From: a virus
Taxonomy: Duplodnaviria; Heunggongvirae; Uroviricota; Caudoviricetes
Length of the DNA stretch: 64,000 bases
IMG/VR virus record: IMGVR_UViG_3300029702_000002
Direction: 5' to 3' (one strand)
The translations under genes were made by a program, and so were the position numbers. The notes beneath the pieces are model-generated. The model made no database searches. It was not told the origin of the DNA and saw only the letters and a program-made list of their open reading frames with translations. This document shows, piece after piece, positions 1 to 64,000 of this stretch. The stretch's first letter is position 1, and each line of letters begins with the position of its first letter.

Positions 1-908
1 TTACGTGATACCTCCTGGCTTATGCCTAATGCTGGGAAGTAACTACGCGCAGTACGGCGCAAATCTCGGGGTGTAAATGGCTCAAGCTCCATCAGTTCTG
101 GTCGTTCCAGAATACGACGTAATGCCTGGGCTATTGCCACTTTAGACATAGGAAGGTCTTTCCCGATTTTTTTATTCGAAGGCACGAGCCACTGGCTGTC
201 TTTACCATATTCGAACAACTCTTCAATACAAGTGCGCATTAATGAGCTTAAAGGCAGAGAATGCTCACGGGCAGATTTGTTCCTCTTGCCTTGATTCCAA
301 ACCCCACGCTTAAGATTGAACTCACTTTTTTTAGCCCGCAGTACTTCGTCAGGTCGTCTTGCGGATACAAGACATAGCCTGGCCGCCCATTTTGTACCAG
401 CACACACATTGAAGTAGTCCCATATATTCCAGAACACCCATACCTCTGCGTCGGTCAGCTTCCGCTCGCGAGGTGTGGGCTTTGCGCCACCGGCAACTTT
501 GTTAAGTGACATATCGTTTAACGGTGACACGTCTATCATCCCCTGGAAGGCGCACCAGCTAAGGAACTGCTTCATCAGAGAGAAAACGCGGCGGCCCATA
601 ACAATTTTGCCATCCAGTATTAGTGGGTTGACCAGTTGGTTCACCATGAACCTATTAATGTCACTTACTTTTACATCGGCAATGTGCGGCAAAACATGTA
701 TCAAAATACAATGAACAGCGATCTCTGGCCGACGTCTGGTTATCAGCAGAGATAAGCGAGTGAATAACATGAATGCGTCCGAGAATCTCATGTCATTGCT
801 GACCTGGGAGATCATAACGGCCTGCATTTGAGATGCTCTTTCGAGATACTCTATCGCCTCTTTTGAGGTGTTCTCCGCAGCGCGTGCTCTGTCAAAGCTA
901 TTTTTCAT
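1..908 (-). CDS. int: Tyrosine integrase (phage integrase family), partial; C-terminus outside window
   Basis: Minus-strand ORF from ATG at 908 with no stop in window; translation ends ...FTPRDLRRTARSYFPALGISQEV matching integrase box II region, with an upstream ARRPDEV...HSLPLS box I-like region. Confidence 0.6.
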   Translation of the reverse strand, partial: MKNSFDRARAAENTSKEAIEYLERASQMQAVMISQVSNDMRFSDAFMLFTRLSLLITRRRPEIAVHCILIHVLPHIADVKVSDINRFMVNQLVNPLILDGKIVMGRRVFSLMKQFLSWCAFQGMIDVSPLNDMSLNKVAGGAKPTPRERKLTDAEVWVFWNIWDYFNVCAGTKWAARLCLVSARRPDEVLRAKKSEFNLKRGVWNQGKRNKSAREHSLPLSSLMRTCIEELFEYGKDSQWLVPSNKKIGKDLPMSKVAIAQALRRILERPELMELEPFTPRDLRRTARSYFPALGISQEVSR

Positions 909-1010
909 ATGACAATCACCGAGTTACGCCGATGCACTGTATAAGTAAACAGTATATTAGGCATAGATTCTTATAGGATCAAGAGTAAAAGTAACTCATT
1001 TTCAGCAATG

Positions 1011-1041
1011 ATTCCATACATAGTAGGTATGGAATCATTGT
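1011..1041. promoter_or_regulatory. Perfect 12-bp inverted repeat ATGATTCCATAC-N7-GTATGGAATCAT about 100 bp upstream of int start; candidate operator
   Basis: Read directly from sequence; half-site copies recur at 4080-4101 and 5083-5101. Confidence 0.4.
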
Positions 1042-1158
1042 GGGCATTTTTTATAAAATCTGTGATTCTTCTCAGGATAAATTATCTAAACTAAAAATTG
1101 TGTTTTGTGTTGGCATCTGCTTGAATAGACGCATGTTTATTCAGATATGGAATAATCA

Positions 1159-1695
1159 GTGAACAACCAAATTCATTGGGACTACCCATTCTCAGAAGAA
1201 TTCGGCAGTGGGATGGTACACAGACAATTCACTGTGGGAAGCACTATTTATGCCGTTGGGTTTGAACAAATATTGACGATGGATGATTTCACACGTAAGG
1301 GAGTTGATATCCTAAATGTACATCCAACATTCCGGTTTCCTCTGAGTGGTGTATGGGGAGTGATTTTTGACGAAATTGACCCTGTAGAAATGGATTTCAA
1401 AGGATTTCGGCATATCCAACATCAAGGCTTGGCAGGTGGTCAAGTGCTTTTGAATGTTGCAAGTATAATCTTTGACCATTATACTGTTTGTAACGCAGGA
1501 GCTTATGTCTTCTCCGCCGCAGTCGACCATCAGCATTTACGCAGAACTGACTTGGTAGACATTTACTGTAAGATACTGGGTCTAAATGGAAAACGTAAAA
1601 GTAGATTGTTCGCCAATGGTTTTCCTGGATGGGAGGCATACTGTGATGTACCAACAGGAGGAAGAGGCTATGTCGTCACGACTGAAAGTTATTAA
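1159..1695 (+). CDS. Hypothetical protein (178 aa, GTG start)
   Basis: ORF with stop overlapping the next gene start; no recognisable motif. Confidence 0.45.
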   Translation: MNNQIHWDYPFSEEFGSGMVHRQFTVGSTIYAVGFEQILTMDDFTRKGVDILNVHPTFRFPLSGVWGVIFDEIDPVEMDFKGFRHIQHQGLAGGQVLLNVASIIFDHYTVCNAGAYVFSAAVDHQHLRRTDLVDIYCKILGLNGKRKSRLFANGFPGWEAYCDVPTGGRGYVVTTESY

Positions 1696-1897
1696 TTATT
1701 ACCCCACCTCTGCAGAACGTTTGAGCCTTGAAATGGGCGAAAGACTACAGAAAGCTGCTGGTCAGGATTTAAAGAACAAGTTGGGTTCAGGGGAAATTAA
1801 ACTGATTAACGGTAAATATGTAGGTGAAAGCCTGAAAGTTAATAGCACCTCTATGCTAAAAGCGCGGTTGCGTAAAGCGTATATCCCCGCTAAATGA
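1670..1897 (+). CDS. Hypothetical small protein (75 aa)
   Basis: ATG at 1670 preceded by AGGAGGAAGAGG ribosome-binding site; overlaps stop of upstream ORF; followed by hairpin terminator. Confidence 0.45.
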   Translation: MSSRLKVINYYPTSAERLSLEMGERLQKAAGQDLKNKLGSGEIKLINGKYVGESLKVNSTSMLKARLRKAYIPAK

Positions 1898-1926
1898 AAA
1901 GGCCTATATGGGCCTTTTCATTTTTA
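1897..1926. terminator. Bidirectional intrinsic terminator hairpin (AAAAGGCC-TATAT-GGGCCTTTT)
   Basis: GC stem flanked by A-run and T-run between convergent genes. Confidence 0.6.
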
Positions 1927-2169
1927 TAGTGTACTCACCAGCGCCGCAAATTCCGTATACCCCCCAATATGCTCTCCATGTATGAATATCTGAGGTATGG
2001 TATCCACTGGTTTACCAACCAGGTTGCTCAACGTTTCTTTGTTGATCCCCGCAGATGTAATATCTATATACTCATAATCACCGTAGCCATGTCCCTTTAG
2101 TTGCTTCGCCAGCTCGACCGCACGTTTGCAGTATGAGCAGTTATCTCGTCCGTAGATAGTGATCGTCAT
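1924..2169 (-). CDS. Glutaredoxin/NrdH-like redoxin (81 aa)
   Basis: N-terminal CSYC active-site motif (YGRDNCSYCKRA) and glutaredoxin-like length. Confidence 0.7.
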   Translation of the reverse strand: MTITIYGRDNCSYCKRAVELAKQLKGHGYGDYEYIDITSAGINKETLSNLVGKPVDTIPQIFIHGEHIGGYTEFAALVSTL

Positions 2170-2342
2170 AACTTAACAAATACCTTTATAAATATTGATT
2201 CGAACATATCAGACTATACTACAAACAGATTTTTTTGATAAGTATGTAGTAACTTATTGATTGACTAGTAAACAATTGAAGTGATTACGACAATAGATTA
2301 CAGTAAGGATTGCCTTGAAATGTACATTTTATAGAGGTTTTA

Positions 2343-3251
2343 ATGATTGGTAAGTTGTCTGATTCTTTGATTGAAAATAAATACAACGAATTTAGAGAAG
2401 AAATATCTTTACTTTTTGACTATTTAAATCAGATAAATGATACAACAAAGAAAAATATAAAACGTCTTCTTAAAGAAGTGGAGTATGCACAAAATCCAGA
2501 TACTATTATTAATATTAATGAAACTATTAAGATTAAGTGTGGCACAACGTTAGCTCGCCATTTATGTTCAAACCCATATACAGGTTCAACATTAGAGATA
2601 GGTAACAGCGCCATTGATTTAGAAGAAAAGATAAGATTGTGTAATACTTTGAAAAATAAACAATATCAGTGGGTTATTACTGAAGCCTATGAGTTACTGG
2701 AAGACTATATTGAGGCAATATATGTCTATACTGTATGTGTTCGAAATGATTTATGGTCCTCAAGTGATTTTGGTAAGGTTGAAGATGATGAAATTGGGAA
2801 AAGGGAAGTTTATTACAGATTATTAAAAGCAAAAAGTAACCCATCGAAAAAAATAACTAAAATTTTCAGAAATAAAATACCTGGCTTCAAAGAGATAGAA
2901 ACAAACAACAAGATTGGCAAAAACTATCGCTTTAACATCAAGCTAATTGAACTACTAAGACATACAATAGTACACAATAGTGGACGATTCAATGATACAG
3001 AAAAATTTATAAATAAGGTTTTAGATGAATCTGAAATAAACGGTAAGAAAAGAGTTATTGGAGAAAGAGCTGTTAGAAGTTACATTACTAAAGTGCAAGA
3101 AGATGATATTGTGATGCTCTTAGAAAGACCATCTGAAATTTTAGGTTCTTTTGGTGGGTATTTTAACAGAGCAAAATTTTTACTAAGTGATATTTTAGAA
3201 TACTCACTAATCATTAAAGAAGAACTAAAATCATATCTAGGCAATCATTAA
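2343..3251 (+). CDS. AT-rich hypothetical protein with HEPN-like Rx4H motif (LRHTIVHNSG); candidate abortive-infection protein
   Basis: 302-aa ORF with markedly lower GC than neighbours; R-x4-H motif in C-terminal half; own terminator. Confidence 0.5.
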   Translation: MIGKLSDSLIENKYNEFREEISLLFDYLNQINDTTKKNIKRLLKEVEYAQNPDTIININETIKIKCGTTLARHLCSNPYTGSTLEIGNSAIDLEEKIRLCNTLKNKQYQWVITEAYELLEDYIEAIYVYTVCVRNDLWSSSDFGKVEDDEIGKREVYYRLLKAKSNPSKKITKIFRNKIPGFKEIETNNKIGKNYRFNIKLIELLRHTIVHNSGRFNDTEKFINKVLDESEINGKKRVIGERAVRSYITKVQEDDIVMLLERPSEILGSFGGYFNRAKFLLSDILEYSLIIKEELKSYLGNH

Positions 3252-3252
3252 C

Positions 3253-3282
3253 AAAAAAGGGGCCGAAGCCCCTTTGGATTTT
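3253..3282 (+). terminator. Intrinsic terminator (AGGGGC-CGAA-GCCCCT followed by T-run)
   Basis: GC hairpin plus U-tract directly after stop of 2343-3251. Confidence 0.65.
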
Positions 3283-3429
3283 GCGCTTAAAAAAGTGTTG
3301 CTAGGATGTTAGCAAGCTATGGTTAAGAACGTCTGCCGTAATTGTCTATCACAGCGTTGAGCTGTCTGGTTTATGTTAGCGGAGTCTTAATCGAGTTGAT
3401 TAAAAGGCCAAACCGCTCAACGCTGTGTC

Positions 3430-3516
3430 TGGCGGAGAGTAATGGAATCGAACCATCATCGCTTGCGCAATGGGACGGTTTTCAAGACCGCTTGAGCACC
3501 ATGCTCCCTACTCTCC
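3430..3516 (-). tRNA. tRNA-Ser (anticodon UGA), long variable arm, CCA encoded
   Basis: Manual cloverleaf: acceptor GGAGAGT/ACTCTCC, anticodon loop CUUGAAA, T-loop TTCGATT, 3' GCCA. Confidence 0.85.
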
Positions 3517-3729
3517 AATTGTTGTGGTGCCGGGTGCTTCCCGGTGTCCTTTGGCTGGTTATCCACCGTGGACGGAGCCAATAGTCATCACAAAGGATCA
3601 ATATAACCATTTCCCCGCGTGCGCTTAGCCGCATTCACCACAACGAAAAGAGCACTGTATGACGTTTGCACGGACTTACGCTTCAAACAGGGCAGTCTCG
3701 GCGGTTCTCAATGCTCTTTCCTGTTGTGT

Positions 3730-3805
3730 TGGTGCCGGTTAACGGATTCGAACCGCTGACATCCTGCTTACAAGGCAGGTGCTCTACCAACTGAGCTAAA
3801 CCGGC
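3730..3805 (-). tRNA. tRNA-Thr (anticodon UGU), CCA encoded
   Basis: Acceptor GCCGGTT/AACCGGC, D-arm TAGCTCAGTTGGTAGAGC, anticodon loop CUUGUAA, T-loop TTCGAAT. Confidence 0.9.
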
Positions 3806-3807
3806 AT

Positions 3808-3882
3808 TGGCGATGGTGGGTGGATTCGAACCACCGACCAGTTGGTTAACAGCCAACTGCTCTACCGCTGAGCTACACCATC
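3808..3882 (-). tRNA. tRNA-Asn (anticodon GUU), CCA encoded
   Basis: Acceptor GATGGTG/CACCATC, anticodon stem GTTGG/CCAAC with loop CUGUUAA, T-loop TTCGAAT; 2 nt from tRNA-Thr. Confidence 0.85.
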
Positions 3883-4342
3883 AATTCGGCACTGCCAGTA
3901 TTTATTACTCAACAGTGCCAATCGCGACGGTTTAGTTTCTGCCAGGAAACGCACCGCTACTTGCACTTTTCGTTAGTGCCAGACGCTTTCGACTTCGCTC
4001 AATAGTAGAAGGCAAAATCTTTAAGTAGATGATGTTTCTGAGGACTGCACCTACTTTGTAATTTATACAATGTGATGTATGGAATCATTTGTTGTGAAAA
4101 CAGGCACCAATGGCAACAGTGGTTAAACCTACACAACTATCCTGTCTTCACAACGTTGAGGCCACTACTCCGATTGAATGTTTGCCCAACATGTTACATA
4201 TCAACGCTCGCCGGTATCTCTGTGAATAGAACCTTAGAATTGATAAAAATGTAATGGCCTCAACGTTGTGTGCTGGCTAACCATACCAGCCGGGCTACGT
4301 CGCCGCTTTTTAACCCAGTATAAACGACATAATTGAACAAAA

Positions 4343-4457
4343 TGACGTAACAGGATGGGCGGTCATTGGCTAAGAATCCGGGAGTCGTATATGAGTTGAA
4401 AATATACTGACCGCCCATCCTGTTACTTCATCGGAGGGAACATTCATGTTCCCTCCT
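4343..4457. ncRNA. Candidate structured RNA: 23-bp near-perfect inverted repeat (4343-4365 / 4408-4430, 42-nt loop) immediately followed by 10-bp GC hairpin (4434-4457)
   Basis: Arms TGACGTAACAGGATGGGCGGTCA and its complement read directly; no ORF support; next to tRNA cluster. Confidence 0.35.
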
Positions 4458-4661
4458 GCGTTCTGCAATCACACTCGCTCAGTGTGTCCCATTTCGGTAA
4501 CGAGGCTGGAAACTGACCTCGCTGGTGTTTGGCTTATTAGGCTACTGCCAGATAGACTTCTTCGTTTGCACTTGTATTTAAGTTCAAACAGTCGCGTCTC
4601 AACGAAAACAAAGTCATCTTATACATAAAAGATAAGTAAGTAAATACTTATCATTGTGTTT

Positions 4662-4952
4662 TTATTCGGTTGCGACTTTTTTGATCAAGGCCACTCTACG
4701 ACTAGGTGTTCTTGTGATGGTGGCAGTGAATCGTTTCGCTTGGATAGTAATGGTTTCGTTCTCCTTAAGTTGCCCGTAGCGAGTTTCCACCAGGGTGCCA
4801 AGACGCCACAGACCATCATCGATACGTTTATGACTAGCAAATTTAATCAGCAACAGTTTTACGACTAACTGACCTACGTAAAAGGCGAATGCGACTCCGG
4901 CCGCTAAGAAATAGGTGGCCAACCACCAGTCCCAAGAAGTTAAATTGCTCAT
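4662..4952 (-). CDS. Small membrane protein (96 aa, N-terminal hydrophobic segment)
   Basis: ORF start overlaps stop of upstream small ORF (ATGA). Confidence 0.5.
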   Translation of the reverse strand: MSNLTSWDWWLATYFLAAGVAFAFYVGQLVVKLLLIKFASHKRIDDGLWRLGTLVETRYGQLKENETITIQAKRFTATITRTPSRRVALIKKVATE

Positions 4953-5101
4953 TTTCTAACCTTTGTTTCATGAACTACCCGATACACACGCTTTCCGATG
5001 CACAGTGTTTTGGTTTTAAGTTCCTGCTTAATTAAATCACGACAGATGCCGAAGCCGATAAGGAAGCCACCCATAAAAGCTAATGAGATGTATGGAATCA
5101 T
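4949..5101 (-). CDS. Small hydrophobic protein (50 aa, MIPYISLAFMGGFLIGFGIC...)
   Basis: Below ORF-track size cut-off; ATG overlaps upstream stop (ATGA) and own stop overlaps downstream start; AGGAG site 8 nt upstream. Confidence 0.4.
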   Translation of the reverse strand: MIPYISLAFMGGFLIGFGICRDLIKQELKTKTLCIGKRVYRVVHETKVRK

Positions 5102-5313
5102 ATTAACACTCCTGATTCTACTAATTGCTGTAGCAATACTTTCCCTTTATCAGTTAACTGGTAGTTGGCCGAACACCACGTTTCAGAAACGTTTGCAACC
5201 AACCCTAAACGCTCTAACTTAGCTCGCGTTTTAGGCTTCCAGTACTCAGGGAACTCCGGCCACTTACTTATTTCATGAAGCGTTTCTTTCTCCCGTTTAC
5301 TTAATACGATCAT
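5098..5313 (-). CDS. Hypothetical protein (71 aa)
   Basis: Translationally coupled to ligase stop. Confidence 0.5.
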   Translation of the reverse strand: MIVLSKREKETLHEISKWPEFPEYWKPKTRAKLERLGLVANVSETWCSANYQLTDKGKVLLQQLVESGVLI

Positions 5314-6632
5314 TCTTTATCTCCGATTCGATCTTCGGTATCGCGTAAGCAACGCGGCCATTTCAGTCGTGGGTGGCGTAAGCTGCCGTCCGGTGTTTTC
5401 TCGTGACAATGAACCTCAACAATACGACCACGGTACTTCTCTTTGTTGTTCCAGATCTCGTCCAGATATTTATGCTTAATACCGCTCGCACGAACGATGA
5501 CGCCGTTTTCAAGACGAATAACAATTTTTCCAAGTGTGTTGGCAAAACCAGAGTCCGGGTCGCCCGGCTCAAAGTCGATAATTTCACCATCTTCTGAATC
5601 TTCGTCTTTTAACTTCCACCAGCTGCGGGTACGTTTAAACTCGTAAACAGAGTTCGGATCTTTGCCCATCTCCCCTTCTTCGTTATCGTCCAGGCGTTTC
5701 ATGAAGCGTTCGATGAAGTCTTCGTGGCTATGGATGATATAGAACGGATGCAGGTGAATGTCTTGTGTGTAGCCTTCACTGCGATCGTTTTTGAACAACG
5801 CCACCAGCATAGCCAGGCGCTCTTTCAGCTTCATACCTGTCTTTGCATACTCTTTGGATTTAGCCTGTGCTCGCCATTCCGGTAGGAAGAAGTCGAAAAC
5901 ATGATAAATAGCGCCAATTGCCTGCACGTTCTTTTTGCGCAATGCAGATACGGACTGGTTAAATGAACCGGCAGTTCCTTCACCATCGAAGAAGATGTGT
6001 TTGTGGCCTGAAAGTTTGCCTAATTCGAGCATGGCTGGCTTTAGGTGATCGAGAGACGTGATTGGATTACCAGTACGAGAAAGGAAGTTAACCTCTTCCT
6101 CGTCAACAATAACCTCGCAAATTACTCGCAAACCATCGAGCTTAAGACTGCCAATCATCGGCCATTTTGCTTTAGGATTTGGCTTGAAGGGGTATTTGTC
6201 GCCTTTTTCTTTATACGGTGACGCCAGCTGCACCTCGAATTTCGGAATGGGATTTTCAAAAACCTTGTTGCATAGGCTAATCCCAACGCCAGCTTTCGGG
6301 TCTTTTAAGAGGAAACGACGGAACACGTCCTGCCCATCGGCGCACATTGACGCCACGATAGACTCAACAGCTGCTATTGCTGCGTTCCCCGTTAGCTCGC
6401 GAGAGGCCAGCTTATTCAGTACATCAATGGCTTTTTCGTCACTTGGGATGGACTCACTAAGCGGCTCTGCCACTTTGTATTTCTTTACCCCAAAACGGAT
6501 GAAAGGGTTGAGCATCAATGAAACCATGCTTTGTTCAAAGTCATCCATGTTGGCCAATGCCTCTTTTTTTGCATTGGTTCCCATAGCTTTCATTTCGTCC
6601 AGCTTATGCTTAAGTGCGATCAACTTTTTCAT
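5310..6632 (-). CDS. ATP-dependent DNA ligase
   Basis: Adenylation motif I KLDGLR, FDGE motif and WWKLK motif V in 440-aa ORF. Confidence 0.8.
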   Translation of the reverse strand: MKKLIALKHKLDEMKAMGTNAKKEALANMDDFEQSMVSLMLNPFIRFGVKKYKVAEPLSESIPSDEKAIDVLNKLASRELTGNAAIAAVESIVASMCADGQDVFRRFLLKDPKAGVGISLCNKVFENPIPKFEVQLASPYKEKGDKYPFKPNPKAKWPMIGSLKLDGLRVICEVIVDEEEVNFLSRTGNPITSLDHLKPAMLELGKLSGHKHIFFDGEGTAGSFNQSVSALRKKNVQAIGAIYHVFDFFLPEWRAQAKSKEYAKTGMKLKERLAMLVALFKNDRSEGYTQDIHLHPFYIIHSHEDFIERFMKRLDDNEEGEMGKDPNSVYEFKRTRSWWKLKDEDSEDGEIIDFEPGDPDSGFANTLGKIVIRLENGVIVRASGIKHKYLDEIWNNKEKYRGRIVEVHCHEKTPDGSLRHPRLKWPRCLRDTEDRIGDKE

Positions 6633-7111
6633 TGTTGTTTTGCCTCCATATGTTGATCGATTTGCTCATGTGTTTTTTTTGTTGTTTCTTCAAGCAACGC
6701 CGCATACACGTCAGTGATCGCTGTTTGTGATGTGGCGCTCTTCTTAACCATGCTATTAATCGTTACACTGTCACGTTTTCGTTTTATAGTTCTGGCTTGT
6801 TTATTCCGTTCTTCAACCTCCTTAATGAGCGCGGTCATATCTTCGAAATACAGAGATTCTCCTTTACGAATCTCTTCAACCATCATTTTTAACGCCTTGC
6901 ATTTGCCTGCTTTGATAGCGGTTGCGCACGACTGGAATGAAGTTCGAGGAAGACGGTTTTCTTTGAAGGCAAGAATGGTGTGCTGGCAAACGGAGTAGCT
7001 GCAATATGCCGACTCACCGTTTATCTTTACTTCCTCACAACGAAGTGAATAACCATTATTTCCTGAAATAGAGGGGATTTTTGACAAATCAGCTTTCACA
7101 ACTACCGCCAT
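6629..7111 (-). CDS. Hypothetical protein (160 aa, Cys-rich N-terminus)
   Basis: ORF overlapping ligase start by 4 nt. Confidence 0.5.
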   Translation of the reverse strand: MAVVVKADLSKIPSISGNNGYSLRCEEVKINGESAYCSYSVCQHTILAFKENRLPRTSFQSCATAIKAGKCKALKMMVEEIRKGESLYFEDMTALIKEVEERNKQARTIKRKRDSVTINSMVKKSATSQTAITDVYAALLEETTKKTHEQIDQHMEAKQQ

Positions 7112-7166
7112 AAATAATCTTGTACTTACCTATCGTTATTTGCGTAAAAAACGACGCGCGGAGAGA

Positions 7167-7943
7167 TTACCAACTTCCCCAGCTAATCATCTTGCGCTGA
7201 TCGCTTTCTAAGCGATAAGGGGCAAGAAGCTCTGTGACATGATTGGTGGCGTATGATTTAGCCTCTTGCTTAATCATCGGTAATTCGTTAGCAATCCTGA
7301 CCATCTTCCCAGCAAATTCCGCCATTACGCCATCACAAGCCTTCCCCGCATCAACAACGATATGCACAAGATCCAACTGGCTTTTGCACATATCCCAAAG
7401 AGACGCGTATTCACTCTCTCTGATTACATTTACGGCACTATTAGCCCCTTTATTAATCAAAACTTCCAACAGATTTTTCGGGGTAACGAAATCTGCTTTC
7501 AGAGATAATGTCTTTTCACCACTTATCGAACGCAAGTACTCTTCGTAGTTATTCTTCATCAAACCGCTGCTGCGCATTGCTAGAACTGCTTCTTGAATGG
7601 CCGCTTCAATAGTTTCGTCGTTTGAAAGACAAAAAACGGTATTTGTGTAGATCACTCTGCCATCAAGCCATGCTCCAACCTGCACTTTAAGACTGAGCGG
7701 GTTTTCTTTGCTAATAAAAACAACTAATGCAGAACGCCGTGCACAAGAAGGTTCGCCCCATACGTGTAACTCAACTTTCAGATAAGGCAACCCTGGTAGC
7801 GGGATCTCGTCCATACGAGCAGCGATATGATTCATTGCTGTATTGACGGCCTTTCCAATGATGTCTAGTCGACTGCCCTCGCTGATTTCTAAACCTGTTT
7901 TATCAATGATGTCACAGGCCAATTTCTGAATTTCGTCTTTCAT
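7167..7943 (-). CDS. Hypothetical protein (258 aa)
   Basis: First gene of leftward operon 7943 to 4662. Confidence 0.55.
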   Translation of the reverse strand: MKDEIQKLACDIIDKTGLEISEGSRLDIIGKAVNTAMNHIAARMDEIPLPGLPYLKVELHVWGEPSCARRSALVVFISKENPLSLKVQVGAWLDGRVIYTNTVFCLSNDETIEAAIQEAVLAMRSSGLMKNNYEEYLRSISGEKTLSLKADFVTPKNLLEVLINKGANSAVNVIRESEYASLWDMCKSQLDLVHIVVDAGKACDGVMAEFAGKMVRIANELPMIKQEAKSYATNHVTELLAPYRLESDQRKMISWGSW

Positions 7944-8068
7944 ACCAACTCCTAGCTAACAGATGAAAGTATTCTTACAAAAAACTAAGTATGTATCTAC
8001 TTATCATTTTAGGCGCAATAGTTCCCTATACGAAGATGCCGGGCTTATAGTCTGCCCGGCATTCACCA

Positions 8069-8482
8069 TTAATGAGCTACAGCCTCACTGTTGCACATCT
8101 TTCTGTAGACCTGCTTATAACGCTGTAAGTCATGAGGATCATTAGGTGCCAACGACTTCGATAGGATTTTGTATACCACCCCTTTCGAAAACATGCCCTT
8201 TGGCTTCATTTCGAGTTCAACAACATATGAGTGATAGCCCACGTATGCACCAAAGCCATTTTTGGCGTTTAATTCACCACACACAAAGCCTGTCACACTC
8301 CCATCGTCATGATCAGTCCTGACAAACTTATCTTTCCTAAACATCACCGACGTGGGATCTTTCATGTCATCCGCAATGGCCTGTTGGCCCAGAGTAATAG
8401 CCTTCTCGTCTGTAGGCTTACACCCAACTAATGCAAACAAAGACAATAAAGCACCTGTTAAAATCAGCTTCTTTTTGCTCAT
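8069..8482 (-). CDS. Lipoprotein (137 aa); candidate superinfection-exclusion/lysogenic conversion protein
   Basis: Signal peptide with lipobox LVGC; isolated gene with own hairpin. Confidence 0.6.
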   Translation of the reverse strand: MSKKKLILTGALLSLFALVGCKPTDEKAITLGQQAIADDMKDPTSVMFRKDKFVRTDHDDGSVTGFVCGELNAKNGFGAYVGYHSYVVELEMKPKGMFSKGVVYKILSKSLAPNDPHDLQRYKQVYRKMCNSEAVAH

Positions 8483-8714
8483 TTTGACTTCCCTTTATTT
8501 ATATTTATCGTAGGTATTAGTTAACCAAAACACGAGCAGTGTCACAATAATTCCATAACTTATTATTTCCACTAGTGATTAATACCACATCAACTTTACG
8601 GTTCATAAATTAAATTATCAAAGCTGACAGATTAACTAAATTTAAGTACCCTTTTCGCACACTTGACGCTTGCCGCGTCTAAACTGTTCATCCTATATCA
8701 ACAGAATAAAAAAC

Positions 8715-9860
8715 ATGAAATACATAAAATCTTCTTCGTTGCTGGCATTAACTTTGCTTTTTAGCTCTGGATTCGTTAACGCAGACAATAAACAAACGTT
8801 GATAGAAGCCGCTACCGCAGGTGATACCGCAGCACAAAGTGAGTTAGGGACAAATTATTTGGATGGTGTCAATGGTTTTGATAAGGATGTAGTTGAGGCA
8901 AAGAAGTGGATTGATCTCGCTGCAGAAAAGGGAGATAAAGTAGCATATTATGCACTTGGAGTTATGTACACATTTGGCGAGGGTGTAGATAAAGACCTAA
9001 ATAAAGCTGTTGAGTACTACAAACTTGCGGGGGATGCTCGTGAAGGTAGAGCCTACAACAATCTTGGTGCTATTTATCAAAAGGGGATGCTTGGTAAAGT
9101 AGATCATGCACTCGCCATTAAATACTTCAAACTAGCCTCTGATGTCGGGTATGTTAAAGCAACTTCAGTTCTTGGGGCGTATTACCAATATGGTAAAGGC
9201 GTTAAAAAGAATTATAAAAAGGCTTTTACTTATTACAAAAAGGCGGCAGACCAAGGCAGTTCAGAAGCTATGATAGGATTAGGAATACTATACGATGATG
9301 GGTTAGGCGTTAAACGCAATGATGCAGAAGCAGTTAAGTGGTATAAAAAGGCAGCGGAACTTGGAAACGCCGACGCCATAACCAATCTTGGCATTATGTA
9401 TGAGAATGGGGAAGGTGTAAAAAAGGACTATAAAAAAGCAGCCGACCTTTATCAGACTGCTTGCAATAAAGGAGAAAAAAGAGGCTGTGAATACATTGCT
9501 GAACTGAAAGAAAGCGGAAAATATCGAGTATCTGATTCCAAAGCCAAATCAAAATCAGATGTACAGCGACTTATTGCTAAATCCATTGATAAAGGCGTTA
9601 ACGCAACATTTACCTGGCAGGGTGATGATGCCGTCTTCACCGCTAATGATGGCAAAGTTGACTGCACCTTCTTGAAGGATTTTTCAGAGAAAGGAGGCAA
9701 TCTGGCTACCTCGTTTGTTTGCACCGATAACGTTCAAATCATCCTGAAGCAATTCAGAGATACCAAGAATGCCTACCTCGCGGTAATGACTGACAACTTC
9801 AACACAGAAGTTAAATCATTTTCGGTCAATGTTTACGTGACTAATACTGGTTCAAACTAA
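8715..9860 (+). CDS. Secreted Sel1-repeat (TPR-like) protein
   Basis: Signal peptide MKYIKSSSLLALTLLFSSGFVNA then at least 6 Sel1-type repeats (G-x-x-Y/N-x-x-G-x-G-V-x-K-D/N-x-x-x-A-x-x-W/Y-Y-K-x-A-A); start taken at ATG 8715 inside longer ORF 8670. Confidence 0.7.
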   Translation: MKYIKSSSLLALTLLFSSGFVNADNKQTLIEAATAGDTAAQSELGTNYLDGVNGFDKDVVEAKKWIDLAAEKGDKVAYYALGVMYTFGEGVDKDLNKAVEYYKLAGDAREGRAYNNLGAIYQKGMLGKVDHALAIKYFKLASDVGYVKATSVLGAYYQYGKGVKKNYKKAFTYYKKAADQGSSEAMIGLGILYDDGLGVKRNDAEAVKWYKKAAELGNADAITNLGIMYENGEGVKKDYKKAADLYQTACNKGEKRGCEYIAELKESGKYRVSDSKAKSKSDVQRLIAKSIDKGVNATFTWQGDDAVFTANDGKVDCTFLKDFSEKGGNLATSFVCTDNVQIILKQFRDTKNAYLAVMTDNFNTEVKSFSVNVYVTNTGSN

Positions 9861-11105
9861 TGCTGCTATACCTTTTACCTTGCTTAAAAGTTCAAGCTGT
9901 CGTGAGTAAGGTTTTGCGCAATAGTAGGCTTTGATAATCTGCCCCGGTGTCGCATCGCCGGGGTCGAGTCCTTCCTCGCCCAAACACGCAACTTTGACAT
10001 TAAGACCAATACTTGTGAGTCGCCTGGCTGCGGCCATAGTGTTGCGTATAGCTTGCTTTTCACTATCCCACATCATGATCACATTACGTAATCCACGCGC
10101 CTTGAGCGTCAGGAACGCGCCCAGCTGATCTTCTGCATCCTGAGTGGTGTTGCCAGATAGATGCATCCCGAACGTTCCTATTGGTTCCACGTAATCACGT
10201 AATGTTTCTTCGTCAAAAATAGCTCGTTTGACCCCCATAACATCGAACGCCCCCTCACAGACAACTACCGTCTGTTTGCCGACTGCATTATGGCCGTTGT
10301 AGAGAAACTTACCTGAAGCTGGAAGCTGCATAGGAAAGAGGTAGCGACGTTCTGCTGTACCGGTAATGTCTCGTCCCTGAAATGTCTTCATTACCCCATC
10401 CAGATCGTAAACCGGTATGAGTATTCGCATATCGAATATCTGTCCTTTTACCTGATCTGTATACGGATCTACATAGGCGTGTTTGCCTTCGACGCAGTAT
10501 CGTAGGTCAAAATACTTTGCCATTTCAGGCGATATGTTTCGTTCAACCAGATAGTCTGGAAGACGGCCATCTATAGGCAGTTCGTAATGACGAGGGAGGG
10601 CAACTGGTCCCTCTAACTCGACTGTGCTTGCAAGCACTATCTCTTCTTTCTTTGGTGTCCATCCCTGAGAAAGAAGGGCGTTCTGCACATATTCTTCGAA
10701 CTGTCGCCGTGATTTACCGCTGTAGTGCTTGAGGAACACCAGCTTATTAAATTGTATTTCTTCAGGATGGTCGCCAGCGAAACATTTACCCACACCACTG
10801 GTCAGATTGAAATATACCTTCCAGTTGGAGCTGCCGCATACCGGACACTCCTTGATATTCACTTCACGACCGCGAGCACTCACGCCTCCGCGCCGATAAA
10901 TGATACCTTCAGTGTCCAACCATTGTTCAAAATCTAATTCGGTAATTAGCTCTTTCAGCTCGCTCACGATAATTCCACTTTTAACAGGCAATATTGTGAC
11001 CAACCTAAATGTTGATATAACATAAAGGCTCATGTGTTTTTCTTTTGTGGTTTGGCAAAAGAAAAGTTGTTTCACCAATGAATCAAGCGTGGAGGCGTTC
11101 TCCAC
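9852..11105 (-). CDS. DNA primase (zinc-ribbon + TOPRIM)
   Basis: CPVCGSSNWKVY...C zinc-binding motif and TOPRIM VVVCEGAFDVMG; true start probably internal (GTG near 10967 with GGA site or ATG 11033). Confidence 0.8.
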   Translation of the reverse strand: MENASTLDSLVKQLFFCQTTKEKHMSLYVISTFRLVTILPVKSGIIVSELKELITELDFEQWLDTEGIIYRRGGVSARGREVNIKECPVCGSSNWKVYFNLTSGVGKCFAGDHPEEIQFNKLVFLKHYSGKSRRQFEEYVQNALLSQGWTPKKEEIVLASTVELEGPVALPRHYELPIDGRLPDYLVERNISPEMAKYFDLRYCVEGKHAYVDPYTDQVKGQIFDMRILIPVYDLDGVMKTFQGRDITGTAERRYLFPMQLPASGKFLYNGHNAVGKQTVVVCEGAFDVMGVKRAIFDEETLRDYVEPIGTFGMHLSGNTTQDAEDQLGAFLTLKARGLRNVIMMWDSEKQAIRNTMAAARRLTSIGLNVKVACLGEEGLDPGDATPGQIIKAYYCAKPYSRQLELLSKVKGIAALV

Positions 11106-11114
11106 GCTTATTTT

Positions 11115-12455
11115 TTAGGTAACGTCTAAGATTCGCTCAATGAAGCGCATTTGTTCGAGGTTTTGTTTAACGCGAATGCTGATCCCTCCCTGCTGGTTAC
11201 GTGAACCAGCAAAGTAGAGACGAGCCTCTCCTTTCGCTTCTTCTTCTTCGGTTTTGTTGATCGTTATTACCAGGTCAGCAATACGTACTTTTTCGATGTT
11301 GTCGGCAGCGTGCATCATTGTGGCAACTTCTGACGCGCCACCTTCACGGTTTGTCTGCGATGCCGTGATCCCAGCAACGTTATGCTTGTCATAAAGAGCA
11401 CGTAAATCGGTGTAGATACTACGAATGTTGGCGCGATCATCACGAAGGTCATAACTGGCACGCATCAAATCTGCGTAGTCGACAACAACCATGTCAGGCA
11501 CCATGCCGTTGGCTTTCATGCTGTTAAGCATACGGTCCAGATCTGCCGGTGACATACTTCCTGACGGACGCTCAACCACCCACAAACTACCAATCCCCTT
11601 CGTGGCTCCCAACTCTGCCAACTTACGATGAACCTCATCGCGCCGTTCCACCAGCTTGGACATTTCTGTCTCCGACAATCTTGCATCAAAACGGTCGGAT
11701 AAAATGGTGGTGTGAACCTCCAGCGAGAGATACAGAACATTGTAGCCAGCAAGCGTTGCGTTTATGGAAAACTCACCCATTGCGGTCGATTTGCCGGATT
11801 TAGCGAACCCCATGAAGAGCACCATTTCACGCTTCGCCCAGCCTTTTTGGTACAGCAACCTATCGAGCAGAGGGAGTCCAGTTGTAATGCTGTTTGGCAC
11901 ATACTCCTCTGAAGCCTCATATTCACGCGCTTTCAATCGCTCACTTGCGGAGGTGTAGTAGTCATAGATTCCGGTCGCTTCGTTCGAGCCTATCTGCTGA
12001 ACCTTGGCCATGATTGCCATCGCCCCCTGAAAGTCGCCCTTCTCTTTCAGTTCAGCAGCTTTAATCAGAGCATCATCAAACGCTACACTTTTTGCGAATG
12101 TGGATACCTGGTCAACCATGTACGAGGTATCAGACAATTTTTCTGCAAGGATGCGCTTAAACGCAGCAACAACATCCGGGAAGAGTTCCTCACGGATGGT
12201 CTTATCGCGTTTCGCGCGCTTAAGCATATCCAGAATCGCAGATGAAGAAGGCGCGCTCTTGTACATACGGTAATAGCCCGAAACCATATTAACCAATATG
12301 GCATTGGCCGCATTGGCAAATTGGCTAGGCACAACCAGATCTCCCGCACGAGTAAGAAACTCGTGATCACGACAAAAATATGCCGTCAGTCTGTTCTGGA
12401 AATCTTCATCAAACTCTTCGGACAGCCCGCGTCCTGTATGGCAAAGTTCGGTCAT
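11115..12455 (-). CDS. Replicative DNA helicase (DnaB-like)
   Basis: Walker A GFAKSGKST, Walker B VVVDYADLM, DnaB C-terminal domain architecture. Confidence 0.85.
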   Translation of the reverse strand: MTELCHTGRGLSEEFDEDFQNRLTAYFCRDHEFLTRAGDLVVPSQFANAANAILVNMVSGYYRMYKSAPSSSAILDMLKRAKRDKTIREELFPDVVAAFKRILAEKLSDTSYMVDQVSTFAKSVAFDDALIKAAELKEKGDFQGAMAIMAKVQQIGSNEATGIYDYYTSASERLKAREYEASEEYVPNSITTGLPLLDRLLYQKGWAKREMVLFMGFAKSGKSTAMGEFSINATLAGYNVLYLSLEVHTTILSDRFDARLSETEMSKLVERRDEVHRKLAELGATKGIGSLWVVERPSGSMSPADLDRMLNSMKANGMVPDMVVVDYADLMRASYDLRDDRANIRSIYTDLRALYDKHNVAGITASQTNREGGASEVATMMHAADNIEKVRIADLVITINKTEEEEAKGEARLYFAGSRNQQGGISIRVKQNLEQMRFIERILDVT

Positions 12456-12498
12456 GTGCTTTCCTTTGTTTTTTAAACAAATTGTTTTCTAGTATTAG

Positions 12499-13248
12499 TT
12501 AATTAGATAGGGGATCAATAAACCGCCGTGCTTCTTCCAGTTCTTCTGGAAAGTGGGCGGAAATAAGGCGCTCTGGAACGATTTCCATTAGCCAGATAGC
12601 GGAGAAAATTGCGCGTATGCGCTTGCTGCGAGGTATGGTGCGCAAACGCTCCAGAATCCACTCAAAATAGCTTTCCTGAATCGGGTTGAACTGCATGTCT
12701 CCCATATGCTTAAAGCTAACAAGAGAGTCATCCAGACGGGTTGTTGCGCGTCTGGCTAATTTCTCTTCAAATATCTCAATCAGTTCTGGCTGCCACAAAT
12801 GCTGTGGGCGCGGCAGCTTGTCCCACAGCCGTCGTGCAGCTGCGGAAAGAACGGTGGAGATAAAGTAGTCGTATGAGCAGCAATAGCGATCCGCAAACTG
12901 GCGTGCTTTCCATAGCGACGTTTTGTTGGCAGTCGACAACTCCTGATAAGGCAGGCGTTTTAACCCGGTGGTGAACGGAGCTGTTTCAAAGTGTTCGCGA
13001 CCGTGCGTCAGCATGATATTTGAGTACTGACGTTTGTATGCCTCCGTAAAAAGACAGGTGGCCATGAGAGGATGCATGTCGCGGTAATCAAACCACTTCG
13101 TCTCGAAGAGTTCAGCCTCGTCTTTACAGCGCGACAAACCAATGTTTTCAGCGACCCACTTGTCCATAACAGCGGTATTCCACTCTGTCATGAAGTCGTA
13201 CTGGTCGTTGTCGATGGTATCGAAAAAGATTTGGCTCATGTGGCTCAC
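12499..13248 (-). CDS. Hypothetical protein (249 aa), possibly replication-associated
   Basis: ORF immediately upstream of helicase in same orientation. Confidence 0.55.
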   Translation of the reverse strand: MSHMSQIFFDTIDNDQYDFMTEWNTAVMDKWVAENIGLSRCKDEAELFETKWFDYRDMHPLMATCLFTEAYKRQYSNIMLTHGREHFETAPFTTGLKRLPYQELSTANKTSLWKARQFADRYCCSYDYFISTVLSAAARRLWDKLPRPQHLWQPELIEIFEEKLARRATTRLDDSLVSFKHMGDMQFNPIQESYFEWILERLRTIPRSKRIRAIFSAIWLMEIVPERLISAHFPEELEEARRFIDPLSN

Positions 13249-13355
13249 CTGGTAGGTAGTTACTTACTTATCACAATGAGCGGATGATAGCGACTGGTGG
13301 CAGTTTTTGGAAGTGGAAACGGAAGGGAGTTGTTCTGGTGGTGTCTTTTAAAAGA

Positions 13356-13410
13356 CCTGCTTCCGTATATATTTAATAAGTTACTTATTATTTATATATA
13401 CAGAAGCAGG
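13356..13410. repeat. 55-bp AT-rich near-palindrome, copy 1 (identical to 44652-44706)
   Basis: CCTGCTTCCGTATATATTTAATAAGTTACTTATTATTTATATATACAGAAGCAGG read in both places. Confidence 0.9.
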
Positions 13411-13521
13411 CATAACTTGTCGTCTTAGACGCCCAGAAGCTCTACACTTTGAGCCTGTTAAATTGATTAAAAACTTATGTGTAAAATAGAACGCATTAGT
13501 CAGTAGCAAAGAGATGCAATA

Positions 13522-14289
13522 ATGGACGATTTATCGGTATACGCGAGATCATTGGATAAGGCTAAATACTATGTTTACTGTCTCTATGATACAGAAGACA
13601 AGATGAAAAGACCGTTTTACATAGGAAAAGGCAAATCGACTCGTTGTCTCGATCACATCAAGTATCCCGATGACTCTCCCAAATCCATGCGGATCAAAGA
13701 ACTTTTGGCTAATAAAAAATTAGGCATAGATATACTTCGTCATGGTATGGATGAAACCACAGCCAAACTTGTTGAGGCGACATGCATCGACCTTATGGGG
13801 GTCGGAGAGCTTACGAATAAGGTACGAGGAAGTGGTTCCATGATGGGCAGAATATCACTGGACGCCTACCATCACTTAGTGCTGCAAGAGGAAACTGAAA
13901 TTGCTCCTGAGCACGCCGGTCTTGCCTTCCTGCTAAACAGCACCTACAAGTCAGGAATGTCCGCTCTGGCATTATATGAAGCTACGCGTGGCGTATGGGC
14001 AAAGGTTCCAAGAGACGAGAATCTCAAATATGCCTACGCTACATATGGTGGGCTGATAATGGAAGTTTATCAGATTGAATGCTGGGTCAAAGCCGGTTCT
14101 CAGCAGTACTTTACAAGGGATATAGCTCTTGGCCCCGACACAAAACGTTATGAATTTGTTGGCAGAATAGCCGATGAGCATATTAGAAAACTGTATGTAG
14201 GCAAATTAATCAAGAAGCCACCAAGCTACGGTAGCCCTTTTGTGAAGGTTGGGGTGGTTAGGACTGAACATAGTGTTAGCGCGGCATAA
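13522..14289 (+). CDS. GIY-YIG nuclease domain protein (free-standing, 255 aa)
   Basis: N-terminal YYVYCLYD...PFYIGKGKSTRCLDH matches GIY-YIG catalytic motif; lone plus-strand gene in minus-strand region. Confidence 0.7.
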   Translation: MDDLSVYARSLDKAKYYVYCLYDTEDKMKRPFYIGKGKSTRCLDHIKYPDDSPKSMRIKELLANKKLGIDILRHGMDETTAKLVEATCIDLMGVGELTNKVRGSGSMMGRISLDAYHHLVLQEETEIAPEHAGLAFLLNSTYKSGMSALALYEATRGVWAKVPRDENLKYAYATYGGLIMEVYQIECWVKAGSQQYFTRDIALGPDTKRYEFVGRIADEHIRKLYVGKLIKKPPSYGSPFVKVGVVRTEHSVSAA

Positions 14290-14341
14290 AGCTGACACTG
14301 TAGTTATGCATTGGCGCAATGTACGCGCCAATGCATGATTT

Positions 14342-14701
14342 TTAACCTTTCTTCATCAACTCTCGTTTGATTTCATCGGTACGCATCGTGACATCGGCAG
14401 CGGTGATCGCCTCATTCAATTTCACGATGTCCTCGATTTCCTGCGGTGACTTCTCTGCCAGATGGAAAATGGCTGCTCGAATCACGTCAGAACGAGTGAA
14501 CTTCTCGAAGCGAGGGATGAACTTCATCATCTCCAGCAGTTCGAAGTATTCGTCCTCCAGTGACATTGTGCGGCTTTTAATTTTCTCTTTGCCACGAGTC
14601 GGGCGTCCCTGTGGTCTGACTGGTTGGCGCAAAGGAGTTGTGTTCTTAGCCGGTGCATCAGGCTCTTTGCGCTTTGCTAGGTCACCCATTTTCATGGACA
14701 T
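14342..14701 (-). CDS. ParG-like small partition protein (basic N-terminal tail, putative ribbon-helix-helix C-terminus)
   Basis: 119-aa ORF translationally coupled (ATGA) to ParA-like gene. Confidence 0.5.
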   Translation of the reverse strand: MSMKMGDLAKRKEPDAPAKNTTPLRQPVRPQGRPTRGKEKIKSRTMSLEDEYFELLEMMKFIPRFEKFTRSDVIRAAIFHLAEKSPQEIEDIVKLNEAITAADVTMRTDEIKRELMKKG

Positions 14702-15369
14702 TATTCTTCTTCCTCCAGACTCAACAGATAATCTACAAATTCTTCAAACTCGGCTTCCGCCTTTTTGTCGCGCTCGCTACCGGTCATTTCAAAGATAGAA
14801 CGACCAGACTCTTCCGCATCATCATAGACGTTGCGGTTATATAGATTGACTGGCGCAGACTCGATTCCAAACGTCTCAACAATCTCTTTAGCCGCCAGAA
14901 TGCGAGACACTTGTGATGGCAAAGCCGGGCACTGGTTCATGACCGCGCGGACCTTCACTTTATCGTTTACATTGCGAACATTGTCGATAATAGGATCGAT
15001 GTCACGTAAAGATTTCAAATCACGACGCTTAGGACGCAGCGGGATAATGATAACGTCAGCCATCAGCATCGCTTGTCGCTGAATTTCGGAGTCGAAGCCA
15101 CCAGCATCTACCACTACAAACTCAGCTCTACCCTGAAGCGATTTTAGGTGCTTAATGATGTCATCCTGAACGTATGCAAAAGGAATCAGCTCCAGGTCTT
15201 CGTTCTGTCGACGGTCTTCACACCAGCTCGTTGTCGTGCGCTGAATATCTATATCGGTAATATAAACCTTCTTCTTCTTTTTGACTTTCAGGCAAACGGC
15301 AATTTGCTGGGCAACGGTGGATTTGCCAGGCCCGCCCTTTGTGCCGCCAACCACAAAGATCTTGGTCAT
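14701..15369 (-). CDS. ParA/MinD-family partition ATPase
   Basis: Deviant Walker A KIFVVGGTKGGPGKST at N-terminus, 222 aa. Confidence 0.85.
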   Translation of the reverse strand: MTKIFVVGGTKGGPGKSTVAQQIAVCLKVKKKKKVYITDIDIQRTTTSWCEDRRQNEDLELIPFAYVQDDIIKHLKSLQGRAEFVVVDAGGFDSEIQRQAMLMADVIIIPLRPKRRDLKSLRDIDPIIDNVRNVNDKVKVRAVMNQCPALPSQVSRILAAKEIVETFGIESAPVNLYNRNVYDDAEESGRSIFEMTGSERDKKAEAEFEEFVDYLLSLEEEE

Positions 15370-15687
15370 TGGAGAGTTCCCTTTGCGTATATAATTATCG
15401 TCTGAAACAACTTGTTTTCTTATATGTGATATAGCCTAAATGCCTACGGCTGCGGTGTAAAGGTTAAATGGTAGGTTGTGATTAACAATTGGCAAACATA
15501 GCTTGTATTTGTCTGTTGAAAAAAGTAACAATGACCTCTATATTACAAGTACGGTGATATGCCGTACACAATTTGATAATGCACACGTAATGGGCTATAG
15601 CCTTTTAAAGTAATTTTTGAGTCGAAAACTCAGTTTGAACAGAGGAGATTGATGGCCTTCCTACATCACGGCCATCAGGAGGAATAC

Positions 15688-15957
15688 ATGTCAGCACTAA
15701 AAAAGCAGCGCATCGATTTGAGATTAACCGATGACGATAAAAGCATCATCGAGGAAGCTGCCGCAATGTCTAACCAGAGCATTACTCAGTTTATGGTTAG
15801 CAGTGCATCTGAACGTGCCGTGAAAGTTATAGAGCAACACCGTAGACTAGTTCTGAATGAAGAATCCTGGAATCTGGTTATGGACGCTATAAGCAATCCT
15901 CCGGCACCGAACGACAAGCTGAAACGAGCTGCTGATCGTCTGAAAAGCATGGAGTAG
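15688..15957 (+). CDS. DUF1778/TacA-like antitoxin
   Basis: Small ORF immediately upstream of GNAT toxin; ATG 15688 preceded by CAGGAGGAA. Confidence 0.7.
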   Translation: MSALKKQRIDLRLTDDDKSIIEEAAAMSNQSITQFMVSSASERAVKVIEQHRRLVLNEESWNLVMDAISNPPAPNDKLKRAADRLKSME

Positions 15958-15964
15958 TTTACTC

Positions 15965-16486
15965 GTGGATAATATAAAGATAGAAATTTTCTCTGGAGAG
16001 AAAGATTATGATTTGAATGGTTTTGATTGCGGTGAAGAATCACTAAATGCCTTTTTAACCAACCACTTAAAAAGGCAGCATGAGGGAAAAATTCTTCGCG
16101 CTTATGTGCTTTGCACGAAAGAAGGCAGACCAAAAGTGTTAGGGTATTACACTTTGTCAGGTAGCTGCTTTGAAAAGGAGTCCTTACCTTCAAGAAGCCA
16201 GCAAAAGAAGGTACCTTATCGGAATGTTCCAAGTGTTACTTTGGGTAGGCTGGCTTTGGACAAGTCCCTTCAAGGTCAAGGATTTGGCTCAATGCTTGTA
16301 ACACATGCAATGCGCGTTGTGTACAATGCATCTCTTGCTGTAGGCATTCATGGACTTTTCGTTGAGGCGTTAAATGACAAAGCCAAGGCGTTTTATAAAA
16401 GTTTAGACTTTATCCAGCTGGTTGGTAACAACGAGCGTTCTTTGTTCTATCCTACAAAATCTATCGAAAAATTGTTCGAAGAATAA
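15965..16486 (+). CDS. GNAT acetyltransferase toxin (TacT/AtaT-like)
   Basis: 173-aa GNAT fold with LQGQGFGSMLV acetyl-CoA motif, 8 nt after antitoxin stop; GTG start. Confidence 0.75.
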   Translation: MDNIKIEIFSGEKDYDLNGFDCGEESLNAFLTNHLKRQHEGKILRAYVLCTKEGRPKVLGYYTLSGSCFEKESLPSRSQQKKVPYRNVPSVTLGRLALDKSLQGQGFGSMLVTHAMRVVYNASLAVGIHGLFVEALNDKAKAFYKSLDFIQLVGNNERSLFYPTKSIEKLFEE

Positions 16487-16517
16487 TGTACTCCCCTCAA
16501 GTGAGGGGAACTTCGCA

Positions 16518-16733
16518 TCACCAACCGCAAACTCTCTCTCCCATCGTATTGTGAAAAAGGATTTGGCGTTCGGTTTCTTCGGTCATCACATCATTATTGC
16601 TGATATAGATAGGCCCAGCTCCATCGCAGAACAATACGCTGGCGGTTTGTGGTTTAATGACGCACCCACTTATCATACAACTCACGATGAACGGCAGAAG
16701 CATCTTTCTGACGTATTTTATTGCTCGTCTCAT
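16518..16733 (-). CDS. Outer-membrane spanin (Rz1-like lipoprotein), overlapping i-spanin
   Basis: Signal peptide with lipobox ISGC; ORF overlaps 3' end of 16654-16905 in another frame. Confidence 0.5.
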   Translation of the reverse strand: MRRAIKYVRKMLLPFIVSCMISGCVIKPQTASVLFCDGAGPIYISNNDVMTEETERQILFHNTMGERVCGW

Positions 16734-16905
16734 TCACCACTTCCACTGTGCTTTGAAGTCGTTTTCTGTCTTCCTGTTTTGCCTTCTCTTCCATTGCTCG
16801 TCGCGCCGCATTCCCGCCCATCGTGTAAGCGCCGACAAGAACGAAAAGAACGGCAGCCAGCGTAATCAAAGCAACTTTTAGCTTTGTCATCAGGCTGCCT
16901 AGCAT
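16654..16905 (-). CDS. Inner-membrane spanin (Rz-like)
   Basis: N-terminal transmembrane segment then charged coiled-coil-like region; directly downstream of endolysin. Confidence 0.5.
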   Translation of the reverse strand: MLGSLMTKLKVALITLAAVLFVLVGAYTMGGNAARRAMEEKAKQEDRKRLQSTVEVVNETSNKIRQKDASAVHRELYDKWVRH

Positions 16906-16906
16906 A

Positions 16907-17626
16907 TTAGACCATCCCTTTCTGGTATTTTCTTACCTGCGACCAGGCAATGAATCCTGCCACAACAATAGTGGCAATACCGAAGATGATGCGTACTGTA
17001 TCCCCGCTAGAGATATGACCTTGTGCTTTATCCATAGCAGCGGAAACCTGCGGCATAACATCGGCCAGCTGCGCCAGACCAATACCTGCTGTAACAGTTG
17101 CGCCTGCAGTTTCTTTAGTTACAGGAACAGCCTTCACGGTTTTCACCGGCTTAACAACGCCAGCTCGACGCAGACCTTCCTCAATAACTTCTGCCGCATA
17201 CCAGGTGTTCAGCGTTTTTAGCGGGCCTCGGCCATTCTCGTGGCGAATGATTGCCTCAACCAAAGGTCGAAGGATGTCGTAATCATGCAGATCGATGATC
17301 ATGTCTGCGGTTACACCAACGGCTTTAGACACCTCATTAATGTAGGCGTCAGTATTGTTTTCATTCGGCGGTGCCCAGCGTTCAATAACTTCACGAATGG
17401 TATCGATACTTGTGCCGTCTTTTGCGCGACGTTTATCGTGGTAGGTAATTAGAGTCACCGCCAGCGCACGAATCCCCCAAACAGGGTCTTTAAACGTGCA
17501 AAAGCGCGGTTCGTCTGGATTCGCAACCAGACCTTGCCACGGTGATCCTTTATCAAGATTACCGGGGTTATTATTACGAATGCCTCTCGGAGTCTTCATC
17601 CTTGATCTCCTGTTATTGCAGTCCAC
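16907..17626 (-). CDS. Putative endolysin/peptidoglycan hydrolase with C-terminal hydrophobic segment
   Basis: GIRNNNPGNL motif-containing domain, position between holin-like and spanin genes; C-terminal VRIIFGIATIVVAGFIAW hydrophobic stretch. Confidence 0.55.
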   Translation of the reverse strand: MDCNNRRSRMKTPRGIRNNNPGNLDKGSPWQGLVANPDEPRFCTFKDPVWGIRALAVTLITYHDKRRAKDGTSIDTIREVIERWAPPNENNTDAYINEVSKAVGVTADMIIDLHDYDILRPLVEAIIRHENGRGPLKTLNTWYAAEVIEEGLRRAGVVKPVKTVKAVPVTKETAGATVTAGIGLAQLADVMPQVSAAMDKAQGHISSGDTVRIIFGIATIVVAGFIAWSQVRKYQKGMV

Positions 17627-17948
17627 TTTTTACGCCATACGCGGCTAACCCCAAAAGCAGTGCGGTAATAATGAACGACGTTATTTTAGAAACAATGCCG
17701 CCAAAGAACCCACTTGAGATGGAATCTAACCGGTTAAGGAGTTTGTCCAGATTGGAGTGTTGAATACTATGTTGCGCCGGGGTCATATCACCAAAGTAGG
17801 TTTTCAGCTGATCATTGACCTCCTGGCCAATTTCTTCACGTAGCTCTTTACCTAATTTGCCAACAACCTCCCGAGCAACGATCGCGGCAATACGCTCAAC
17901 TTGCTCTGTTGTAACGCCCGCCATCTCGTTCGACATGTTTTCCTCCAT
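17613..17948 (-). CDS. Holin-like membrane protein (single C-terminal TM)
   Basis: Position upstream of endolysin; C-terminal ITSFIITALLLGLAAYGV segment. Confidence 0.4.
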   Translation of the reverse strand: MEENMSNEMAGVTTEQVERIAAIVAREVVGKLGKELREEIGQEVNDQLKTYFGDMTPAQHSIQHSNLDKLLNRLDSISSGFFGGIVSKITSFIITALLLGLAAYGVKSGLQ

Positions 17949-18138
17949 GAAAAGTCAAATCGGGATGGCGGATTTATATCACACTTCTCCTTTCAATTAT
18001 AGGTATATACTTACCTATCTATGCATATGCCGTTTAACGGCTGTTCAAATTCGTATCTAGTAACTCACTAATATATCCCTATGATTGCGGCTGTGAGATC
18101 GCATTTTAAACCTCACAGCCATATAAATAATGTCTAAA

Positions 18139-21100
18139 TCAGTTACTTGTTGCCCCAACAGTACCTGCAAATTTCAGCCATTGACCTGACGGACTTCTAT
18201 TACTACGGTAGTGATAAACGAGGATTGCGTTTGTAACTCCACCGTAGTCAGCTTTATGTGACGTTGTTAAACGAATTGTATAATCACCGTTAGGTAGATT
18301 AAAAACTTCGATTATAGATTCTGCTAATTCTACAGCACCAAATCCCGTTATATTGTTGATACTGCCAGCATTGAATCCCATAGCATCGCCAAAGCCAATC
18401 CAATAACTTTTGCTAAACGCCCCATTTGATTTTAGGTGGCTAATGAATGCGGACAAGCTCATGCCCATATCCCCACCTGAAACAGAGGAAGTTCGCACAG
18501 TCATGCTTGGAAGAGCACTGCTCTTCACATAGGAACTTAGAAGGTTTGTTACCTCTGTTTTCGTGTAAGCATTAAGGTTAGCCGCAGTCAAAGTTATATC
18601 GGCAGAGCCATCAAACGCCACACCAGCAATTTTCCTTGCTGTCTGCAATTTTGTGGCGGTTGCGGCATTACCAGTAGTGTTCTGATTACCAGTTGTATTC
18701 ACACCAGGGATTGAATCCTTAGCGGTATATACCTGCGCCCACGCTGACCATGCCGCACCTGTGTTATCTCTTCGTGAGCGAATGAAAACTGGCGCATGTG
18801 CACCGCTCGTACCACTCCAGCCAATAAGCAACTCTCCCTCACCAGCAGCACTCGCACCTTTCATGTGCAATACGTTGCCATACATGGTCGGGTAGCTATT
18901 GTTGTACGCCTCATACATTTGAATGCCAGCAGTGCCTTGAGTAGAGCCGCTTAACGCCGTAACTCGGCCACGAGATACCAATGTATTAATATTGATATCG
19001 CCTGAACCATCAAACTTAACACCATTGATGTTTCTCGCTGTTTGCAACTTCGTAGCTGTTGAAGCATTACCGTTCAAACTACCATTTACGCCACCAGTCA
19101 CATTTAGTCCATTACCAATTGATACAGCACCGCTGGTATTATTAATTGTAATAGGTCGCAAACCGTTCCATGAACCTAATGTGTCTCCTGATGCTGTTAG
19201 CATGAAATATGTGTTCGATCCATCATTACGGATAAAGAACCCAAAGCTACCGTAAGCAATGCGGAAACCATTTGCATATTTTGAAATGATCTCGCCAGAA
19301 GATGTCAAACCTCCAGATAATGTACCACCGGTAAGAGGTAATGCACCGACATCAGAGGCTGTTGGTTTGTTTTTCGTGTTATATACTCTTCGCCATCCTG
19401 GAGAATAATCTGTGCCATTAAATACATAGATAAACTCCGCATTAGTGAGAGCACCGGAAACACTTGTCGTTGTGGCCGTTGTTATGCGGATCGTATAATT
19501 ATTTGAACTACTACCGTTATTAAATACTTCTATAACAGCTCCTGCCAATGGAATAACGCCACAACCAGTTTCACTATTTGGTATGGTTGCGCTATTGGCA
19601 TAGGCCCACGCACATCGAGCAATCCATGCCTTTGTGTTAAAGGCTCCATTATTTTGCAATAACGTCACTAACTGGGCTGTTGTTATTGCTCCGCCATTAC
19701 TTCCTGTAGTTAACCAACCAGTAGGAGATGCTGGGCAACCTATATTTGCTGGTGACAAGGAAATATTTGCCGAACCGTCAAACGACACCCCATTAATAGT
19801 ACGCGCAGTCTGCAACTTCGTAGCAGTAGCCGCATTACCTGTTGTATTCTGATTACCAGTCGTATTAACACCTGGCAAATTAATATTTGCAGTACCATCA
19901 AAGCTCACGCCGCCGATAGTTCTTGCCGTCTGTAGTTTTGTAGCAGTTGCGGCATTACCAGTGGTGTTCTGATTACCCGTAGTGTTTACACCTGGAAGAT
20001 TAATATTGGCAGAACCGTCGAAACCAACTCCACCGATAGATCTTGCCGTCTGTAATTTCGTTGCTGTAGCAGCATTTCCTGAAAGACTTGAAATAAATGG
20101 ATGTGAACAGTAATAACCTCGTCCATTTTTAAAGTCCAAAATTATCTGTGCATTCGTACTTTCTGATAAAGGATCAGTTGCCCCCCACTTATAAGTGGTT
20201 TGACCAACTGCATAATCAGCCGTTGGAACAATCACATTTAATCCTTCCTCAGCAAAAATCTGGATAGGGAATGCTCTTGTCTCAACGTAAAATACACTAC
20301 ACAAATCATCATCTTTCACGCTTGCGATAATCGAGTGTATAGATCGTTCAACGGTTGAATATATTGAGAAAAAACCAACAGCATATGAACCGCGATCAGA
20401 CCAACCGCCCGGCATAACAAAACCATTAAACTCACAATTATTCATAGCGTATCCGCCAGCTGAGGAATAAGTGGTGATAACCACTCGTGAGGCTAATTCA
20501 TCTGTGCCACCACCAGTTCGGCGAAAGACTACAGGATACCACTTACCGCTTACTGCATTTGCAGGAGCAGAGAAAGTGTATTTTCGCATCCCCTTTTTCT
20601 TATCCACTTCACCTTTGCTGTAAACATTAATGTTATTCAGGAAGCGGCCCTTGTCGGGGATATCAGCACCATTCTGATCCTTCTGTAGTCTTTTTTCAGC
20701 ATTATCATATGCGGCCTTAACTGCTTTTGGCGTTGCGGCCAGCGATTCACTGGTGCTATCGACAGCACTGCTAAGTTTCACAACACCTTTAGTTGTAAGG
20801 CTTGCGTCTTCCATCGCAACTGCACCGGCAATCTCTTCAGCACGATCAGCAGCAGCTTCCGCACGGGTCGCAGCGGATTCAGCAGCAGTTTTGCTCTGAG
20901 ATGCTGCCGTCGCACTGCCTGCCGCCTCTGTTGCTTTCGTGGATGCTGTCGTGGCGCTGCCCTTCGCTGCGGACGCTTGTCTGGTCGCCTCATCTTTTGA
21001 AGCAGACGCCGATGATGCCGATGACGCTGCCGAACTGGCGGACGATGCGGCTGCCGTTTTTGAGGATTCTGCACGGGTTTCCGACGCTTTCGCGTTCGTT

Positions 21101-22176
21101 TCGGATGTCTTCGCTGCGGAAGCAGACCTCGCTGCTGCGCTGGCCTGTTCAGTGGCTTCGCCAGCCTTCGTTGTGGCTGTTGAAGCAGACGATGCGGCAC
21201 TTTCTGCCGATTTTCCGGCGGCGGTGGCACTGGCTGAGGCCTGCCCGGCACTTGTTGACGCGGCACTGGCAGACGACGCAGCCGCTGTTTTTGAGCCTGC
21301 CGCAGCCGAAGCGCTCTGTCCCGCTGCCGTTTCAGAAGACCTGGCGTTCGTCTCGGACGTTTTTGCCGCCTTCGCGGAATTTCCTGCCGCCGTTGCCGAG
21401 GAAGCGGCATTACTGGCGCTCGAGGCTGCGCTCGTTTCTGATGATTTCGCTGCCTCTTTTGAGGCCGCCGCATCCCGGGCTGAGGTGGCAGCTTCTGACG
21501 CTTTCGTGGTCGCGGTGGATGCAGAAGTGGCTGCTGATTGTTGTGACGCTGCGGCATTCGTTTCAGATTTTTTCGCAGCAGTTGCACTCGCACTTGCGGC
21601 ACTTTGTGAGGATGCCGCAGCGGATGCACTTTGAGACGCTTGAGAGGCTTTTTCTCCAGCGGTATTGGCGCTTTCTGCTGCTGCGGCAGCACTGGCCGCC
21701 GCCTCACGAGCTTTGTCGCCAGCAGCATCAATCGCGTCAGTGTTATTTTTATACCACTCAACGTTTTCGTTGTGCTCGTTGACGATCTGCATTAGCGGCT
21801 TAACGGTTACTTCTGTACCGTCTTCACGCTCGATTGTCACCTCATCCAGAGCAGTCAACCAACTGCGCATAGACTTGGAATCAGCCGACATACGCGACAT
21901 TAGTGCTGTAAAGCGCGCGCTAAACTGTGTTAAGTCGCCTTCATAGGTCGTAATGATTCGGCACGGAACCTCAGACTGAGTTTCGCCGGTATAAGGTTCT
22001 GAGAGAACAATATTCGTATCGCTTATTACGCGCTTGATCTCATACAGCTTATTGTCGGGGCCAATGACGATCATCCCCGGCAACACACCATTAGCTGTTA
22101 CGTTCCAGGCTGTCCCTGCCCCAACCAGAGTATTGCTACCCTGTGTAAATGTGATAGTACCTTCCCTGTACCACAT
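18139..22176 (-). CDS. Tail fibre protein (1345 aa)
   Basis: Long Ala/Ser-rich low-complexity region followed by at least 5 copies of NTTGNAATATKLQTAR..GV.FDGSA fibre repeat. Confidence 0.9.
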   Translation of the reverse strand: MWYREGTITFTQGSNTLVGAGTAWNVTANGVLPGMIVIGPDNKLYEIKRVISDTNIVLSEPYTGETQSEVPCRIITTYEGDLTQFSARFTALMSRMSADSKSMRSWLTALDEVTIEREDGTEVTVKPLMQIVNEHNENVEWYKNNTDAIDAAGDKAREAAASAAAAAESANTAGEKASQASQSASAAASSQSAASASATAAKKSETNAAASQQSAATSASTATTKASEAATSARDAAASKEAAKSSETSAASSASNAASSATAAGNSAKAAKTSETNARSSETAAGQSASAAAGSKTAAASSASAASTSAGQASASATAAGKSAESAASSASTATTKAGEATEQASAAARSASAAKTSETNAKASETRAESSKTAAASSASSAASSASSASASKDEATRQASAAKGSATTASTKATEAAGSATAASQSKTAAESAATRAEAAADRAEEIAGAVAMEDASLTTKGVVKLSSAVDSTSESLAATPKAVKAAYDNAEKRLQKDQNGADIPDKGRFLNNINVYSKGEVDKKKGMRKYTFSAPANAVSGKWYPVVFRRTGGGTDELASRVVITTYSSAGGYAMNNCEFNGFVMPGGWSDRGSYAVGFFSIYSTVERSIHSIIASVKDDDLCSVFYVETRAFPIQIFAEEGLNVIVPTADYAVGQTTYKWGATDPLSESTNAQIILDFKNGRGYYCSHPFISSLSGNAATATKLQTARSIGGVGFDGSANINLPGVNTTGNQNTTGNAATATKLQTARTIGGVSFDGTANINLPGVNTTGNQNTTGNAATATKLQTARTINGVSFDGSANISLSPANIGCPASPTGWLTTGSNGGAITTAQLVTLLQNNGAFNTKAWIARCAWAYANSATIPNSETGCGVIPLAGAVIEVFNNGSSSNNYTIRITTATTTSVSGALTNAEFIYVFNGTDYSPGWRRVYNTKNKPTASDVGALPLTGGTLSGGLTSSGEIISKYANGFRIAYGSFGFFIRNDGSNTYFMLTASGDTLGSWNGLRPITINNTSGAVSIGNGLNVTGGVNGSLNGNASTATKLQTARNINGVKFDGSGDININTLVSRGRVTALSGSTQGTAGIQMYEAYNNSYPTMYGNVLHMKGASAAGEGELLIGWSGTSGAHAPVFIRSRRDNTGAAWSAWAQVYTAKDSIPGVNTTGNQNTTGNAATATKLQTARKIAGVAFDGSADITLTAANLNAYTKTEVTNLLSSYVKSSALPSMTVRTSSVSGGDMGMSLSAFISHLKSNGAFSKSYWIGFGDAMGFNAGSINNITGFGAVELAESIIEVFNLPNGDYTIRLTTSHKADYGGVTNAILVYHYRSNRSPSGQWLKFAGTVGATSN

Positions 22177-22269
22177 GTTGAATATGCTCCTTGATTTGGC
22201 GGGTTATCCTTGCCCGCCATTAAGTAAATACTTACCTATTTTTACCGATATAAAATTTTTTTTCCACCA

Positions 22270-25200
22270 TCACAGACGGCCAATTCTTACTCGTAGGACG
22301 TTGTTATCGTCATAAACGTCAATCCGCTGACCATTTATAACCAATCGCCCATTGCCGCCGCTATTACCGTTGATCTCAAGCGTTCCATTTTTGCCGAACC
22401 GCCATCCAGATCTACCGCTAACAAAATTGGTAGATTGCAGATCGCCTACTTTTGCATTGGTGATTGTGCCATCCTTGATATACGCTCCATTCATATAGGC
22501 GATACTGTTTTCGATAACAAATGGCGTTGTGATCTTCCCGTTAACAGAGTTGACCAAACCAAACCTGTCCGCCTGAACCAAAAACTGAGATAGCCCAGTG
22601 GTGTCAATACCAAGCGCAATACCGGCAACATACTTCTGCCCTCCGCTCGTTGAAGTCTCCATTTTCAACGTCCACGCGGTTGACACTTTTTTGTTGGTAT
22701 CAGCAATAGCTGTTGCCTGCTGTTGAATTGTCGCGGTATTTCCATCCACCTCTGCTTTCAGAGTATCGATTCGCCCACTTAGAGCATTATCTGCCTGCGT
22801 TCTCGCTGTCGTTTCAGTTGTGACCGCCGCAGAAATGTTGGCTGCTGTTTGAGACTCTAAGTTTGTGATTTGGGTCGCCAATGCCGCATCTTGCTCTGTA
22901 CGCGTTTTCGTTTCGGTTGCCACAGCCGCTTTAATATCCTCTTTGTATTGAGAGGTCAGCTTGGTGATCTGAGATGACAACGCCGAGTCAGCATCAGTTC
23001 GAGCCTGCGTTTCCACTGCAACGGCCGCACTAATATCTTTCGCAGTCTGTGCTTTTAAACTTGAAACCTCTTTTGTTAAAGCGGTATCACCATCTGCACG
23101 AGCCGTTGTTTCTTTGGCAAGAGACGCCTCGAGATCATTAGCTTTTGCTGTAAGAGATGTAATCTGGCTGGACAATGCACTATCGGCGTCAGTCCTTGCC
23201 TTTGTCTCTACAGCAACGGCTGCGGCAATGTCAGTTCCGGTCTGCGCCCGCAGGCTGTTAATTTCTCGTGAGAGCGCCTCGTCAGCACTTGCTCTGGCCT
23301 CCTGCTCCTGAGTGATGGCGGCTGATATATCACCGTCAACCTTTGCTTGAAGCTGGTTTATTTGTTTAGCTAACGCAGAGTCTCCGCTCGCACGAGCCTC
23401 CTGCTCACTGCGTATTGCAGCAGAAATATCATCATCAACTTTTGCCTGAAGTTGGGTGATCTGGCTTGCCAGAGCCGAATCTTCCGTTGCTCGGGCTTCT
23501 TGCTCTTCCTTAATGGCTGCGACAATATCGTTGCTTACTTTCGACTCAAGCTGAGTTATTTGTTTCGTCAAAGCTTCATCGGCAGATGTACGAGCCTCCT
23601 GTTCTGTACTAATCGCCGCGCTGATATCTCCTTCAAACTTAGATTGCAGCTGAGTGACACGCTTTGCCAACGCTTCATCGCCATCGGCACGAGCGGTGGA
23701 CTCTTCCAGAATACTGGCCTTAATGTCTTCGCCAATTTCTACGCGAATTTCTTCAACCTTCGTAGCCATTGCAGACATATCATCAGCAAAGGTTTTCTGT
23801 GTTGTTGCGATCTTCGCGTTATTGACCATCTGCTTGTGCTGGTCTTCATCTTGACGAAGAGCCAGGTCAATATTTGTTTTGGCTAACGCCTCAATGTTCG
23901 TAGTCAGTTCTGCACTTGCACGATCGACCTCTGCAACCGTCTTTTTCATTTCTTCAACGGCAGCGGAGCTTTCCTCTACCGTTGACTGCAACACTTCCAG
24001 TTGTTTAGCGTTTGCAGCATCGCCTTCAACACGAGCCTCGCTTTCCTTAGCAATAAGAGCCGCCGCTTCATCTCTTGCAGCCTTTATTGCCTCGACTGTA
24101 TTAGCGAGAGCTTTATCGTGTTCAGATACGGTATTTTCGATTTCAACAATTGCAGCATCAGTAGCATCAATTTTTTCAAACGCTTCATTGACCTTGTCGA
24201 TCGTTGCCGAAACCTCACCTTTAAGCTCGGTTTGTGCGTTCTCCAAAGCATCGCTACGCTCGTTGAATTTTATTTCAAAATCCGCGAGGTTATCGCTGAA
24301 CTGCTTATCTAATTCAGCTATATCTTCCTTAACGTCGTTTACCGCCCCCTCCAAAGATTCGACGCTCTGGTTGATATGCTCATTTAACTCGTCAACGGCT
24401 TCTTGAGAGGCTTTGCTGTTGATGTCCTCAAGCAGAGCCTGACCAAGCTCGGAAGATGTAATTTTGCCAGTCAGGAACGACAGTACATCGCGAGTTGTCG
24501 CCTCTGTACCCAAGTTTGAGTTCGGAGGACTTAACATACCTCGCTTGTTCGATGCTCGAACCCAGTAATACCACGTTTCGCTATCCCCAAGACCAGCATG
24601 TGTAAAGGTGGTGCTTGCAGACTCTGCGATCAGTTTCGCCGTATCCAGATTATTGGTCTGGGACGCGTAAACATTAATGTGATCAAGGTCTACCGAATCT
24701 GGATTAACCCAATTCAGTATCACATTACGATAGTCTCCAACGGCCGTTAATGACGTTGGGGCATCTGGCGGTGTCATTGTGCCCAGCACCTGATAAACGG
24801 TACTGATAATCTCTGTTTTTTTACCGTTGAATGAAACCGCATACAGCTGGAAGTCGTAGCGTCCATTCTCCGCAACATTAACGATTTCGTATTGCTCTTC
24901 GGTTACACGCGCCGATTGCCAGTTCGATACATTGTTTTCATCAGAACGTCGCCAACTGATCCAATACTCTGGAGATTTCCCTTCCCATGTTGCAGTCAGT
25001 TTTACTGACAGGTTGCCAGGGCTTGAGAGATAAGTCCCTTCGGTGATTTGCAAATTAGACGGCTTGGAGTAAGTCGGGTCCAATACCGTCGTATTTTGCG
25101 GGATAAGCGTTGCACCATTGTCGATCGCCTCATATTTAGACGGATTGTTCTCAACAGCGGTGATGTCAAAGCTACCCGGCGTTTCCCCCTGCGCGATGTT

Positions 25201-27003
25201 AACGATGCGAACGCGCATAGGTTCGAGGTCTGGTTCTGTAATAGTCCAGACGCCGTTCAAAACAGGCGTTTCAGCCGAAGACAGGGCTTTTGAAAACGTA
25301 ACTTTTGTTATATTTTCGCCAGTTTCAAGAACATCGCGTTCAACGATTTTGCCTTCCTGATTCAGTATTCGAATAAAGCAGCCGCCTTTGGCTAACGACA
25401 CAGGCGCATCGAGTGTGACGCTGTTTTTGGTAAACGCCACAATTCGACCTGAGTTACGTTTGCCTGCGCGATATTTGTTCTGAATCAGAACGGTTTCACC
25501 AGGCATCAGAAATGACGCGTCTAAGCCGGCAGTAAATGTAATTACATCCGACTCCATTCTGGCGGTATATAAAAGCCATAAACCAACTCGGTGAGCCTGC
25601 CCTCGGCTTGTACAGCCAAATGCTACGACTTCTGTCTTACGCTCACCATAACGGCGCATTGCGTCCTGATCTTCAACGTACTCGATGTTTTGCTTATAAC
25701 CGTCCTCCTTGTTGTTGTAGGTTACGAGCGCAACGGATGGGCGATCTTTACGCGCAGAACCTTTATAGGTAAACAATCCATCTTTGACGTTAGAGTTGGT
25801 AAACATCATTACCGGATCTGATGGGCTATCCTGCATGATGTTAACCATCCCACCAGCCCAAAACACCATGCCGCGGAATGCTCCAGCAATATCCTGAATT
25901 AGCCGGTATGCGTCCTGTCGACTGGTGATCTGCGTATTGATTGCAAAGCGTTTCTCTTTGCCACCAAAGCCATCATCGACCTCTTCGTCACAATATCGAC
26001 CAATCTGGTACAACTGGCCAAGGTCAATCATAGATTCCGACACATACTGACCAAGGCCATATCGAGCATTGGTCAGCAAATCAAAGAGAATCCACGCGGG
26101 GTTCGAAGAAGACAACAGCTTAAAAGTACCATCCCATACCCCAGCGTAAGTGTTACTTGACTCGTTATAGTTTGAAGGTACTCGAATTTTTAGGCCACGC
26201 ACCAGATAAGAGCGAGATGGCATGGTGCTGCCGAATTGCTCAGAGTTTACCTTCAATCCAACCAAAACAGAGTTTGGATAGTTCATCGGTGTATCGACAA
26301 TTTCCCCGATTGAATCCACCCATGTATCGTTATAGAGATACTGGCTACTGTTATCATCGGTAATACGGACTACACGAACCTTGTATGCGCGTCCAGGCTT
26401 AGGCAGCTTAAGCTCGTAGCTACGGTAATAAACGCCGGTCTTCTTTGCTGTTAGCTTAATGCCAACGCTTTTTTCACCTTCCGCGACCACATCTACAAAT
26501 GTTGAGTCGCCATTTGCTATCTGGAACTTGTACTCAACAGTCGTACCGTTCGTGTCACCAGTTTTTTTATCTATGCTTCGCAAAGAAGGAAACTTCATGA
26601 TGACACGAACCCGATCAGCTTCATCGTTATCGATTGAAACCGTTACATAATGTGTTTTTTTTAACTGGATATTGACGGATTTAGGCGTTTCAACGAAATC
26701 AAAGCCAGACATTGGAGTCTGGTCTTGTGAACCGTCGCGAAAATCCCATGTGATTCCGCTGAAGTTGGAGGAACCGTCTTCATTTACAATCGGCAGATCG
26801 TCGATAAAAATAGATCTTGCGCCATTTACTAAGCCGCCAATTACCCCTTCCCCAAGAAGATCGAGGATAGCGGCCATTGCACGAGAATTTACGGTATCGT
26901 CGGCTTCAACCGGTGTACGGCTGGAGCTTTTGCTGCTTTTTTTACCACCCGCACCGGCAATAAACAGCGGTAGCTTTTTCTTCTTGAACTGTTCCATGTT
27001 CAA
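22270..27003 (-). CDS. Tail tip/host specificity protein, lambda J-like (1577 aa)
   Basis: N-terminal two-thirds aligns by eye with lambda J (NPAWILFDLLTNARYGLG, SYLVRGL); C-terminal third has about 10 tandem coiled-coil repeats (ISAAI..EQEARA.ADEAL...ITQLQ.KV). Confidence 0.9.
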   Translation of the reverse strand: MNMEQFKKKKLPLFIAGAGGKKSSKSSSRTPVEADDTVNSRAMAAILDLLGEGVIGGLVNGARSIFIDDLPIVNEDGSSNFSGITWDFRDGSQDQTPMSGFDFVETPKSVNIQLKKTHYVTVSIDNDEADRVRVIMKFPSLRSIDKKTGDTNGTTVEYKFQIANGDSTFVDVVAEGEKSVGIKLTAKKTGVYYRSYELKLPKPGRAYKVRVVRITDDNSSQYLYNDTWVDSIGEIVDTPMNYPNSVLVGLKVNSEQFGSTMPSRSYLVRGLKIRVPSNYNESSNTYAGVWDGTFKLLSSSNPAWILFDLLTNARYGLGQYVSESMIDLGQLYQIGRYCDEEVDDGFGGKEKRFAINTQITSRQDAYRLIQDIAGAFRGMVFWAGGMVNIMQDSPSDPVMMFTNSNVKDGLFTYKGSARKDRPSVALVTYNNKEDGYKQNIEYVEDQDAMRRYGERKTEVVAFGCTSRGQAHRVGLWLLYTARMESDVITFTAGLDASFLMPGETVLIQNKYRAGKRNSGRIVAFTKNSVTLDAPVSLAKGGCFIRILNQEGKIVERDVLETGENITKVTFSKALSSAETPVLNGVWTITEPDLEPMRVRIVNIAQGETPGSFDITAVENNPSKYEAIDNGATLIPQNTTVLDPTYSKPSNLQITEGTYLSSPGNLSVKLTATWEGKSPEYWISWRRSDENNVSNWQSARVTEEQYEIVNVAENGRYDFQLYAVSFNGKKTEIISTVYQVLGTMTPPDAPTSLTAVGDYRNVILNWVNPDSVDLDHINVYASQTNNLDTAKLIAESASTTFTHAGLGDSETWYYWVRASNKRGMLSPPNSNLGTEATTRDVLSFLTGKITSSELGQALLEDINSKASQEAVDELNEHINQSVESLEGAVNDVKEDIAELDKQFSDNLADFEIKFNERSDALENAQTELKGEVSATIDKVNEAFEKIDATDAAIVEIENTVSEHDKALANTVEAIKAARDEAAALIAKESEARVEGDAANAKQLEVLQSTVEESSAAVEEMKKTVAEVDRASAELTTNIEALAKTNIDLALRQDEDQHKQMVNNAKIATTQKTFADDMSAMATKVEEIRVEIGEDIKASILEESTARADGDEALAKRVTQLQSKFEGDISAAISTEQEARTSADEALTKQITQLESKVSNDIVAAIKEEQEARATEDSALASQITQLQAKVDDDISAAIRSEQEARASGDSALAKQINQLQAKVDGDISAAITQEQEARASADEALSREINSLRAQTGTDIAAAVAVETKARTDADSALSSQITSLTAKANDLEASLAKETTARADGDTALTKEVSSLKAQTAKDISAAVAVETQARTDADSALSSQITKLTSQYKEDIKAAVATETKTRTEQDAALATQITNLESQTAANISAAVTTETTARTQADNALSGRIDTLKAEVDGNTATIQQQATAIADTNKKVSTAWTLKMETSTSGGQKYVAGIALGIDTTGLSQFLVQADRFGLVNSVNGKITTPFVIENSIAYMNGAYIKDGTITNAKVGDLQSTNFVSGRSGWRFGKNGTLEINGNSGGNGRLVINGQRIDVYDDNNVLRVRIGRL

Positions 27004-27014
27004 AAAATCCTTGT

Positions 27015-27608
27015 TTACATTAGCTGGTCAATCGTGATTGAAGAACTCACAACCTGTGAGCCAACCAGAATTTCCTCGCCATAGATAAGTTGTACTGGGT
27101 TGCCCTGGTTTTCTGTATTTTGAGGGCCGTCGAAATAATAAGAGTTCGAGTTATCTGCCTGTCTCACACTTTCGTTAGTGGCTTGCGGCGATATGATTTG
27201 TGATATGCCGCCCATCATCAGTGACAAACCGAGAGGTGCTAAAGCAGGCATCACTACCGCCGATACAACCAACAAAGCGGCCCCTACTACCGTCTGAAAC
27301 CACCCAAAAGCAGATCCACCGCTTCCTCGCGGAACAGGTGTAATGCGGATTTTGGCAATGTTGTCAGACTGCCCCATCATCTGATATTCACTTTCGTCAA
27401 CAGACCACTTGTGGCCCTGTTTATTGGTGATCTGGATGTGGTAACTGTCATAGGTTTTGATATTGCGCTTCATCCATGCTTTAAACCCAGGCTTGTTGGC
27501 TTCAATTAAATCCAGAGCCTGTTTTGTATTGCGCACCTTTAGATGCCAGTGGCGACCAAAATGTTTAGCCATAGGTCCGCCAAGCTGCACATGAACTAAC
27601 TCAGACAC
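27015..27608 (-). CDS. Tail assembly protein, lambda I-like
   Basis: Position between K-like and J-like genes; RITPVPRGSGG motif and C-terminal hydrophobic segment. Confidence 0.75.
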   Translation of the reverse strand: MSELVHVQLGGPMAKHFGRHWHLKVRNTKQALDLIEANKPGFKAWMKRNIKTYDSYHIQITNKQGHKWSVDESEYQMMGQSDNIAKIRITPVPRGSGGSAFGWFQTVVGAALLVVSAVVMPALAPLGLSLMMGGISQIISPQATNESVRQADNSNSYYFDGPQNTENQGNPVQLIYGEEILVGSQVVSSSITIDQLM

Positions 27609-28420
27609 GTCTCATCTCCCTTGAGCAAGTCTCTGTGACGCAAGTGATGCGTCGTATGTTTCTGATACATTCCGCCGTAATAAGCACGACAACTAAGACG
27701 GTCGATCTGGTGATGAAGAATCATTCCATCGCCGATATAAACCGCGCAGTGATCTGGCATTTTCCCGTATTGAATAAAGAAGACGTCCCCACGTTGAGGC
27801 TCTGTTCCAGGCGCAAGCCGTACCAACCCTTCGTTTCGGTAGTTCTGGTCGAGAATGTCGTTATCGCCGGTGTACCACGATGGAATATGCAGGTGTGCGT
27901 TCGGGTTAAGCTCGACGTTAAACTCACGCTTCAAATAGTCCCGACACAACATCCAGCAATCGAATACGCCAAATACATACGGTCTACCCAGGTATGGCAT
28001 TTCGAAACCATCAGGTGTGATCACATTCATCTCGCTAAAATGGAAAGGGGCATCTCCCTCAACATTCTTGCGAATAGCCAGAATCATCCACGGAACTTCC
28101 GTCGCTTCACAGCCTGCACGATCGGCATCAGATGCTTCTGCTGATTCATCAGTATGTGAATGCCAGATTGCGATTACGTCACCTGCATCCTCTGCCGCTA
28201 TAATGTCGTCAACGTGCATTACAAAAGTGTTCTGCGGGTTCTCCGAAACATTTCGCGCTTCCATAAAGCGATATTTGTCGCCATTAGTTCTCACCAGAAA
28301 GCCACACGCTTCATTAGGGTAGCGATTTATGGCGCAGAGATAGATTTGCTGCATAACATCAGAGCCAAGCTCAGGGATTGCTTTATTACCCATATCGCGT
28401 AGCTCCAATAAACCCGCCAA
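27596..28420 (-). CDS. Tail assembly protein, lambda K-like (JAB/MPN + NlpC/P60)
   Basis: EACGFLV...AIWHSHTD JAB motif and Cys/His NlpC-like C-terminus, similar to lambda K. Confidence 0.8.
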   Translation of the reverse strand: MAGLLELRDMGNKAIPELGSDVMQQIYLCAINRYPNEACGFLVRTNGDKYRFMEARNVSENPQNTFVMHVDDIIAAEDAGDVIAIWHSHTDESAEASDADRAGCEATEVPWMILAIRKNVEGDAPFHFSEMNVITPDGFEMPYLGRPYVFGVFDCWMLCRDYLKREFNVELNPNAHLHIPSWYTGDNDILDQNYRNEGLVRLAPGTEPQRGDVFFIQYGKMPDHCAVYIGDGMILHHQIDRLSCRAYYGGMYQKHTTHHLRHRDLLKGDETCLS

Positions 28421-29084
28421 AATGGATCACTCCGTTGGCAAAATAATTCCGACGCGCATTACAGGCGTCATAACGTTTTGTGCAGTAATCAGCACCAGAC
28501 ATAGACGTCTGCTGGTTATTTTTGTCGAAATATGGACCGGTATAGCCGCATTCTGGCCCTCGGTATTTCCACGGGCAGGTGTTTTTAATGATCTGACGAT
28601 ACGGCAGTTGCACCCCCATCAAATCGAACACACTGGACAACTCAAACTCGACAACCTGATGAGTTTCGAGCGTTTTCTGTTCGATAAACCACATTTCATC
28701 CGGGAAATGTTGGTTTGGATCTGCTGTTGGATTACCGTCTTTAAAATTAACGGCATCGAGGAAGCGAGCCAGCGTCATCTTGCGAATAATGCGGCAGCCA
28801 ACAAGATCGTCGTTTGCCTGAACTTCCGCAGAGACGGTTCCGGCAAAGTTCGATACCTGAATTTTTGGACGTGGCAACGTTCCCTGGCCCGTTTTGTCAA
28901 AGCCTGATGCTTTGATTGGCCACGGCTCGTATGTCACTCCTTGCCAGACGACCGGTTGCATCAGTTCGTTTGTTCCGGCGTGGAAGAATAGCTTCCCCCC
29001 TGAAGTTGTGTTCGACATATCCAGTACGAACAACTCAATGAGTGCAGAGGGAGATAAGCTCTGAATATCAGCTTTAATTCCCAT
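28386..29084 (-). CDS. Minor tail protein, lambda L-like
   Basis: ARFLDAVNF and RGPECGYTGP motifs match lambda L; start set at ATG 29084 with AAGGA site (longer ORF to 29117 runs into hairpin). Confidence 0.8.
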   Translation of the reverse strand: MGIKADIQSLSPSALIELFVLDMSNTTSGGKLFFHAGTNELMQPVVWQGVTYEPWPIKASGFDKTGQGTLPRPKIQVSNFAGTVSAEVQANDDLVGCRIIRKMTLARFLDAVNFKDGNPTADPNQHFPDEMWFIEQKTLETHQVVEFELSSVFDLMGVQLPYRQIIKNTCPWKYRGPECGYTGPYFDKNNQQTSMSGADYCTKRYDACNARRNYFANGVIHFGGFIGATRYG

Positions 29085-29166
29085 TGTTTCATCCTTGAAA
29101 TAAGTAGGCGCTAACATCCTGTCAGCGCCACAATGATAGTAAATTAGTACTTACTTATCCAGATAC

Positions 29167-29502
29167 TTAAGCCTCAAATACTTGTCTGAATGGAGCGGTT
29201 AATACTGCGTACCCCTGATATCGCTTGACCGTATGACTGTCACATACAACTACAATCCGTTTTCCTCTTGGATTAACCCAATAGAACGACTCAACGCCTG
29301 CTCGCTCAGTCAGGAAGTCATCGATTGCATTAATTTCGTTGTATGATCTGGTAAAGGTTAACGACCATTCTTCTTTAATACGATTAAGACCTTGAGCCTG
29401 TCGCTGCTCGTAGTCATCACCAAAATTAAGTACCGTTACATTCGGTTTTACGCTTTTTTCAGATTCGTAATCTGGATACCAATTAAACGTTTGTCTTTCC
29501 AT
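29167..29502 (-). CDS. Minor tail protein, lambda M-like
   Basis: 111 aa; position and FGDDYEQRQAQGLN similarity to lambda M. Confidence 0.75.
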   Translation of the reverse strand: MERQTFNWYPDYESEKSVKPNVTVLNFGDDYEQRQAQGLNRIKEEWSLTFTRSYNEINAIDDFLTERAGVESFYWVNPRGKRIVVVCDSHTVKRYQGYAVLTAPFRQVFEA

Positions 29503-29544
29503 CTCACATCCTTGTGAGACTGCCCCGACCGGGGCAGTCGATAG

Positions 29545-32500
29545 TTAGTTACGTTGAGTGTTTGGGTTGAGTGATCCGCCAGGGCGTTTCTCTTGAGCGA
29601 TAGTCTCAAGCGCGATTGCTTTCATCCGTTGAGCGGCATTGTTCCATATGCTTTCTGTATCGCCGGATTCAGTTGTGCTACCGTCACTATGGACGTTGAT
29701 CTCAATTGATACCGGAGAAAGAACATTTCCTCCTCCACTCATACCATCGGTACTGAGCGTTACAGGGATTGTTCGACCATCAGGCAATGGAACATACGCC
29801 TCATTCATATCGCCTTCCCCAAACAACGCCAATTGAGGTGAGTTGGCGATACCGCCTTTCTGGTATGCCCGGAGCGGGATCACGCCGTCTTTTCCGAATA
29901 TGCCACCATTTGCAAACTTCGGAATTGCAGGAATACCATTCGTGCCATCGGCAGCAGAACTGGTCAGATTGTTGAACCCGGAAGTTGAGCCAGAAGAACC
30001 GGACATCAATCCATCGAATCCACCACCAGCCCATACTGAAACCAAACCAGATGCAACTGTCGCGCCGAAATTCAACCACTTATTACCAGAGCCGGAAGCA
30101 TTAGCTCCAAGCATTGCAAACGCGGCAGACAGAGCGCCGGTAACAGAGCTGAGGTTCTGCATCGAGAAGATGGAGTCCTTCACTGCTTTTGTCTCAGCAT
30201 CTTTGGCTTCGGTGCTATCAAATAGCCCCGATACCCAGCTACCAATCGCATTTGTTGCTGTGCCAATTGCGCTGGTGGTCTGCTGTGTTGTTTGCCCCAA
30301 TCCAGTTACCGAACTGGACGTCTCCTTCGTGGCTTCTCCTACAGACTTGTCGCCGTTAACAGTGTTGCCCATTCGTACCCCTTGATTGGCAACGGCGGAA
30401 GCAACCCCGGTCAGCAAATTACCACTCTGTGAACTACCAGCAGCGGTGGTTCCCATCCCCAACATGTTCATTAGAGGCAGCGTGATCTGCGACTTCACGA
30501 CCATATTGGTGATATCTTTCAAAATGGACTGAGATAGGCTGGAGAAGCTCATCTTCCCGTTAATAACGAAATCAGTCAGGACATCAGTTAAGCCACTAAA
30601 CAAATCAGTCCAGGTGCTTTCGATCTGCTCTGCCAGGTTTTCGTATTCCAGTGCCAACTTCTGCGTCGCAGTCCCCGTCTCTTTAATAAGCGCGGTATTG
30701 CCAGCAGCAATCAGTTGATTGATTTTCTTTGTATAAAGCGCCACAACTTTAGGATCAGACGCCTTATCACGAAGTTCTATCAACGCTTTGAGATTGCGGT
30801 TGTAGGTGTCTTCGAAATCAGCAACTTTATCTTCGCGAGACGGCGTATAGCCAGCACTAATAATGGAATCCGACTCCGGTGCCCAGGTGGAGATCATCTG
30901 CTCAACATTGCGGCGATTAAACATCTCGCGATATTCAGGTGTCGCATTTTTGAGGTCTTCAAGACGTTTTTTCGCCTTGTCGATCATCTCTTGAGTGATG
31001 AACTCGTTAGGAACCGCATTAGCCAAATCTGTCAGCGATTTCGTTGTATCGCGAAGAGACTGATCAAACGATACCGTAGCCTTAGAGCTTTCACCCATTT
31101 GCCCCATAAGCTGATCGGCTTTGTCCAGAGCCTTCTGGTATCCGGCTGCCAGTTTCTGTTGCGCTGCCTGTTCCTTCTTGGCCGCACGCTGCGAGGCGTT
31201 AGCTGATCGTTGGGCTGCTTTCTCGGCAGCTGCTGCATCCTGTTCACGAGCTTTAGTCAGTGCAGCAATAGCTGCGGCACGCTCTTCATCGCTCATTTTC
31301 TCCAGAGAGCTGGCGCTGGATGCTTTCTGCAAATTAAGCTGCGTCTTGAGTTGTTTAGGCCCAATAATCGGCTTACCTTCGAAGTCCATCATCGGAGTGC
31401 CGTCAGGCAAAGTACGTTGATAAGTCGCAGAATCCATCTGGTTTCGCATATATTGCGCCAGCGCCTTCTGAGCAGCTTTATCAGTTGTACCTAACCCAAG
31501 AACAGTCCCCTGGTTTGACATTACGCCCTTACCAGTTTTGGCCGCGTTATCTCTCTCGAACTCTGCCTGAGTCAGCTCCTGAGCAACGGCTTCCAAATGC
31601 TCCTGATAACCACGAATACTGCCTTGCAGTTTCTGGATCTGCTCGGTATTTCCATCCTTTTTGGCTTTTTCAAGCTGATCATTAAGAGTCGCAATTTGCT
31701 TCTCGGTCGCATTCTTACGAGAAGAAAGTGAATCAACCAGTTTTTGCGCAGGCTCCAGATAGCTTTTGTTTACCGTTTCACGTAACGGTGCCAATAGCTT
31801 GTTCTTTTCGTCATCTGAAAGTGAACCGTCATCATTGATTTTCTGGATCTTATCCAGAGCCTCTTGCCGGGCTTTCACGAATGTTGCCGCGAAAATCTGG
31901 TTTTCCGCTCGAATTTTCTCAATCTGAGATTCGGCAGCCTCTTTAGCCAAACGCTTTGCTACAGCGCCGTCACCAAGAGCTATCGTGCCGGTTATCTTTT
32001 GATACTCCTCCTGATTTTTTTTCAGGCGTGCTTCGATGTCAGCCTTCGACTCTTTGTGAGTAATAACACCGGCAGAGTTAGATACGTAATTAACACCCTC
32101 ACCAGTTTTTAATGCTCGTTGATCAGCAAGAATCTGCTTTTCGAGCTTTTCTGCGCGGTCGGCCATTTGTGCACGTTTGGCCGCTGTCATCGCTTCTGGT
32201 ATTTTCCTAATCTCGTCAACGACCTTTGAAGTTTCGCTGCGGAGCATGGTCATGTACGTGATTAGGCCAGCAACAGCTACAGTGGCAACTGTAAATGCTG
32301 CCCCTATAGGGTTTGCTGCAATGAACGCCGTTAATCCAGCAAAAGCGCCTTTAAGCCCCGTAATCGCCCCACGGATGGCGAAAATAAGAGAGGGGATCGG
32401 AGCCAGCCCCATACGTGCCGCACGATTGAATCGAGTTACTGCTGTAGCGCCGAGGTTAAATGGAGTCTGTATGGCGGTCGCCATCGTGGCAAAGGTGCTA

Positions 32501-34125
32501 ACCATCTGGCTCCCAGCGCCAACTACCCCCATGATCCCTGCTCGCATCAGTTTGAACGCAACCATCGCGGCCACGACCTTACCGAGATTAATTACCAGCT
32601 CTTGGTTCTTTGCTAACCATTGAGCAAGCTGACGCAACCCATCGATTGCCGTTGTTAACCCCGAACCTAAAGAATTGGCAAACGAAATCCCTTCGGCGCT
32701 ATTCATGATTGAAGCCAGTTCTTTCATCCCCTTCGATAGAGAATCCAGATATCCGGCCTGACCAACCCGATCAGCAAATAACGTGAATGACGTCTGAAGT
32801 TGCGCCAGCGCACCTGTGTAGGTTTGCATCATGTCTTTCGCTGCGTTCTCATTCTCCGCACGCAGACCAACAAACATCAGAGACAACGCCTGTTTTGCCT
32901 CAACCGTACCGCTGGCAACGGCTTTAGTCAGTTCCCCCATAGTGATGCCTGCGGCGTCTGCCATTGCCTGCATCGCGTTAGGAACGGCTTCACCTAATTG
33001 CTGACGTAGCTCTTCCATTGACACAACGCCCTTACCGGACATCTGCTGAACGGCCACAGCCGCACGTTTCAACAGCTCACTATCACCACCAAAACGAGCA
33101 ACGGAGTCCACCAGCGCCTTCAGAGAACCATCGGTTGGATCTAAGCCAGCAGAACGAAACTTCACGAAGGAGTCTGTTAACGCCTGCATCGCGAACGGCG
33201 CATTTTGAGCCATGTCTACGATGTACTTCATATCATCAGCGGCAGCCTGGCCCGGGTTGGACTTCTCCTTATTCAACCCTCGAAGCATCACCCGCATACG
33301 TTCCATTTCGGCCGCAGCTTCAACAATAGGCTTCTGCCACCCAAACATGATGTCAGTAACCGTTCTGGCTGCATCTCCGATCTCGCCAAGCAGGAAAATG
33401 TTGCCACGCAGGCCAGAGAACATACCTCCTTCGTTACTTTTACCGCTATGGCCAGAAGCGCCGCTACGCCGCCCGCTACCACCATCACCACTTCCAGATG
33501 TACGAACGCGTACCGGCTTGCTAATCAGTTGCTGACGTCCGATAACTTCGTCCATCTGCTCACGAACCTTTTTCAGTCCCTCGGCAGCCTGACTCGTTGT
33601 GACACCCCAATTACTGAGTCGCTTCGTCGTGGTATTAAGGCGCGTATTCATGCCACTCACGGACGCAGAGGCTTCTTTGACCTCCGTACCAAAGCGGCTT
33701 GCGCTTTTGCTTGCATAGGTCGCCCAATCAGAGAAATCATTTAGCTCTGATTGCACTTTACGTAATGACGCGGTGAGTTTATCTACTGAAGAAGTTGTCG
33801 TATCGACGCGCTCAATCAGGGCTTTAAGGCTGGTGATGTTGCCACGCATTTTACGCGTAGCATCTGAAGCAAGCTCAAAACCGGCAGCTACATCCTGTAG
33901 TTTATCTGCCGTAGAATCGAGCTTGCTTTCCAGAACGCCAATGATACGGGCGACCGAACCCAAAGAGCGTTCAAAGGTTTGGATTTTTTGAGCAGGCTTT
34001 GTTACCTGCTCACCAAATCGAGTAAGCAGTTTCCCCGCACGATCGATTGACGCTGTAAACTGTTTGTCTTCCAGCGACAGGATAAACTCTACGTTTTGTG
34101 ACATTCCCTTGTCATCCTCTGCCAA
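29545..34125 (-). CDS. Tail tape measure protein (1526 aa)
   Basis: Size, coiled-coil-rich N-half, Gly/Ala-rich hydrophobic segments, position upstream of M/L/K/I/J. Confidence 0.9.
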   Translation of the reverse strand: MAEDDKGMSQNVEFILSLEDKQFTASIDRAGKLLTRFGEQVTKPAQKIQTFERSLGSVARIIGVLESKLDSTADKLQDVAAGFELASDATRKMRGNITSLKALIERVDTTTSSVDKLTASLRKVQSELNDFSDWATYASKSASRFGTEVKEASASVSGMNTRLNTTTKRLSNWGVTTSQAAEGLKKVREQMDEVIGRQQLISKPVRVRTSGSGDGGSGRRSGASGHSGKSNEGGMFSGLRGNIFLLGEIGDAARTVTDIMFGWQKPIVEAAAEMERMRVMLRGLNKEKSNPGQAAADDMKYIVDMAQNAPFAMQALTDSFVKFRSAGLDPTDGSLKALVDSVARFGGDSELLKRAAVAVQQMSGKGVVSMEELRQQLGEAVPNAMQAMADAAGITMGELTKAVASGTVEAKQALSLMFVGLRAENENAAKDMMQTYTGALAQLQTSFTLFADRVGQAGYLDSLSKGMKELASIMNSAEGISFANSLGSGLTTAIDGLRQLAQWLAKNQELVINLGKVVAAMVAFKLMRAGIMGVVGAGSQMVSTFATMATAIQTPFNLGATAVTRFNRAARMGLAPIPSLIFAIRGAITGLKGAFAGLTAFIAANPIGAAFTVATVAVAGLITYMTMLRSETSKVVDEIRKIPEAMTAAKRAQMADRAEKLEKQILADQRALKTGEGVNYVSNSAGVITHKESKADIEARLKKNQEEYQKITGTIALGDGAVAKRLAKEAAESQIEKIRAENQIFAATFVKARQEALDKIQKINDDGSLSDDEKNKLLAPLRETVNKSYLEPAQKLVDSLSSRKNATEKQIATLNDQLEKAKKDGNTEQIQKLQGSIRGYQEHLEAVAQELTQAEFERDNAAKTGKGVMSNQGTVLGLGTTDKAAQKALAQYMRNQMDSATYQRTLPDGTPMMDFEGKPIIGPKQLKTQLNLQKASSASSLEKMSDEERAAAIAALTKAREQDAAAAEKAAQRSANASQRAAKKEQAAQQKLAAGYQKALDKADQLMGQMGESSKATVSFDQSLRDTTKSLTDLANAVPNEFITQEMIDKAKKRLEDLKNATPEYREMFNRRNVEQMISTWAPESDSIISAGYTPSREDKVADFEDTYNRNLKALIELRDKASDPKVVALYTKKINQLIAAGNTALIKETGTATQKLALEYENLAEQIESTWTDLFSGLTDVLTDFVINGKMSFSSLSQSILKDITNMVVKSQITLPLMNMLGMGTTAAGSSQSGNLLTGVASAVANQGVRMGNTVNGDKSVGEATKETSSSVTGLGQTTQQTTSAIGTATNAIGSWVSGLFDSTEAKDAETKAVKDSIFSMQNLSSVTGALSAAFAMLGANASGSGNKWLNFGATVASGLVSVWAGGGFDGLMSGSSGSTSGFNNLTSSAADGTNGIPAIPKFANGGIFGKDGVIPLRAYQKGGIANSPQLALFGEGDMNEAYVPLPDGRTIPVTLSTDGMSGGGNVLSPVSIEINVHSDGSTTESGDTESIWNNAAQRMKAIALETIAQEKRPGGSLNPNTQRN

Positions 34126-34381
34126 ATATTTGCATCAGTTGCTCTTTGGCGTCAGGGTCTGCCTTATCCTGGCTTGGATCGTAGACTTTATCTGTTACGA
34201 CTGGTCTTCCAATCCTGAGTTGCAAACCCTCCATGAACGCCTTCACAGCCTCGCCATCCGCCTGGGACGCACGAGCGACTTGTAAGTTGCGGACATCCTC
34301 TTCCGCACGCAGACGGTCTATATTGCGACTGAGCATCCAGAACATCGTGAGAGGAACGTTCAGTAGCTCTAATGGCGACAC
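34112..34381 (-). CDS. Tail assembly chaperone extension (lambda T-like; probable -1 frameshift product with upstream G-like ORF)
   Basis: ORF frame is open across the stop of 34462-34779 and is -1 relative to it; canonical G/T position before tape measure. Confidence 0.45.
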   Translation of the reverse strand: MSPLELLNVPLTMFWMLSRNIDRLRAEEDVRNLQVARASQADGEAVKAFMEGLQLRIGRPVVTDKVYDPSQDKADPDAKEQLMQIFGRG

Positions 34382-34461
34382 GGCGTAGTGAGCAACTACA
34401 CGACTGAAATAGAATCCGAGATCTATTGAGACGGTCCTTGTCCCGGATTCATCGCGGGAAA

Positions 34462-34779
34462 TTACTTTGCCCCTTCGCCAGCCGCTTTTTCGTTTTCTTC
34501 ATCAATCACTTCCATAGCGAAGGTGAAGATCTGCTGGAGTTGCGGAACAGTCAGTTTTTCAAGAACTTCGTCAGGTACTGAAGGGATAACCTTACGAACC
34601 AGATCTGCATAAGCTGTCACTTGCTCAACAGGAGACATGTTCATGAGATCTTTGCCTTCCATCTGCTTGATGGAAACGAACAGACCTACCGTCATTTCAA
34701 CGATGGGATATTCCTGACCGCCAAATTTGATGCTTTTCTTCGGAGGCAGAATGGAATCGAGATCGAGTAATTTGGTCAT
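34462..34779 (-). CDS. Tail assembly chaperone (lambda G-like)
   Basis: 105-aa acidic ORF between major tail protein and tape measure. Confidence 0.55.
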   Translation of the reverse strand: MTKLLDLDSILPPKKSIKFGGQEYPIVEMTVGLFVSIKQMEGKDLMNMSPVEQVTAYADLVRKVIPSVPDEVLEKLTVPQLQQIFTFAMEVIDEENEKAAGEGAK

Positions 34780-34834
34780 TGGTTAAAATCCTTTTAAAAG
34801 AGAGGCTCATCCTGAGCCTCTGCTTAATTACTGA

Positions 34835-35617
34835 TTAACCTGCGGAGTTAATCGTTACTGACTTAGTAGCCTTCTTAGAACCGCTATTGCTGGTGAAGGA
34901 GATGTTTGCAGTACCCTGCGCCACACCGCGCACAAGACCCGTTTGATCTACCGTGGCCTTTTCCTGGTCTTCGGATTCCCAAACACCGGTTTTGTCTGCG
35001 GCATCAGCTGGAGTGATTTCGGCTGTCAGTTGCACAGTTTCTCCAGCTTTTACGGTTGGAGATTCCGGTTTGATCGACACGGTTTTTACCGGTTTAGGGC
35101 CGCTCATTCTTCCCAGAACGCCTTCGTCATCAGGGTACGCACTGAACTGAACAGAGAACACACGAACATCATCAGACTGGTAAGTCATGGTGAAGTTACC
35201 TGCGGTCGCAGCTTTCGGGATGGTCAGAACGTAGTCGGTAGTGTCCTGCGGAGTCAGAACCAGCTCTTTGGCTACGTCGATCAGGTTGACACCCTGTGCG
35301 GAAGTGATGGTCACAGCGTTGTCGTCTTCGTTCAGAGTAGACCCCGGCATCAGATCGACCATATTTTTCAACACAGACTCGGCCAGCGGCGCAGTAATGG
35401 TAATGTTACGACCCTGCACCAGCTCGGACATAATTGTCTGCCCGTGCTGGTCGACAGTGACTTTCAGCGTTTCAGTGGCTACTTCAACCTGAACACCACC
35501 TTTGGTGTAACCCAAATCCACACCACCAAACGACACCTTACAGGCACCAAGTTTGATGTTTTTTACATGGGTATTAGACATTGATGGAAAACTCCTTTTT
35601 CCGTTAATTCTACGCAT
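34835..35617 (-). CDS. Major tail protein with C-terminal Ig-like (Big_2) domain
   Basis: Position; C-terminal VKTVSIKPESPTVKAGETVQLTAEITPADAADKTGVWESEDQEKATVDQTGLVRGVAQGTANI is a Big_2-type repeat. Confidence 0.65.
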   Translation of the reverse strand: MRRINGKRSFPSMSNTHVKNIKLGACKVSFGGVDLGYTKGGVQVEVATETLKVTVDQHGQTIMSELVQGRNITITAPLAESVLKNMVDLMPGSTLNEDDNAVTITSAQGVNLIDVAKELVLTPQDTTDYVLTIPKAATAGNFTMTYQSDDVRVFSVQFSAYPDDEGVLGRMSGPKPVKTVSIKPESPTVKAGETVQLTAEITPADAADKTGVWESEDQEKATVDQTGLVRGVAQGTANISFTSNSGSKKATKSVTINSAG

Positions 35618-35655
35618 TCATTGCGCTAATAGTAAGTATATACTTACCGATTAAC

Positions 35656-36039
35656 TTAATTCAATAAATAGCCAGCAAATTCAACAGGAATGCCTGCTTC
35701 TATTAATGCTCCATCATTTTTGGGATAAATGATTGGCATCGCAATCGGTCGTACCAGTCGAAAATAAACACCACCAGATTCCGTTTCCTCTACTGGAAAC
35801 ATCTCAATGATTTTATTGGCTTTCTCAACCGTCGTAGTAATTGACGAACCACGCACAATGATTGTGAATGATTCGTGATAAAAGCCCTGTAGCTCATGAT
35901 CGATGCTGATACCGGTATTTGGGTTAATAAGCAGGACGCCAGATTTCACATTGGCAGGCAAGTAGTGACAGAAAATGTCAGTCCCGACCGTGCCAATCTT
36001 TGCCTTCTGCATCAAACTTGCAAACGCTTCAATAAACAC
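35656..36039 (-). CDS. Tail completion/terminator-type protein (start uncertain)
   Basis: ORF 35656-36162 overlaps upstream gene; GTG at 36039 with GAGAGG site chosen. Confidence 0.45.
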   Translation of the reverse strand: MFIEAFASLMQKAKIGTVGTDIFCHYLPANVKSGVLLINPNTGISIDHELQGFYHESFTIIVRGSSITTTVEKANKIIEMFPVEETESGGVYFRLVRPIAMPIIYPKNDGALIEAGIPVEFAGYLLN

Positions 36040-36040
36040 A

Positions 36041-36514
36041 TTAACCTCTCGTAAATCCGGCTTTTCTGGCAGCCTCAAGAATCGCTTCTGAGAACTGCTT
36101 CTCGCTAATTTCCACCGCTCTTTCCAGAAAGTGTGGCCCAACACGGGGTTTAACACCGGCAATTGGTGGGTTTGTCACGTTCTTCATTCGAGAAAGATAA
36201 CCGAGTCGGTATTTACCCAGCTCCATGTACTTAGCATAGTCACCTACTTCTACGCCCGGATGCCCCTGACGTGGTTTTGCTCCAGACACAGAAAGCTCAA
36301 TACGCAGCCCTGAATAACCTTCTTTAATCACCCTGGCAAAGATGGCTGTCTCCAGAGATCCGGTTTCCAGCGGGGCCATTGCACGGCTGAGGCGCTCAAC
36401 CAAACGCGCCAGCTTTTCCATGTCCCGAATAAGATATCGCTTAAATGCTTTCTGGCTGTTGTTGAGTCTATTCCCCGCACGTTTGAACTGATGCGCATCG
36501 TATTTCAGACCCAT
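36041..36514 (-). CDS. Head-tail joining/neck protein (hypothetical, 157 aa)
   Basis: Position in head-tail connector region. Confidence 0.5.
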   Translation of the reverse strand: MGLKYDAHQFKRAGNRLNNSQKAFKRYLIRDMEKLARLVERLSRAMAPLETGSLETAIFARVIKEGYSGLRIELSVSGAKPRQGHPGVEVGDYAKYMELGKYRLGYLSRMKNVTNPPIAGVKPRVGPHFLERAVEISEKQFSEAILEAARKAGFTRG

Positions 36515-36849
36515 ATATTCGCCCCTACTTCAAGATGCCCAGGTCTTCCTCGTAGCCCCCAGCGGCGATGAACACTGGACACCTTTAATTTTTGACCTTC
36601 AAGGATCAGTACATCATCAAGTTGTACAGCCGCTTCTAAAGGGACAACTAACACAGCATCAAACAGCTCCAGACTCGCCTTACCACGACTACCAGAGCTA
36701 TCAGCACGAACTGACGATTTCTCATTACTCTGTTCGAACTTAACCACGCCGACATTCGTCTTCCTGACGAATTGTAATTGCGCCTCACCGTAAACGTTCT
36801 TTGCGCCAAAGCGGTAGATCGCAATTTCTGTTTGCCATGAAATATTCAT
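36505..36849 (-). CDS. Head-tail adaptor-like protein (hypothetical)
   Basis: Start placed at internal ATG with GGGAGAGAGC site; longer ORF to 36945 also possible. Confidence 0.45.
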   Translation of the reverse strand: MNISWQTEIAIYRFGAKNVYGEAQLQFVRKTNVGVVKFEQSNEKSSVRADSSGSRGKASLELFDAVLVVPLEAAVQLDDVLILEGQKLKVSSVHRRWGLRGRPGHLEVGANIWV

Positions 36850-36928
36850 GCTCTCTCCCTGTTGTTGTCGGTCGCTCTCATTACTGGCCAAAAAACCTTT
36901 CGACCAAAAGTAAATAATGCGACTGGCG

Positions 36929-37762
36929 TTACGCACGGCGAACAATCATACGGTTGTTGATGTAACTGACCAGCAAGCGCCAGGTACTACGAGCCACATG
37001 CACGTTTGCAGCTTTACCGGTACGGTACATGTTGGTTGTTTCACCGATGGACTCTGACAAAATGCCATCCTCTCGTGCTGCGGCTACATCATTGCCATTT
37101 GCGATCTCACACGCTTCGTTGACAACGGCAAGCATCAACGCTTCTTTGAAGTAGTCAGGGAACTCTTCAAACTTCTCCTGCGTCATCTTTTCCCAATCGA
37201 CTAAATCATGCCGGTACGCTCCATCTGCTCCCCACGGAATGTCATACACATTCAGCATATTTTGAGGGCGATCGTATCGGTCAAAGTCGATACGTAGAAT
37301 TTTGCGGATTGAGAACGGTAAAGTTTTAATTCGTCTGGTAGCCTCAATGAGACGCTTGCGCATTAAGCCTTCACCATCCGACAGCAAAGTGTCCCCATTC
37401 AGCATATCGATCGCCTGCATTTGAGCATCAGCGACAGTTGCAAACGACTGTTCTGGTATCGACAGTTCAAAACTATTCAGCAGAACATACATTTGCCGCT
37501 CTTCATGCGTCAGACCCGATGCAACAGCCTTCACAATGACGTACCGCAGATCTCGCTCTTTCTCAGAGAGCTGGTTATATTCAGCCGACACGACAACCGG
37601 AATCGACATTTGACCGATGGTAATTTCTAGCGGCTCGCCATCAACGAGAATAGCCCCGGTGCTGTCCTTTACTGTGTAGGTGGCAGATTCGATATCCAGC
37701 ACGTTGAAGGCAAATGAAAGAGAAACAGCTTCACCGCTACGATACGAGTCGATCTGCGCCAT
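36929..37762 (-). CDS. Hypothetical virion morphogenesis protein (277 aa)
   Basis: ORF in structural operon. Confidence 0.55.
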   Translation of the reverse strand: MAQIDSYRSGEAVSLSFAFNVLDIESATYTVKDSTGAILVDGEPLEITIGQMSIPVVVSAEYNQLSEKERDLRYVIVKAVASGLTHEERQMYVLLNSFELSIPEQSFATVADAQMQAIDMLNGDTLLSDGEGLMRKRLIEATRRIKTLPFSIRKILRIDFDRYDRPQNMLNVYDIPWGADGAYRHDLVDWEKMTQEKFEEFPDYFKEALMLAVVNEACEIANGNDVAAAREDGILSESIGETTNMYRTGKAANVHVARSTWRLLVSYINNRMIVRRA

Positions 37763-38196
37763 TACTCACCGCCTTGTGCTTTCAGGATGCCGTCAATCAT
37801 TTCGACAATTCCTTTCGCTTTGACACCAACCTGATTACCAATAACTCGTAGACCGGCAATACCTTCGTTGTCTGCAATTGACTCCAGCTCTTCTCGTGTG
37901 AAAGTCTGGATCTGTTTGGCCGGTTCATCTGGTGTCCCACGTTTCATTGGCACAATGTCAGGCGCTGCTGGCTCGGTAATCAGGTCTGCTGTCAATTCAC
38001 CACGATCACTGTATGCGGCAGACGGAGAAACATTTTTGCCCTCTACTGTTGACGCTCGCATTGAAGCACAAATCCTTTGCTGATCGATAAAAGGCAACTC
38101 CGCTACGGACACCCCGTTCTCGAACTGAACGCCGCACAACATTCCCGAATAACCGGAAAATTGCGGTTCTAATAAAACAATTTTTGCTGGTTTCAT
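37762..38196 (-). CDS. Hypothetical structural protein (144 aa)
   Basis: ORF in structural operon, ATGA overlap with next gene. Confidence 0.5.
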   Translation of the reverse strand: MKPAKIVLLEPQFSGYSGMLCGVQFENGVSVAELPFIDQQRICASMRASTVEGKNVSPSAAYSDRGELTADLITEPAAPDIVPMKRGTPDEPAKQIQTFTREELESIADNEGIAGLRVIGNQVGVKAKGIVEMIDGILKAQGGE

Positions 38197-38240
38197 AACG
38201 CATTCTCTCTACATGGGCGGCTTTCGCCGCCCAATATTGA

Positions 38241-39161
38241 TTATTCCTGTGCAGCAGTGACTTCTACGGTCGCTGTCGCTTTGTGGCTACCATCTTGGGT
38301 AGTAACCTCGATTGTGGCAGTACCAGCCGCAACACCAGTTACAACACCGGTTTCGCTGTCAACCGTTGCAAACTCGGTATTTTTAGATTCCCAAGTAACG
38401 GTTTTATTTGTGGCTCCTGCCGGCTCGACATTTGCTGTCAGCTGAACAGTTTTGTTTGCCTCAACGGTTGTGCTATTTGGGTCGATTTCGACGCCGGTAA
38501 CAGCCACAACAGGCGCAGTTACTTCCACCGTTGCAGTTGCCTTTTTGCTACCATCTTGGGAAACGATCTCAATCGTCGCAGTGCCAACTTCTACACCAGT
38601 TACGTTCCCGCTCTGGTCTACCGTTGCCTTATCTTCATTTTTGGAAGACCAGGTAACAGCCTTATTCGTCGCATTTGACGGCTGAACATTCGCTTTCAGA
38701 CTGACTGATTTTCCTTTCTCAACAGAGGTTGAGTCTGGCGTTACCGTTACGGATTGAACGGCTACCGGATTTACGGTGACTTCCACTGAAGCGGAAAGCT
38801 GGGTTTCCTGATCAGTTGCAGTAATTTTTACTTTACCTGGGGCTACGCCAGTTACTAATCCAGTGCCGTTAACGGTTGCAATTTGGTCATTGGCTGACTT
38901 CCAGGTGAATGAACTGGCACTCTTACCCATACTAATACCTGCACTAAGTTGAACAGTTTTCCCAACCAAAACTGACGGTGAAGCCGGGGTTATGTTTACG
39001 GATTGGGAGAGGGGAACCGCCTGCAAACAAGCAGATAGCTGACTTTGTTGCCGCTCGGTTAAAGGTTCATCGGAGATAGAATTGGTAAATCCGGCACGGC
39101 ACATATGCCCCGTAAAATCCGAAAATGCCTCTTCCGTAATCTTCATCTTTTGTTCTGGCAT
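38241..39161 (-). CDS. Ig-like (Big_2) repeat protein, probable capsid decoration protein
   Basis: Three tandem Big_2-like repeats (VTVTP..T.V..GK.V.L.A.V.P..ATNK.VTW.S.N...ATVD..G.VTGV..GTATI). Confidence 0.7.
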   Translation of the reverse strand: MPEQKMKITEEAFSDFTGHMCRAGFTNSISDEPLTERQQSQLSACLQAVPLSQSVNITPASPSVLVGKTVQLSAGISMGKSASSFTWKSANDQIATVNGTGLVTGVAPGKVKITATDQETQLSASVEVTVNPVAVQSVTVTPDSTSVEKGKSVSLKANVQPSNATNKAVTWSSKNEDKATVDQSGNVTGVEVGTATIEIVSQDGSKKATATVEVTAPVVAVTGVEIDPNSTTVEANKTVQLTANVEPAGATNKTVTWESKNTEFATVDSETGVVTGVAAGTATIEVTTQDGSHKATATVEVTAAQE

Positions 39162-39234
39162 TTCTCGCTCCTACAAAAAGGGTGGGCGTATAGCCCACCC
39201 TTTAACATAGATAACTACTTATCTACTACACTGA

Positions 39235-40110
39235 TTAAATTTTTACATTGGTCAGTGCAGCGATAGCCTTATCGTGCTTATTCGCCAGAGAGCAGTACCA
39301 CTTCACACGGGTACGTACTGCGTCTTTGTTCTGTACAGTACCAATGTTTTCAACAACGATACCTGCGTTGTCGCCGCCATACAGACCAGTAACGCCGTTC
39401 TCTTCTGACAGATGCAGGCAGTAGATGCTTGCTTTGCCAGAATCGGTCGGGATGAAGTCGTTGATGATGAACGGAACGCCGTTATGACACAGCATCGGAC
39501 GACCGAAGTTCTCCATCATGATTTCAGACGGACCTACGTTTACTGTACGCAGCAGCGCACGGTAAGCACGCAGGTGCTCTGAACGCATCATGATGCAGTC
39601 AGCACCAAGATCTTTCACCGCATCGACCAGTTCGTCGAACATAGAGAAAGTCATAGATGCACCGGCGATATCGATCTTCTGATCTGCGTGCATCAGGCGT
39701 GGAATGCCGTCAAACGCCTTGTTGTTGGAGCTGGAGTCACCCAAAATCAGGTTGCGACGGAACGCACGAGCCAGACCTTTAACTTTCTGACGAACCTGAA
39801 TAGCCAACTGGTTGTTGGTGTCGGCCATAGTGGTCGCCAGGAATTTATCAACGTCTACGTCACCAGCCAGAATACGCAGTTTCGCAACGCATTCTTCGAA
39901 GGTTGCTGCACCTTCAGGGATGGTGTCGTTAACGTCGATGAAGGTAGCTTCACTCAGCGTTTTTTCACGGTTGTACAGATATGCCTTTGAATTAATTTTC
40001 ATAAAAGGCAGGATGGCAAACAGGTCATCGCGATCGATGATAGTTTCGATCACACCCTGTTCAAGTTCGTTGTTAGACAGCTTTTCAGCTTCTTCACGCA
40101 GTAATGGCAT
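39235..40110 (-). CDS. Major capsid protein
   Basis: 291-aa ORF after scaffold-like gene and before decoration protein; strong codon bias. Confidence 0.75.
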   Translation of the reverse strand: MPLLREEAEKLSNNELEQGVIETIIDRDDLFAILPFMKINSKAYLYNREKTLSEATFIDVNDTIPEGAATFEECVAKLRILAGDVDVDKFLATTMADTNNQLAIQVRQKVKGLARAFRRNLILGDSSSNNKAFDGIPRLMHADQKIDIAGASMTFSMFDELVDAVKDLGADCIMMRSEHLRAYRALLRTVNVGPSEIMMENFGRPMLCHNGVPFIINDFIPTDSGKASIYCLHLSEENGVTGLYGGDNAGIVVENIGTVQNKDAVRTRVKWYCSLANKHDKAIAALTNVKI

Positions 40111-40135
40111 CTATCAATTCCCTTTGATTTAGATG

Positions 40136-41023
40136 TTACTTAAGTCCAATTTTCCCCAGACCGGAGGCCAACTTATCCATAGTCGACTTGTTCTTCGGTT
40201 GGGATATTGTGTAGGTCGATTTGGAATGTGAGCCTACACCCTGCTTGGCTTCGCTACGCATCAATGCGTCAGCTTCCGGATCTGCCCGCACAATGCGTTC
40301 AATCGCGGATTCAAACGGCAACGGCTTACCTTCACCGTCAACCAGAACAGCTCGTTCTTTATGACCTGCCGGTTTGTCATAACCCACTACGCTACCGTCT
40401 TCACCCACTTCAAAATGAGAACCGTAGATCACGCGGGCTTTTGCCGGGGTCATCAGAACTTTGTCACGTAGGAAGAGAGAGTTACTGAAGGAAGCGCCCA
40501 CGGTCATCTCGACTAATTGAGATTTCAGTGATGCGTTTTCACTTTCCAGTGCTGCATAACGTTCGTCACGCTGTGCCAGCTCTGCCTGGTGTGCTTCGAT
40601 CATCTGTTTTTTAACAGCATCGAACTCACCACGACGCTCCAGTTCAGCTTGCTCCGCCTCACGACGTGCGTTTTCTGCGGCCTGTTCAGCTTCTAAAAGC
40701 TGGCGAGCACGAGCCGGATCGATATCACCGTACTGAGCAAGCTGATCGGCCAATGTGCGCTCTTTCTCTTTGCGCTTCATGTTCTCCTTCAGCAGTTCAG
40801 CACCAGCTTTCTTGGTTTTACGAAGTTCGGCCAGTAACTCTTCCTGAGTCATGCCAGCGTATTCGTCATCGCCCTTCGGCTGCTCTTTTTGTTCACCCTG
40901 TTTGTCAGGATCTTGTGTACTCTGCTCATTATCAGCAGCTACACCGCCAGCGCCTCCACGCTCATGCGCTTCAGCGACATCCATCAGACCACGACGGGCC
41001 AAAAGCATTTGCCACAGATTCAT
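40136..41023 (-). CDS. Scaffolding protein
   Basis: Charged, E/Q/A-rich coiled-coil-type 295-aa ORF between portal and capsid genes. Confidence 0.6.
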   Translation of the reverse strand: MNLWQMLLARRGLMDVAEAHERGGAGGVAADNEQSTQDPDKQGEQKEQPKGDDEYAGMTQEELLAELRKTKKAGAELLKENMKRKEKERTLADQLAQYGDIDPARARQLLEAEQAAENARREAEQAELERRGEFDAVKKQMIEAHQAELAQRDERYAALESENASLKSQLVEMTVGASFSNSLFLRDKVLMTPAKARVIYGSHFEVGEDGSVVGYDKPAGHKERAVLVDGEGKPLPFESAIERIVRADPEADALMRSEAKQGVGSHSKSTYTISQPKNKSTMDKLASGLGKIGLK

Positions 41024-41044
41024 AAAAATTCCTTTTGTTACTTA

Positions 41045-42619
41045 TCACTCGTTCTCTTGAGTAGATGAGTCCCCATTCCCTCGGGGTTGATCTTGCCCGC
41101 TTTCTTGGGCTGCACCACGATCATAAGTAAGTACTGACTTATTTTCAAGGGTATTTAGATCATTTTTTGGAGGAAAATTCAAGAGATCTTTATCAAATTC
41201 CTTTTTCATCGCCTCAGTAATGTTCGGGAAAATCTTCTCAATAAGCATTTCCATCTGGTGACGACGTACAGAGTCCGGTGCCTGAAGTAATGACAGTTTC
41301 TCGGCAACAGAAAATTCATCAGTAAGGCCACGAATATCGAAACTTTCTGGATACGCAATTAAAGAGTGGTCTTCGTCCAGATCTACCCCCATCCATTTCG
41401 CAACCAGTAGCATGATTTGGCGTTCAGCCCTTTCCAGACGCTCTGCTTTTGTGACAAGCAAGCTATTTACACGCTGGAAGTCATACATTTTTGCGGCACC
41501 AGATGAATTATCGATTCCCTGTGCGTTGTCCTGCTTCGTTCGCTCACCAGCTACACCAACTGAATGGTAGATTTCGTTAATCACCGTCTTAATCGTAGTG
41601 ATGATCATCTGAGCTTGTTTCGGGTCTGGTGACAGATAAAACGGCTGGTTTCCACCTTCAGAATCGTAGGTGAAGACTCGCTTTGTGCCCATTTCAAGCA
41701 CTTTAGTGTGGTTTTCATCACCAGGTAAAAGCGACTGTACCGGTATAGCCAACTGGCTAAATGTCTGATCCTGAATAATGGCATCAAGGTTTGACAGATA
41801 GTTTGCAACCGCACGATCAAGATAAGCGATATCATCGATCAACGATGGGCTGAAATACGGTGATTCACTTTCTCCAATACAATCAACAGGAAACACAGGA
41901 ACTACGCCGAGATTATGCTCACCGCTATCCTCTAAAATAACTTTTGCCTGACGGCGACCTGCTCCACCAGCGCCCTTCTTCACTTCCTCACGGAACAGAT
42001 ACCACTCGTTTTGTGTCCACAGACGATAACGTTGGTATTCCTGACCTGTAGAAGTAAAAGGATCTGCGTCATCACGAGCGACTTCCACAATTAACGCCCA
42101 CAACATATTCCCGTCGTCGTCCCATGCCACATCCAGCATTTGCTGAGGTGAAATCCAGTAGGCGTAGGCGCGAGCATCTTTCTTTTTCTCGTCAGCTACT
42201 GACTCAACATCACCACTCATCGTGCTATCGACAACAACCCATATGCGACCGTAAATAGACGACTGCAAATCAATAGCGGCCATAAATGAGTCAATAGAGG
42301 CATTCTGGCGAGTCGCACGTTTCCAGAAATTGCGGATCTGCTCTGGTGCCTCTTCGATATTTCTATGAATGTCTTCTTTAAAGAGATATTTGTTGATGAG
42401 GTTTACCACCTCACGAGTGTGGTTGAAGCGATAAGCACGCTCAACTCGCTCCTTAAACTCCTGATCTCCCTCTTTAAAGTAACGAAAGATATTGTCTGTA
42501 AACCAACCACGCCCGCCAGCGTAAGTGCTGGCGAGGAAGTCCCAATGTTCTTTTTTCTTTTCGTATTCCGGGTGGCGTCGCGCCACCAGATCCTTAATTT
42601 GTTTGTCGTTCAATTCCAT
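41045..42619 (-). CDS. Portal protein
   Basis: 524-aa ORF directly after large terminase. Confidence 0.8.
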   Translation of the reverse strand: MELNDKQIKDLVARRHPEYEKKKEHWDFLASTYAGGRGWFTDNIFRYFKEGDQEFKERVERAYRFNHTREVVNLINKYLFKEDIHRNIEEAPEQIRNFWKRATRQNASIDSFMAAIDLQSSIYGRIWVVVDSTMSGDVESVADEKKKDARAYAYWISPQQMLDVAWDDDGNMLWALIVEVARDDADPFTSTGQEYQRYRLWTQNEWYLFREEVKKGAGGAGRRQAKVILEDSGEHNLGVVPVFPVDCIGESESPYFSPSLIDDIAYLDRAVANYLSNLDAIIQDQTFSQLAIPVQSLLPGDENHTKVLEMGTKRVFTYDSEGGNQPFYLSPDPKQAQMIITTIKTVINEIYHSVGVAGERTKQDNAQGIDNSSGAAKMYDFQRVNSLLVTKAERLERAERQIMLLVAKWMGVDLDEDHSLIAYPESFDIRGLTDEFSVAEKLSLLQAPDSVRRHQMEMLIEKIFPNITEAMKKEFDKDLLNFPPKNDLNTLENKSVLTYDRGAAQESGQDQPRGNGDSSTQENE

Positions 42620-42645
42620 TTGAATAACCTTAGATAATTACTTAC

Positions 42646-43902
42646 CTATCGAGAACCACCAAGAATAACACGGTTTTTGACTGGATACCTACGATGTACT
42701 GGATAGCCCAATGCGTCTGCACTATGCTCAATGCCACCTGTCTTATCCATATCTCGTGTTCCAGGCTTGTAGATGACTTTTTCCAGTGAATCAATCAAAT
42801 GCTTGCACTTCGGATCGATATACAACCGGATATCTCCAGATGCGGTCATCAGCATTCGGTTAACAGCATTAACACGATCCGCAATTGGCGGGTGCTTTTT
42901 CGAATAATCGACACGTAAGAATCCCTTCTCTTTGAATATGTCGACGTCAGACTCCCCGCGAGCATGTTGGCGATAAGCACCTGCCGGATCTGGAAATACC
43001 GTTATCTGTGATTTCCAGCGCCAGAAGCGTCTCTCAAGCTCATCACAAACCTCTGCCGTGTTAGAGGAAAAGAGCACCAATTCATCAATTGCCCATAGCT
43101 CACCATTTGGCTGAGGTTGCAAAATTACTGAAGACATCGGGTCAATGTTGAAGTCCTGCCCTACCCATATAGGCAACCGAGGGTTGAACTGAAGCGGTTT
43201 TACATGCACGTTACGATCGAACGGGTAGTAAACGCGCCCGGACATGTTCTCAAAGCTCGCCAGGTACTCCTGAGCGAACGATTTCGGGTCCATATCGTTC
43301 TTAGCAGCTTCAATTTCCGCCGTAGGCACAAACGGAGAATCGGCAGTTACAAACTGCCAGCTCTTCCACTGTCCCTTTCTTTGCAGCTCTACGTTCTGGC
43401 CTATAGTCCACAGTTTGTGAAATTCCGAGAAACCTTTTGGCGTACCAATGATCAGTGCACCGCCGCGTGTCGATGAAAGAGTAGGTCGTAACACCTTGTA
43501 CCAGGTGTCAGCCTTCATATCCTGAAATTCATCAAGCACTACAAAATGCAACGCTACGCCGCGCAGAGTGTCAGGCTTATCAGCACCTTTGAGGGCGATC
43601 TCCGAACCGTTCTTCAACACGATTGTCATCGTGGTGTCGTTCTTTTTCCTAACCCACTTACGAGGCAGAACTTCCTGTAGATCGTCCCACAAAATCTGGC
43701 GAGCCATCTGGTAAGTAGGAGCGACATACCAGACCCTTTGCTTTTTTTCCTTTGCCGCCGCACGAATAATAGTGGAGATCGACAACCGGGATTTTCCCCA
43801 GCGTCGACCAGCACAAACAACTTTAAATCGATGCGGAGACTGGAAGACTTTCATCTGTCCAGAATGCAGTTGCACAAGACTGAGCGAGGACGGGATTGCC
43901 AT
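42646..43902 (-). CDS. Terminase large subunit
   Basis: N-terminal Walker A VVCAGRRWGKS, ATPase + nuclease two-domain size, overlaps terS stop. Confidence 0.9.
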   Translation of the reverse strand: MAIPSSLSLVQLHSGQMKVFQSPHRFKVVCAGRRWGKSRLSISTIIRAAAKEKKQRVWYVAPTYQMARQILWDDLQEVLPRKWVRKKNDTTMTIVLKNGSEIALKGADKPDTLRGVALHFVVLDEFQDMKADTWYKVLRPTLSSTRGGALIIGTPKGFSEFHKLWTIGQNVELQRKGQWKSWQFVTADSPFVPTAEIEAAKNDMDPKSFAQEYLASFENMSGRVYYPFDRNVHVKPLQFNPRLPIWVGQDFNIDPMSSVILQPQPNGELWAIDELVLFSSNTAEVCDELERRFWRWKSQITVFPDPAGAYRQHARGESDVDIFKEKGFLRVDYSKKHPPIADRVNAVNRMLMTASGDIRLYIDPKCKHLIDSLEKVIYKPGTRDMDKTGGIEHSADALGYPVHRRYPVKNRVILGGSR

Positions 43903-44534
43903 TATTCGTCCTCCCCTTCACTTCCATCATCTGTCGCATCAAATTCGCTTAGAGCTTCTTCTTCCAACGTCTCAAGCAATTCGTCATCGATGATTTCAGG
44001 CTCGTCGTCTTCCTGACGTAATTTCGCCACCTGGGAAGGCGTAAGCTCACCAAATACCAGGTTCGGAATTTCTTCCTCGTCATTTTCCGCATGATCCATG
44101 CCCAATGCTTTGGACGAAACTTCAAAGCATTTTGCAAGGGTATTACTGGCTCTCTGTAAGCTCTTGAGAGAATCCTCAATCGCCCCTAAAGGCTTACCCT
44201 CACGTTTGGCCGTAGTGACTTCGACCATCACCATCTGCCCCAACGCATACGCCCAGCCGTCATAACGTGTACGACGTTCTTCTATCTTTTCCGCACGGGC
44301 TTTAGCGCGAAGCTCTGCGTCAGATTTAAGAGACTCACGAACCATCTTCCCAACAGAGTCCGCGCCTTTCTCTAATCCTCGCTTTTTGAAATGTCTGGAG
44401 AGTGTTTCACGACGAATGCCGTACTCTTCCTCCAGCTTTGAGAGTGTATATTCGCCTGACGTCCATTTGGCTTCAGCTTCGGCCCACTCCGCTGGTGTCA
44501 GGCGAGTTTTTACCTCGTCTTTTTCGACCGTCAT
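43902..44534 (-). CDS. Terminase small subunit
   Basis: N-terminal HTH-like region, acidic C-terminal tail, immediately upstream of terL. Confidence 0.7.
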   Translation of the reverse strand: MTVEKDEVKTRLTPAEWAEAEAKWTSGEYTLSKLEEEYGIRRETLSRHFKKRGLEKGADSVGKMVRESLKSDAELRAKARAEKIEERRTRYDGWAYALGQMVMVEVTTAKREGKPLGAIEDSLKSLQRASNTLAKCFEVSSKALGMDHAENDEEEIPNLVFGELTPSQVAKLRQEDDEPEIIDDELLETLEEEALSEFDATDDGSEGEDE

Positions 44535-44651
44535 AGATCCCTCTAAAACACACAGAGCGCGTCCATGCGCTCTAAAACAACTTGTTTACTGCATTTTCTA
44601 ACCAACTTGTTTTCTGGGTTGTTTAATTAGGTCTGGGCATGTCTTATTAAG

Positions 44652-44706
44652 CCTGCTTCCGTATATATTTAATAAGTTACTTATTATTTATATATACAGA
44701 AGCAGG
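44652..44706. repeat. 55-bp AT-rich near-palindrome, copy 2 (identical to 13356-13410), about 120 bp upstream of terS
   Basis: Exact 55/55 identity to copy 1. Confidence 0.9.
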
Positions 44707-44730
44707 TCTTTAAATAAGCTCCCAGACCGA

Positions 44731-44997
44731 TTACATCACCAGTAACTTCGCTTTGGCTCGACCTAAAGTGGTTAACCCAAGAGTTCGGCGGTGATAGCGA
44801 TTGTCACTGCGTTGGCGCGTATGCCCTTTCTCCACAAGCCCCTTTTTTATCAGAGCGCGAATTGAGAACTGGATACTTTGCTTGGTTGTCTTGTACGGCA
44901 AAACTTCAAGCAATTCGTCCAGATCAAGTAGATGACCTCGCTCATAACCGAGATTGAGCGTTTTGATGATGTCCTTTTGTTTATCGGTTAACGTCAT
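44731..44997 (-). CDS. Small putative DNA-binding protein (88 aa)
   Basis: AAGGA site; basic C-terminus; last gene of ParB/ATPase/GNAT operon. Confidence 0.45.
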   Translation of the reverse strand: MTLTDKQKDIIKTLNLGYERGHLLDLDELLEVLPYKTTKQSIQFSIRALIKKGLVEKGHTRQRSDNRYHRRTLGLTTLGRAKAKLLVM

Positions 44998-45006
44998 GGC
45001 AAATCC

Positions 45007-45897
45007 TTATGCCGGTAAAGCAATTTCTAACGGTTTATCCAAAGGTTGTTTGTCGAATGCCAGCAGTGGCAGCGTGTCAGGCAGTCGACGACCAAAGTCA
45101 GGGTTTCGATACACCCCATACAACGGAGACGTAAAGCTCAGGTTGTGAATGTCCTTGAGCAACTTCACAATGCTGGCCTCGTCCACCAGACTGTCGGCAA
45201 TGTCCTGAATCGTCGTGCCACGATTCCGCCCAGCTTTTGCCAGGGAACTGTTCTTATGGTAGTCCGCCACCAGATCACGCAGTGCACGGCGACGACGAGA
45301 CTCGCTCATTGCGAACAACTCTTTGACGATCGCCTCGTTATCACCCGGGTCGGAACGAAAATGGCGCTGGAATACACGCAGTGCACTTTCATAGCTCTTC
45401 GGTCGCTCAGGGCGGATGAACTTAAACCCTGCTTTCATGGCGAAGGGATTGTATTTGCTCATCGAGGACTGGATCTCAATGATTGGCCGGTCATGCATCC
45501 TGCTAACCAGGTTAATCATTCGATAAGAGACGCCTACGCCACGATACTGAGTATCCACAACTGAGCGACTGATCACCGCAAAGTTGTTATTCACGTACCG
45601 ACCCCAGTACTGGTTAGCCACGGTGGTATTAGTGGTTGGTTTCAACTTAGGAAACATGCGGTGGCGAGGTGCCAACAGTAGTTTCGGGTAAGCCATAACC
45701 ACGACGCCCACCAGACGGTCATCAAGTTCGCAGCGATAGTAAGTTGGCGCGAAAGGTTTGCCGTCTGTTTTGTAGTGAAGCGACTTAAGAGCGTGCCAGT
45801 CCTCTACAGTTCCCTTTGTAACAGTCATTCGCTCCAGAAAGTCCAGATGACGCGGAAACTCTTCAGGGCGGTAGCGTTTAATGATGATGTCCGTCAT
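45007..45897 (-). CDS. GNAT-like acetyltransferase-fold protein with C-terminal extension (296 aa)
   Basis: VVDTQYRGVGVSYRMI resembles GNAT motif A (Q/R-x-x-G-x-G/A); 4-nt overlap with upstream ATPase. Confidence 0.45.
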   Translation of the reverse strand: MTDIIIKRYRPEEFPRHLDFLERMTVTKGTVEDWHALKSLHYKTDGKPFAPTYYRCELDDRLVGVVVMAYPKLLLAPRHRMFPKLKPTTNTTVANQYWGRYVNNNFAVISRSVVDTQYRGVGVSYRMINLVSRMHDRPIIEIQSSMSKYNPFAMKAGFKFIRPERPKSYESALRVFQRHFRSDPGDNEAIVKELFAMSESRRRRALRDLVADYHKNSSLAKAGRNRGTTIQDIADSLVDEASIVKLLKDIHNLSFTSPLYGVYRNPDFGRRLPDTLPLLAFDKQPLDKPLEIALPA

Positions 45898-46559
45898 GAA
45901 TGGACCTCATCATGACTACCATTGTGATATTCCACCTTCACGCGTTCTTTGTAGTGCTTGGTGATCTGCATATCCGGGCGCAGCGCGTTCTTCAGGTCTT
46001 CGTGAGTCGTCGCCACCATTACCGTCGCACCAACCTTTCGCGCGGCACGCTGGAGGTTAGACGCCACAACCTGAGCGGTTACACGGTCGAGAACAGCGCC
46101 GAACTCGTCAGCAGCCCACACTTTAGCGCCTGACTCAATCAGTTTGGCAATCTTGAGACGATATTTCTGGCCGTCTGACATTTCAGAAGGCTTGCGAACA
46201 AACAGATATGCATCGTTCAGACCAGCCATAGATAACAACCCAAGCGCATCACTGGTCGTTTTGCCCAACTGATCGATGACGTTAACCTCATTATCGAAGG
46301 TAAAATCATCGATGGAGGCTACAGACAGCCCTTCATCCTTCATCTGTCGTTGCAACTCGCGCAGCACAACGGATTTGCCGGAACCGGATTGGCCGGTGAT
46401 GTACACCACATCGCCCTGCTTCACTTCCAGCTCCAGATTGTCGTAAAGCGTCCACTCTTTTTCGTCCAGGCCAAGCCCGAACGACTCAGCGATTTCCAAC
46501 GTGCGCGTGGTTTTATTTACGCGTGTCTGAAACGATATGTTGATGATGTATTTGCTCAT
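45894..46559 (-). CDS. ABC-type ATPase (single nucleotide-binding domain, 221 aa)
   Basis: Walker A GQSGSGKS, signature-like MSDGQKYR, Walker B VWAADEF, H-loop TTHE. Confidence 0.7.
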   Translation of the reverse strand: MSKYIINISFQTRVNKTTRTLEIAESFGLGLDEKEWTLYDNLELEVKQGDVVYITGQSGSGKSVVLRELQRQMKDEGLSVASIDDFTFDNEVNVIDQLGKTTSDALGLLSMAGLNDAYLFVRKPSEMSDGQKYRLKIAKLIESGAKVWAADEFGAVLDRVTAQVVASNLQRAARKVGATVMVATTHEDLKNALRPDMQITKHYKERVKVEYHNGSHDEVHS

Positions 46560-47224
46560 GCAGCCATCTCCCCGGAAGAGATCTTCTCCGCATATGCCAC
46601 AAATGCGTCTACCCCGCTTTCTCCCGTCATTTCTTCCATATGGGCAAGCAAATCACCAACAACAATGGCAGAGCCAGCAGGGAGCGTTTTAAAGCCCAAT
46701 ACGTCGACAACACGTACTTCTTCCGCTGCAACTTCACGACTGATCTCGGTGTGTTCATCCTTCTGTCGTTTAGTTTCTTCGCCAAGATCGATAACTAGCG
46801 AGTCGGTGTCCATTTCTTCTGTCATACTGCCAACGAGAACATTCAACTCACGCTCTTCAAAGCCGAAAACCTCGATATCGTCCAGAACAAGCGACTCAAG
46901 CTCTTTCTGTAGCTTAATTGCATCGTAATCAATGCTGGCAAGTCGGTTATCTTCAAGGCGCTTCGCACGAACCTCGTCATCACTGAGATCATCGCGAACA
47001 ATAACCGGTACGCGCTCAAGTCCAGCAAAAATTGCAGCCTCACGGCGGCCGTGGCCAGTAATAATTACGTCGTTCTTATCGACCGTAATTGGCTGGTCAA
47101 ATCCGCGCTTTTTAATGGCTGCGGCCAGATCTCGGATCTGCTGTTCATCATGCTTTTTGGCATTCATCTCATAGGGAATAAGATCTGCCGGGTCGCGATA
47201 TACGATTTCAAACTTTTTGGTCAT
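46556..47224 (-). CDS. ParB-like nuclease domain protein
   Basis: ParB N-terminal motif ITGHGRREAA; start at ATG 47224 overlapping upstream stop. Confidence 0.65.
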   Translation of the reverse strand: MTKKFEIVYRDPADLIPYEMNAKKHDEQQIRDLAAAIKKRGFDQPITVDKNDVIITGHGRREAAIFAGLERVPVIVRDDLSDDEVRAKRLEDNRLASIDYDAIKLQKELESLVLDDIEVFGFEERELNVLVGSMTEEMDTDSLVIDLGEETKRQKDEHTEISREVAAEEVRVVDVLGFKTLPAGSAIVVGDLLAHMEEMTGESGVDAFVAYAEKISSGEMAA

Positions 47225-47922
47225 TACATACGCTCCTTGTAGTAGTCGACCAGCCACACCAGAGCCTCACCAGCGTTCTCCATTTCATTACCGGTGTTAA
47301 TAGCCTGCTCTTTGATGATGTTTTTTATGGTTTCTGCAACACGATCTGACGCATCGAAAGTTACTTTGAAGCGCATGGTCTGATGTTCCGCACCCACACG
47401 TTCGGTTTTCTCTCGTTTGTCGGTATCGACAGGCTCATCACTACCACGAGACAACGCCTCCAGTGCTTCAAGGTCGATTGCCGCCTCTTTTGCTAAAACC
47501 ATCGAGATTTCGTCGTCATACGGGGCGATTTCAGACAGTTGATAGTCAAGTTCTGACTGAATTTCTTCAATGAAGCGTTGCAATGCGATTTGGTCGTCTT
47601 CACCGTATCGCTCGTTGTCCACCAGTGACATCTGTTTAGCTACGACATCGCTAATTTTGCCCACAGAAAGCACCGGAACCGTTGAAATTCCTTGCTCAAT
47701 AGCAGCACGCCAGCGATGTTCGCCGCCGAGGATTTCAAAAAATCCATCTTCAAGTTCACGAGCCAAAATTGGCTTAAAAAAGCCCAATTTTTCGATAGAA
47801 CCTTTCAGTTTTTCAAAATTCTGCGCACCAACCGAATTGGTGTTCCAGGTATTCGGGCGAAGGTTGGCAACATCAACCTGCAAAATCGTGATTTTTACAT
47901 CCATTTTATTGCTACAATCCAC
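47224..47922 (-). CDS. ParB-like nuclease domain protein
   Basis: ParB N-terminal motif ILGGEHRWRAA. Confidence 0.65.
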   Translation of the reverse strand: MDCSNKMDVKITILQVDVANLRPNTWNTNSVGAQNFEKLKGSIEKLGFFKPILARELEDGFFEILGGEHRWRAAIEQGISTVPVLSVGKISDVVAKQMSLVDNERYGEDDQIALQRFIEEIQSELDYQLSEIAPYDDEISMVLAKEAAIDLEALEALSRGSDEPVDTDKREKTERVGAEHQTMRFKVTFDASDRVAETIKNIIKEQAINTGNEMENAGEALVWLVDYYKERM

Positions 47923-47986
47923 TAAGTAATCACTTACTTATTATAATAGCCAAATAACATACAAAAGGCACTAAGGAAAGAGGTTT

Positions 47987-49546
47987 ATGACTGTTCGGAT
48001 TGTATCTAACGCAGTTAATGCGCTTATTTCTGGCGCAGATGACAAGGTAAAGCAAATGGTGCAACAGATGTTGAGCTACGAAGTCGAGACTGGCGACTGG
48101 AAGGGCACAAGCACGATGTTCAACTGGAGTAAAAACTCGTTCCCTGCTGGCTTTGCCAAGCCTGTAGCGGCGAACTTGAACAAGGCGGGCATCAAATGTG
48201 TTCATATCCGCAAAGACAAAGCCCCGGCGCTTGGTAAACCAAATCCGGCGGTTAACCCATTCCCATACAATCCTGATTATGCGTATCAGGATCAGACTGT
48301 GGAAACACTGGTTCGAGAGGGAATGATGATTGCGCAGATCGCTACTGGTGGCGGGAAATCTAACGTTGCCTGCAAAGCAGCTGCACGTATCGGTCGAATG
48401 ACATTATTTTTAACAACCCGCTCTGTTCTGATGTTTCAAATGGCCGAAAACTTCCAGAGATCCATCGACTACCGCGCCGAAAATGGCGAACCGTGGTTAA
48501 AGGGCCAAAAGGTTGGAGTCATTGGCTCGGGTGAGTTCCAGGTATCACGACATATCAACGTCGCTACAGTTCAAACTCTGGCAAGTTTCCTTGAAGAACC
48601 ACCACGCGATGCAACACCAGATAAAAAGAGCTACCACCTCAAACGTCGGGAGTTGGTGAAACGCTTCCTTTCAAGTGTGTCTCTGCTTATTCTGGAAGAA
48701 GCGCATGAGTCTTCAGGCTCTAATTTCTATGACATTGCCAGATTATGTGTGAACGCAGACTATCGTCTGGCGCTTACAGCCACGCCGTTCATGAAGGATT
48801 CGACGGAAGCCAACATGCGCCTGATGGCGGTGGCCGGGCGAATTGAAATTAAAGTCACAGAAAAGTACCTGATTGATCGAGGCATTCTGGCAAAGCCGTA
48901 CTTCCTTTATCATAAAGTTGCCTACAAGCCAGACGAGGCCAGAATCAAGGCCGAACTTGCCAACAAACACCTCAATTTTAGAGTTGGTATGAGCACCGCC
49001 TACCAAAAGGCTTATCAGTTGGGGATCGTGTATAATTTGGGACGTAACGAGGCCATAGTGCGCGAGGCATTGCTTTATAAGCAACATTCACTCAACTGCA
49101 TGACTCTGGTTCGTCTTAAACGCCACGGGCAAATCCTGATGGAGATGATGAAGGAGTCAGGTCTTAAAGTTGATTTCATCTATGGGGAATCTAACCAGAC
49201 GACAAGGCAAGCAAAGCTGAACAGTTTAGCGTCTGGAGAAATAGATGTTTTAATAGGCTCGACTATTCTGGATGTCGGTGTTGATGTGCCAAGCGTTGGT
49301 GCGGTCATTCTTGCTGGTGGTGGGAAAGCAGAAGTTGAAATGAGGCAGCGTGTCGGTCGTGGCTTACGAGCCAAAAAAAATCAGGCAAACGTGTGTTTTA
49401 TCACTGATTTCATTGACATTAGCAACAAATACCTGTTGTCTCACTCTTATGAGCGAAAACACATCATCGACACCACACCTGGCTTTGCAGAAGGTGTATT
49501 GCCTATTGATGGAGCATTCGATTTTGGAGTTCTGAAACGAGATTAG
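47987..49546 (+). CDS. Superfamily 2 DNA helicase (DEAH box)
   Basis: Walker A ATGGGKSN, DEAH-like LILEEAHE, C-terminal helicase domain motifs. Confidence 0.8.
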   Translation: MTVRIVSNAVNALISGADDKVKQMVQQMLSYEVETGDWKGTSTMFNWSKNSFPAGFAKPVAANLNKAGIKCVHIRKDKAPALGKPNPAVNPFPYNPDYAYQDQTVETLVREGMMIAQIATGGGKSNVACKAAARIGRMTLFLTTRSVLMFQMAENFQRSIDYRAENGEPWLKGQKVGVIGSGEFQVSRHINVATVQTLASFLEEPPRDATPDKKSYHLKRRELVKRFLSSVSLLILEEAHESSGSNFYDIARLCVNADYRLALTATPFMKDSTEANMRLMAVAGRIEIKVTEKYLIDRGILAKPYFLYHKVAYKPDEARIKAELANKHLNFRVGMSTAYQKAYQLGIVYNLGRNEAIVREALLYKQHSLNCMTLVRLKRHGQILMEMMKESGLKVDFIYGESNQTTRQAKLNSLASGEIDVLIGSTILDVGVDVPSVGAVILAGGGKAEVEMRQRVGRGLRAKKNQANVCFITDFIDISNKYLLSHSYERKHIIDTTPGFAEGVLPIDGAFDFGVLKRD

Positions 49547-49649
49547 TTATGAGCGAAAAGAAAACAACTTATTGTCAGGTAGCATTGTCTGATAAGGCCA
49601 ATGACAAACTTGGAAAGTTTCAAGTGAAACTAAAAGAAAAAATATCAAA

Positions 49650-49826
49650 ATGTCTAAGGCTGAAGTCATAAATACCATTCTGGAACAATTGACAATGGCC
49701 GACTTTGACAAGGTTATATCTTCTGTCGGGGCTTCCGCTAAGACTCGTGAGAAAATCATGCGTATCTATGAGAACTCTAATATGACAAAGGAAGATCTCG
49801 AAACGCTATTAAGCAGATTAAAATAA
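49650..49826 (+). CDS. Small hypothetical protein (58 aa)
   Basis: Short ORF below track cut-off between helicase and lipoprotein gene. Confidence 0.3.
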   Translation: MSKAEVINTILEQLTMADFDKVISSVGASAKTREKIMRIYENSNMTKEDLETLLSRLK

Positions 49827-49852
49827 TCACGCTATCAATTAGGGAGACAAAG

Positions 49853-50317
49853 ATGAAGTCTCCCATACTGTTCACTTTCTGTTCTAAAACTATCATGAAA
49901 TACTCGCTTCTCCCTCTACTAACGTTACCAGTGTTGATGCTTACCGCGTGCCAATCACGCCCAATATCAATCCATGACGCCAAACCAGCACCGCAGGCCA
50001 AAGTGTTCAAGTATCAAAGCGCAGCGCCAGCTACGTTGGTGGTAATGAGAGACACAGGTTTTGTAGGAGCTGGATGTGATGCTTCCATTTTCATCAACGG
50101 CGAAACTGTCGCAAAACTGGCTACAGGCGAAAAAGCGACTTTCCATTTAAATGCCGGAGAATTAATTGTGGGTGCATCTCTTGAAGGTGCAGGTTTATGT
50201 GCTCTAAACCCCGCTCGTCAAGAGCGAGAAACGACTCTGAAGAATGGAGACACAAAAGCGTTCAGGGTGTTCACCAGCAATTCTGGTGACATCGACATTC
50301 TGCCAACAACTCTGTGA
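49853..50317 (+). CDS. Lipoprotein (lipobox LTAC)
   Basis: AGGGAGA site before ATG 49853; internal ATG 49895 would give a canonical 19-aa lipoprotein signal peptide. Confidence 0.6.
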   Translation: MKSPILFTFCSKTIMKYSLLPLLTLPVLMLTACQSRPISIHDAKPAPQAKVFKYQSAAPATLVVMRDTGFVGAGCDASIFINGETVAKLATGEKATFHLNAGELIVGASLEGAGLCALNPARQERETTLKNGDTKAFRVFTSNSGDIDILPTTL

Positions 50318-50321
50318 TGAC

Positions 50322-50846
50322 ATGACAACCAAAGATATTACCTACGGTATCCAAGCTGAACTCTGGCCGCGAGATTACACTAACGTTGAAAAACTACTGA
50401 TGTTCTGGCGCAGAGAACAAATTCCTGTAAGGGTCACTCTCGAAGATGGCCAGGCGTTTTGCATGTACGTTTATGGCCTCATGCCATCTCGTAACAAAGT
50501 TGACCTTTGCCCAGCCCCTTTTGACAAAGAAAATCGTATAAGGCTCCCACTTGAACGCATTAGTACAATTGAATCAGGTGTGGTTGACAGTATCGCTCAC
50601 GATTTCAAAGGTCGACTAACAGTTCACCCTGATTATGTCGATAATCGGCCATCACGCCGCGATTTTTTTGCAATTTGCAACCAAGCCTACAAAGCAAACA
50701 AATCTATAAGGGTGTACATGGCGGATGGCCGTGAAATTGAGGGGGTGTCAGCAGGCGCAGATGCTTGTCAGGTTACACTACGTGTCGAGAACGTTAGAAA
50801 AATAGTTGTTTTGTTCGATTGGGTTGAACGAATTTTGCCTTTTTGA
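50322..50846 (+). CDS. Hypothetical cytoplasmic protein (174 aa)
   Basis: ATG 5 nt after lipoprotein stop. Confidence 0.5.
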   Translation: MTTKDITYGIQAELWPRDYTNVEKLLMFWRREQIPVRVTLEDGQAFCMYVYGLMPSRNKVDLCPAPFDKENRIRLPLERISTIESGVVDSIAHDFKGRLTVHPDYVDNRPSRRDFFAICNQAYKANKSIRVYMADGREIEGVSAGADACQVTLRVENVRKIVVLFDWVERILPF

Positions 50847-50849
50847 GTT

Positions 50850-51158
50850 ATGAAATCGATATTGTTACCACCATTATTTTTACTTTGCTCAGTTGCGGCA
50901 AATGCAATGGACTATAAGCCTGTCATTCAGTCGCTGATGAATGACGTGTGCTCAACGTCTCAGAATGTATCAGTTTGCATGTATCAATTTTCGGCAGCCG
51001 TAAAAGCAGGAAAAGCGATAGGTGAGAATGTGGAACTGTGTAAGAAAGTGGCAAATGAAGAACGGGCAATGTTGGATTGCGAATCTAGCGAGTCATCGGC
51101 ACAGTTCGTTGATGCGCTATTTGACACCAATCGTAAGGCTGTAGAGTCTGTTCAATAA
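50850..51158 (+). CDS. Secreted small Cys-containing protein (102 aa)
   Basis: Signal peptide MKSILLPPLFLLCSVAANA; followed by hairpin 51171-51195. Confidence 0.55.
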   Translation: MKSILLPPLFLLCSVAANAMDYKPVIQSLMNDVCSTSQNVSVCMYQFSAAVKAGKAIGENVELCKKVANEERAMLDCESSESSAQFVDALFDTNRKAVESVQ

Positions 51159-51348
51159 ATCTATAAGGTTAATAACCGGCTAAGTCCGGTTATTATTTTT
51201 CACATCACTTCTTTATATCTATAAATCAAATAATCTAAATATATATAAGGTCGAAAGCCGGAATCGATTATTTATTTAGGGAACACCTTCGACGATCTCG
51301 CTTTTATTTCTAGGACTTTCATCCCTGCAAAAAATTTTAAAAAAACAC

Positions 51349-51377
51349 TTGCAATCTTTTTTCGCGTATCGATAATT
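51349..51377 (+). promoter_or_regulatory. Sigma70-like promoter (TTGCAA-N16-GATAAT) for AT-rich cassette
   Basis: Hexamers read from sequence about 65 nt upstream of ATG 51442. Confidence 0.45.
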
Positions 51378-51441
51378 GAACTCGTCGAAAGCGAAGACGC
51401 TAACGACAATAAATTTTAAATTTACATAAGGAAAAATTATC

Positions 51442-52092
51442 ATGGCTAACATTATCATTTCTAAAAAATCCATCATTGAAGCTGCTTCCATTGTATCCGA
51501 TGAACTGCGCGAAAAAGCAGATCTGGCAACTCAAACATATAACGAACATTATAAAAATGGTACGCACACTAAAGCAGACAAAGCAAATATGCAAGCTGCG
51601 ACCACTAAACTTGCTTACTTCATCAACAACGTCGTAAACGCAGTAGAAGACGAAAAATTATGCTCTGTTTTCTACTATGCGATTAAAGCAAGCAAACAAG
51701 CGCCAGAAGTATTTTTTCGTGATGCAATGACTAATAGTTATTCTCTGGAAAAACTGGTTTATCTGGTTAAATCAATTAAATCTGGTAAATGCGTTTATTC
51801 CATCGCTGATATGTCTGGATCTCGTGTATTCGCTTTAATCGATATGATTAACGACGAGATCGACACGTTCACCAATGGCGCTGTTTTCGATTTAATGAAT
51901 GAAGCTAAAAAAGCGTGTGAAATTAAATTGGACGCTGGCTATACTCAAGCCAACCAGTTGATCAATCTTTGCGAACGTCTTGGACTTGTTGAAAAAGTCA
52001 AAGGAGCTGGGAGTGCGAAAGCTGGTACTCAGCAATATCGCTTCATTAAAAATGATTTCTACAATTATTTAGCTGATGCTTTCAAAGCGTAA
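51442..52092 (+). CDS. AT-rich hypothetical protein (216 aa)
   Basis: Low-GC ORF with AAGGAAAAA site; no recognisable motif. Confidence 0.55.
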   Translation: MANIIISKKSIIEAASIVSDELREKADLATQTYNEHYKNGTHTKADKANMQAATTKLAYFINNVVNAVEDEKLCSVFYYAIKASKQAPEVFFRDAMTNSYSLEKLVYLVKSIKSGKCVYSIADMSGSRVFALIDMINDEIDTFTNGAVFDLMNEAKKACEIKLDAGYTQANQLINLCERLGLVEKVKGAGSAKAGTQQYRFIKNDFYNYLADAFKA

Positions 52093-52140
52093 TTAATGGA
52101 ATCAAGCGCCCATAGTGGGCGCTTTAAAGGAGCTTTAAAA

Positions 52141-52344
52141 ATGGTCAGCTATGACAAGATCCGCGCGGAATATCGCGCAAAGTATCGCGCTTATAAACTG
52201 GAATTAATCGATGATTTGATCGCGCAACGCGACCAATTAAATTTTACGTTTTCTGATTTGCTTAACAGCAAGCGAGATTGCAAGCGCAAACGTGAATACT
52301 TACGTTTAAGCGCATTAATCGGAAAACTTCAAAATTCTATTTAA
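52141..52344 (+). CDS. Small basic hypothetical protein (67 aa)
   Basis: ATG with AAAGGAGCTTTAAAA leader. Confidence 0.45.
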   Translation: MVSYDKIRAEYRAKYRAYKLELIDDLIAQRDQLNFTFSDLLNSKRDCKRKREYLRLSALIGKLQNSI

Positions 52345-52365
52345 TTTTTTTTAAGGAGCTTAATC

Positions 52366-52596
52366 ATGTTTGTTCTTATCGCTGGCGTTAACGTCCATAA
52401 TGAATATTATGTTAGTCGCATCGCTGGGATCGCTGGTTACGCTGGGCGCGCAGTCGAGCTTATAGATGAAACGACGCGCAAAATTGACTTATTGAGCGAC
52501 CAGGAGCGAAAAAAAGCAGACGTGAACGACGCTGATATATTTTTAATGCTGAAAGCGTTTGTAGAAATGGGATTTGAAATCAGTTTACATAAATAA
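52366..52596 (+). CDS. Small hypothetical protein (76 aa)
   Basis: ATG with TAAGGAGCTTAATC leader; strong terminator follows. Confidence 0.5.
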   Translation: MFVLIAGVNVHNEYYVSRIAGIAGYAGRAVELIDETTRKIDLLSDQERKKADVNDADIFLMLKAFVEMGFEISLHK

Positions 52597-52602
52597 AATC
52601 GA

Positions 52603-52632
52603 GCGCCCACTATGGGCGCTTTTTTCGTTTCC
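52603..52632 (+). terminator. Intrinsic terminator (GAGCGCCCACTATGGGCGCTTTTTT); tandem second hairpin at 52650-52680
   Basis: GC hairpin plus T-run after 52366-52596; same stem also at 52107-52125. Confidence 0.65.
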
Positions 52633-53069
52633 AATACTTCCACAATAACGCGCCATCAATGGCGCGTTTTTTATTGTCTTTAACTCACTCCAACAACATA
52701 AAAATAAGCACCAAAATAACGCCATAGACGCGCTTTTATATCCTTGCCAGTACATACCCATTACTTAACACATTAACGCGCTTAAAACGCGTTATATTGC
52801 GCTATAGAGTATGGTTAATCATTGGCTTTTAGTCTTGCTATGTGATCCGCGTTTATTTGTCGGTGCGGATCGGCATTTTGTTTTGTTCTGTATCCGCTCG
52901 CGTATTATGTGCGCGTGATTTTTCACATAATCACACCACTTAATCACGTATGTGATTATGCTACGAAAGAAATCTGGATGTCTCAGGTGACGAAAGTCAT
53001 CATAATTTTCCCCGCTCACCTGTCCGACAACCGCTGGTTGGATTCCACCAGCTTCCCGATGTTTTTCTA

Positions 53070-53155
53070 CATAAAGGCGAATGCAGCCGTTTCCCGAAAA
53101 AATCCTGTCCGTTCCCCGTCGGCTCATGAATACGTTCCTCGCCGTTTCTGAAAAT
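53070..53155. repeat. Iteron-like direct repeats (AGCCGTTTCCCGAAAA family), cluster A
   Basis: 3-4 imperfect copies at about 21-bp spacing; Chi-like GCTGGTGG at about 53145. Confidence 0.5.
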
Positions 53156-53211
53156 TTCCCTGCGGCAGCTGGTGGCTATAGAGAAAGGGCCGTTTCTGGC
53201 CCTCTTCTCAG

Positions 53212-53694
53212 TTACACGCCATCAAGGATGTGGATGCGGTTGCTTGCGTATACATTCAGCATAAAGTTAGCGCAAAACAGTTTCCATGTATCAACGCCAG
53301 CGGTATACGTAATGTTTTTGCATTTAATTGCATTGTTGGCGATCCGCATCCCCTGCGATACTGCTTCATCGTCGGAAAATTTGAACGACGATTGAGTTTT
53401 AATCCAGACAGAAATCTGCGTAGCGAACTCAATCAGCTTGGACTGGCAGAATCGCCCGGAGCGCACCGGAAAGACGAACGTTCCGAATCCAGAATTTACC
53501 ACATACGCTTTTTCAAATACCCGCGAGTAACGACGATTGCCAATGATGTCGCGTGCAATAATGCATTTTTCTTGTGCTGACAGTTCTACCGTCTCATTGT
53601 CGCGCCATGCACCAAGTACTCGTTTTTCAATGTCAGAGAACGTTACAGCGATATTGCCATGTGCGGGTGCGTTTACAGTAGCGATAAAATTCAT
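53212..53694 (-). CDS. Hypothetical protein (160 aa), monocistronic cassette
   Basis: Shared upstream promoter/operator element. Confidence 0.55.
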   Translation of the reverse strand: MNFIATVNAPAHGNIAVTFSDIEKRVLGAWRDNETVELSAQEKCIIARDIIGNRRYSRVFEKAYVVNSGFGTFVFPVRSGRFCQSKLIEFATQISVWIKTQSSFKFSDDEAVSQGMRIANNAIKCKNITYTAGVDTWKLFCANFMLNVYASNRIHILDGV

Positions 53695-53898
53695 GATTAA
53701 TTCCTTATCGTAAATAACAAATTGTTTTCTTGTTGGTGTTAATTATCGTTGTACGAATAAGGCGTCAAAGTGGAAAGTTACGGTAGCCGGACGGGAACAG
53801 GTGGGTTTGTCGGTTGCCTGGAGGTAAGAGGTTGGTGTTTTTAGCCTGCGGGAAACAAGATAGTCATTTAAGGCCACCAATGCTGGTGGCCTTAGCCT

Positions 53899-54180
53899 TT
53901 AGTGGAGCAGACCGATGTCGATGGTATCCCCTGAATCATCCACACGGATCATCAGCATGGCAAAGGCGTTTAGTGGATAGCTTGCGTGCCATTCAGGGAA
54001 GCGGTCATCTCGCATGAAGTCGACAATGTCGTAAACGCATCCCTCAAAGTGGAAGAATCGCGTGCTTACCTGCTCGTCATAATCCACATGATCCATTTCT
54101 TGCTGTTCTGTTTCCGGCAAGTCCAGCCATGATTCAAGAAATACATTTTGTGCTTTAGGGGTAATGGTGAAATCAGTCAT
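53899..54180 (-). CDS. Small acidic hypothetical protein (93 aa), monocistronic cassette
   Basis: ATG at 54180 with GAGGA site; conserved upstream element and 3' hairpin 53871-53895. Confidence 0.5.
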   Translation of the reverse strand: MTDFTITPKAQNVFLESWLDLPETEQQEMDHVDYDEQVSTRFFHFEGCVYDIVDFMRDDRFPEWHASYPLNAFAMLMIRVDDSGDTIDIGLLH

Positions 54181-54369
54181 GAGCATATCCTCACTGCGTA
54201 AACATGTTGTTTTCTTGTTGGTGTAATTATCGCAGTGTAGATAAGGCATAAAAGAAGTTAATACAGGCTGAATACACAAGAAAGGTTATGGAAGTTGATA
54301 GCCAGGTTTCAAACTAACCTTCGGTTATTAAAAGTCATTTAAGACCACCAATGCTGGTGGCCTTAATAA

Positions 54370-54513
54370 TTATCGCCCGATTACGCTAAGGATCTTTTCC
54401 TCAACTGATTTGTTGTTGCGACTAAACTGCCTTGCGTATCTGATGACAGAAGAGGCGTTTTGCTTTCTGACCATCTCGGCTCTTTCCTTCAGGCGTTTCT
54501 TGAAATCGCCCAT
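54370..54513 (-). CDS. Small basic protein (47 aa), coupled to upstream gene
   Basis: Short ORF starting 2 nt after stop of 54516-54890 and ending 5 nt before conserved hairpin. Confidence 0.3.
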   Translation of the reverse strand: MGDFKKRLKERAEMVRKQNASSVIRYARQFSRNNKSVEEKILSVIGR

Positions 54514-54515
54514 AT

Positions 54516-54890
54516 TTACCACCAGGCGCAGAAGGTCAGTCTGTTATTGTGAAAGTCGTGGTTCTTAATCAGATCTTCCACAAGCTCTTTCAACTGCCCC
54601 ACATCATGCCAGTAACCTTCATCGTACTCCTGACTGCCGAAGAAAAAACCTTCCCGGGTAGGCAAGTACTCTTCGCAATTACTTTCGTTTATGTGCATCA
54701 AATGAGCCTTCAGAAAACAAATGTCATTCATCGTTAATTCTAAAAGCTCACAATTTTCGACTTCACCTACGTTGCGCTCCATCCACCCAACGAGCGCATT
54801 GAACTTACGGAAGTAAGCAACCTGCTTTCTGGATGCCTCGTTATTCAGATCGTTTTTAGGCTGCGTCTCGATATAGATATCAAGTCCCAT
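54516..54890 (-). CDS. Hypothetical protein (124 aa), monocistronic cassette
   Basis: ATG 54890 with AAGGAAACC site; conserved upstream element. Confidence 0.5.
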   Translation of the reverse strand: MGLDIYIETQPKNDLNNEASRKQVAYFRKFNALVGWMERNVGEVENCELLELTMNDICFLKAHLMHINESNCEEYLPTREGFFFGSQEYDEGYWHDVGQLKELVEDLIKNHDFHNNRLTFCAWW

Positions 54891-55007
54891 GATGGTTTCC
54901 TTATTAAGTTGCTTCAGTGAAATCATTTTCACAAATCAGATAAGGCAGAAAACAAATTGTTATCGGGCATAATAAAATGGCGCGGTTTACGCGCCATTTA
55001 AAGAGGA

Positions 55008-55403
55008 TTAAGCGAATACGCTTTCAGGGATTAAGGTGTCGGCAGGAATGCCAGAGGTAATGCGCAGGCCGTACTGACCAATCCAGGTAGTGTTGGTATT
55101 CAGGCTGGAGGCGAATACGGTGTTAACCATATTCATCATGGTTTCAAACACCTCTTCATTAACCTGGCGGAAGTAGTTCTCGATTTTCAGCAGCAGCGGG
55201 TCAGTTGCATCGAGAATGGACTGGTATTGAGTCGCGTACTCGCCGCCGGAGGCATCACCTTTACGCACGATCGTACTGGCCTGGACTTCGGCACCAGTTT
55301 CGGTGTTGTACGTAACAACGGTGATTTTTGCCACATTCTTACCTTCGGCGGTTTCAGAGGCATAGTAAACATCAACTGTCAGTTTTTCGCGTTTAACGGT
55401 CAT
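55008..55403 (-). CDS. Hypothetical protein (131 aa)
   Basis: ATG 55403 with GGAGAG site. Confidence 0.5.
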   Translation of the reverse strand: MTVKREKLTVDVYYASETAEGKNVAKITVVTYNTETGAEVQASTIVRKGDASGGEYATQYQSILDATDPLLLKIENYFRQVNEEVFETMMNMVNTVFASSLNTNTTWIGQYGLRITSGIPADTLIPESVFA

Positions 55404-55529
55404 TTCACTCTCCGTAGTGTTTTGGTTATTTTTATATTCTATGATCGTAAGTATGTACTTACAATACAAAAAAGCCCCGTAAGGATGGCGGGGCTGTCGT
55501 ACGGTCGACTAATTACCACTTGCACATTA

Positions 55530-55841
55530 TCAGGCTATTGCCATCACTGATGCTCTCTGAATCTCTTGCTGGGCCACGCGGTTAACTTCCATCAAAGCCA
55601 GTTCGAGCTGATGTTCCGGCCACATTCTTTGAAATGCCACCCAGCCTTTTCCACGCTGGCGACGAACATTCATTACATAACGAGTAAAGGTGTTTTTATC
55701 GAAAGACACCGCTGTTTCACGGAACAGACGAATAGAGGTTCCATTGGCAACGATGTCCAGCAAAGTTAATTGAGCAACCAGCGCAGGCTTCTCTTTTCTC
55801 TTCTGGTCTTTGTCCAGACCAAGAACCAATGATTTTTTCAT
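55530..55841 (-). CDS. Hypothetical basic protein (103 aa)
   Basis: ATG 55841 with GGAG site; conserved upstream element at 55853-55867. Confidence 0.5.
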   Translation of the reverse strand: MKKSLVLGLDKDQKRKEKPALVAQLTLLDIVANGTSIRLFRETAVSFDKNTFTRYVMNVRRQRGKGWVAFQRMWPEHQLELALMEVNRVAQQEIQRASVMAIA

Positions 55842-55994
55842 CACAACTCCGTAAACAACTTGTTTTCTCAATGGCGTAAATAATACCAGTAAGAAAACGG
55901 CTACAAAGCATATTGATCAGGTGCATGAGCTATATGCAGGTTCTTCCCTGCGGCTATAGAGAAATTAAGCCAGCAATGCTGGCTTTGGTTGGGG

Positions 55995-56324
55995 TTACTC
56001 GAATACTTCAAGAAACTCCTGAACGTCCCAATGCTGGACGAGGTGAAGATAGACCTTAGAAATCACGTCATTTTCGCTATCGCATGTGAAGTAGTACTTC
56101 TGGCTGCGGTTGTATGTGTCCACACAAAATTCGCTCATATCCATAAAGTCAGCATCTTCACCCAGGTCGCTGATCATCAAAGCAGGTGCGTCATCACGAG
56201 TCATCAGTTCCAGCACCCATCTTGAATTGATCAGAGTGGAAGACCAACCTTCTAACTCATAAAACTGATCAAACTCTTTTTGAGTTAATTTCTTGATTTG
56301 GTTGATGTCGATATTTGTAAACAT
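55995..56324 (-). CDS. Small acidic hypothetical protein (109 aa)
   Basis: ATG 56324 with AAGGA site; conserved upstream element; 3' hairpin 55968-55986. Confidence 0.5.
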   Translation of the reverse strand: MFTNIDINQIKKLTQKEFDQFYELEGWSSTLINSRWVLELMTRDDAPALMISDLGEDADFMDMSEFCVDTYNRSQKYYFTCDSENDVISKVYLHLVQHWDVQEFLEVFE

Positions 56325-56679
56325 AAAGCAATCCTTAAACAACATGTTTTCTTGATGGTGTTATTATCGCAATAACGCACAGGCGAAAAAGGATTTTGTT
56401 CCGGTGAATGTGGTTTTGGCAGTGAGTTTTCAGGTTCAGTACCGAGTACACTTTTTACATTATTCTGATTTAGTGGCCGAAAGTGGCTGGTGGCAGAGTA
56501 ATCCTCTCCCCAAAAACCTACTGAAATCGATTGTGACCCGTTGGCTGTCTGGCACAATTACGCTGTAGCTGGGCATTCAGAGGGAATCCAGCGGTAAGCA
56601 AGTCCGCCTACGTGAGCGCCTCTCTTCTTCCCGCACATTACAGGTGGGTAGCCGCAACTCTCCCTCTCGCTATACCGGT

Positions 56680-56830
56680 ACGCCACCGTTCCTGAACCGG
56701 CATCGAGCCTTTTCCCGAAATCCACACAGGCAACTCGACCGTTTCCCTGAAAACCTCCAGCCGTTCCCCGAAGGCAACCCAGCCGTTTCTGTAGCGGGAT
56801 GCAGCCTTTTCCCTGTATGGACCGAAGGCT
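56680..56830. repeat. Iteron-like direct repeats (CCGTTTCCCTGAAAACC family), cluster B, 6 copies
   Basis: Six imperfect 20-23-bp units in tandem, same family as 53070-53155. Confidence 0.55.
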
Positions 56831-56859
56831 GACCGTAGGGGTGTTACGGGGGGATAAAA

Positions 56860-57780
56860 TCAGGAGTTGAATAAATACGAAAAAGGAGGCGACACCCCTC
56901 CTTCCCTCCCCACTTATACATACCTGGCTTCTTCGCTATACATGTTGTGTTTTATCTGTCTCAACCTCTCTATAGGCGTTAATGCTCACTCCTTCCAGAA
57001 TGTTCTATACGGCGACTATTTCTGTTGGTGAATTGGGTGTGTTGTTTTCTCTGTCGGTGTATGTGGTTTCGTTCGTTTTGCGGTGGTTCTTCTATGGGGT
57101 GTTCTCGTCGTTTTGGTGATTGTTCTTCTCCGTGTATGGAGTAATGGCAGGTGGGCGATTCCTTTCGTTGTTGTGTTTGAGTTGTTTGTCTGGAGTGTGT
57201 GAAAGGCTTTTGTAGTTATTCGTGTATTGGGTAATGGCGTTTCCCGTGATTGTTATGTTTCGTGTCTTTTGGGATTGAGAGAATCCTTGCGGTTACAGGC
57301 TTCGTTGGGGTTTCAGCGGTTCAGGTGTTTCTTCGCTGTTTGGGTAATGGCGTGTCGTGGGTATCGCGCGTATGAATGTTTTCGGATTGCCTGTGAAAGT
57401 TAGGTTGGTTGTCCGGTAGCCTGGGGAGAAGAGGTGGGTCTTTTCGGTAGCCTGCCATAAAGAGGTTGGTTGTTTTTGGGAATGGCATGTGTGTTATTTA
57501 GTTGTTTTGTTATGCCTGAAAATAAGTTGTTTATATGGTTGTGTAACGCAACGGGAGCGATTTTGAGCGTGTGTTTTTGTTGGTAGTGTGTTGGGTCGTC
57601 TGTGGTGAAAATTGGACGCTGTGGCGCTGTCTGCTGCGTAGCAGTTACGGGTATAAGAAGTGATGTGTGAAAACGTCAATTTTTTAGACCAAATCGGGTG
57701 AAAGCGTTGACGTTTCGTTGATCTGTTATTTAGTTGTTTTCTTATTTGTATAAACAACCATAACCTATTGATATTTAAGG
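56860..57780. repeat. ORF-free GT-skewed region with degenerate direct repeats of about 115 bp (units begin GGGTAATGGCG)
   Basis: Plus strand almost exclusively G/T-rich for about 900 bp; three GG(G/A)GTAATGGC copies and two CGGTAGCCTG copies. Confidence 0.55.
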
Positions 57781-57876
57781 GTATGATTGCAGGTATGGAA
57801 GGGGAGTAGTGGCGATCAACGGATTCTTATAGAAAAGAATCAAATTGTGACCGCCATTATCAATAAGTTGCAACCG

Positions 57877-58446
57877 TTAGTTGTTCAGATAAACATTTGG
57901 AACACGGACGTAGAAGTTCCTGTCACCGGTAAGTTCCAGAGTAATGTTAATGTCATTACCATTGTCTAGTGTAGCCGTTGCTCTATAGAACTTATCCGTC
58001 ACCTTGTCCTCTATTGTCACCTTCATACATTTTGGTGCAGTCGAACCGTTATTCTCTTTCAGAATAGTTGTCACGAGAGGGCAGGCTGCTTCTTCAAGAG
58101 CAACCTCGTCCTTGTGTGGGATGCCGATGAAGATAATCCAAGCCAGCGACGCAACGATTATGATAAATGGCACTCTGCTGCCTTTTGTAATAGTCGCGCG
58201 CTTCCAGAGATAGACAGGCAGGAGGAATACCCCCCATAGAATTGAAGGTGGTTCACAGCCAGACTCCGATAGAGCCATTCTGTCAGCTACTAACAAACCG
58301 ATGGTAGTTACACCCCCAATTATAATAGCGTAATTGGTATACTCTTCCGGCAATACTCCAAAGAAGAAAGGCATGAACGCTAGAATCCACGCATAAATGT
58401 TATTCAGAGGTTTTGTTTGTTGGTTCTGGGTTTCCATCACATCCAT
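57877..58446 (-). CDS. Integral membrane protein (189 aa)
   Basis: Several hydrophobic segments. Confidence 0.5.
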   Translation of the reverse strand: MDVMETQNQQTKPLNNIYAWILAFMPFFFGVLPEEYTNYAIIIGGVTTIGLLVADRMALSESGCEPPSILWGVFLLPVYLWKRATITKGSRVPFIIIVASLAWIIFIGIPHKDEVALEEAACPLVTTILKENNGSTAPKCMKVTIEDKVTDKFYRATATLDNGNDINITLELTGDRNFYVRVPNVYLNN

Positions 58447-58598
58447 TCCATCACATAAAAATCGCGTTTATATATTATCAATTTTCTCACTTGTATAACC
58501 TAAATACGCATCCGTTTATCAATCCACCTTCCACAAACATCAGCTTTGGCTATGAAAAATAACAATCTCAAAGTGAAACCATTATCATAGGATAACGA

Positions 58599-58784
58599 TT
58601 AGATGAGATGGTCTAATTCATCATCTATCATCGCTTTAACACTTGAGTCATTAACCCCGTATTGATTTATGAGCCGTTTCAGCTCCGGTGAAAACTGAAG
58701 GTAGATATCGTGGGCGTTTTTCACTGTAGGTTCAACGCCACGCATTTCAAGCGCCTTTAGTAGATATGAGTCTTCTTTAAGCAT
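58599..58784 (-). CDS. Small hypothetical protein (61 aa)
   Basis: Short ORF, weak support. Confidence 0.3.
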   Translation of the reverse strand: MLKEDSYLLKALEMRGVEPTVKNAHDIYLQFSPELKRLINQYGVNDSSVKAMIDDELDHLI

Positions 58785-58820
58785 AAATTCTCCGTTATCT
58801 AGTATGAAGCGATTGCCGGA

Positions 58821-59120
58821 TTACCATTGCCAGCACTCAAGCCCTTCAACGACCGGTGCGCCACAATCAAAATGTACAGAGTCAAAGCCTACATCAAGTA
58901 CTTTCTGAATGTTCGCAATCGCGCCCTCGGATATACCATATCGACGCAACTCATCTTTCCAGTCATCGTCCTGTAACCCGGCGTGGACAATGCAACCGTA
59001 CTCAATTTGTGAAACCCAATCCAGCTCATTGCTTGCGATCATGAATCGGCGAGCATCTTCCTCTGATGTATGAGATGAGCTGATCAATGCCACCTGGTAG
59101 GCTTGGGTAATGTTCAACAT
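58821..59120 (-). CDS. Hypothetical protein (99 aa); rightmost prophage gene
   Basis: Preceded by two copies of the shared AAACAA-N-TTGTTT operator element (59133-59148, 59184-59198). Confidence 0.5.
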   Translation of the reverse strand: MLNITQAYQVALISSSHTSEEDARRFMIASNELDWVSQIEYGCIVHAGLQDDDWKDELRRYGISEGAIANIQKVLDVGFDSVHFDCGAPVVEGLECWQW

Positions 59121-59236
59121 TTAAACCACTCCAAAACAAGTTGTTTTCTTATGTGGTTTATTATCTCAATCAACAAAAGGCAGAAAACAAATTGTTTTAG
59201 GGTATGTGTAAATCAGAAGGGATTGTGTCTAAATGA

Positions 59237-59265
59237 AAATGCCCAGCGTATTGCCGGGCATTGTG
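59237..59265 (-). terminator. metG intrinsic terminator
   Basis: GC hairpin (GCCCGGCAATACGCTGGGC on gene strand) with flanking T-run just after metG stop. Confidence 0.6.
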
Positions 59266-59281
59266 AAGAATGGTTGCTTAA

Positions 59282-61315
59282 TTACTTAACCTGGTGGCCT
59301 GGTTTAGCACCAGCATCCGGGCTTAACAGGAAGATATCTTTCCCGCCGGGGCCAGCAGCCATCACCATGCCTTCGGAGATACCGAAGCGCATTTTACGCG
59401 GAGCCAGGTTGGCCACCATAATGGTGTGACGACCAATCAGTGCCTGTGGATCTGGATAAGCGGAACGAATGCCGGAGAAGACATTACGTTTTTCGCCACC
59501 GAGATCCAGCGTCAGGCGAAGCAGTTTGTCAGAACCTTCGACAAACTCCGCGTTTTCAATCAGAGCCACGCGCAGGTCAACTTTGGCGAAGTCGTCAAAG
59601 GTGATGGTTTCCTGAATCGGATCATCTGCCAGTGGGCCAGTTACTGGCGCGGCAGCGGCTTTTACTTCCTCTTTGGATGCTTCCACCAGTGCTTCAACCT
59701 GCTTCATGTCGATGCGGTTATACAGTGCCTTGAACGGATTCACTTTATGGCCCAGCAGCGGTTGCTGGATACCATCCCAGGTCAGTTCTGTATTCAGGAA
59801 TGCTTCTGCACGTTCAGTCAGTTTCGGCAGTACCGGTTTCAGGTACGTCATCAGCACGCGGAACAGGTTAATGCCCATAGAGCAAATCGCCTGCAGATCG
59901 GCATCGCGCCCTTCCTGCTTCGCCACCACCCACGGAGCCTGTTCATCGACATAGCGGTTAGCCAGATCAGCCAGCGCCATGATTTCACGAATCGCTTTAC
60001 CAAATTCGCGGCTTTCCCATGCTTCACCAATCACTTCAGCAGCATCAGTAAAGGTTTTGTACAGTTGCGGGTCAGCCAGTTCGCTTGCCAGCACGCCGTC
60101 AAAACGCTTGTTGATAAAGCCTGCATTACGGGAGGCCAGGTTAACCACTTTGTTCACGATATCGGCATTCACGCGCTGAACGAAATCCTCCAGGTTGAGA
60201 TCGATATCATCAATGCGCGAAGAGAGTTTCGCAGTGTAGTAGTAACGCAGGCTGTCAGCGTCAAAATGATTCAGCCAGGTGCTGGCTTTAATAAAGGTGC
60301 CGCGAGACTTGGACATCTTCGCACCGTTCACCGTCACATAGCCATGAACAAACAGGTTGGTCGGCTTGCGGAAATTGCTGCCTTCCAGCATGGCAGGCCA
60401 GAACAGGCTGTGGAAGTAAACGATATCTTTACCGATGAAGTGGTACAGCTCGGCGGTGGAGTCTTTCTTCCAGTATTCGTCGAAGCTGGTAGTGTCGCCG
60501 CGTTTGTCGCACAGATTCTTGAAGGAACCCATGTAGCCAATCGGCGCGTCCAGCCAGACGTAGAAATATTTGCCCGGTGCGTTCGGAATTTCAAAACCGA
60601 AGTACGGCGCATCGCGGGAGATATCCCACTGTTGCAGGCCAGATTCAAACCACTCCTGCATTTTGTTTGCCACCTGCTCCTGCAACGCACCGCTGCGGGT
60701 CCATGCCTGCAACATTTCGCTGAAAGAAGGCAGATCAAAGAAGAAGTGTTCGGAATCACGCATTACCGGCGTAGCACCAGAAACTACCGATTTCGGCTCG
60801 ATCAGTTCAGTCGGGCTGTAAGTAGCGCCGCAGACTTCACAGTTATCGCCGTATTGATCCGGTGCTTTACATTTCGGGCAGGTGCCTTTCACAAAACGGT
60901 CCGGCAGGAACATGCCTTTTTCCGGATCGTACAGCTGAGAGATGGTGCGGTTTTTAATAAAACCGTTCTCTTTCAGGCGAGTATAGATAAGCTCGGACAA
61001 CTGACGGTTCTCTTCGCTGTGCGTCGAGTGATAGTTGTCATAGCTGATGTTAAAGCCTGCAAAATCAGTCTGGTGTTCCTGACTCATTTCGCCAATCATC
61101 TGTTCCGGTGTGATACCAAGCTGCTGTGCTTTCAGCATGATCGGTGTGCCGTGGGCATCGTCGGCACAGATGAAATTAACCTCGTGGCCGCGCATTCGCT
61201 GGTAACGAACCCAGACATCAGCCTGGATGTGCTCCAGCATATGGCCGAGGTGGATTGAGCCGTTAGCGTACGGCAGCGCGCACGTCACCAGAATTTTCTT
61301 CGCGACTTGGGTCAT
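59282..61315 (-). CDS. metG: Methionine--tRNA ligase
   Basis: Translation from [25 protein letters not shown] (HIGH motif), KMSKS motif, C-terminal ...AKPGHQVK; start placed at internal Met 44 of the 720-aa ORF to give the 677-aa enterobacterial MetG. Confidence 0.95.
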
Positions 61316-61472
61316 AGTAGGCATTACTTCTTTGTAGTGAAAAGGGGCTTGATAGTAACAAAATGGCCTTATGTCTGCCATGTGATAACAGCATTTCTCA
61401 TAAATGATTAAATGTCGTAGCTGGAGTACACTACAAGGCGACAATTGCGCAAATTAAAATAAAGGAGACGGG

Positions 61473-62573
61473 ATGAGCGAGTCCAAATCGCCGGATGCCC
61501 TGAGAGCAATGGTAGCCGGTACGCTGGCTAATTTTCAGCACCCAACCCTGAAACACAACCTGACTACGCTTAAAGCGTTACACCATGTTGCGTTGATGGA
61601 TGACACACTGCATGTCGAACTAATCATGCCTTTCGTGTGGAATAAGCCTTTTGAAGACCTGAAAGAGCAATGTAGTGGTGATCTGCTCCGTATCACTAGC
61701 GCAAAGGCTATTGACTGGAAGCTGTCGTACAACATTGCCACGCTTAAGCGCGTCAAAAACCAACCAGGCATTAATGGCGTGAAGAACATCATTGCGGTCA
61801 GCTCCGGTAAAGGCGGCGTGGGTAAATCCTCCACGGCGGTAAACCTGGCGCTGGCGCTGGCGGCTGAAGGTGCGAAAGTTGGTATTCTGGATGCCGATAT
61901 CTACGGGCCATCAATTCCAACCATGCTGGGCGCGGAAAACCAACGTCCAACCTCACCGGACGGTACTCACATGGCACCTATCATGTCTCATGGCCTGGCA
62001 ACCAATTCAATTGGCTATCTGGTCACCGACGACAATGCAATGGTGTGGCGTGGACCGATGGCCAGCAAGGCGCTGATGCAGATGTTGCAGGAAACACTGT
62101 GGCCTGATCTGGACTATCTCGTTCTCGATATGCCGCCGGGCACTGGTGATATTCAGTTGACGCTGGCGCAGAACATTCCTGTAACTGGTGCGGTTGTGGT
62201 AACTACGCCGCAAGACATCGCGCTGATCGATGCGAAGAAAGGCATTGTGATGTTCGAAAAAGTCGAAGTGCCGGTACTGGGTATCGTCGAAAACATGAGT
62301 GTGCATATTTGCAGTAACTGCGGTCATCACGAGCCAATTTTTGGCACCGGTGGCGCACAGAAACTGGCCGAGAAATACAACACGCAGTTGTTAGGCCAAA
62401 TGCCACTTCATATCTCTCTTCGTGAAGATCTGGATAACGGAACACCAACCGTTATTAGTCGTCCAGATAGCGAATTTACGGCTATTTATCGTGACCTCGC
62501 AGATCGCGTTGCTGCCCAAATGTATTGGCAAGGTGAAGTAATACCTGGCGAAATCGCATTCCGCGCAGTGTGA
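61473..62573 (+). CDS. apbC: Fe-S cluster carrier ATPase ApbC/Mrp
   Basis: AVSSGKGGVGKSSTAVNLALALA Walker A and CxxC motif; near-identical to enterobacterial Mrp by recall; divergent from metG as in E. coli. Confidence 0.95.
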   Translation: MSESKSPDALRAMVAGTLANFQHPTLKHNLTTLKALHHVALMDDTLHVELIMPFVWNKPFEDLKEQCSGDLLRITSAKAIDWKLSYNIATLKRVKNQPGINGVKNIIAVSSGKGGVGKSSTAVNLALALAAEGAKVGILDADIYGPSIPTMLGAENQRPTSPDGTHMAPIMSHGLATNSIGYLVTDDNAMVWRGPMASKALMQMLQETLWPDLDYLVLDMPPGTGDIQLTLAQNIPVTGAVVVTTPQDIALIDAKKGIVMFEKVEVPVLGIVENMSVHICSNCGHHEPIFGTGGAQKLAEKYNTQLLGQMPLHISLREDLDNGTPTVISRPDSEFTAIYRDLADRVAAQMYWQGEVIPGEIAFRAV

Positions 62574-62575
62574 TA

Positions 62576-62600
62576 AAAAGGCGGTGCATTGCACCGCCTA
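62576..62600. terminator. Bidirectional terminator hairpin (AGGCGGTGCATTGCACCGCCT) between apbC and the UmuD'-like gene
   Basis: GC palindrome flanked by A-run and T/A-rich sequence. Confidence 0.55.
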
Positions 62601-62610
62601 ATCAGTTCTC

Positions 62611-63000
62611 CTACATCACGGGACAATCATCAAACTCGCCACTTCTTGCGTCGTTGATAATGTGAGTGATCACACCAAACACGGCATTGCTGCCCGTGCA
62701 TCCATCGTCATCCTTTGGCAATGCTTCCTTCTTACCGGTTCTTAAATCCTCCAGATGCTGACGTGGGTACTTCCGGTATCTTTTTACGCGATATTCCCCA
62801 TCCAGAGCGCATACAAGCAGAGAACCATCAACCGGGGTAAGTGAGGAATCGACCACCAGCAATGCACCCTGTAATATTCCCTCACGATGATGACTATCAG
62901 CTGCCCTCATGAAGTAGGTCGCTGAAGGATGTCTAATTATCTGCTGATCAAGAGAAATACGGCTCTCAGCATAATCCGCCGCAGGAGAAGGGAAGCCCAT
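62611..63000 (-). CDS. UmuD'-like (S24 peptidase-fold, pre-processed form) protein, apparently lacking Ser/Lys dyad
   Basis: 129-aa product starts MGFPSPAADY (UmuD begins ...CGFPSPAADY after its cleavable N-terminus); SGDSM region replaced by AADSHH; no umuC partner downstream. Confidence 0.65.
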   Translation of the reverse strand: MGFPSPAADYAESRISLDQQIIRHPSATYFMRAADSHHREGILQGALLVVDSSLTPVDGSLLVCALDGEYRVKRYRKYPRQHLEDLRTGKKEALPKDDDGCTGSNAVFGVITHIINDARSGEFDDCPVM

Positions 63001-63016
63001 AATACTCGCCTCTTAA

Positions 63017-63036
63017 TACTGTATGCACATACAGTA
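63017..63036. promoter_or_regulatory. LexA (SOS) box TACTGTATGCACATACAGTA
   Basis: CTGT-N8-ACAG consensus, 17 bp upstream of UmuD'-like start codon. Confidence 0.8.
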
Positions 63037-63662
63037 TATATTGAAGCTATATATTTTTGAACTCTATCTCTTAAAAAAGATGTTAATAAGATGCTAACTA
63101 TTGAAAGGCATAAATATATACAATTCAAACAAACGTTATTTTTAACAAATTTTTTCTTCCCATTGACTTTTTCAAACGCCTTGTCCGGTCTAAAGTGCGC
63201 AGAAGTCACTTTTTCCTTCCTGAGTTATCCACAGGCTTATGCACTTGCATGAAAAATCTATTCACACTATCTTAATTCGCAAGACACTGATGTTGCAGTA
63301 TTGAGGGTATGTTGGGTTAAAAATAGACATTAAAAAGCCCAGTTGACTAGGCTGGGCTTTTTAAAAGGAAACAGAGTTTGCGGCTCTGTTCCTGAGCCAT
63401 AAGTATCTGGCGACTGAATTAAGATTAACCGAATGTACTGGATTCATCAAGAAACGTTGAGTGGTCATACCAGGTAATAATGACCATTTACTAAACATCG
63501 TTGTTCTCAAAGAAGATTTAAGTCCAGGTTTTTGGTGACTCTAAAACCTTACCTTAACTCGAAATCGTGCCGTAAGTATCTGGCGACTACAGATATTGCA
63601 ACTGCAAAGGCAAGCCCAAAGGTATTTGCAGCTAGGCGCGATAAAACTAAGTGAGGCCTGTT

Positions 63663-63746
63663 ATGGTTAACTTACTGTTCAAAATCGTGCCGCCGATGTT
63701 CGCGATTATCAAAGCGATCATTGAGTACGTAAACCAGCGTCCATAA
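63663..63746 (+). CDS. Candidate small hydrophobic peptide (27 aa, MVNLLFKIVPPMFAIIKAIIEYVNQRP)
   Basis: Short ORF with GTGAGG site; speculative. Confidence 0.2.
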   Translation: MVNLLFKIVPPMFAIIKAIIEYVNQRP

Positions 63747-63801
63747 CGCTAGTTGCTACAGGCCCCATCAAGAGCATGGGGCCTCTTTATCGTACTATTG
63801 C

Positions 63802-64000
63802 TTATTTTTTACGGACTGAGTTGTTCACTGCTCTGGCAATTTTCTCCCGCAATTGCTGCGCTCCGTGGTACTGAACCGCAATATCCCGCAACTCGTTCAC
63901 CAGTTCTCTAATCTGGTGATCTTTAAGCTCATTATTTGGGTGATGGGTAACAACTCTGGTTAATTCACCCTTGTCTTTTGCTCTTACGTATGCAGCTCTT
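63802..64000 (-). CDS. Hypothetical protein, C-terminal fragment (N-terminus outside window)
   Basis: Open frame to window end, stop at 63802-63804; product ends ...IRELVNELRDIAVQYHGAQQLREKIARAVNNSVRKK. Confidence 0.3.
   Translation of the reverse strand, partial: RAAYVRAKDKGELTRVVTHHPNNELKDHQIRELVNELRDIAVQYHGAQQLREKIARAVNNSVRKK

Follow-up and report, generated by a model that had tools for sequence, protein, structure and literature searches.

Why does a perfect inverted repeat stand just upstream of the integrase gene of a phage, and why does half of it recur alone a few kilobases away? The window (the whole 64,000-nucleotide stretch of viral DNA that was analysed) derives from an SSU5-like phage-plasmid and is 100% identical to the E. 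coli GMF065 plasmid. The original prediction described a 12-bp inverted repeat at 1011–1041, about 100 bp upstream of int; the repeat exists and begins 97 bp 5' of the int ATG (906–908, minus strand), but it comprises 14+7+14 bp with perfect arms (1006–1040), and the coordinates were a few bases off, the 12-bp version spanning 1008–1038 (Table 1). The 12-mer GTATGGAATCAT occurs exactly four times in the 64 kb, as the two arms (1008–1019, minus; 1027–1038, plus) and as two solitary copies (4077–4088 and 5090–5101, both plus); with one mismatch permitted, 0.29 copies are expected by chance, and none of 100 shuffles contained at least four. At the solitary positions, named B and A, the exact 15-mer GATGTATGGAATCAT is found again, and the two stretches share 19 of 20 bases (4069–4088, AATGTGATGTATGGAATCAT; 5082–5101, AATGAGATGTATGGAATCAT), so that the duplicate placed earlier at 5083–5101 was nearly right and the one at 4080–4101 was misplaced. 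The 108-kb genome of the relative Cyrano has exactly five copies of the 12-mer, all within 9.2 kb and converging on the palindrome; a further solitary copy, C, lies inside the polymerase gene, 5 kb to the left of the window.

Table 1. Positions of the palindrome, its solitary copies and neighbouring features in the window.
Feature	Position	Strand	Description
Tyrosine recombinase gene int, 5' part	1..908	-	Codons 1–302 of 367; translation and Cyrano annotation
LexA-box-like element	935..954	-	TACTGTTTACTTATACAGTG; CTGT-N8-ACAG at 937–952; read from sequence
Int-proximal arm	1006..1019		Perfect 14-mer CAATGATTCCATAC
Spacer	1020..1026		ATAGTAG, 7 bp, asymmetric; putative crossover (overlap) region
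Cargo-proximal arm	1027..1040		Perfect 14-mer GTATGGAATCATTG
Hypervariable cargo	1041..3250		orf178, small ORF, glutaredoxin gene, orf302; flank comparisons
Solitary copy B	4074..4088	-	ATGATTCCATACATC; intergenic, 191 nt upstream of tRNA-Asn (3808–3882)
Solitary copy A	5087..5101	-	Same 15-mer as B; codons 1–5 (MIPYI) of 50-aa gene 4949–5101

The int gene extends past the start of the window and is full-length in the source plasmid. Its product matches Pfam PF00589 (E=6e-10) and the central domain PF22022, and the arm-binding domain PF13356, present in the next Int relatives (26–34% identity), was not found in it by Pfam. The AF2 model (pLDDT 84.8) has two domains and an all-helical N-terminus, and its top Foldseek match is lambda Int 75–356, a fragment from which the arm-binding domain is missing; Int is 22–28% identical to lambdoid integrases. 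Int keeps the catalytic Arg, Arg, His and Tyr positions, with R184/R185, K211, R281, R284 and Y316 invariant and H307 nearly so among 52 homologues. In E. coli, the int region was on plasmids of ~100–155 kb at all 250 places where it was found, and never on the chromosome (248 of 5,426 complete genomes).

To compare the site between lineages, 227 loci were gathered using the motif, the 96-aa protein or homology to Int, and in 202 of them a palindrome lies 45–230 bp upstream of a tyrosine recombinase gene whose product lacks the arm-binding domain. Every one of the 202 sites has a 7-bp spacer, the sequences of which make up 14 classes, mostly of the form CTWnnAA on one strand; the spacer occurs in either orientation between identical flanks. 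In 177 related loci the arm core is always TGATTCCATAC, which accompanies Int proteins at least 56% identical (E. coli, Klebsiella, Serratia, Yersinia, Chimaeribacter); where Int is 44–52% identical (Pantoea, Rahnella, Erwinia, Hafnia, Xenorhabdus, Providencia), the arms read TGACTCCAGAC, with two positions altered identically in both, and those of Photorhabdus are of a hybrid type. Tests for SSU5 backbone genes in Chimaeribacter, Pantoea, Rahnella and Hafnia loci found none, the genes listed for the Erwinia locus include neither an SSU5 backbone gene nor a homologue of the helix-turn-helix (HTH) gene that neighbours int in phage-plasmids, and non-phage replicons with covarying arms have neither solitary copies nor a neighbouring HTH gene. 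Int is the only constant neighbour of the palindrome. Because the palindrome travels with int across phage-plasmids and unrelated replicons, and because its arms change symmetrically with the Int lineage around a constant 7-bp spacer and at a sharp mosaic junction, the comparative data favour one of the options raised originally, a binding site for a recombination protein; the palindrome is very probably the adjacent recombinase's own loxP-like DNA site.

These lineages also bear on an alternative in which the motif serves as operator for a regulator of the phage-plasmid, such as the HTH protein CYRAN_45 ('putative repressor'), whose gene is convergent with int. The palindrome would then be bivalent and A, B and C monovalent, on the model of phage P1, whose C1 repressor reportedly uses asymmetric operators singly or as overlapping inverted pairs. 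The HTH gene adjoins int in every phage-plasmid lineage examined, and the copies are situated in the replication module. The gene also has an expression level of 10 times background in the lysogen (PMC9928086), and SSU5, described as virulent (PMC5427195), has neither int nor the HTH gene and keeps A, B and C. Nevertheless, Chimaeribacter, Pantoea, Rahnella and Hafnia have Int and a covarying palindrome with no HTH homologue found in the 8000–13500 stretch searched around int, and the called genes of Erwinia likewise include none. A promoter scan gave no sigma-70-like promoter over A or B, A coincides with a coupled stop/start within an operon, and C is antisense in a coding region. We therefore regard such a regulator's operator as an unlikely identity for the motif.

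Regulation by Int itself is a separate matter. The candidate int promoter (-10 TAATAT at 954–959, -35 TTGATC at 977–982) is followed directly by the SOS (LexA) box, which thus falls between the palindrome and int; this layout is kept in Klebsiella (TACTGTATATAAACACAGTA), Yersinia and Serratia relatives and is absent in the 60% and 46–52% Int lineages. E. coli-type lineages have the candidate -35 element 23 bp downstream of the palindrome; where the LexA-controlled promoter is missing, a likely -35 element is overlapped by the int-proximal arm, such that the operator function originally suggested may apply as a second role. Were it the only role, the palindrome would be an autoregulatory Int operator and the true recombination site would be elsewhere or lost. 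Consistent with this, the arm (TGGAAT/TGGAGT) lies 17 bp upstream of a -10-like TATGCT/TAGAAT in the 60% Int lineage, Chimaeribacter and Pantoea-type loci, and TnpI bound at its resolution site likewise modulates tnpI expression. We nonetheless find an operator-only function quite improbable, as the strict, asymmetric 7-bp spacer with its recurrent CTWnnAA form better fits a crossover region, the palindrome coincides with a sharp mosaic junction, the window lineage has it upstream of the -35 element with repression by the LexA box, and no other conserved inverted repeat was found around int. Ciprofloxacin induces Cyrano 39-fold (PMC9928086). LexA control of int is unusual for a housekeeping resolution system, and counts against the resolution function proposed below.

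The outer edge of the right arm is a mosaic junction at which a hypervariable cargo segment begins, extending from the palindrome to the tRNA cluster. In megablast comparisons with 247 E. coli plasmids, homology of 98–100% ends at 1039 for most of the matches listed and at 1042–1052 for a few; relative to pSCU-306-2, positions 1–1039 are 100% identical and the sequence beyond is unrelated, with a grx allele only 80.6% identical. At least six unrelated cargo-side flanks occur among 72 loci with near-identical int-side flanks, and the converse was also seen, with a diverged int side and a 93–95% identical cargo side (L003 versus L066). The first cargo gene in Cyrano is expressed at 723 times background (PMC9928086). 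In the one clear exchange of cargo between lineages, the joined sites differ in their spacers (ATAGTAG versus TTAATAG); since unlike spacers are disfavoured by classical strand exchange, some junctions may instead reflect homologous or microhomology recombination beside the conserved site.

The solitary copies had been described as duplicated gene-start fragments, which is inaccurate because only the copy at 5101 starts a real gene. That gene matches phrog_6302 (E=8e-37), and its ATG overlaps the TGA of an upstream 71-aa gene (5098–5313). The copy at 4088 sits in a conserved non-coding leader, where it opens an ORF of 29 codons in the window genome and of 5–6 codons (MIPYIQ or MIPYI, then a stop) in most relatives. 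Comparison of the copies across relatives, as had been suggested, revealed conservation: the 15-mer is constant, with variable immediate flanks. For B, nearly every one of 44 unique contexts has it exactly, as does every IMG/VR match when the search pattern left the motif free, the only core change seen being that of the int-less SSU5. Lineages of E. coli and Salmonella show an exact match at copy A; pKpn-type relatives keep its peptide with a changed DNA motif (TTGATCCCATACATT, TGATTCCATACCTC). The two arms and B all have the sequence GTGATTCC in the Klebsiella pKpn-type lineage, with a shared A-to-G change (three loci), a covariation of arm and B that amounts to a single position in a single lineage. 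Copy C occupies a variable polymerase loop that differs in lineages without C, and its third-codon positions are fixed. SSU5 retains A, B and C, with a single mismatch in one of them, and the int-less locus L183 also keeps all three, so the solitary copies do not strictly need Int. They are very probably under selection at the DNA level, as conserved single arms rather than duplicated gene starts.

This conservation already contradicts the suggestion that the copies are a scar, neutral remnants of gene starts duplicated by modular recombination. Although A and B are nearly identical over 20 bases and each starts ATG ATT CCA TAC, the 15-mer is invariant, with variable bases at its sides, between lineages in which identity of the neighbouring protein is only 61%; B is more conserved than A, the genuine gene start, and C is imposed onto a variable loop. 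For the solitary copies a scar is thus barely credible. An element acting in RNA or translation, with the palindrome forming a terminator or attenuator hairpin and the 15-mer being a conserved mini-ORF start (MIPYI) that acts as leader peptide or processing signal, is very unlikely. The palindrome does resemble a terminator, with a 15-bp stem predicted at -18.4 kcal/mol as RNA and the T-rich GGGCATTTTT after it; B mostly starts a 5–6 codon ORF with a constant end position, and fifth-codon variants (ATC, ATT, ATA) mostly retain Ile, the SSU5 change being synonymous (CCA to CCG). However, only 5 of the 15 stem pairs are G-C and the flank is unconserved, an Rfam search matched no family, the arms covary with the Int lineage rather than with any transcript, C is antisense to the polymerase gene, and pKpn-type A keeps its peptide while the DNA drifts, whereas the non-coding B stays exact.

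No partner arm was found for the solitary copies at any spacing, and without a second arm they cannot be ordinary crossover sites. One-armed crossover sites are reportedly used in the Rci/sfx shufflon, and active sites of this kind could, with the palindrome, invert or excise the tRNA-cargo-int segment in a programmed way. The conserved 12-bp arms with unconserved partners, the arrangement of A and B as direct repeats with C inverted to both, the convergence of every copy on the palindrome and an extra solitary copy in PhiR41_1, lying at the distal border of a 5.9-kb foreign cargo, all fit such a scheme. Yet only 3 bases beside the arm are conserved, not a 7-bp spacer, crossover at C would disrupt the polymerase gene, pairwise identity is unchanged across B, and no rearrangement was seen in ~240 loci, where the order is fixed and A and B are 985–1040 bp apart. 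We consider programmed rearrangement at the solitary copies highly improbable.

The palindrome read as an Int site has several parallels. Like Cre/loxP of P1, it belongs to a plasmid-prophage whose tyrosine recombinase lacks an arm-binding domain, combines two inverted arms of ~13 bp with a short asymmetric spacer beside the gene, and would be expected to serve multimer resolution; Dre/rox and Vika/vox are further simple pairs of a tyrosine recombinase and a site that was mined beside its gene. The differences are a spacer of 7 rather than 8 bp, an Arg (R281) in place of the first active-site His, the SOS box, and the conserved solitary arms kilobases away. No relationship between Int and Cre is detectable by sequence (there is no PDB match), and in Foldseek lambda Int, Xer and Tn1549 Int outrank Cre, whose matches have E>0.07. 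In the TnpI/IRS systems of Tn4430 and Tn5401, a perfectly symmetric inverted core (IR1-IR2 in Tn4430) also lies directly upstream of the recombinase gene, and the recombinase-binding motif is re-used as further single copies. The extra TnpI-binding motifs near each distant end of Tn5401 are, by analogy, the closest precedent for the solitary copies, which here occupy a replication gene cluster rather than transposon ends, with no transposase. The TnpI core motifs are 4 bp apart with a 6-bp cleavage stagger, and the 116-bp IRS contains accessory DR1 and DR2 repeats, whereas no adjacent accessory repeats were found beside the palindrome. An integron platform (IntI, attI, Pc) likewise has a LexA box in the promoter, IntI being under LexA control, with the site just upstream and variable cargo beyond; here, however, no attC-like sites separate the cargo genes, which lie in both orientations, only one occurrence of the motif adjoins the cargo, the site is a perfect palindrome in duplex DNA rather than a folded single-strand substrate, and the Int fold is nearer to lambda Int than to IntI. 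The heterobivalent lambda/P4-type integrases, which act with attP, are the closest relatives of Int in sequence and fold and share PF22022, but Int lacks their arm-binding N-domain, the phage-plasmid has never been seen integrated, and large replicons have the palindrome intact beside int, not divided between attL and attR.

Taken together, we think it reasonably probable that the palindrome is the Int core site for plasmid multimer resolution as well as a mosaic junction, with the solitary 15-mers as extra arms. Two inverted Int-binding arms of 11–14 bp would flank a 7-bp asymmetric overlap, comparable to loxP/Cre or the TnpI/IRS IR1-IR2 core. We infer that an Int dimer binds each site, that two directly repeated copies in a plasmid multimer synapse, and that strand exchange over the spacer restores plasmid monomers. 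Multimer resolution is the most likely job of the site, since the plasmid-prophage has never been found integrated and its Int has no arm-binding domain; the site could also serve cyclisation or concatemer handling following SOS induction. Where an arm overlaps the int promoter, Int binding may also autoregulate int, and the solitary 15-mers most likely provide Int with further binding sites that serve regulation or architecture. As a by-product, recombination between the sites of co-resident relatives would make the cargo-side edge of the arm a mosaic junction.

The inverted repeat upstream of the tyrosine recombinase gene int exists as originally predicted and is slightly larger, with two arms of 14 bp around a 7-bp spacer (14+7+14 bp, 1006–1040). 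This palindrome begins 97 bp from the start codon of int, a minus-strand gene that the window start truncates, leaving codons 1–302. Within 64 kb there are four copies of its 12-mer, where 0.29 would be expected with one mismatch allowed. The outlying occurrences, two single-arm 15-mers here called A and B, are also real, and the coordinates first given for the repeat and its copies are off by 3–11 bases; the description of both as duplicated gene starts holds for A, which opens a genuine 50-aa gene (phrog_6302), whereas B is intergenic. Over positions 1–6000 the window matches phage-plasmids of the SSU5-like group, among them Escherichia phage CMS-2020a (97.5%) and Cyrano/pLF82, and a 110,685-bp plasmid of E. 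coli GMF065 is 100% identical over 1–1100. On the minus strand, the gene order is ligase, 71-aa gene, 50-aa gene, 96-aa gene, ~770 bp of non-coding DNA, tRNA-Asn, tRNA-Thr and tRNA-Ser, beyond which come variable cargo, the palindrome and int. An Rfam search of 900–5400 gave no match at the motif, and a sigma-70 scan of 850–5400 found fewer promoter-like sites than in shuffled sequence, with none falling on the motif. By its score the palindrome is terminator-like, yet it is AT-rich. A literature search with the arm sequences returned only unrelated papers, judged by their titles, and none on this site.

Features of the int region and the adjoining replication module
Feature	Position	Strand	Sequence or remark
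Motif-like copy within int	287–301	coding strand	TTGATTCCAAACC
int start codon (ATG)	906–908	-	
LexA-type box	935–954	-	TACTGTTTACTTATACAGTG; between palindrome and int
Candidate int promoter with the LexA-type box directly downstream	935–982	-	TTGATC-17-TAATAT
Palindrome, int-proximal arm	1006–1019		CAATGATTCCATAC
Palindrome, spacer	1020–1026		ATAGTAG; asymmetric, 7 bp
Palindrome, cargo-proximal arm	1027–1040		GTATGGAATCATTG
Cargo gene orf178	1159–1695		no family match in Pfam, NCBIfam or PHROGs
Cargo gene orf302	2343–3251	+	AT-rich; phrog_35492; terminators on both sides
STnc100 sRNA-like match (Rfam)	3494–3662	-	between tRNA-Ser and tRNA-Thr; 44.1 bits, slightly below the gathering score of 47
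Leader from B to tRNA-Asn	3883–4073		block GTCTGGCACTAACGAAAAGTGCAAGT and hairpins
Solitary copy B	4074–4088	-	GATGTATGGAATCAT; ~190–210 nt upstream of tRNA-Asn
Conserved non-coding stretch	4090–4660		between 96-aa gene and B
Long near-perfect hairpin	4149–4168/4251–4270		also in SSU5
Long near-perfect hairpin	4342–4365/4408–4431		also in SSU5
Solitary copy A	5087–5101	-	GATGTATGGAATCAT; start of 50-aa gene
Solitary copy C	5,023 bp left of window position 1 in the source plasmid	antisense to gene	~250 nt into DNA polymerase III alpha gene

Scanning IMG/VR for the exact pattern yielded 101 contigs with the palindrome, and further loci were collected through the 96-aa protein, Int homology in GTDB genomes and the encoding contigs, for a total of 202 sites in 227 loci. 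All 202 have a 7-bp spacer, which falls into 14 classes, none of them symmetric, most of which read CTWnnAA on one strand. The site always lies upstream of int at a distance of 45–230 bp, in phage-plasmid and non-phage contexts alike. The arm core is TGATTCCATAC when Int shares 56% or more identity with that of the window (E. coli, Klebsiella, Salmonella-type, Yersinia, Kluyvera, Serratia and Chimaeribacter); where Int is 44–52% identical (Pantoea, Rahnella, Erwinia, Hafnia, Xenorhabdus and Providencia), both arms carry TGACTCCAGAC, in which the same two positions are altered symmetrically in both arms. In Photorhabdus and in one group of Chimaeribacter the arms are mixed. The Chimaeribacter, Pantoea, Rahnella and Hafnia loci tested have no other gene in common with the phage-plasmid backbone, no homologue of the HTH gene (CYRAN_45, a ‘putative repressor’ convergent with int) and no solitary copies within 10 kb, and the called genes of the Erwinia locus include neither backbone nor HTH genes. 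On this evidence, Int is the only constant partner of the palindrome.

This pattern bears on the operator reading offered in the original prediction. The P1 C1-like operators are asymmetric mono- and bivalent sites that overlap promoters and are bound by an element-encoded repressor, and the palindrome and solitary copies could be a mono- and bivalent operator set of that kind. The HTH gene does adjoin int, and SSU5 is without it, but the palindrome stays with Int where no HTH homologue was found, and the sigma-70 scan predicted no promoter over A or B. Considered as the conserved partner, the HTH protein was rejected as sole binder, its gene being missing from the non-phage contexts.

Recognition by Int, the other protein-binding reading, agrees better with the anatomy of a simple tyrosine-recombinase core site of the lox/FRT/dif/IRS-core type: the palindrome has inverted elements of ~11–14 bp and an asymmetric 6–8-bp centre, and is linked to, and co-evolves with, the recombinase gene. 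The protein likewise has the catalytic residues and no arm-type DNA-binding domain. Its Pfam matches are Phage_integrase and the integrase central domain only; PF13356, the arm-DNA-binding domain carried by the nearest outgroup (26–34% identity), was not detected. All 52 homologues have R184/R185, K211, R284 and Y316, nearly all have H307, and the whole family has Arg (R281) in place of the first His. In the AlphaFold model (pLDDT 84.8), helical structure starts at residue 7 and the architecture is that of two domains, core-binding and catalytic, with lambda Int 75–356, archaeal Xer, Tn1549 Int, XerH and IntI as its best structural matches. Cre is far weaker (Foldseek E 0.08–0.6, ranking after lambda Int, Xer, Tn1549 Int and IntI), and at E≤0.01 phmmer retrieved nothing for Int from the PDB sequences, hence no Cre match; with no sequence homology detectable by phmmer and only a weak Foldseek match, membership of the Cre protein family was rejected. 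From linkage and anatomy, we consider it highly probable that the palindrome is the core site to which Int binds, and moderately likely that it also serves Int as the site of crossover and multimer resolution.

In PhiR41_1 (L002/L184), a second locus (L164) and one flank cluster, the spacer is found in both orientations between identical flanks, an in-place loop inversion. As proof of Int action these flips are not decisive, since hairpin template-switch inversion would yield the same outcome. Most spacers, reading CTNNNAA or CTNNNAT on one strand, have the pattern of a tRNA anticodon loop, and the Salmonella/Yersinia-type spacer CTATTAA is one base off the tRNA-Asn loop CTGTTAA; this likeness may reflect descent from integrases whose targets are anticodon loops. 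The degenerate motif-like copy within int encodes V-W-N-Q-G, and the same codons in other lineages read TTGATTCCATACATC or CTGATTCCATACATC, a 14/15 match to the motif. Because it codes for the invariant W-N-Q-G, this copy is probably a coincidence of coding.

The int region was found at 250 places in 248 of 5,426 complete E. coli genomes, all of them on plasmids of ~100–155 kb, and the palindrome is intact on contigs of 0.2–0.7 Mb. The places returned by a search for integrated forms on very long contigs were all on contigs of 12–106 kb. An integrative attP of the lambda/P4 type was rejected on the missing PF13356, the 0 of 250 E. coli places that are chromosomal, and the unsplit palindrome. 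A simple Int on an element that never integrates, with a symmetric-arm site beside its gene, matches the layout of a multimer-resolution system. Cre/loxP has a multimer-resolution role in P1 (PMC7969092), and TnpI/IRS in Tn4430 is another example. As in TnpI/IRS, the motif is present in Cyrano as an inverted core pair with extra single copies, which would be putative Int arms. In Tn5401, the resolution site upstream of tnpI contains a TnpI-binding motif that recurs close to both distant ends of the transposon, and expression is regulated by TnpI binding. The distances of the solitary copies (1–6 kb) resemble those of the Tn5401 end copies, unlike the adjacent DR1 and DR2 of TnpI/IRS; among documented systems, Tn5401 is the closest precedent for them.

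On its other side the palindrome adjoins hypervariable cargo. Most of the E. coli relatives listed show 96–100% identity as far as position 1039 (1042–1052 in a few), where the match ends. In pSCU-306-2, 1–1039 is 100% identical and the sequence beyond is unrelated; its glutaredoxin allele is 80.6% identical. The 72 loci with a near-identical int-side flank have at least six unrelated cargo-side flanks, and of 15,051 locus pairs 1,602 share the int side and have unrelated cargo, against two with the reverse. In these alignments the palindrome marks the boundary of a cargo hotspot. In one of the two reverse pairs (L003 and L066), identity rises from ~75% to ~95% across the palindrome and the spacers differ, so not every junction need be the product of classical strand exchange. 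The extra solitary copy of PhiR41_1 sits at the edge of its cargo, an IS3-associated fimbrial operon; its flanks gave no matches. A CobS-like AAA_5 gene of 773 aa in a Xenorhabdus phage-plasmid (L216, 14481–16802) has a LAGLIDADG_3 hit, which suggests an intein or homing-endonuclease insertion.

The promoter and LexA-box arrangement at int is kept in Klebsiella, Yersinia and Serratia relatives and is not found in more distant Int lineages. Conservation of the predicted box implies SOS control of the recombinase. Ciprofloxacin induces Cyrano 39-fold, and the first cargo gene past the Cyrano palindrome is expressed in the lysogen at 723 times background (PMC9928086). In lineages without the LexA box, Int autoregulation is plausible because the int-proximal arm overlaps the likely -35 element. 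In SSU5-like elements the LexA box and the placement of the site resemble an integron. An integron, in which each cassette of an array ends in an attC site, was nonetheless rejected, as the cargo, checked for the motif, holds no further copies of it, though other inverted repeats do occur there (e.g. 1892–1923); IntI (2a3v) also ranks under lambda Int in the fold search, whereas an integron has an IntI-type integrase.

Cyrano (108,379 bp) contains exactly five copies of the 12-mer with one mismatch allowed, all inside 9.2 kb, two in the core and three solitary. In every lineage possessing them, the copies read as ATGATTCCATAC all face the palindrome; B as it stands reads ATGATTCCATACATC. An iteron, parS or KOPS-like genome-wide signal was rejected on this small number and its clustering, with no copy near repA or parAB. 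The suggestion that the repeats are scars of modular recombination does not suit the solitary copies, as the 15-mer is unchanged in both A and B even in lineages whose neighbouring 96-aa protein has no more than 61% identity. A search anchored on the flanks of B, with no constraint on the motif itself, found the exact 15-mer in every IMG/VR copy, while the three preceding bases and one following base vary; in pairwise comparison, sequence identity is unchanged across B. The polymerase segment holding C is a variable loop, KES[MG][RG]CMESL with C and KESGEEVPVYK or KEADEELLPIV without it, and the third codon positions of TGT, GAA and TCA in C are fixed across lineages. At three Klebsiella pKpn-type loci both arms and B have GTGATTCC, not ATGATTCC, and A retains its peptide only (TTG ATC CCA TAC ATT) or drifts; thus B goes with the arms, and A is for the most part a feature of coding. 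In elements of the pKpn type, the polymerase gene is split in two.

No partner arm for A, B or C was found at spacings of 7–8 bp, nor across lineages, which makes them true half-sites. The Rci/sfx sites of shufflons have one conserved arm and a conserved 7-bp spacer, and are inverted, bounding invertible segments. A shufflon was rejected, since the solitary copies conserve the arm and only 3 bases, and no rearranged, inverted or deleted arrangement was seen in ~240 loci. SSU5 and one further locus (L183) keep A, B and C where int is absent, so the solitary copies are not strictly Int-dependent; the only core substitution seen in B is that of SSU5. In SSU5 (L106, 12597–12762) tRNA-Asn is followed directly by cobT, without int, the HTH gene, the palindrome or any cargo, a gene content that fits its description as a virulent phage (PMC5427195). 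Going by their conservation, the solitary copies are selected single arms of the recombinase site; that Int binds these 15-mers seems to us about evenly balanced.

The block and hairpins of the leader between B and tRNA-Asn are conserved in all lineages, pKpn-type Klebsiella included. The conserved non-coding stretch on the other side of B, with its two hairpins, matched no Rfam family and may be a structured RNA. In two contigs of the same IMG genome (L022 and L168), a Tn3-family-like inverted-repeat end, GGGGAGCCCGCAGAATTCGG, is inserted ~20 nt downstream of B, and the assembly breaks at this insertion.

In conclusion, the recombinase and its site form a new family of a known kind, unusual in its dispersed arms. 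A bolder and rather improbable extension is that SSU5-type phage-plasmids carry an SOS-switched, integron-like platform, in which the recombinase and its symmetric site would anchor and exchange hypervariable moron and defence cargo. The same recombinase would read three single arms in the replication module, one of them in DNA polymerase coding sequence, and a multi-site complex of palindrome, B and C (four arms) would couple DNA damage to replication, tRNA expression or the plasmid-to-lytic switch. The compact recombinase/site pair is unrelated to Cre, and the two arm specificities (TGATTCCATAC, TGACTCCAGAC) and numerous 7-bp spacers that occur naturally mean that it may serve as an orthogonal genome-engineering tool. 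Conserved single arms kilobases away, one imposed on a polymerase coding loop, would be an unusual, testable reuse of a putative recombinase motif outside the crossover site. SSU5-like phage-plasmids are common and bear resistance, toxin and defence cargo; the site of their recombinase, once identified, would explain both the monomer state of the plasmid and cargo mosaicism at exactly one position.

Follow-up and report, generated by a model that had tools for sequence, protein, structure and literature searches.

A mobile, translationally coupled gene pair in the cargo slot of an SSU5-type phage-plasmid: a possible toxin-antidote-type cassette with a predicted GNAT-like fold in its large protein

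In the GNAT-RHH toxin-antitoxin systems (TacAT, AtaRT, KacAT and ItaRT), an RHH antitoxin is encoded upstream of its toxin. The toxins TacT, AtaT and KacT use a GNAT-like fold, which is shared by tRNA-acetylating toxins, and in GNAT proteins, whose fold has a beta4-alpha3-beta5-alpha4-beta6 core, a pyrophosphate-binding loop, Q/R-x-x-G-x-G/A, between beta4 and alpha3 binds acetyl-CoA. The usual charge pattern of toxin-antitoxin pairs is a basic toxin with an acidic antitoxin, and many such pairs are abortive-infection systems. In rnlAB/lsoAB and toxSAS the toxin gene comes first, followed by a small antitoxin gene to which it is translationally coupled. Here we describe a gene pair, L and S, that resembles these toxin-first modules in gene order and coupling, with no sequence or fold relationship to them, and that reverses the GNAT-RHH arrangement, the large gene being first and its small partner downstream. 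Our preferred reading, held tentatively and with somewhat less than even confidence, is that L-S is a new toxin-antidote-type cassette in which L is the effector and S its neutraliser.

The pair lies in a window of 64,000 nt, the whole stretch of DNA analysed here, whose identity is an SSU5-type phage-plasmid. Gene L (positions 1159–1695, plus strand), the proposed effector or toxin, starts with GTG and encodes 178 aa; gene S (1670–1897, plus strand), the proposed neutralising partner, starts with ATG and encodes 75 aa, and the two overlap by 26 nt in different frames (1670–1695). The pair is flanked by a tyrosine recombinase/integrase (3–908, minus strand, running past the window edge; Pfam PF00589, phrog_1) and, after S, by the convergent gene of a GrxA-type glutaredoxin, grxA (1924–2169, minus strand; PF00462). 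An AGGAGG Shine-Dalgarno sequence (1656–1661, plus strand) stands 8 nt before the S start. Between the S stop codon (1895–1897) and that of grxA, an inverted repeat at 1892–1923 contains a bidirectional hairpin terminator (1893–1922), AAUGAAAAGGCCU-AUAU-GGGCCUUUUCAUU, common to S on the plus strand and grxA on the minus strand; it folds as RNA on both strands (-21.8 and -18.6 kcal/mol; z-scores -6.6 and -4.6), with U-rich stretches on both sides. The initial annotation had described just this anatomy, namely two ORFs of these lengths with a 26-nt overlap, a strong ribosome-binding site for the second gene, a bidirectional terminator, and integrase and glutaredoxin neighbours, and each element was found as described. 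A simple terminator scan did not list the hairpin between S and grxA, and an Rfam search over 850–2400 returned only sub-threshold chance matches; at other loci, analogous GC-rich hairpins follow S.

L and S are real genes and not chance ORFs, because both are annotated as CDSs in RefSeq in identical plasmids, both have homologues at 46–99% identity, and pairwise dN/dS is low (0.05–0.12 for L and 0.12–0.21 for S); purifying selection acts on both, which counts for the toxin-antidote reading. The GTG start of L has a weak Shine-Dalgarno sequence, and is supported by the conservation of the N-terminus among homologues (M/V-N-N-x-I-x-W-x-x-P-F) and by their GTG, ATG or TTG codons at the matching position, which have better Shine-Dalgarno sequences (e.g. 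AAGGAGG in Yersinia). We discarded a short ORF upstream that ends in GTGA where L starts, as it is not conserved in C. freundii on our reading of the alignment, and the upstream alignment of loci holds no conserved small ORF. S begins at the ATG of a conserved M-S-S; the upstream in-frame ATGs chosen by some gene callers are not conserved. Its Shine-Dalgarno sequence falls within the codons of a conserved G-G-R-G at the C-terminus of L, and GGAGG or GGGAGG is kept at this position in all loci, distant ones included.

About 32 nt before the L start is a conserved TGnTTGAAT motif, whose TTGAAT occurs at equal distance in nearly all of 14 aligned upstream regions, including that of the distant locus L020. 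We regard it as a putative promoter element of the cassette, the corresponding region (1098–1126, plus strand) comprising TTGTGT (1098–1103), a 17-nt spacer ending in TGc, and TTGAAT (1121–1126). TTGAAT is not a canonical -10 element, having no A at -11, and a simple sigma-70 scan listed no promoter upstream of L. Two other assignments were rejected: in a sigma-54 promoter (TGGCAT...TTGAAT) the spacing would be one nucleotide short and the GG is not conserved in the alignment, and a -35 element at TTGAAT would leave no space for the conserved Shine-Dalgarno sequence.

The family is rare, with 29 representatives among 1.84 billion proteins, all in Enterobacterales, and by comparison with Pfam, PHROG, PADLOC, NCBIfam and PDB sequences it is unnamed; the literature searched on SSU5 toxin-antitoxin pairs, GNAT anti-phage toxins, SSU5 recombinase sites and the protein accessions makes no mention of the pair. 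At every locus that has the C-terminus of L (approximately 40 loci in 10 genera) an intact S-like ORF overlaps it, by 17–35 nt and mostly by 26 nt, behind GGAGG. The pairing still holds at roughly 30% identity, with a partner of 63 aa or one lengthened at its C-terminus by 130 aa. This strict pairing counts for a toxin-antidote reading, at the level of sequence comparison; together with translational coupling it is also typical of any obligate heterocomplex, and so fits a rival explanation that we think unlikely if still worth serious attention, in which L is a non-toxic enzyme or binding protein, S is its substrate, specificity subunit or regulator, and the pair is beneficial cargo. In such a case L might, for example, modify lysines of the basic S, or S might bring L into contact with nucleic acid. 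Rarity and patchiness on this scale, combined with mobility, would however be unusual for a metabolic or housekeeping function.

L is an acidic protein of 20 kDa (pI 5.85) that matched nothing in Pfam, NCBIfam or PADLOC-DB v2.0 (E<=1) or in PHROG. Its family profile gave 0 matches to all PDB sequences at E<=10, 10 distant relatives of L matched no Pfam or NCBIfam family at E<=1, and Pfam and PHROGs gave no match for the distant relatives and long-partner variants. The initial annotation, which recognised no motif, therefore holds as far as sequence families are concerned; it does not extend to structure, where a model of L (pLDDT 83.7, pTM 0.83) and fold searches point to a divergent GNAT-like (acyl-CoA N-acyltransferase-like) alpha/beta fold class. 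The structural matches include TacT, AtaT and KacT, and this predicted likeness in fold to known toxins counts for the toxin-antidote reading. They also include AcrVA5 (rank 41) and other small GNAT-fold proteins, which would suit a phage counter-defence or host-takeover pair, for instance an acetyltransferase that, like AcrVA5, disables an immune protein of the host, as would the setting of the pair within a phage genome, close to early or accessory genes. We nevertheless consider this last explanation highly improbable: the pair has become fixed at chromosomal loci outside phages in Serratia, Dickeya, Erwinia and Pluralibacter, where anti-defence makes little sense, it is missing from about 98% of related phage-plasmids, and no PHROG family matches L or S.

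The resemblance of L to GNAT proteins is uneven at the level of residues. Six polar residues are conserved family-wide (D71, H85, H107, Y136, R169 and Y171), and in our reading of the alignments the stretch A120-A121 ... L132-x-x-I-Y136-x-x-x-L140-G141 resembles GNAT motif B. A glycine-rich segment, G90-[LVI]-x-[GS]-[GS] (G90-L-x-G-G94 in L), precedes helix 94–111 in the close clade. It is not conserved in the distant members P0060, P0069, P0071 and P0072, and residues 84–90, the sole internal segment of L with pLDDT <50, overlap the region expected for the CoA pyrophosphate loop; that this loop is neither conserved in distant members nor confidently modelled counts against the toxin-antidote reading. 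So does the comparison by hhalign of L with two genuine GNATs, encoded next to L in Dickeya and at locus L020, which gave no match (probability <1%), and L has no significant match to a GNAT sequence model. With the acyl-homoserine-lactone synthases LasI, EsaI and TofI, the N-acyl amino acid synthase FeeM, and Naa60, L shares 4–10% identity; against Pfam it matched neither Autoind_synth nor any acetyltransferase family, which speaks against a LuxI-type acyl-homoserine-lactone synthase. Compared with acyl-donor GNATs, the elements of its N-terminal half (hairpin 19–38, two short helices and strand 65–74) come in another order, and the loop before alpha3 has 19 residues, predicted with low confidence.

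S is an 8-kDa, very basic protein (pI 10.1) with the signature K-L-x-[ST]-G-E-x(4)-[NDQ]-G-[RK]. It has no match in Pfam, PHROG, NCBIfam or PADLOC-DB v2.0 (the last at E<=1), and its family profile found only two chance matches among PDB sequences (E 1.4). A low-confidence model (pLDDT 66.8) consists of a long helix (14–40), a beta-hairpin (43–52) and a variable basic tail. L-S is not a member of the GNAT-RHH families, because the partner is downstream, S has no Pfam match, and S is predicted to form a helix and hairpin, in contrast to the ribbon-helix-helix/DUF1778 partner of those systems. The large proteins differ as well: GNAT-RHH toxins are basic, bind tRNA and acetylate aminoacyl-tRNA, whereas L is acidic and lacks both a match to a GNAT sequence model and a family-wide Q/R-x-x-G-x-G/A loop. 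The pI of L argues weakly against a tRNA-binding surface, and its departure from the basic GNAT toxins counts against the toxin-antidote reading; an acidic L beside a highly basic S, the reverse of the usual toxin-antitoxin pattern, favours instead a non-toxic L with a small partner.

The position of the pair within the phage-plasmid bears on its function through the company it keeps. A perfect inverted repeat (1006–1040; CAATGATTCCATAC-ATAGTAG-GTATGGAATCATTG, with 14-bp arms and a 7-bp spacer) precedes a variable cargo segment (1040–2033) that comprises the L-S cassette and the divergent 3' third of grxA. In a BLAST comparison of the window with pECOH89, in which the slot is empty, identity extends to 1039, the sequences are unrelated after it, and identity resumes at 2034; by this comparison the repeat is the left boundary of the variable segment. 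All SSU5-type elements examined keep its arms, irrespective of cargo and even where L-S is lacking, and its spacer varies between elements and is exactly inverted in phage PhiR41_1; the repeat is a candidate lox-like crossover site. Cargo in SSU5-type elements appears to be swapped precisely at this lox-like site beside the recombinase. In some chromosomal copies of the cassette the repeat is also present, 130–153 nt before L; it precedes L-S in Yersinia aldovae, Erwinia aeris and Pluralibacter gergoviae, where its arms have changed symmetrically, and is absent in Dickeya, Serratia and other genera. It is the conserved palindrome upstream of L that was considered as a possible autoregulatory operator, of the kind that type II toxin-antitoxin modules have at their promoters.

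Only about 12 of 509 plasmids with this integrase carry L-S. A YafO-family toxin and its partner fill the slot in pGS04EC-1; a K. pneumoniae plasmid has the same kind of pair together with a colicin E1-type immunity gene, and S. sonnei has a DUF6645 protein there. The YafO cassette of these sister elements occupies the same place, between the integrase-proximal inverted repeat and grxA; like L-S it is an overlapping gene pair, of similar size, that only some elements carry, whereas its proteins are unrelated to L and S, it is in the opposite orientation, and YafO is a recognised toxin family while L and S are unnamed. The 184-aa protein that phage Cyrano carries in this slot was rejected as a distant L homologue (hhalign probability 0.5%). 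That the slot is otherwise empty or filled with toxin-antitoxin, immunity or other unrelated cargo lends the toxin-antidote reading indirect support, by analogy of location, and tells against a non-toxic enzyme.

L-S occurs in phage-plasmids, in prophages (one of them in Yersinia), in a conflict island and at ordinary chromosomal locations. In Serratia it lies between queE and queD, a stable genus-wide locus, in Pluralibacter between glpQ and nrdB, and in Dickeya and Erwinia at further chromosomal sites; the neighbouring genes differ between genera. The cassette is mobile and autonomous, which, on the sequence comparisons, counts for a toxin-antidote pair, and the change of neighbours in every genus speaks against a non-toxic enzyme. 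The stable Serratia locus counts in the other direction, as it would also fit an ordinary cellular function, and several chromosomal neighbours act in the modification of tRNA or of ribosomes (QueE/QueD, a Sua5/YciO/YrdC-family protein and RimJ-like GNATs), as might be expected of a non-toxic L. This neighbourhood signal is probably coincidence, however, because the two GNATs adjacent to L are unrelated to each other and to L; for the same reason we rejected the GNAT genes that immediately precede L in Dickeya and at L020 as a third component of the cassette.

Several contexts would also suit an anti-phage or superinfection-exclusion system without toxicity in the resting state, in which L-S would detect an infecting phage and then either attack it or abort the infection, with S as a sensor or adaptor in place of a simple antidote. 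One prophage copy adjoins an Mrr-type restriction gene, another copy shares its island with NADAR, PRTase-CE, Deam_C and a polyvalent MuF protein, and structural matches in BFVD place L-like domains within large multidomain phage proteins with zeta-toxin, deaminase or ParB domains. SSU5-group phage-plasmids are known to carry diverse defence systems (10.1101/2025.09.12.675607). Against such a system, neither L nor S matches any family of known anti-phage systems in PADLOC-DB v2.0 at E<=1, and most chromosomal contexts of the pair are not defence islands. In mechanism it would overlap with a toxin-antidote pair, in so far as such pairs act by abortive infection, and as a separate explanation we judge it improbable.

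The two genes decay asymmetrically. L has been inactivated six independent times with S intact (once by an IS insertion, three times by a frameshift, once by a nonsense mutation and once by a 450-nt deletion that leaves precisely the Shine-Dalgarno and overlap part in place), and none of the loci examined combines an intact L with a broken S. On gene size alone, all six inactivations would fall in L with a probability of about 0.14, and three of the six came from searches with S, so that the asymmetry is only suggestive of L as effector and S as neutraliser; the same pattern is equally expected if S is useful and L dispensable, as a non-toxic enzyme with a small partner would allow. The converse assignment, S as toxin and L as antitoxin, is excluded, because S persists alone where L is deleted or broken.

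The initial annotation had pointed to a toxin-antitoxin or defence pair. That suggestion gains from the other cargo of the slot, from the behaviour of the pair as a self-contained unit in many contexts, and from the decay of L with S kept; it finds no counterpart in sequence, as neither protein matches a toxin, antitoxin or defence family, and this counts against it. A compact, coupled, bicistronic operon with a patchy, mobile distribution in 10 genera is what would be expected of a type II toxin-antitoxin pair, and L-S may act as a type II-like one. L would probably transfer an acyl group to an essential cellular macromolecule, or bind it tightly, and S would bind and neutralise L through its helix, hairpin and basic tail; S may also bind nucleic acid. 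With L translated from a weak GTG and S from a strong Shine-Dalgarno sequence in the last twelve codons of L, each ribosome finishing L would be delivered to the S start, and S would be in excess over L because of the weak start of the one and the strong coupled start of the other, a logic of expression that counts for the toxin-antidote reading. The pair could then serve the phage-plasmid as a module for addiction or abortive defence.

A more far-reaching version of the toxin-antidote reading, which we consider distinctly unlikely, is that L-S founds a new toxin-antidote family, defined by a GNAT-fold protein without the canonical CoA loop, a new basic helix-hairpin partner, obligatory translational coupling, and transfer between phage-plasmids and chromosomes at a lox-like repeat. 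L may then use a different donor or act by binding, and the repeat beside the tyrosine recombinase would be a point of recombinase-driven cargo exchange, similar in principle to integron or pdif modules.

The L-S family is small and sharply defined, its conserved residues are clear, and two small genes on one plasmid make it an easy experimental target. The apparent cargo exchange at a lox-like site bears on how accessory genes are taken up by SSU5-type phage-plasmids, elements in circulation among clinical E. coli, Klebsiella, Salmonella and Shigella. Should L prove to be a toxin with S as its antidote, the pair would add a toxin-antitoxin or defence family absent from current databases, in which the predicted fold of the large protein is known from tRNA-acetylating toxins, yet the partner, gene order and charge pattern differ; this would widen the range of roles that GNAT-like folds play in genetic conflicts.

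In the window, a tyrosine recombinase/integrase gene (3–908, minus strand, running past the window edge; PF00589, phrog_1) is separated by a 250-nt intergenic region from ORF L (1159–1695, plus strand, 178 aa, GTG start), which overlaps ORF S (1670–1897, plus strand, 75 aa, ATG start) by 26 nt in a different reading frame. A hairpin at 1893–1922 that folds on both strands lies between this two-gene cassette (L-S) and a convergent GrxA-type glutaredoxin gene (grxA, 1924–2169, minus strand). The arrangement described in the initial annotation is thus borne out by the ORF coordinates and by the flanking recombinase and glutaredoxin genes. Its strong second ribosome-binding site corresponds to an AGGAGG at 1656–1661, 8 nt 5′ of the S start and within the C-terminal G-G-R-G codons of L, and its bidirectional terminator to the hairpin, with energies of −21.8 and −18.6 kcal/mol on the two strands (z-scores −6.6 and −4.6) and U-rich flanks. 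The L ribosome-binding site in the window is weak. About 32 nt 5′ of the L start lies the motif TGnTTGAAT (window 1121–1126, and the equivalent place in 13 other loci), neither a canonical −10 nor a canonical −35 element, which is kept in nearly all loci compared, very distant ones included, within surrounding sequence that is not conserved.

Searches of a 5.8-billion-protein collection recovered 43 homologous clusters for L (47–99% identity) and 16 for S, rising to 41 with a profile. The L family is very small, since its profile, run as a full HMM search over 1.84 billion cluster representatives, retrieved only 29 proteins, including one spurious hit. In pairwise comparisons with the copies from Citrobacter, Dickeya, Yersinia and Klebsiella, dN/dS is 0.05–0.12 for L and 0.12–0.21 for S, and comparative evidence indicates that both ORFs, including the first, are real genes. 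The GTG start of L is likewise supported by a conserved N-terminus, other genera having a start codon at the equivalent position with a better Shine-Dalgarno sequence. Across approximately 40 loci (Escherichia, Salmonella, Citrobacter, Klebsiella, Enterobacter, Pluralibacter, Dickeya, Erwinia, Serratia, Yersinia and metagenomic contigs), an S-type ORF follows the L C-terminus in every one examined, with its ATG within the last L codons, 3′ of GGAGG or GGGAGG, and an overlap of 26 nt in most (range 17–35 nt). Pairing holds even where identity to the relatives furthest removed falls to roughly 30%, and by this measure L-S is an obligate, conserved unit. The partner itself varies in length, from 63 aa beside the distant relative P0062 to 186–190 aa in the clade of P0069 (Yersinia enterocolitica, Serratia marcescens, Enterobacter ludwigii; L023 5533–6102 and L024 4616–5185; proteins P0092, P0093 and P0097), where an S-like N-terminus carries a basic 130-aa C-terminal extension with no Pfam or PHROG match. 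Common to S is a signature in which a helix ends in K-L-x-[ST]-G-E, followed by four residues and [NDQ]-G-[RK].

Homology placed neither protein in a family, as no match was found in Pfam, PHROGs, PADLOC-DB, NCBIfam or PDB sequences, family profiles included, and RefSeq annotates both as hypothetical proteins (L, WP_094259625.1; S, WP_032252483.1); structure gave a fold class for L. Structural matches to L in one fold search include many acetyltransferases together with non-enzymes of GNAT-like fold, among them antizyme and the small domain of RNase E. Foldseek of L against the PDB likewise returned GNAT-fold entries only, at E ≥ 0.03 and TM 0.3–0.4, and the top-ranking BFVD entries are N-acetyltransferase domains and phage proteins that are uncharacterised. 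In its C-terminal half, L matches the GNAT core (strand 65–74, helix 94–111, strand 115–119, helix 132–140, strands 159–162 and 170–174), and A120-A121 ... L132-x-x-I-Y136-x-x-x-L140-G141 appears to resemble GNAT motif B. We describe the predicted fold only as divergent GNAT-like, set apart from demonstrated GNAT enzymes, because the order of elements differs in the N-terminal half, loop 75–93 (the expected CoA pyrophosphate site) is long and modelled with low confidence, distant relatives do not share the glycine-rich motif of this loop, and comparison of the L profile with two genuine GNATs gave nothing. The best structural neighbours, AHL synthases, FeeM and Naa60, have the fold alone in common with L. 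Residues F24, P61, G64, F70, H85, V100, H107, A120, A121, L132, Y136, L140, G141 and Y171 are invariant or nearly so across the family, and most members keep D71 and R169. The two proteins contrast in charge, L being acidic (pI 5.85) and S very basic (pI 10.1, with a net charge of about +8.5); a low-confidence model of S (pLDDT 66.8) has a long helix at 14–40, a hairpin at 43–52 and a basic tail.

From the observed anatomy, coupling signals, selection, pairing, mobility, slot context and fold class, we tentatively propose a toxin-antidote-type cassette in which L is the effector and S its neutraliser. L would be a GNAT-like transferase or binder directed at an essential macromolecule, perhaps acting by acyl transfer, and its output would be kept low by the weak GTG start. 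S, which would bind L, would be made in excess because terminating ribosomes pass directly to its strong embedded start, and the terminator would separate the unit from grxA. Such a cassette might serve in plasmid addiction or abortive defence; a dedicated anti-phage role, which overlaps this reading, seems to us rather improbable.

Inspection of the sequences confirmed six independent inactivations of L. In a plasmid of Enterobacter mori the gene is disrupted in association with an IS, three copies are frameshifted (around codons 27, 79 and 128), one has a nonsense codon around position 90, and one, seen in approximately 10 contigs, has a deletion that removes the first 450 nt and keeps exactly the last 78 nt with the S ribosome-binding site. 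S is intact in all six, as it is in all loci found through L. Decay confined to L is the pattern expected if L is the harmful partner, and it hints faintly in that direction, given that the chance of all six events falling in L from gene length alone is ~0.14 and that three of the six were found via searches with S. The reverse assignment, S as a toxin dependent on L, is ruled out by the intact S beside each inactivated L.

The surrounding region is 100% identical to ~108–113-kb circular E. coli plasmids, typed IncFIB and non-mobilizable, and is related to the ~108-kb phages Cyrano, CMS-2020a and PhiR41_1; its genes (CobT-like/AAA, HTH repressor, integrase, grxA, tRNA cluster, DNA ligase, aplA) are the backbone of SSU5-type phage-plasmids. 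A 302-aa backbone gene (2343–3251), also found in the plasmid lacking L-S, matches phrog_35492 (E 3e-211), and its N-terminus weakly matches an "anti-restriction nuclease" PHROG (E 0.003). That sister plasmid, pECOH89, shares 100% identity with the window through position 1039, and identity returns from 2034, inside grxA, which defines a variable segment of 1040–2033. The corresponding slot elsewhere is occupied by a YafO-family toxin and a partner upstream of it (pGS04EC-1), YafO, its partner and a colicin E1-type immunity gene (a K. pneumoniae plasmid), two minus-strand ORFs of 136 and 202 aa that match PHROGs of unknown function (CMS-2020a), a DUF6645 protein (S. sonnei), a 184-aa protein unrelated to L (Cyrano) or other genes (PhiR41_1). 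As L-S is present on only about 12 of the 509 plasmids carrying this integrase, it is a rare cargo of a recognised accessory slot that elsewhere carries addiction and immunity genes. The 3′ third of grxA diverges between cassette-bearing and empty-slot plasmids (window 1924–2033 against L040 3121–3230) and identity resumes only at 2034; cargo exchange therefore took part of grxA along, and the right-hand breakpoint probably arose by homologous recombination inside the gene.

A perfect inverted repeat (1006–1040, CAATGATTCCATAC-ATAGTAG-GTATGGAATCATTG) has its right end at the left edge of the variable segment. Whatever the cargo, every SSU5-type phage-plasmid examined has this repeat, AATGATTCCATAC-N7-GTATGGAATCATT, ~100 nt 5′ of the integrase start (compared loci L038 3611, L039 611, L040 3011, L041 3011, L042 2978 and L043 3011). 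Its 13–14-bp arms are conserved in all of these elements, the 7-bp spacer varies (ATAGTAG, CTTACAA, CTACCAA, CTAAAGA, TTAATAG, TTATATA; in PhiR41_1 CTACTAT, the exact reverse complement of that in the window), and the elements share no related sequence just to the right of it. The repeat resembles a lox-like core or crossover site of the adjacent tyrosine recombinase, at which cargo would be exchanged. Some chromosomal or prophage copies of L-S with no integrase nearby have a related palindrome 130–153 nt 5′ of L (Yersinia aldovae, L008 5863–5889; Erwinia aeris, L029 4862–4888; Pluralibacter gergoviae, L028 4872–4903), with symmetric arm changes (GATTCAATAC/GTATTGAAT and GATCCCATAC/GTATGGGATC). 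The palindrome therefore travels with both the phage-plasmid backbone and the cassette; a recombination scar, an operator and an insulator hairpin are candidates for what it represents upstream of L. Between the repeat and the integrase, ~30 nt 5′ of its start codon, is a LexA-box-like CTGTATAAGTAAACAG (CTGT-N8-ACAG, 938–953). Its conservation in Cyrano, C. freundii, K. oxytoca, K. pneumoniae and pGS04EC-1 suggests that the recombinase is under SOS control. The arm 14-mer ATGATTCCATACAT has two further exact copies in the window (4075–4088 and 5088–5101, both minus strand), one near the tRNA cluster and the other where a small ORF (M-I-P-Y...) has its start codon; in 64 kb, only about 0.1 exact occurrences of a 10-mer core would be expected, and these copies may be additional half-sites for the same DNA-binding protein.

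Beyond phage-plasmids, L-S lies in a Yersinia aldovae prophage region adjoining Mrr and antiterminator Q genes, in a Yersinia enterocolitica island (long-partner clade) with Deam_C, DUF6911, NADAR, PRTase-CE and a giant polyvalent LPD/MuF protein, and, in Dickeya, Erwinia, Pluralibacter (glpQ / yfaE-nrdB) and a Serratia-like group (T1SS / KGG stress genes), with ordinary genes on either side. L-S is distributed in the manner of a small, autonomous module of the selfish or conflict type, and the chromosomal copies make a role in counter-defence most improbable. In the Serratia genomes and contigs sampled (L044–L057, L014–L016), the chromosomal position of the cassette is fixed, with queE (radical SAM) on one side, queD (PTPS) on the other, and L starting 25 nt 3′ of queE. 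An Erwinia copy (L011) adjoins a Sua5/YciO/YrdC-family gene, and a Dickeya copy (L006) and the copy at L020 adjoin RimJ-like GNATs; this repeated closeness to genes that modify tRNA or ribosomes may be coincidental. Such neighbours, the stable Serratia locus and the pairing of an acidic L with a basic S would suit a non-toxic enzyme and its partner, the main rival to a toxin-antidote cassette, but the rarity, mobility and slot context of L-S count against it and we consider it unlikely.

Among known systems, GNAT-RHH type II toxin-antitoxin modules come closest, but L-S resembles them in outline only and does not belong to them: its partner is downstream and not ribbon-helix-helix, while L is acidic, matches no GNAT model and lacks a CoA loop conserved across the family. 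PADLOC has no model for either protein, and a literature search found no mention of them or of the cargo slot. L-S is a new, uncharacterised two-gene family of toxin-antitoxin-like architecture with a putative GNAT-like effector, within a general category that is familiar.

Follow-up and report, generated by a model that had tools for sequence, protein, structure and literature searches.

HEPN-like proteins encoded by single cargo genes of SSU5-like phage-plasmids and other mobile elements: a widespread family and a candidate for abortive infection

Close to the integrase gene of an E. coli phage-plasmid lies a gene for a stand-alone protein of ~300 aa, one of a widespread family without a name. 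This family is most probably a diverged lineage within the HEPN superfamily. The gene lies in a 64,000-nucleotide stretch of viral DNA (IMG/VR record IMGVR_UViG_3300029702_000002), the whole of which is called the window here and is assigned by its sequence to an SSU5-like E. coli phage-plasmid. Comparison with related elements identifies the gene as swappable cargo in a variable slot between the glutaredoxin gene grxA and a tRNA cluster. Because a conserved motif and a predicted fold that are both HEPN-like are found together with a swappable cargo slot, the gene is a reasonable anti-phage candidate. It has, in our estimate, about an even chance of encoding a self-contained HEPN-superfamily RNase that acts in abortive infection, by analogy with the prophage protein HepS. 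The members of the family have so far been labelled only as "hypothetical protein" or as PHROG 35492.

The open reading frame at 2343-3251 is a real gene because it runs for 302 codons in DNA of 29% GC and because hundreds of full-length homologues exist. Its GC content of 29.2% (GC3 22%) compares with 46.2% for the window, and it is the lowest-GC 900-nt stretch in all 64 kb. The original prediction, which was made from the sequence of the window alone, had described an AT-rich gene whose 302-aa product contained LRHTIVHNSG, a match to the R-x4-6-H signature of HEPN RNases. The base composition, the reading frame, and the motif are all as described. Residues 204-214 read LLRHTIVHNSG, the R206 codon occupies 2958-2960 and the H211 codon 2973-2975, and R206-H211 is the sole Rx4-6H in the protein. 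The product falls in PHROG 35492, where function is unassigned. The original prediction also conceded that its call rested on a short motif, and this weakness was rightly flagged: an Rx4H is present in 19% of residue shuffles of the 302-aa protein and an Rx4-6H in 48%. In other words, the Rx4H motif by itself is no more than chance. It becomes meaningful because R206 and H211 are two of the three invariant columns among 138 homologues. The coordinates of the gene and of the features around it are collected in Table 1.

Table 1. Positions in the window of the HEPN-like gene, its conserved codons, and the surrounding features
Feature	Position	Strand	Remarks
Site-specific integrase, 5' part (N-terminal 302 codons)	1..908	-	Window begins inside the gene
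GrxA-family glutaredoxin gene	1924..2169	-	Left landmark of the variable slot
Divergent intergenic region between grxA and the HEPN-like gene	2170..2342	.	173 bp, 26% GC; left part of the exchanged cassette
Shine-Dalgarno-like AGAGG	2333..2337	+	5 nt before the ATG; read from the sequence
HEPN-like protein CDS	2343..3251	+	302 aa; identical to WP_001755525.1 ("hypothetical protein")
Codons 93-135, conserved helix, consensus KNKQYQWLLxEAYExFEDFLxxxYA	2619..2747	+	Conservation peak, one of two in the family
E117 codon, in helix 93-133	2691..2693	+	Invariant acid; candidate second, acidic HEPN active-site residue
Rx4H motif codons, R206-H207-T-I-V-H211	2958..2975	+	Predicted catalytic residues
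GGGGCCGAAGCCCC hairpin with flanking A- and T-runs	3256..3275	.	Bidirectional terminator-like, directly after the stop codon
tRNA-Ser(TGA), tRNA-Thr(TGT), tRNA-Asn(GTT) cluster	3430..3882	-	Right landmark of the slot; backbone, kept in gene-less relatives

The family was collected by an exhaustive profile search over 1.84 billion representatives. The search returned 453 cluster representatives at E<=1e-3, of which 142 reach E<=1e-30; nearly all are full length (~290-310 aa). A word-indexed search found close relatives from Escherichia and Klebsiella plus two distant sequences, and nothing else. An alignment of 138 sequences, consisting of the window protein and 137 relatives, has a mean column identity of 24%, and its only invariant columns are E117, R206, and H211. 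Thus, the two residues that had been read as a HEPN signature in one protein are invariants of the whole family. Ten further positions are conserved in at least 90% of the 138 sequences: N105, Q107, W110, Y127, W138, E186, N189, H207 (96%), V210 (99%), and G214 (at least 96%). The exact pattern E..R....H occurs in 94 of the 138 full-length matches, and most of these 94 read RH[IVTL]IVH. Conservation peaks at residues 93-135 (KNKQYQWLLxEAYExFEDFL) and 195-215 (LIExLRHxIVHxxG); mean column conservation is 0.55 in residues 93-135, compared with 0.24-0.35 in the N- and C-terminal parts. The N-terminal 92 and C-terminal 87 residues vary freely. Past H211, only G214, F222, L259, and L280 are well conserved, and there is neither a conserved Tyr nor a second conserved Arg/His in this part of the alignment.

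Two local similarities to other proteins were also seen. Residues ~114-140 (window 2682-2762), with the pattern EAYExFxxFLxxxYxxxxxxDxxFW, have a recurrent weak likeness to the C-terminal segment of flavin-dependent halogenases. The matches were to CmlS (3i3l, residues 365-435, E 0.021), to the NCBIfam model halo_ClmS in eight members, and to a tryptophan-halogenase PHROG in one. The CmlS similarity is confined to the EAYE...FW helix and was treated as a local motif. A link to TrmL (NCBIfam, seven members, best E 2e-5) was rejected because the match is a short local "RG-P-SIL" and its hhalign score is 12.

The structure of the window protein was predicted by AlphaFold2 with eight sequences (pLDDT 78) and with the 138-sequence alignment (pLDDT 94, pTM 0.90). 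The predicted fold is almost wholly helical. It begins with a 50-residue N-terminal helix, a beta-hairpin (69-91), and a 40-residue helix (93-133) that carries E117. These are followed by several short helices, a helix at 195-212, a loop at 213-218, a helix at 219-229, a hairpin at 248-257, and a long C-terminal helix. In both models, R206-H211 closes helix 195-212 at its C-terminal end, and a loop follows. In HEPN domains, the Rx4-6H motif lies at the end of core helix 3 and runs into the loop to helix 4, the position after the conserved Arg is most often filled by N, D, or H, and helix 2 contributes a further conserved acid, typically as Ex3[K/R] (PMC3710099). The family agrees with this description in its conserved Rx4-6H, in the polar residue H207 that follows the Arg, and in the predicted position of the motif at a helix end. 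E117 is invariant in the upstream helix 93-133, but the residue at +4 is Asp and not the Lys/Arg of the usual form.

Searches with the predicted structures also point toward HEPN domains. Of the 45 chains that best match the first model, at least 15 show the HEPN fold. They include the HEPN toxins 8xdj, 5yep, and 7ae2, the chains 2hsb, 1ylm, 1ufb, 3o10 (sacsin), 1wwp, 4nqf, and 1wol, and also Csm6, Csx1, AbiA, MtlR, and kanamycin nucleotidyltransferase; the alignments typically cover 110-127 of ~130 target residues. With the better model, seven HEPN chains are in the top 60, and more generic and designed helical proteins intrude. A Foldseek search against the PDB gave no meaningful match, only helical noise. 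The model is taken to match, by superposition, the up-down, all-alpha bundle of HEPN domains with solved structures. The predicted fold therefore appears to resemble HEPN domains, and the structural support is moderate and not decisive.

Can the family be linked to a known HEPN or Abi family through sequence profiles? No model of Pfam, NCBIfam, or PADLOC was significant for the window protein, the 138 members, or the family consensus, and the same was true of curated HEPN/Abi profiles for each of the 138 members and the consensus. The original prediction had proposed a protein of the AbiD/AbiF (Abi_2) type and had named an HMM search against HEPN and Abi_2 profiles as a check. This search gave only sub-threshold HEPN matches. 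Abi_2 (PF07751) did not match the window protein at E<=10 in Pfam, and it was absent from the recurrent matches listed for the 138 members and from the matches of the consensus. Judged by these profiles, the protein is not a member of the AbiD/AbiF family, and that part of the prediction has to be given up. The broader HEPN reading retains the conserved motif, its helix-end position, and the likeness of the predicted fold, but not a significant profile link.

The sole Pfam match of the window protein is to DUF3644 over the motif region (E 2.9; 7.9 bits versus a cut-off of 27.6). Sub-threshold HEPN matches recur among the members: DUF3644 in 3 of the 138 (best E 0.0065), HEPN_Apea in 2, Csx1/Csm6 in 2, and Cas13a in 1. 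This recurrence is suggestive only. DUF3644 overlaps the EC042_2821 HEPN family (PMC3710099). A DUF3644 alignment was built from the EC042_2821 protein of E. coli 042 (Pfam E 5e-47) together with 9 genomic and 56 metagenomic relatives, and it was compared with the present family by hhalign. The comparison set RHTIVH on RDQAVH with a score of 14-21. There is no demonstrable profile link to DUF3644, because this score is within the range of 30 column-shuffled controls (9-19) and a reversed control (16). A search of the PDB by sequence returned nothing relevant from either the single protein or the family profile, the latter run at E<=10.

The slot that holds the gene was defined by comparison with close relatives of the phage-plasmid. 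Among phage records, the closest are those of Escherichia phages CMS-2020a and Cyrano, which are 96-97% identical to the window over most of its first 8 kb. Proteins 99.7-100% identical to the window protein are encoded on 23 non-mobilizable E. coli plasmids (108-120 kb for those listed), and a scan of 5,426 complete E. coli genomes finds the gene in 19, every time plasmid-borne. In the comparison with Cyrano, homology is lost where grxA ends and returns precisely at the terminator behind the stop codon; in place of the HEPN-like gene, this phage has a 116-aa Phage_gp49_66 gene. In Enterobacter relatives, the slot is taken up by Gp49, a small ORF, and PhoH. In the plasmid pZ1323HEC0016-2, the slot is filled by an allele with 56% identity. 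The backbone of this plasmid matches the window at 97.6-98.1%, whereas the stretch from grxA through the gene to tRNA-Ser is only 76% identical. The allele has 38.5% identity in Klebsiella and 43% in Citrobacter. Overall, slot alleles are 38-59% identical, and all the measured ones are AT-rich. The original prediction had placed the gene in an integrase-proximal region of the kind where defence cargo lies. The closeness to the integrase and the cargo character of the gene are borne out: the integrase (1-908, minus strand) is ~1.4 kb away, the gene appears to be swappable, and the slot varies among relatives.

The gene had also been described as insulated by terminators, which is correct on its downstream side only. 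The G+C-rich hairpin after the stop codon is backbone sequence common to gene-less relatives, and it also terminates the minus-strand tRNA operon. Since homology with the gene-less relatives resumes exactly there, this hairpin marks the right junction of the cassette. A second terminator-like hairpin, read by eye at ~1897-1920, lies beyond grxA and is not adjacent to the HEPN-like gene because grxA stands between them. On the plus strand of the intergenic region 2170-2342, no strong sigma-70 consensus was found.

A second variable slot is present between the integrase and grxA (1040-1943). In the window, it contains two overlapping plus-strand ORFs (1159-1695 and 1586-1897) without a Pfam match. 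The stretch is missing from pZ1323HEC0016-2, is occupied by another gene in Cyrano, and holds a YafO-family toxin and its partner in Enterobacter and Klebsiella relatives. On the other side of the gene, the tRNA-Thr/Asn cluster shares ~90% identity with its counterpart in P1, P7, and D6-type phages, a match that reaches tRNA-Ser in P7 and D6; the remainder of the element is unrelated to these phages. A ~205-bp stretch between tRNA-Ser and tRNA-Thr (3494-3662 / 3517-3729, minus strand) is missing in Cyrano, in which the two tRNAs are 8 bp apart. This stretch matches the Rfam sRNA STnc100 with 44.1 bits (E 1e-7), against a gathering score of 47. Rfam revealed no RNA family over 1800-4400 besides the tRNAs and this sub-threshold STnc100-like match 3' of tRNA-Ser, and no tandem repeats were found at the HEPN-like locus.

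Other parts of the window have features of their own. An ORF-poor region of ~2.3 kb (~55500-57870) displays an extreme G+T bias on the plus strand, with a GC skew of +0.37 and an AT skew of -0.32 at 57001-58000. It holds degenerate repeats such as TGGGTAATGGCG, spaced 90-113 bp, and is a possible origin, iteron array, or packaging region. A 120-bp tandem repeat (2.2 copies, 79% identity) is located at 19808-20076. A 396-aa protein (8670-9860, plus strand), annotated as a tetratricopeptide-repeat protein in a near-identical plasmid, has by eye Sel1-like repeats and a signal-peptide-like N-terminus. It sits among replication genes and is an unusual cargo for such a module.

The surroundings of the family were probed by blastp clustering of all ORFs within 5 kb at 17 diverse loci. 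No neighbour gene was conserved across the 17 loci with their 5-kb flanks, and the ORF clustering tied the window only to three SSU5-like Klebsiella-type loci. Adjacency to tRNA genes was likewise seen in the SSU5-like lineage only. Annotation of the neighbours by PHROGs and Pfam identified integrases, Ant, tail, lysis, and tra genes, and no MNT gene. A family member lies directly after the integrase at two loci (L008 and L016) and near the integrase in a P2-like prophage; a 314-aa neighbour in that prophage is not a paralogue. Elsewhere, the neighbours are a serine recombinase, an Ant anti-repressor, a tail-completion gene, an endolysin, a tail protein, a resolvase, and an HNH gene, and one member lies amid the transfer genes of an ICE, on the opposite strand. 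These are typical positions of mobile-element accessory genes. One 32%-identical member was found in E. coli chromosomes (GCA_012992465.1; 9300-11250 of the extracted locus) as a single-gene islet of ~31% GC between tam and uxaB, where it took the place of the 5' part of yneE. A search of 5,426 complete RefSeq genomes of E. coli did not find this islet member in any of them. Because the chromosomal copy stands alone, an obligatory antitoxin is argued against. The type member of the DUF3644/EC042_2821 HEPN family is located directly downstream of the integrase at the tmRNA site in the ssrA island of E. coli 042 (L025, 16913-19501), and this order of integrase then HEPN is like that of the present family in L008, L016, and L094.

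Several single-gene HEPN abortive-infection proteins are already known, namely AbiD/F, AbiV, AbiU2, and HepS. The present family resembles AbiD, AbiD1, and AbiF (PF07751) as a single-gene abortive-infection candidate on mobile elements with a HEPN-type Rx4-6H, but it has no Abi_2 match and a different architecture. The minimal HEPN toxins of the HEPN-MNT (type VII) systems include HI0074 (1jog), SO_3166 (5yep), 7ae2, and 8xdj. To our knowledge, such toxins have ~130 aa and are always paired with an MNT nucleotidyltransferase antitoxin. The present family differs from them in its length of ~300 aa, its large insertions, and the lack of an MNT gene among the neighbours at the 17 loci. DUF3644/EC042_2821 (PF12358) is similar in its sub-threshold match over the motif and in that the E. 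coli 042 member also directly follows an integrase, but the hhalign score is no better than shuffle noise. DUF3644 proteins occur in R-M operons and carry fused wHTH, restriction-endonuclease, and Zn-ribbon domains (PMC3710099). For the E. coli 042 member, the only such match in Pfam is a sub-threshold EC042_2821 REase-like one.

The closest parallel is HepS, the "HEPN Solo" abortive-infection protein of the Gifsy-1 prophage (PDB 9OIJ/9OIK; PMC13043305). HepS has no partner, stays inert before a phage protein binds to it, is non-toxic when over-expressed, and is activated by siphovirus tail-tip proteins; once active, it cleaves tRNA anticodon loops and targets Thr and Ser tRNAs (PMC13043305). 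Like HepS, the present protein is a single HEPN-like protein carried as accessory cargo by temperate phages, with no partner or inhibitor gene and with an Rx4H motif, which is essential in HepS. The two differ in size and in motif position: HepS and its homologues have <250 aa and the motif at R100-H105, whereas the present family has ~300 aa (302 in the window protein) and the motif at 206-211. Furthermore, the present family is predicted to have a long N-terminal helix and two beta-hairpins. HepS itself was not found in the LT2 Gifsy-1 record. None of the family-level membership tests that were run placed the present family in a known one; it has an architecture of its own and is entirely unannotated.

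How might such a protein act? We infer RNase activity, dimerisation, a trigger, a target, and a defence phenotype along the following lines. The helices at 93-135 (with E117) and 195-212 (with R206-x4-H211) would form a metal-independent RNase site, which would probably be completed by dimerisation as in other HEPN enzymes. Since there is no partner gene, the protein would be held inactive by itself. A component of an infecting phage would switch it on, and the activated protein would cut tRNA, mRNA, or rRNA. As a result, the infection would be aborted and the clone carrying the phage-plasmid protected. The variable N-terminal helix, the beta-hairpin, and the C-terminal part may be surfaces for sensing or oligomerisation. 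A bolder version of this proposal is that the family is an independently evolved, self-contained sensor-plus-effector HEPN nuclease with HepS-like logic on a different, larger scaffold, in which the rapid turnover of alleles in the one slot reflects changing trigger specificities; we regard it as quite unlikely. A more speculative extension is that the protein is an anticodon nuclease and that the adjacent tRNAs (Ser-TGA, Thr-TGT, Asn-GTT) permit the element's own lytic cycle despite the cleavage. This is of low probability, because the tRNA adjacency is restricted to the SSU5-like lineage and the tRNAs persist in gene-less relatives; no evidence was found that links the tRNA cluster of the phage-plasmid to the HepS-like cleavage of Thr and Ser tRNAs.

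The HEPN likeness itself may be read differently. The protein could be a non-nuclease helical bundle, such as a regulator, an adaptor, or an inactive HEPN-like scaffold (e.g. MtlR), whose Arg, His, and Glu serve in binding or stability and whose resemblance to HEPN domains is generic to four-helix bundles. The missing significant profile link to any HEPN family, the negative Foldseek search, and the presence of the non-catalytic HEPN folds MtlR and YggD among the structure matches are all consistent with this explanation. However, an Arg, a His, and one acid are the only residues that stay invariant at ~24% identity, and this strict invariance is read as the signature of a catalytic site; the canonical spacing of the motif, the polar +1 residue, and the helix-end position argue in the same direction. 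A non-nuclease bundle is therefore somewhat unlikely. A degenerate relative of tyrosine recombinases or of Ndc10-type DNA-binding domains is disfavoured and highly improbable. It is true that "LRHT" resembles recombinase box II and that Pfam NDC10_II matches weakly over ~150-200 in five members (best E 0.0017) and in the family consensus (E 4.9e-4; 19.7 bits versus a cut-off of 26.3). These matches are below the Pfam threshold, however, and the almost entirely helical predicted fold and the alignment past the motif, where neither a conserved Tyr nor a second Arg/His is found, speak against such an origin.

Alternatively, a HEPN-type RNase could serve the phage-plasmid itself, either as an addiction toxin with an unrecognised small-protein or RNA antitoxin or as a factor of the lytic cycle that degrades host RNA or counters host defence. 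The evidence for an enzyme is the same as for the defence reading. Plasmid-borne HEPN toxins are common, as in the HEPN-MNT systems, the neighbouring variable slot holds a YafO-family toxin-antitoxin pair in relatives, and the gene adjoins the element's tRNA cluster, although this adjacency is limited to the SSU5-like lineage. An antitoxin is not easily accommodated: there is no conserved neighbouring ORF across diverse loci, the chromosomal copy lies alone between housekeeping genes, and the locus shows neither tandem repeats nor an Rfam RNA beyond those already mentioned. Moreover, the gene is not needed for the life cycle of the phage-plasmid, because many otherwise near-identical phage-plasmids lack it. 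Service to the element is thus an unlikely function.

If the reading of the gene as a self-contained HEPN RNase in abortive infection is true, a function would be gained for a family of hundreds of sequence clusters, which is found in Enterobacteria and far outside them, on phage-plasmids, prophages, ICEs, and chromosomal islets. Because SSU5-like phage-plasmids are common in clinical E. coli and Klebsiella, the finding would bear on the host range of phages used in therapy. One SSU5-like Klebsiella plasmid reportedly cuts the plating of lytic phages 10-100-fold, and the gene responsible was not identified (PMC8969562). Single-protein HEPN immunity on temperate elements would then have a second scaffold in addition to that of HepS, and the grxA-tRNA slot of SSU5-like phage-plasmids would be an exchange point for such cargo.
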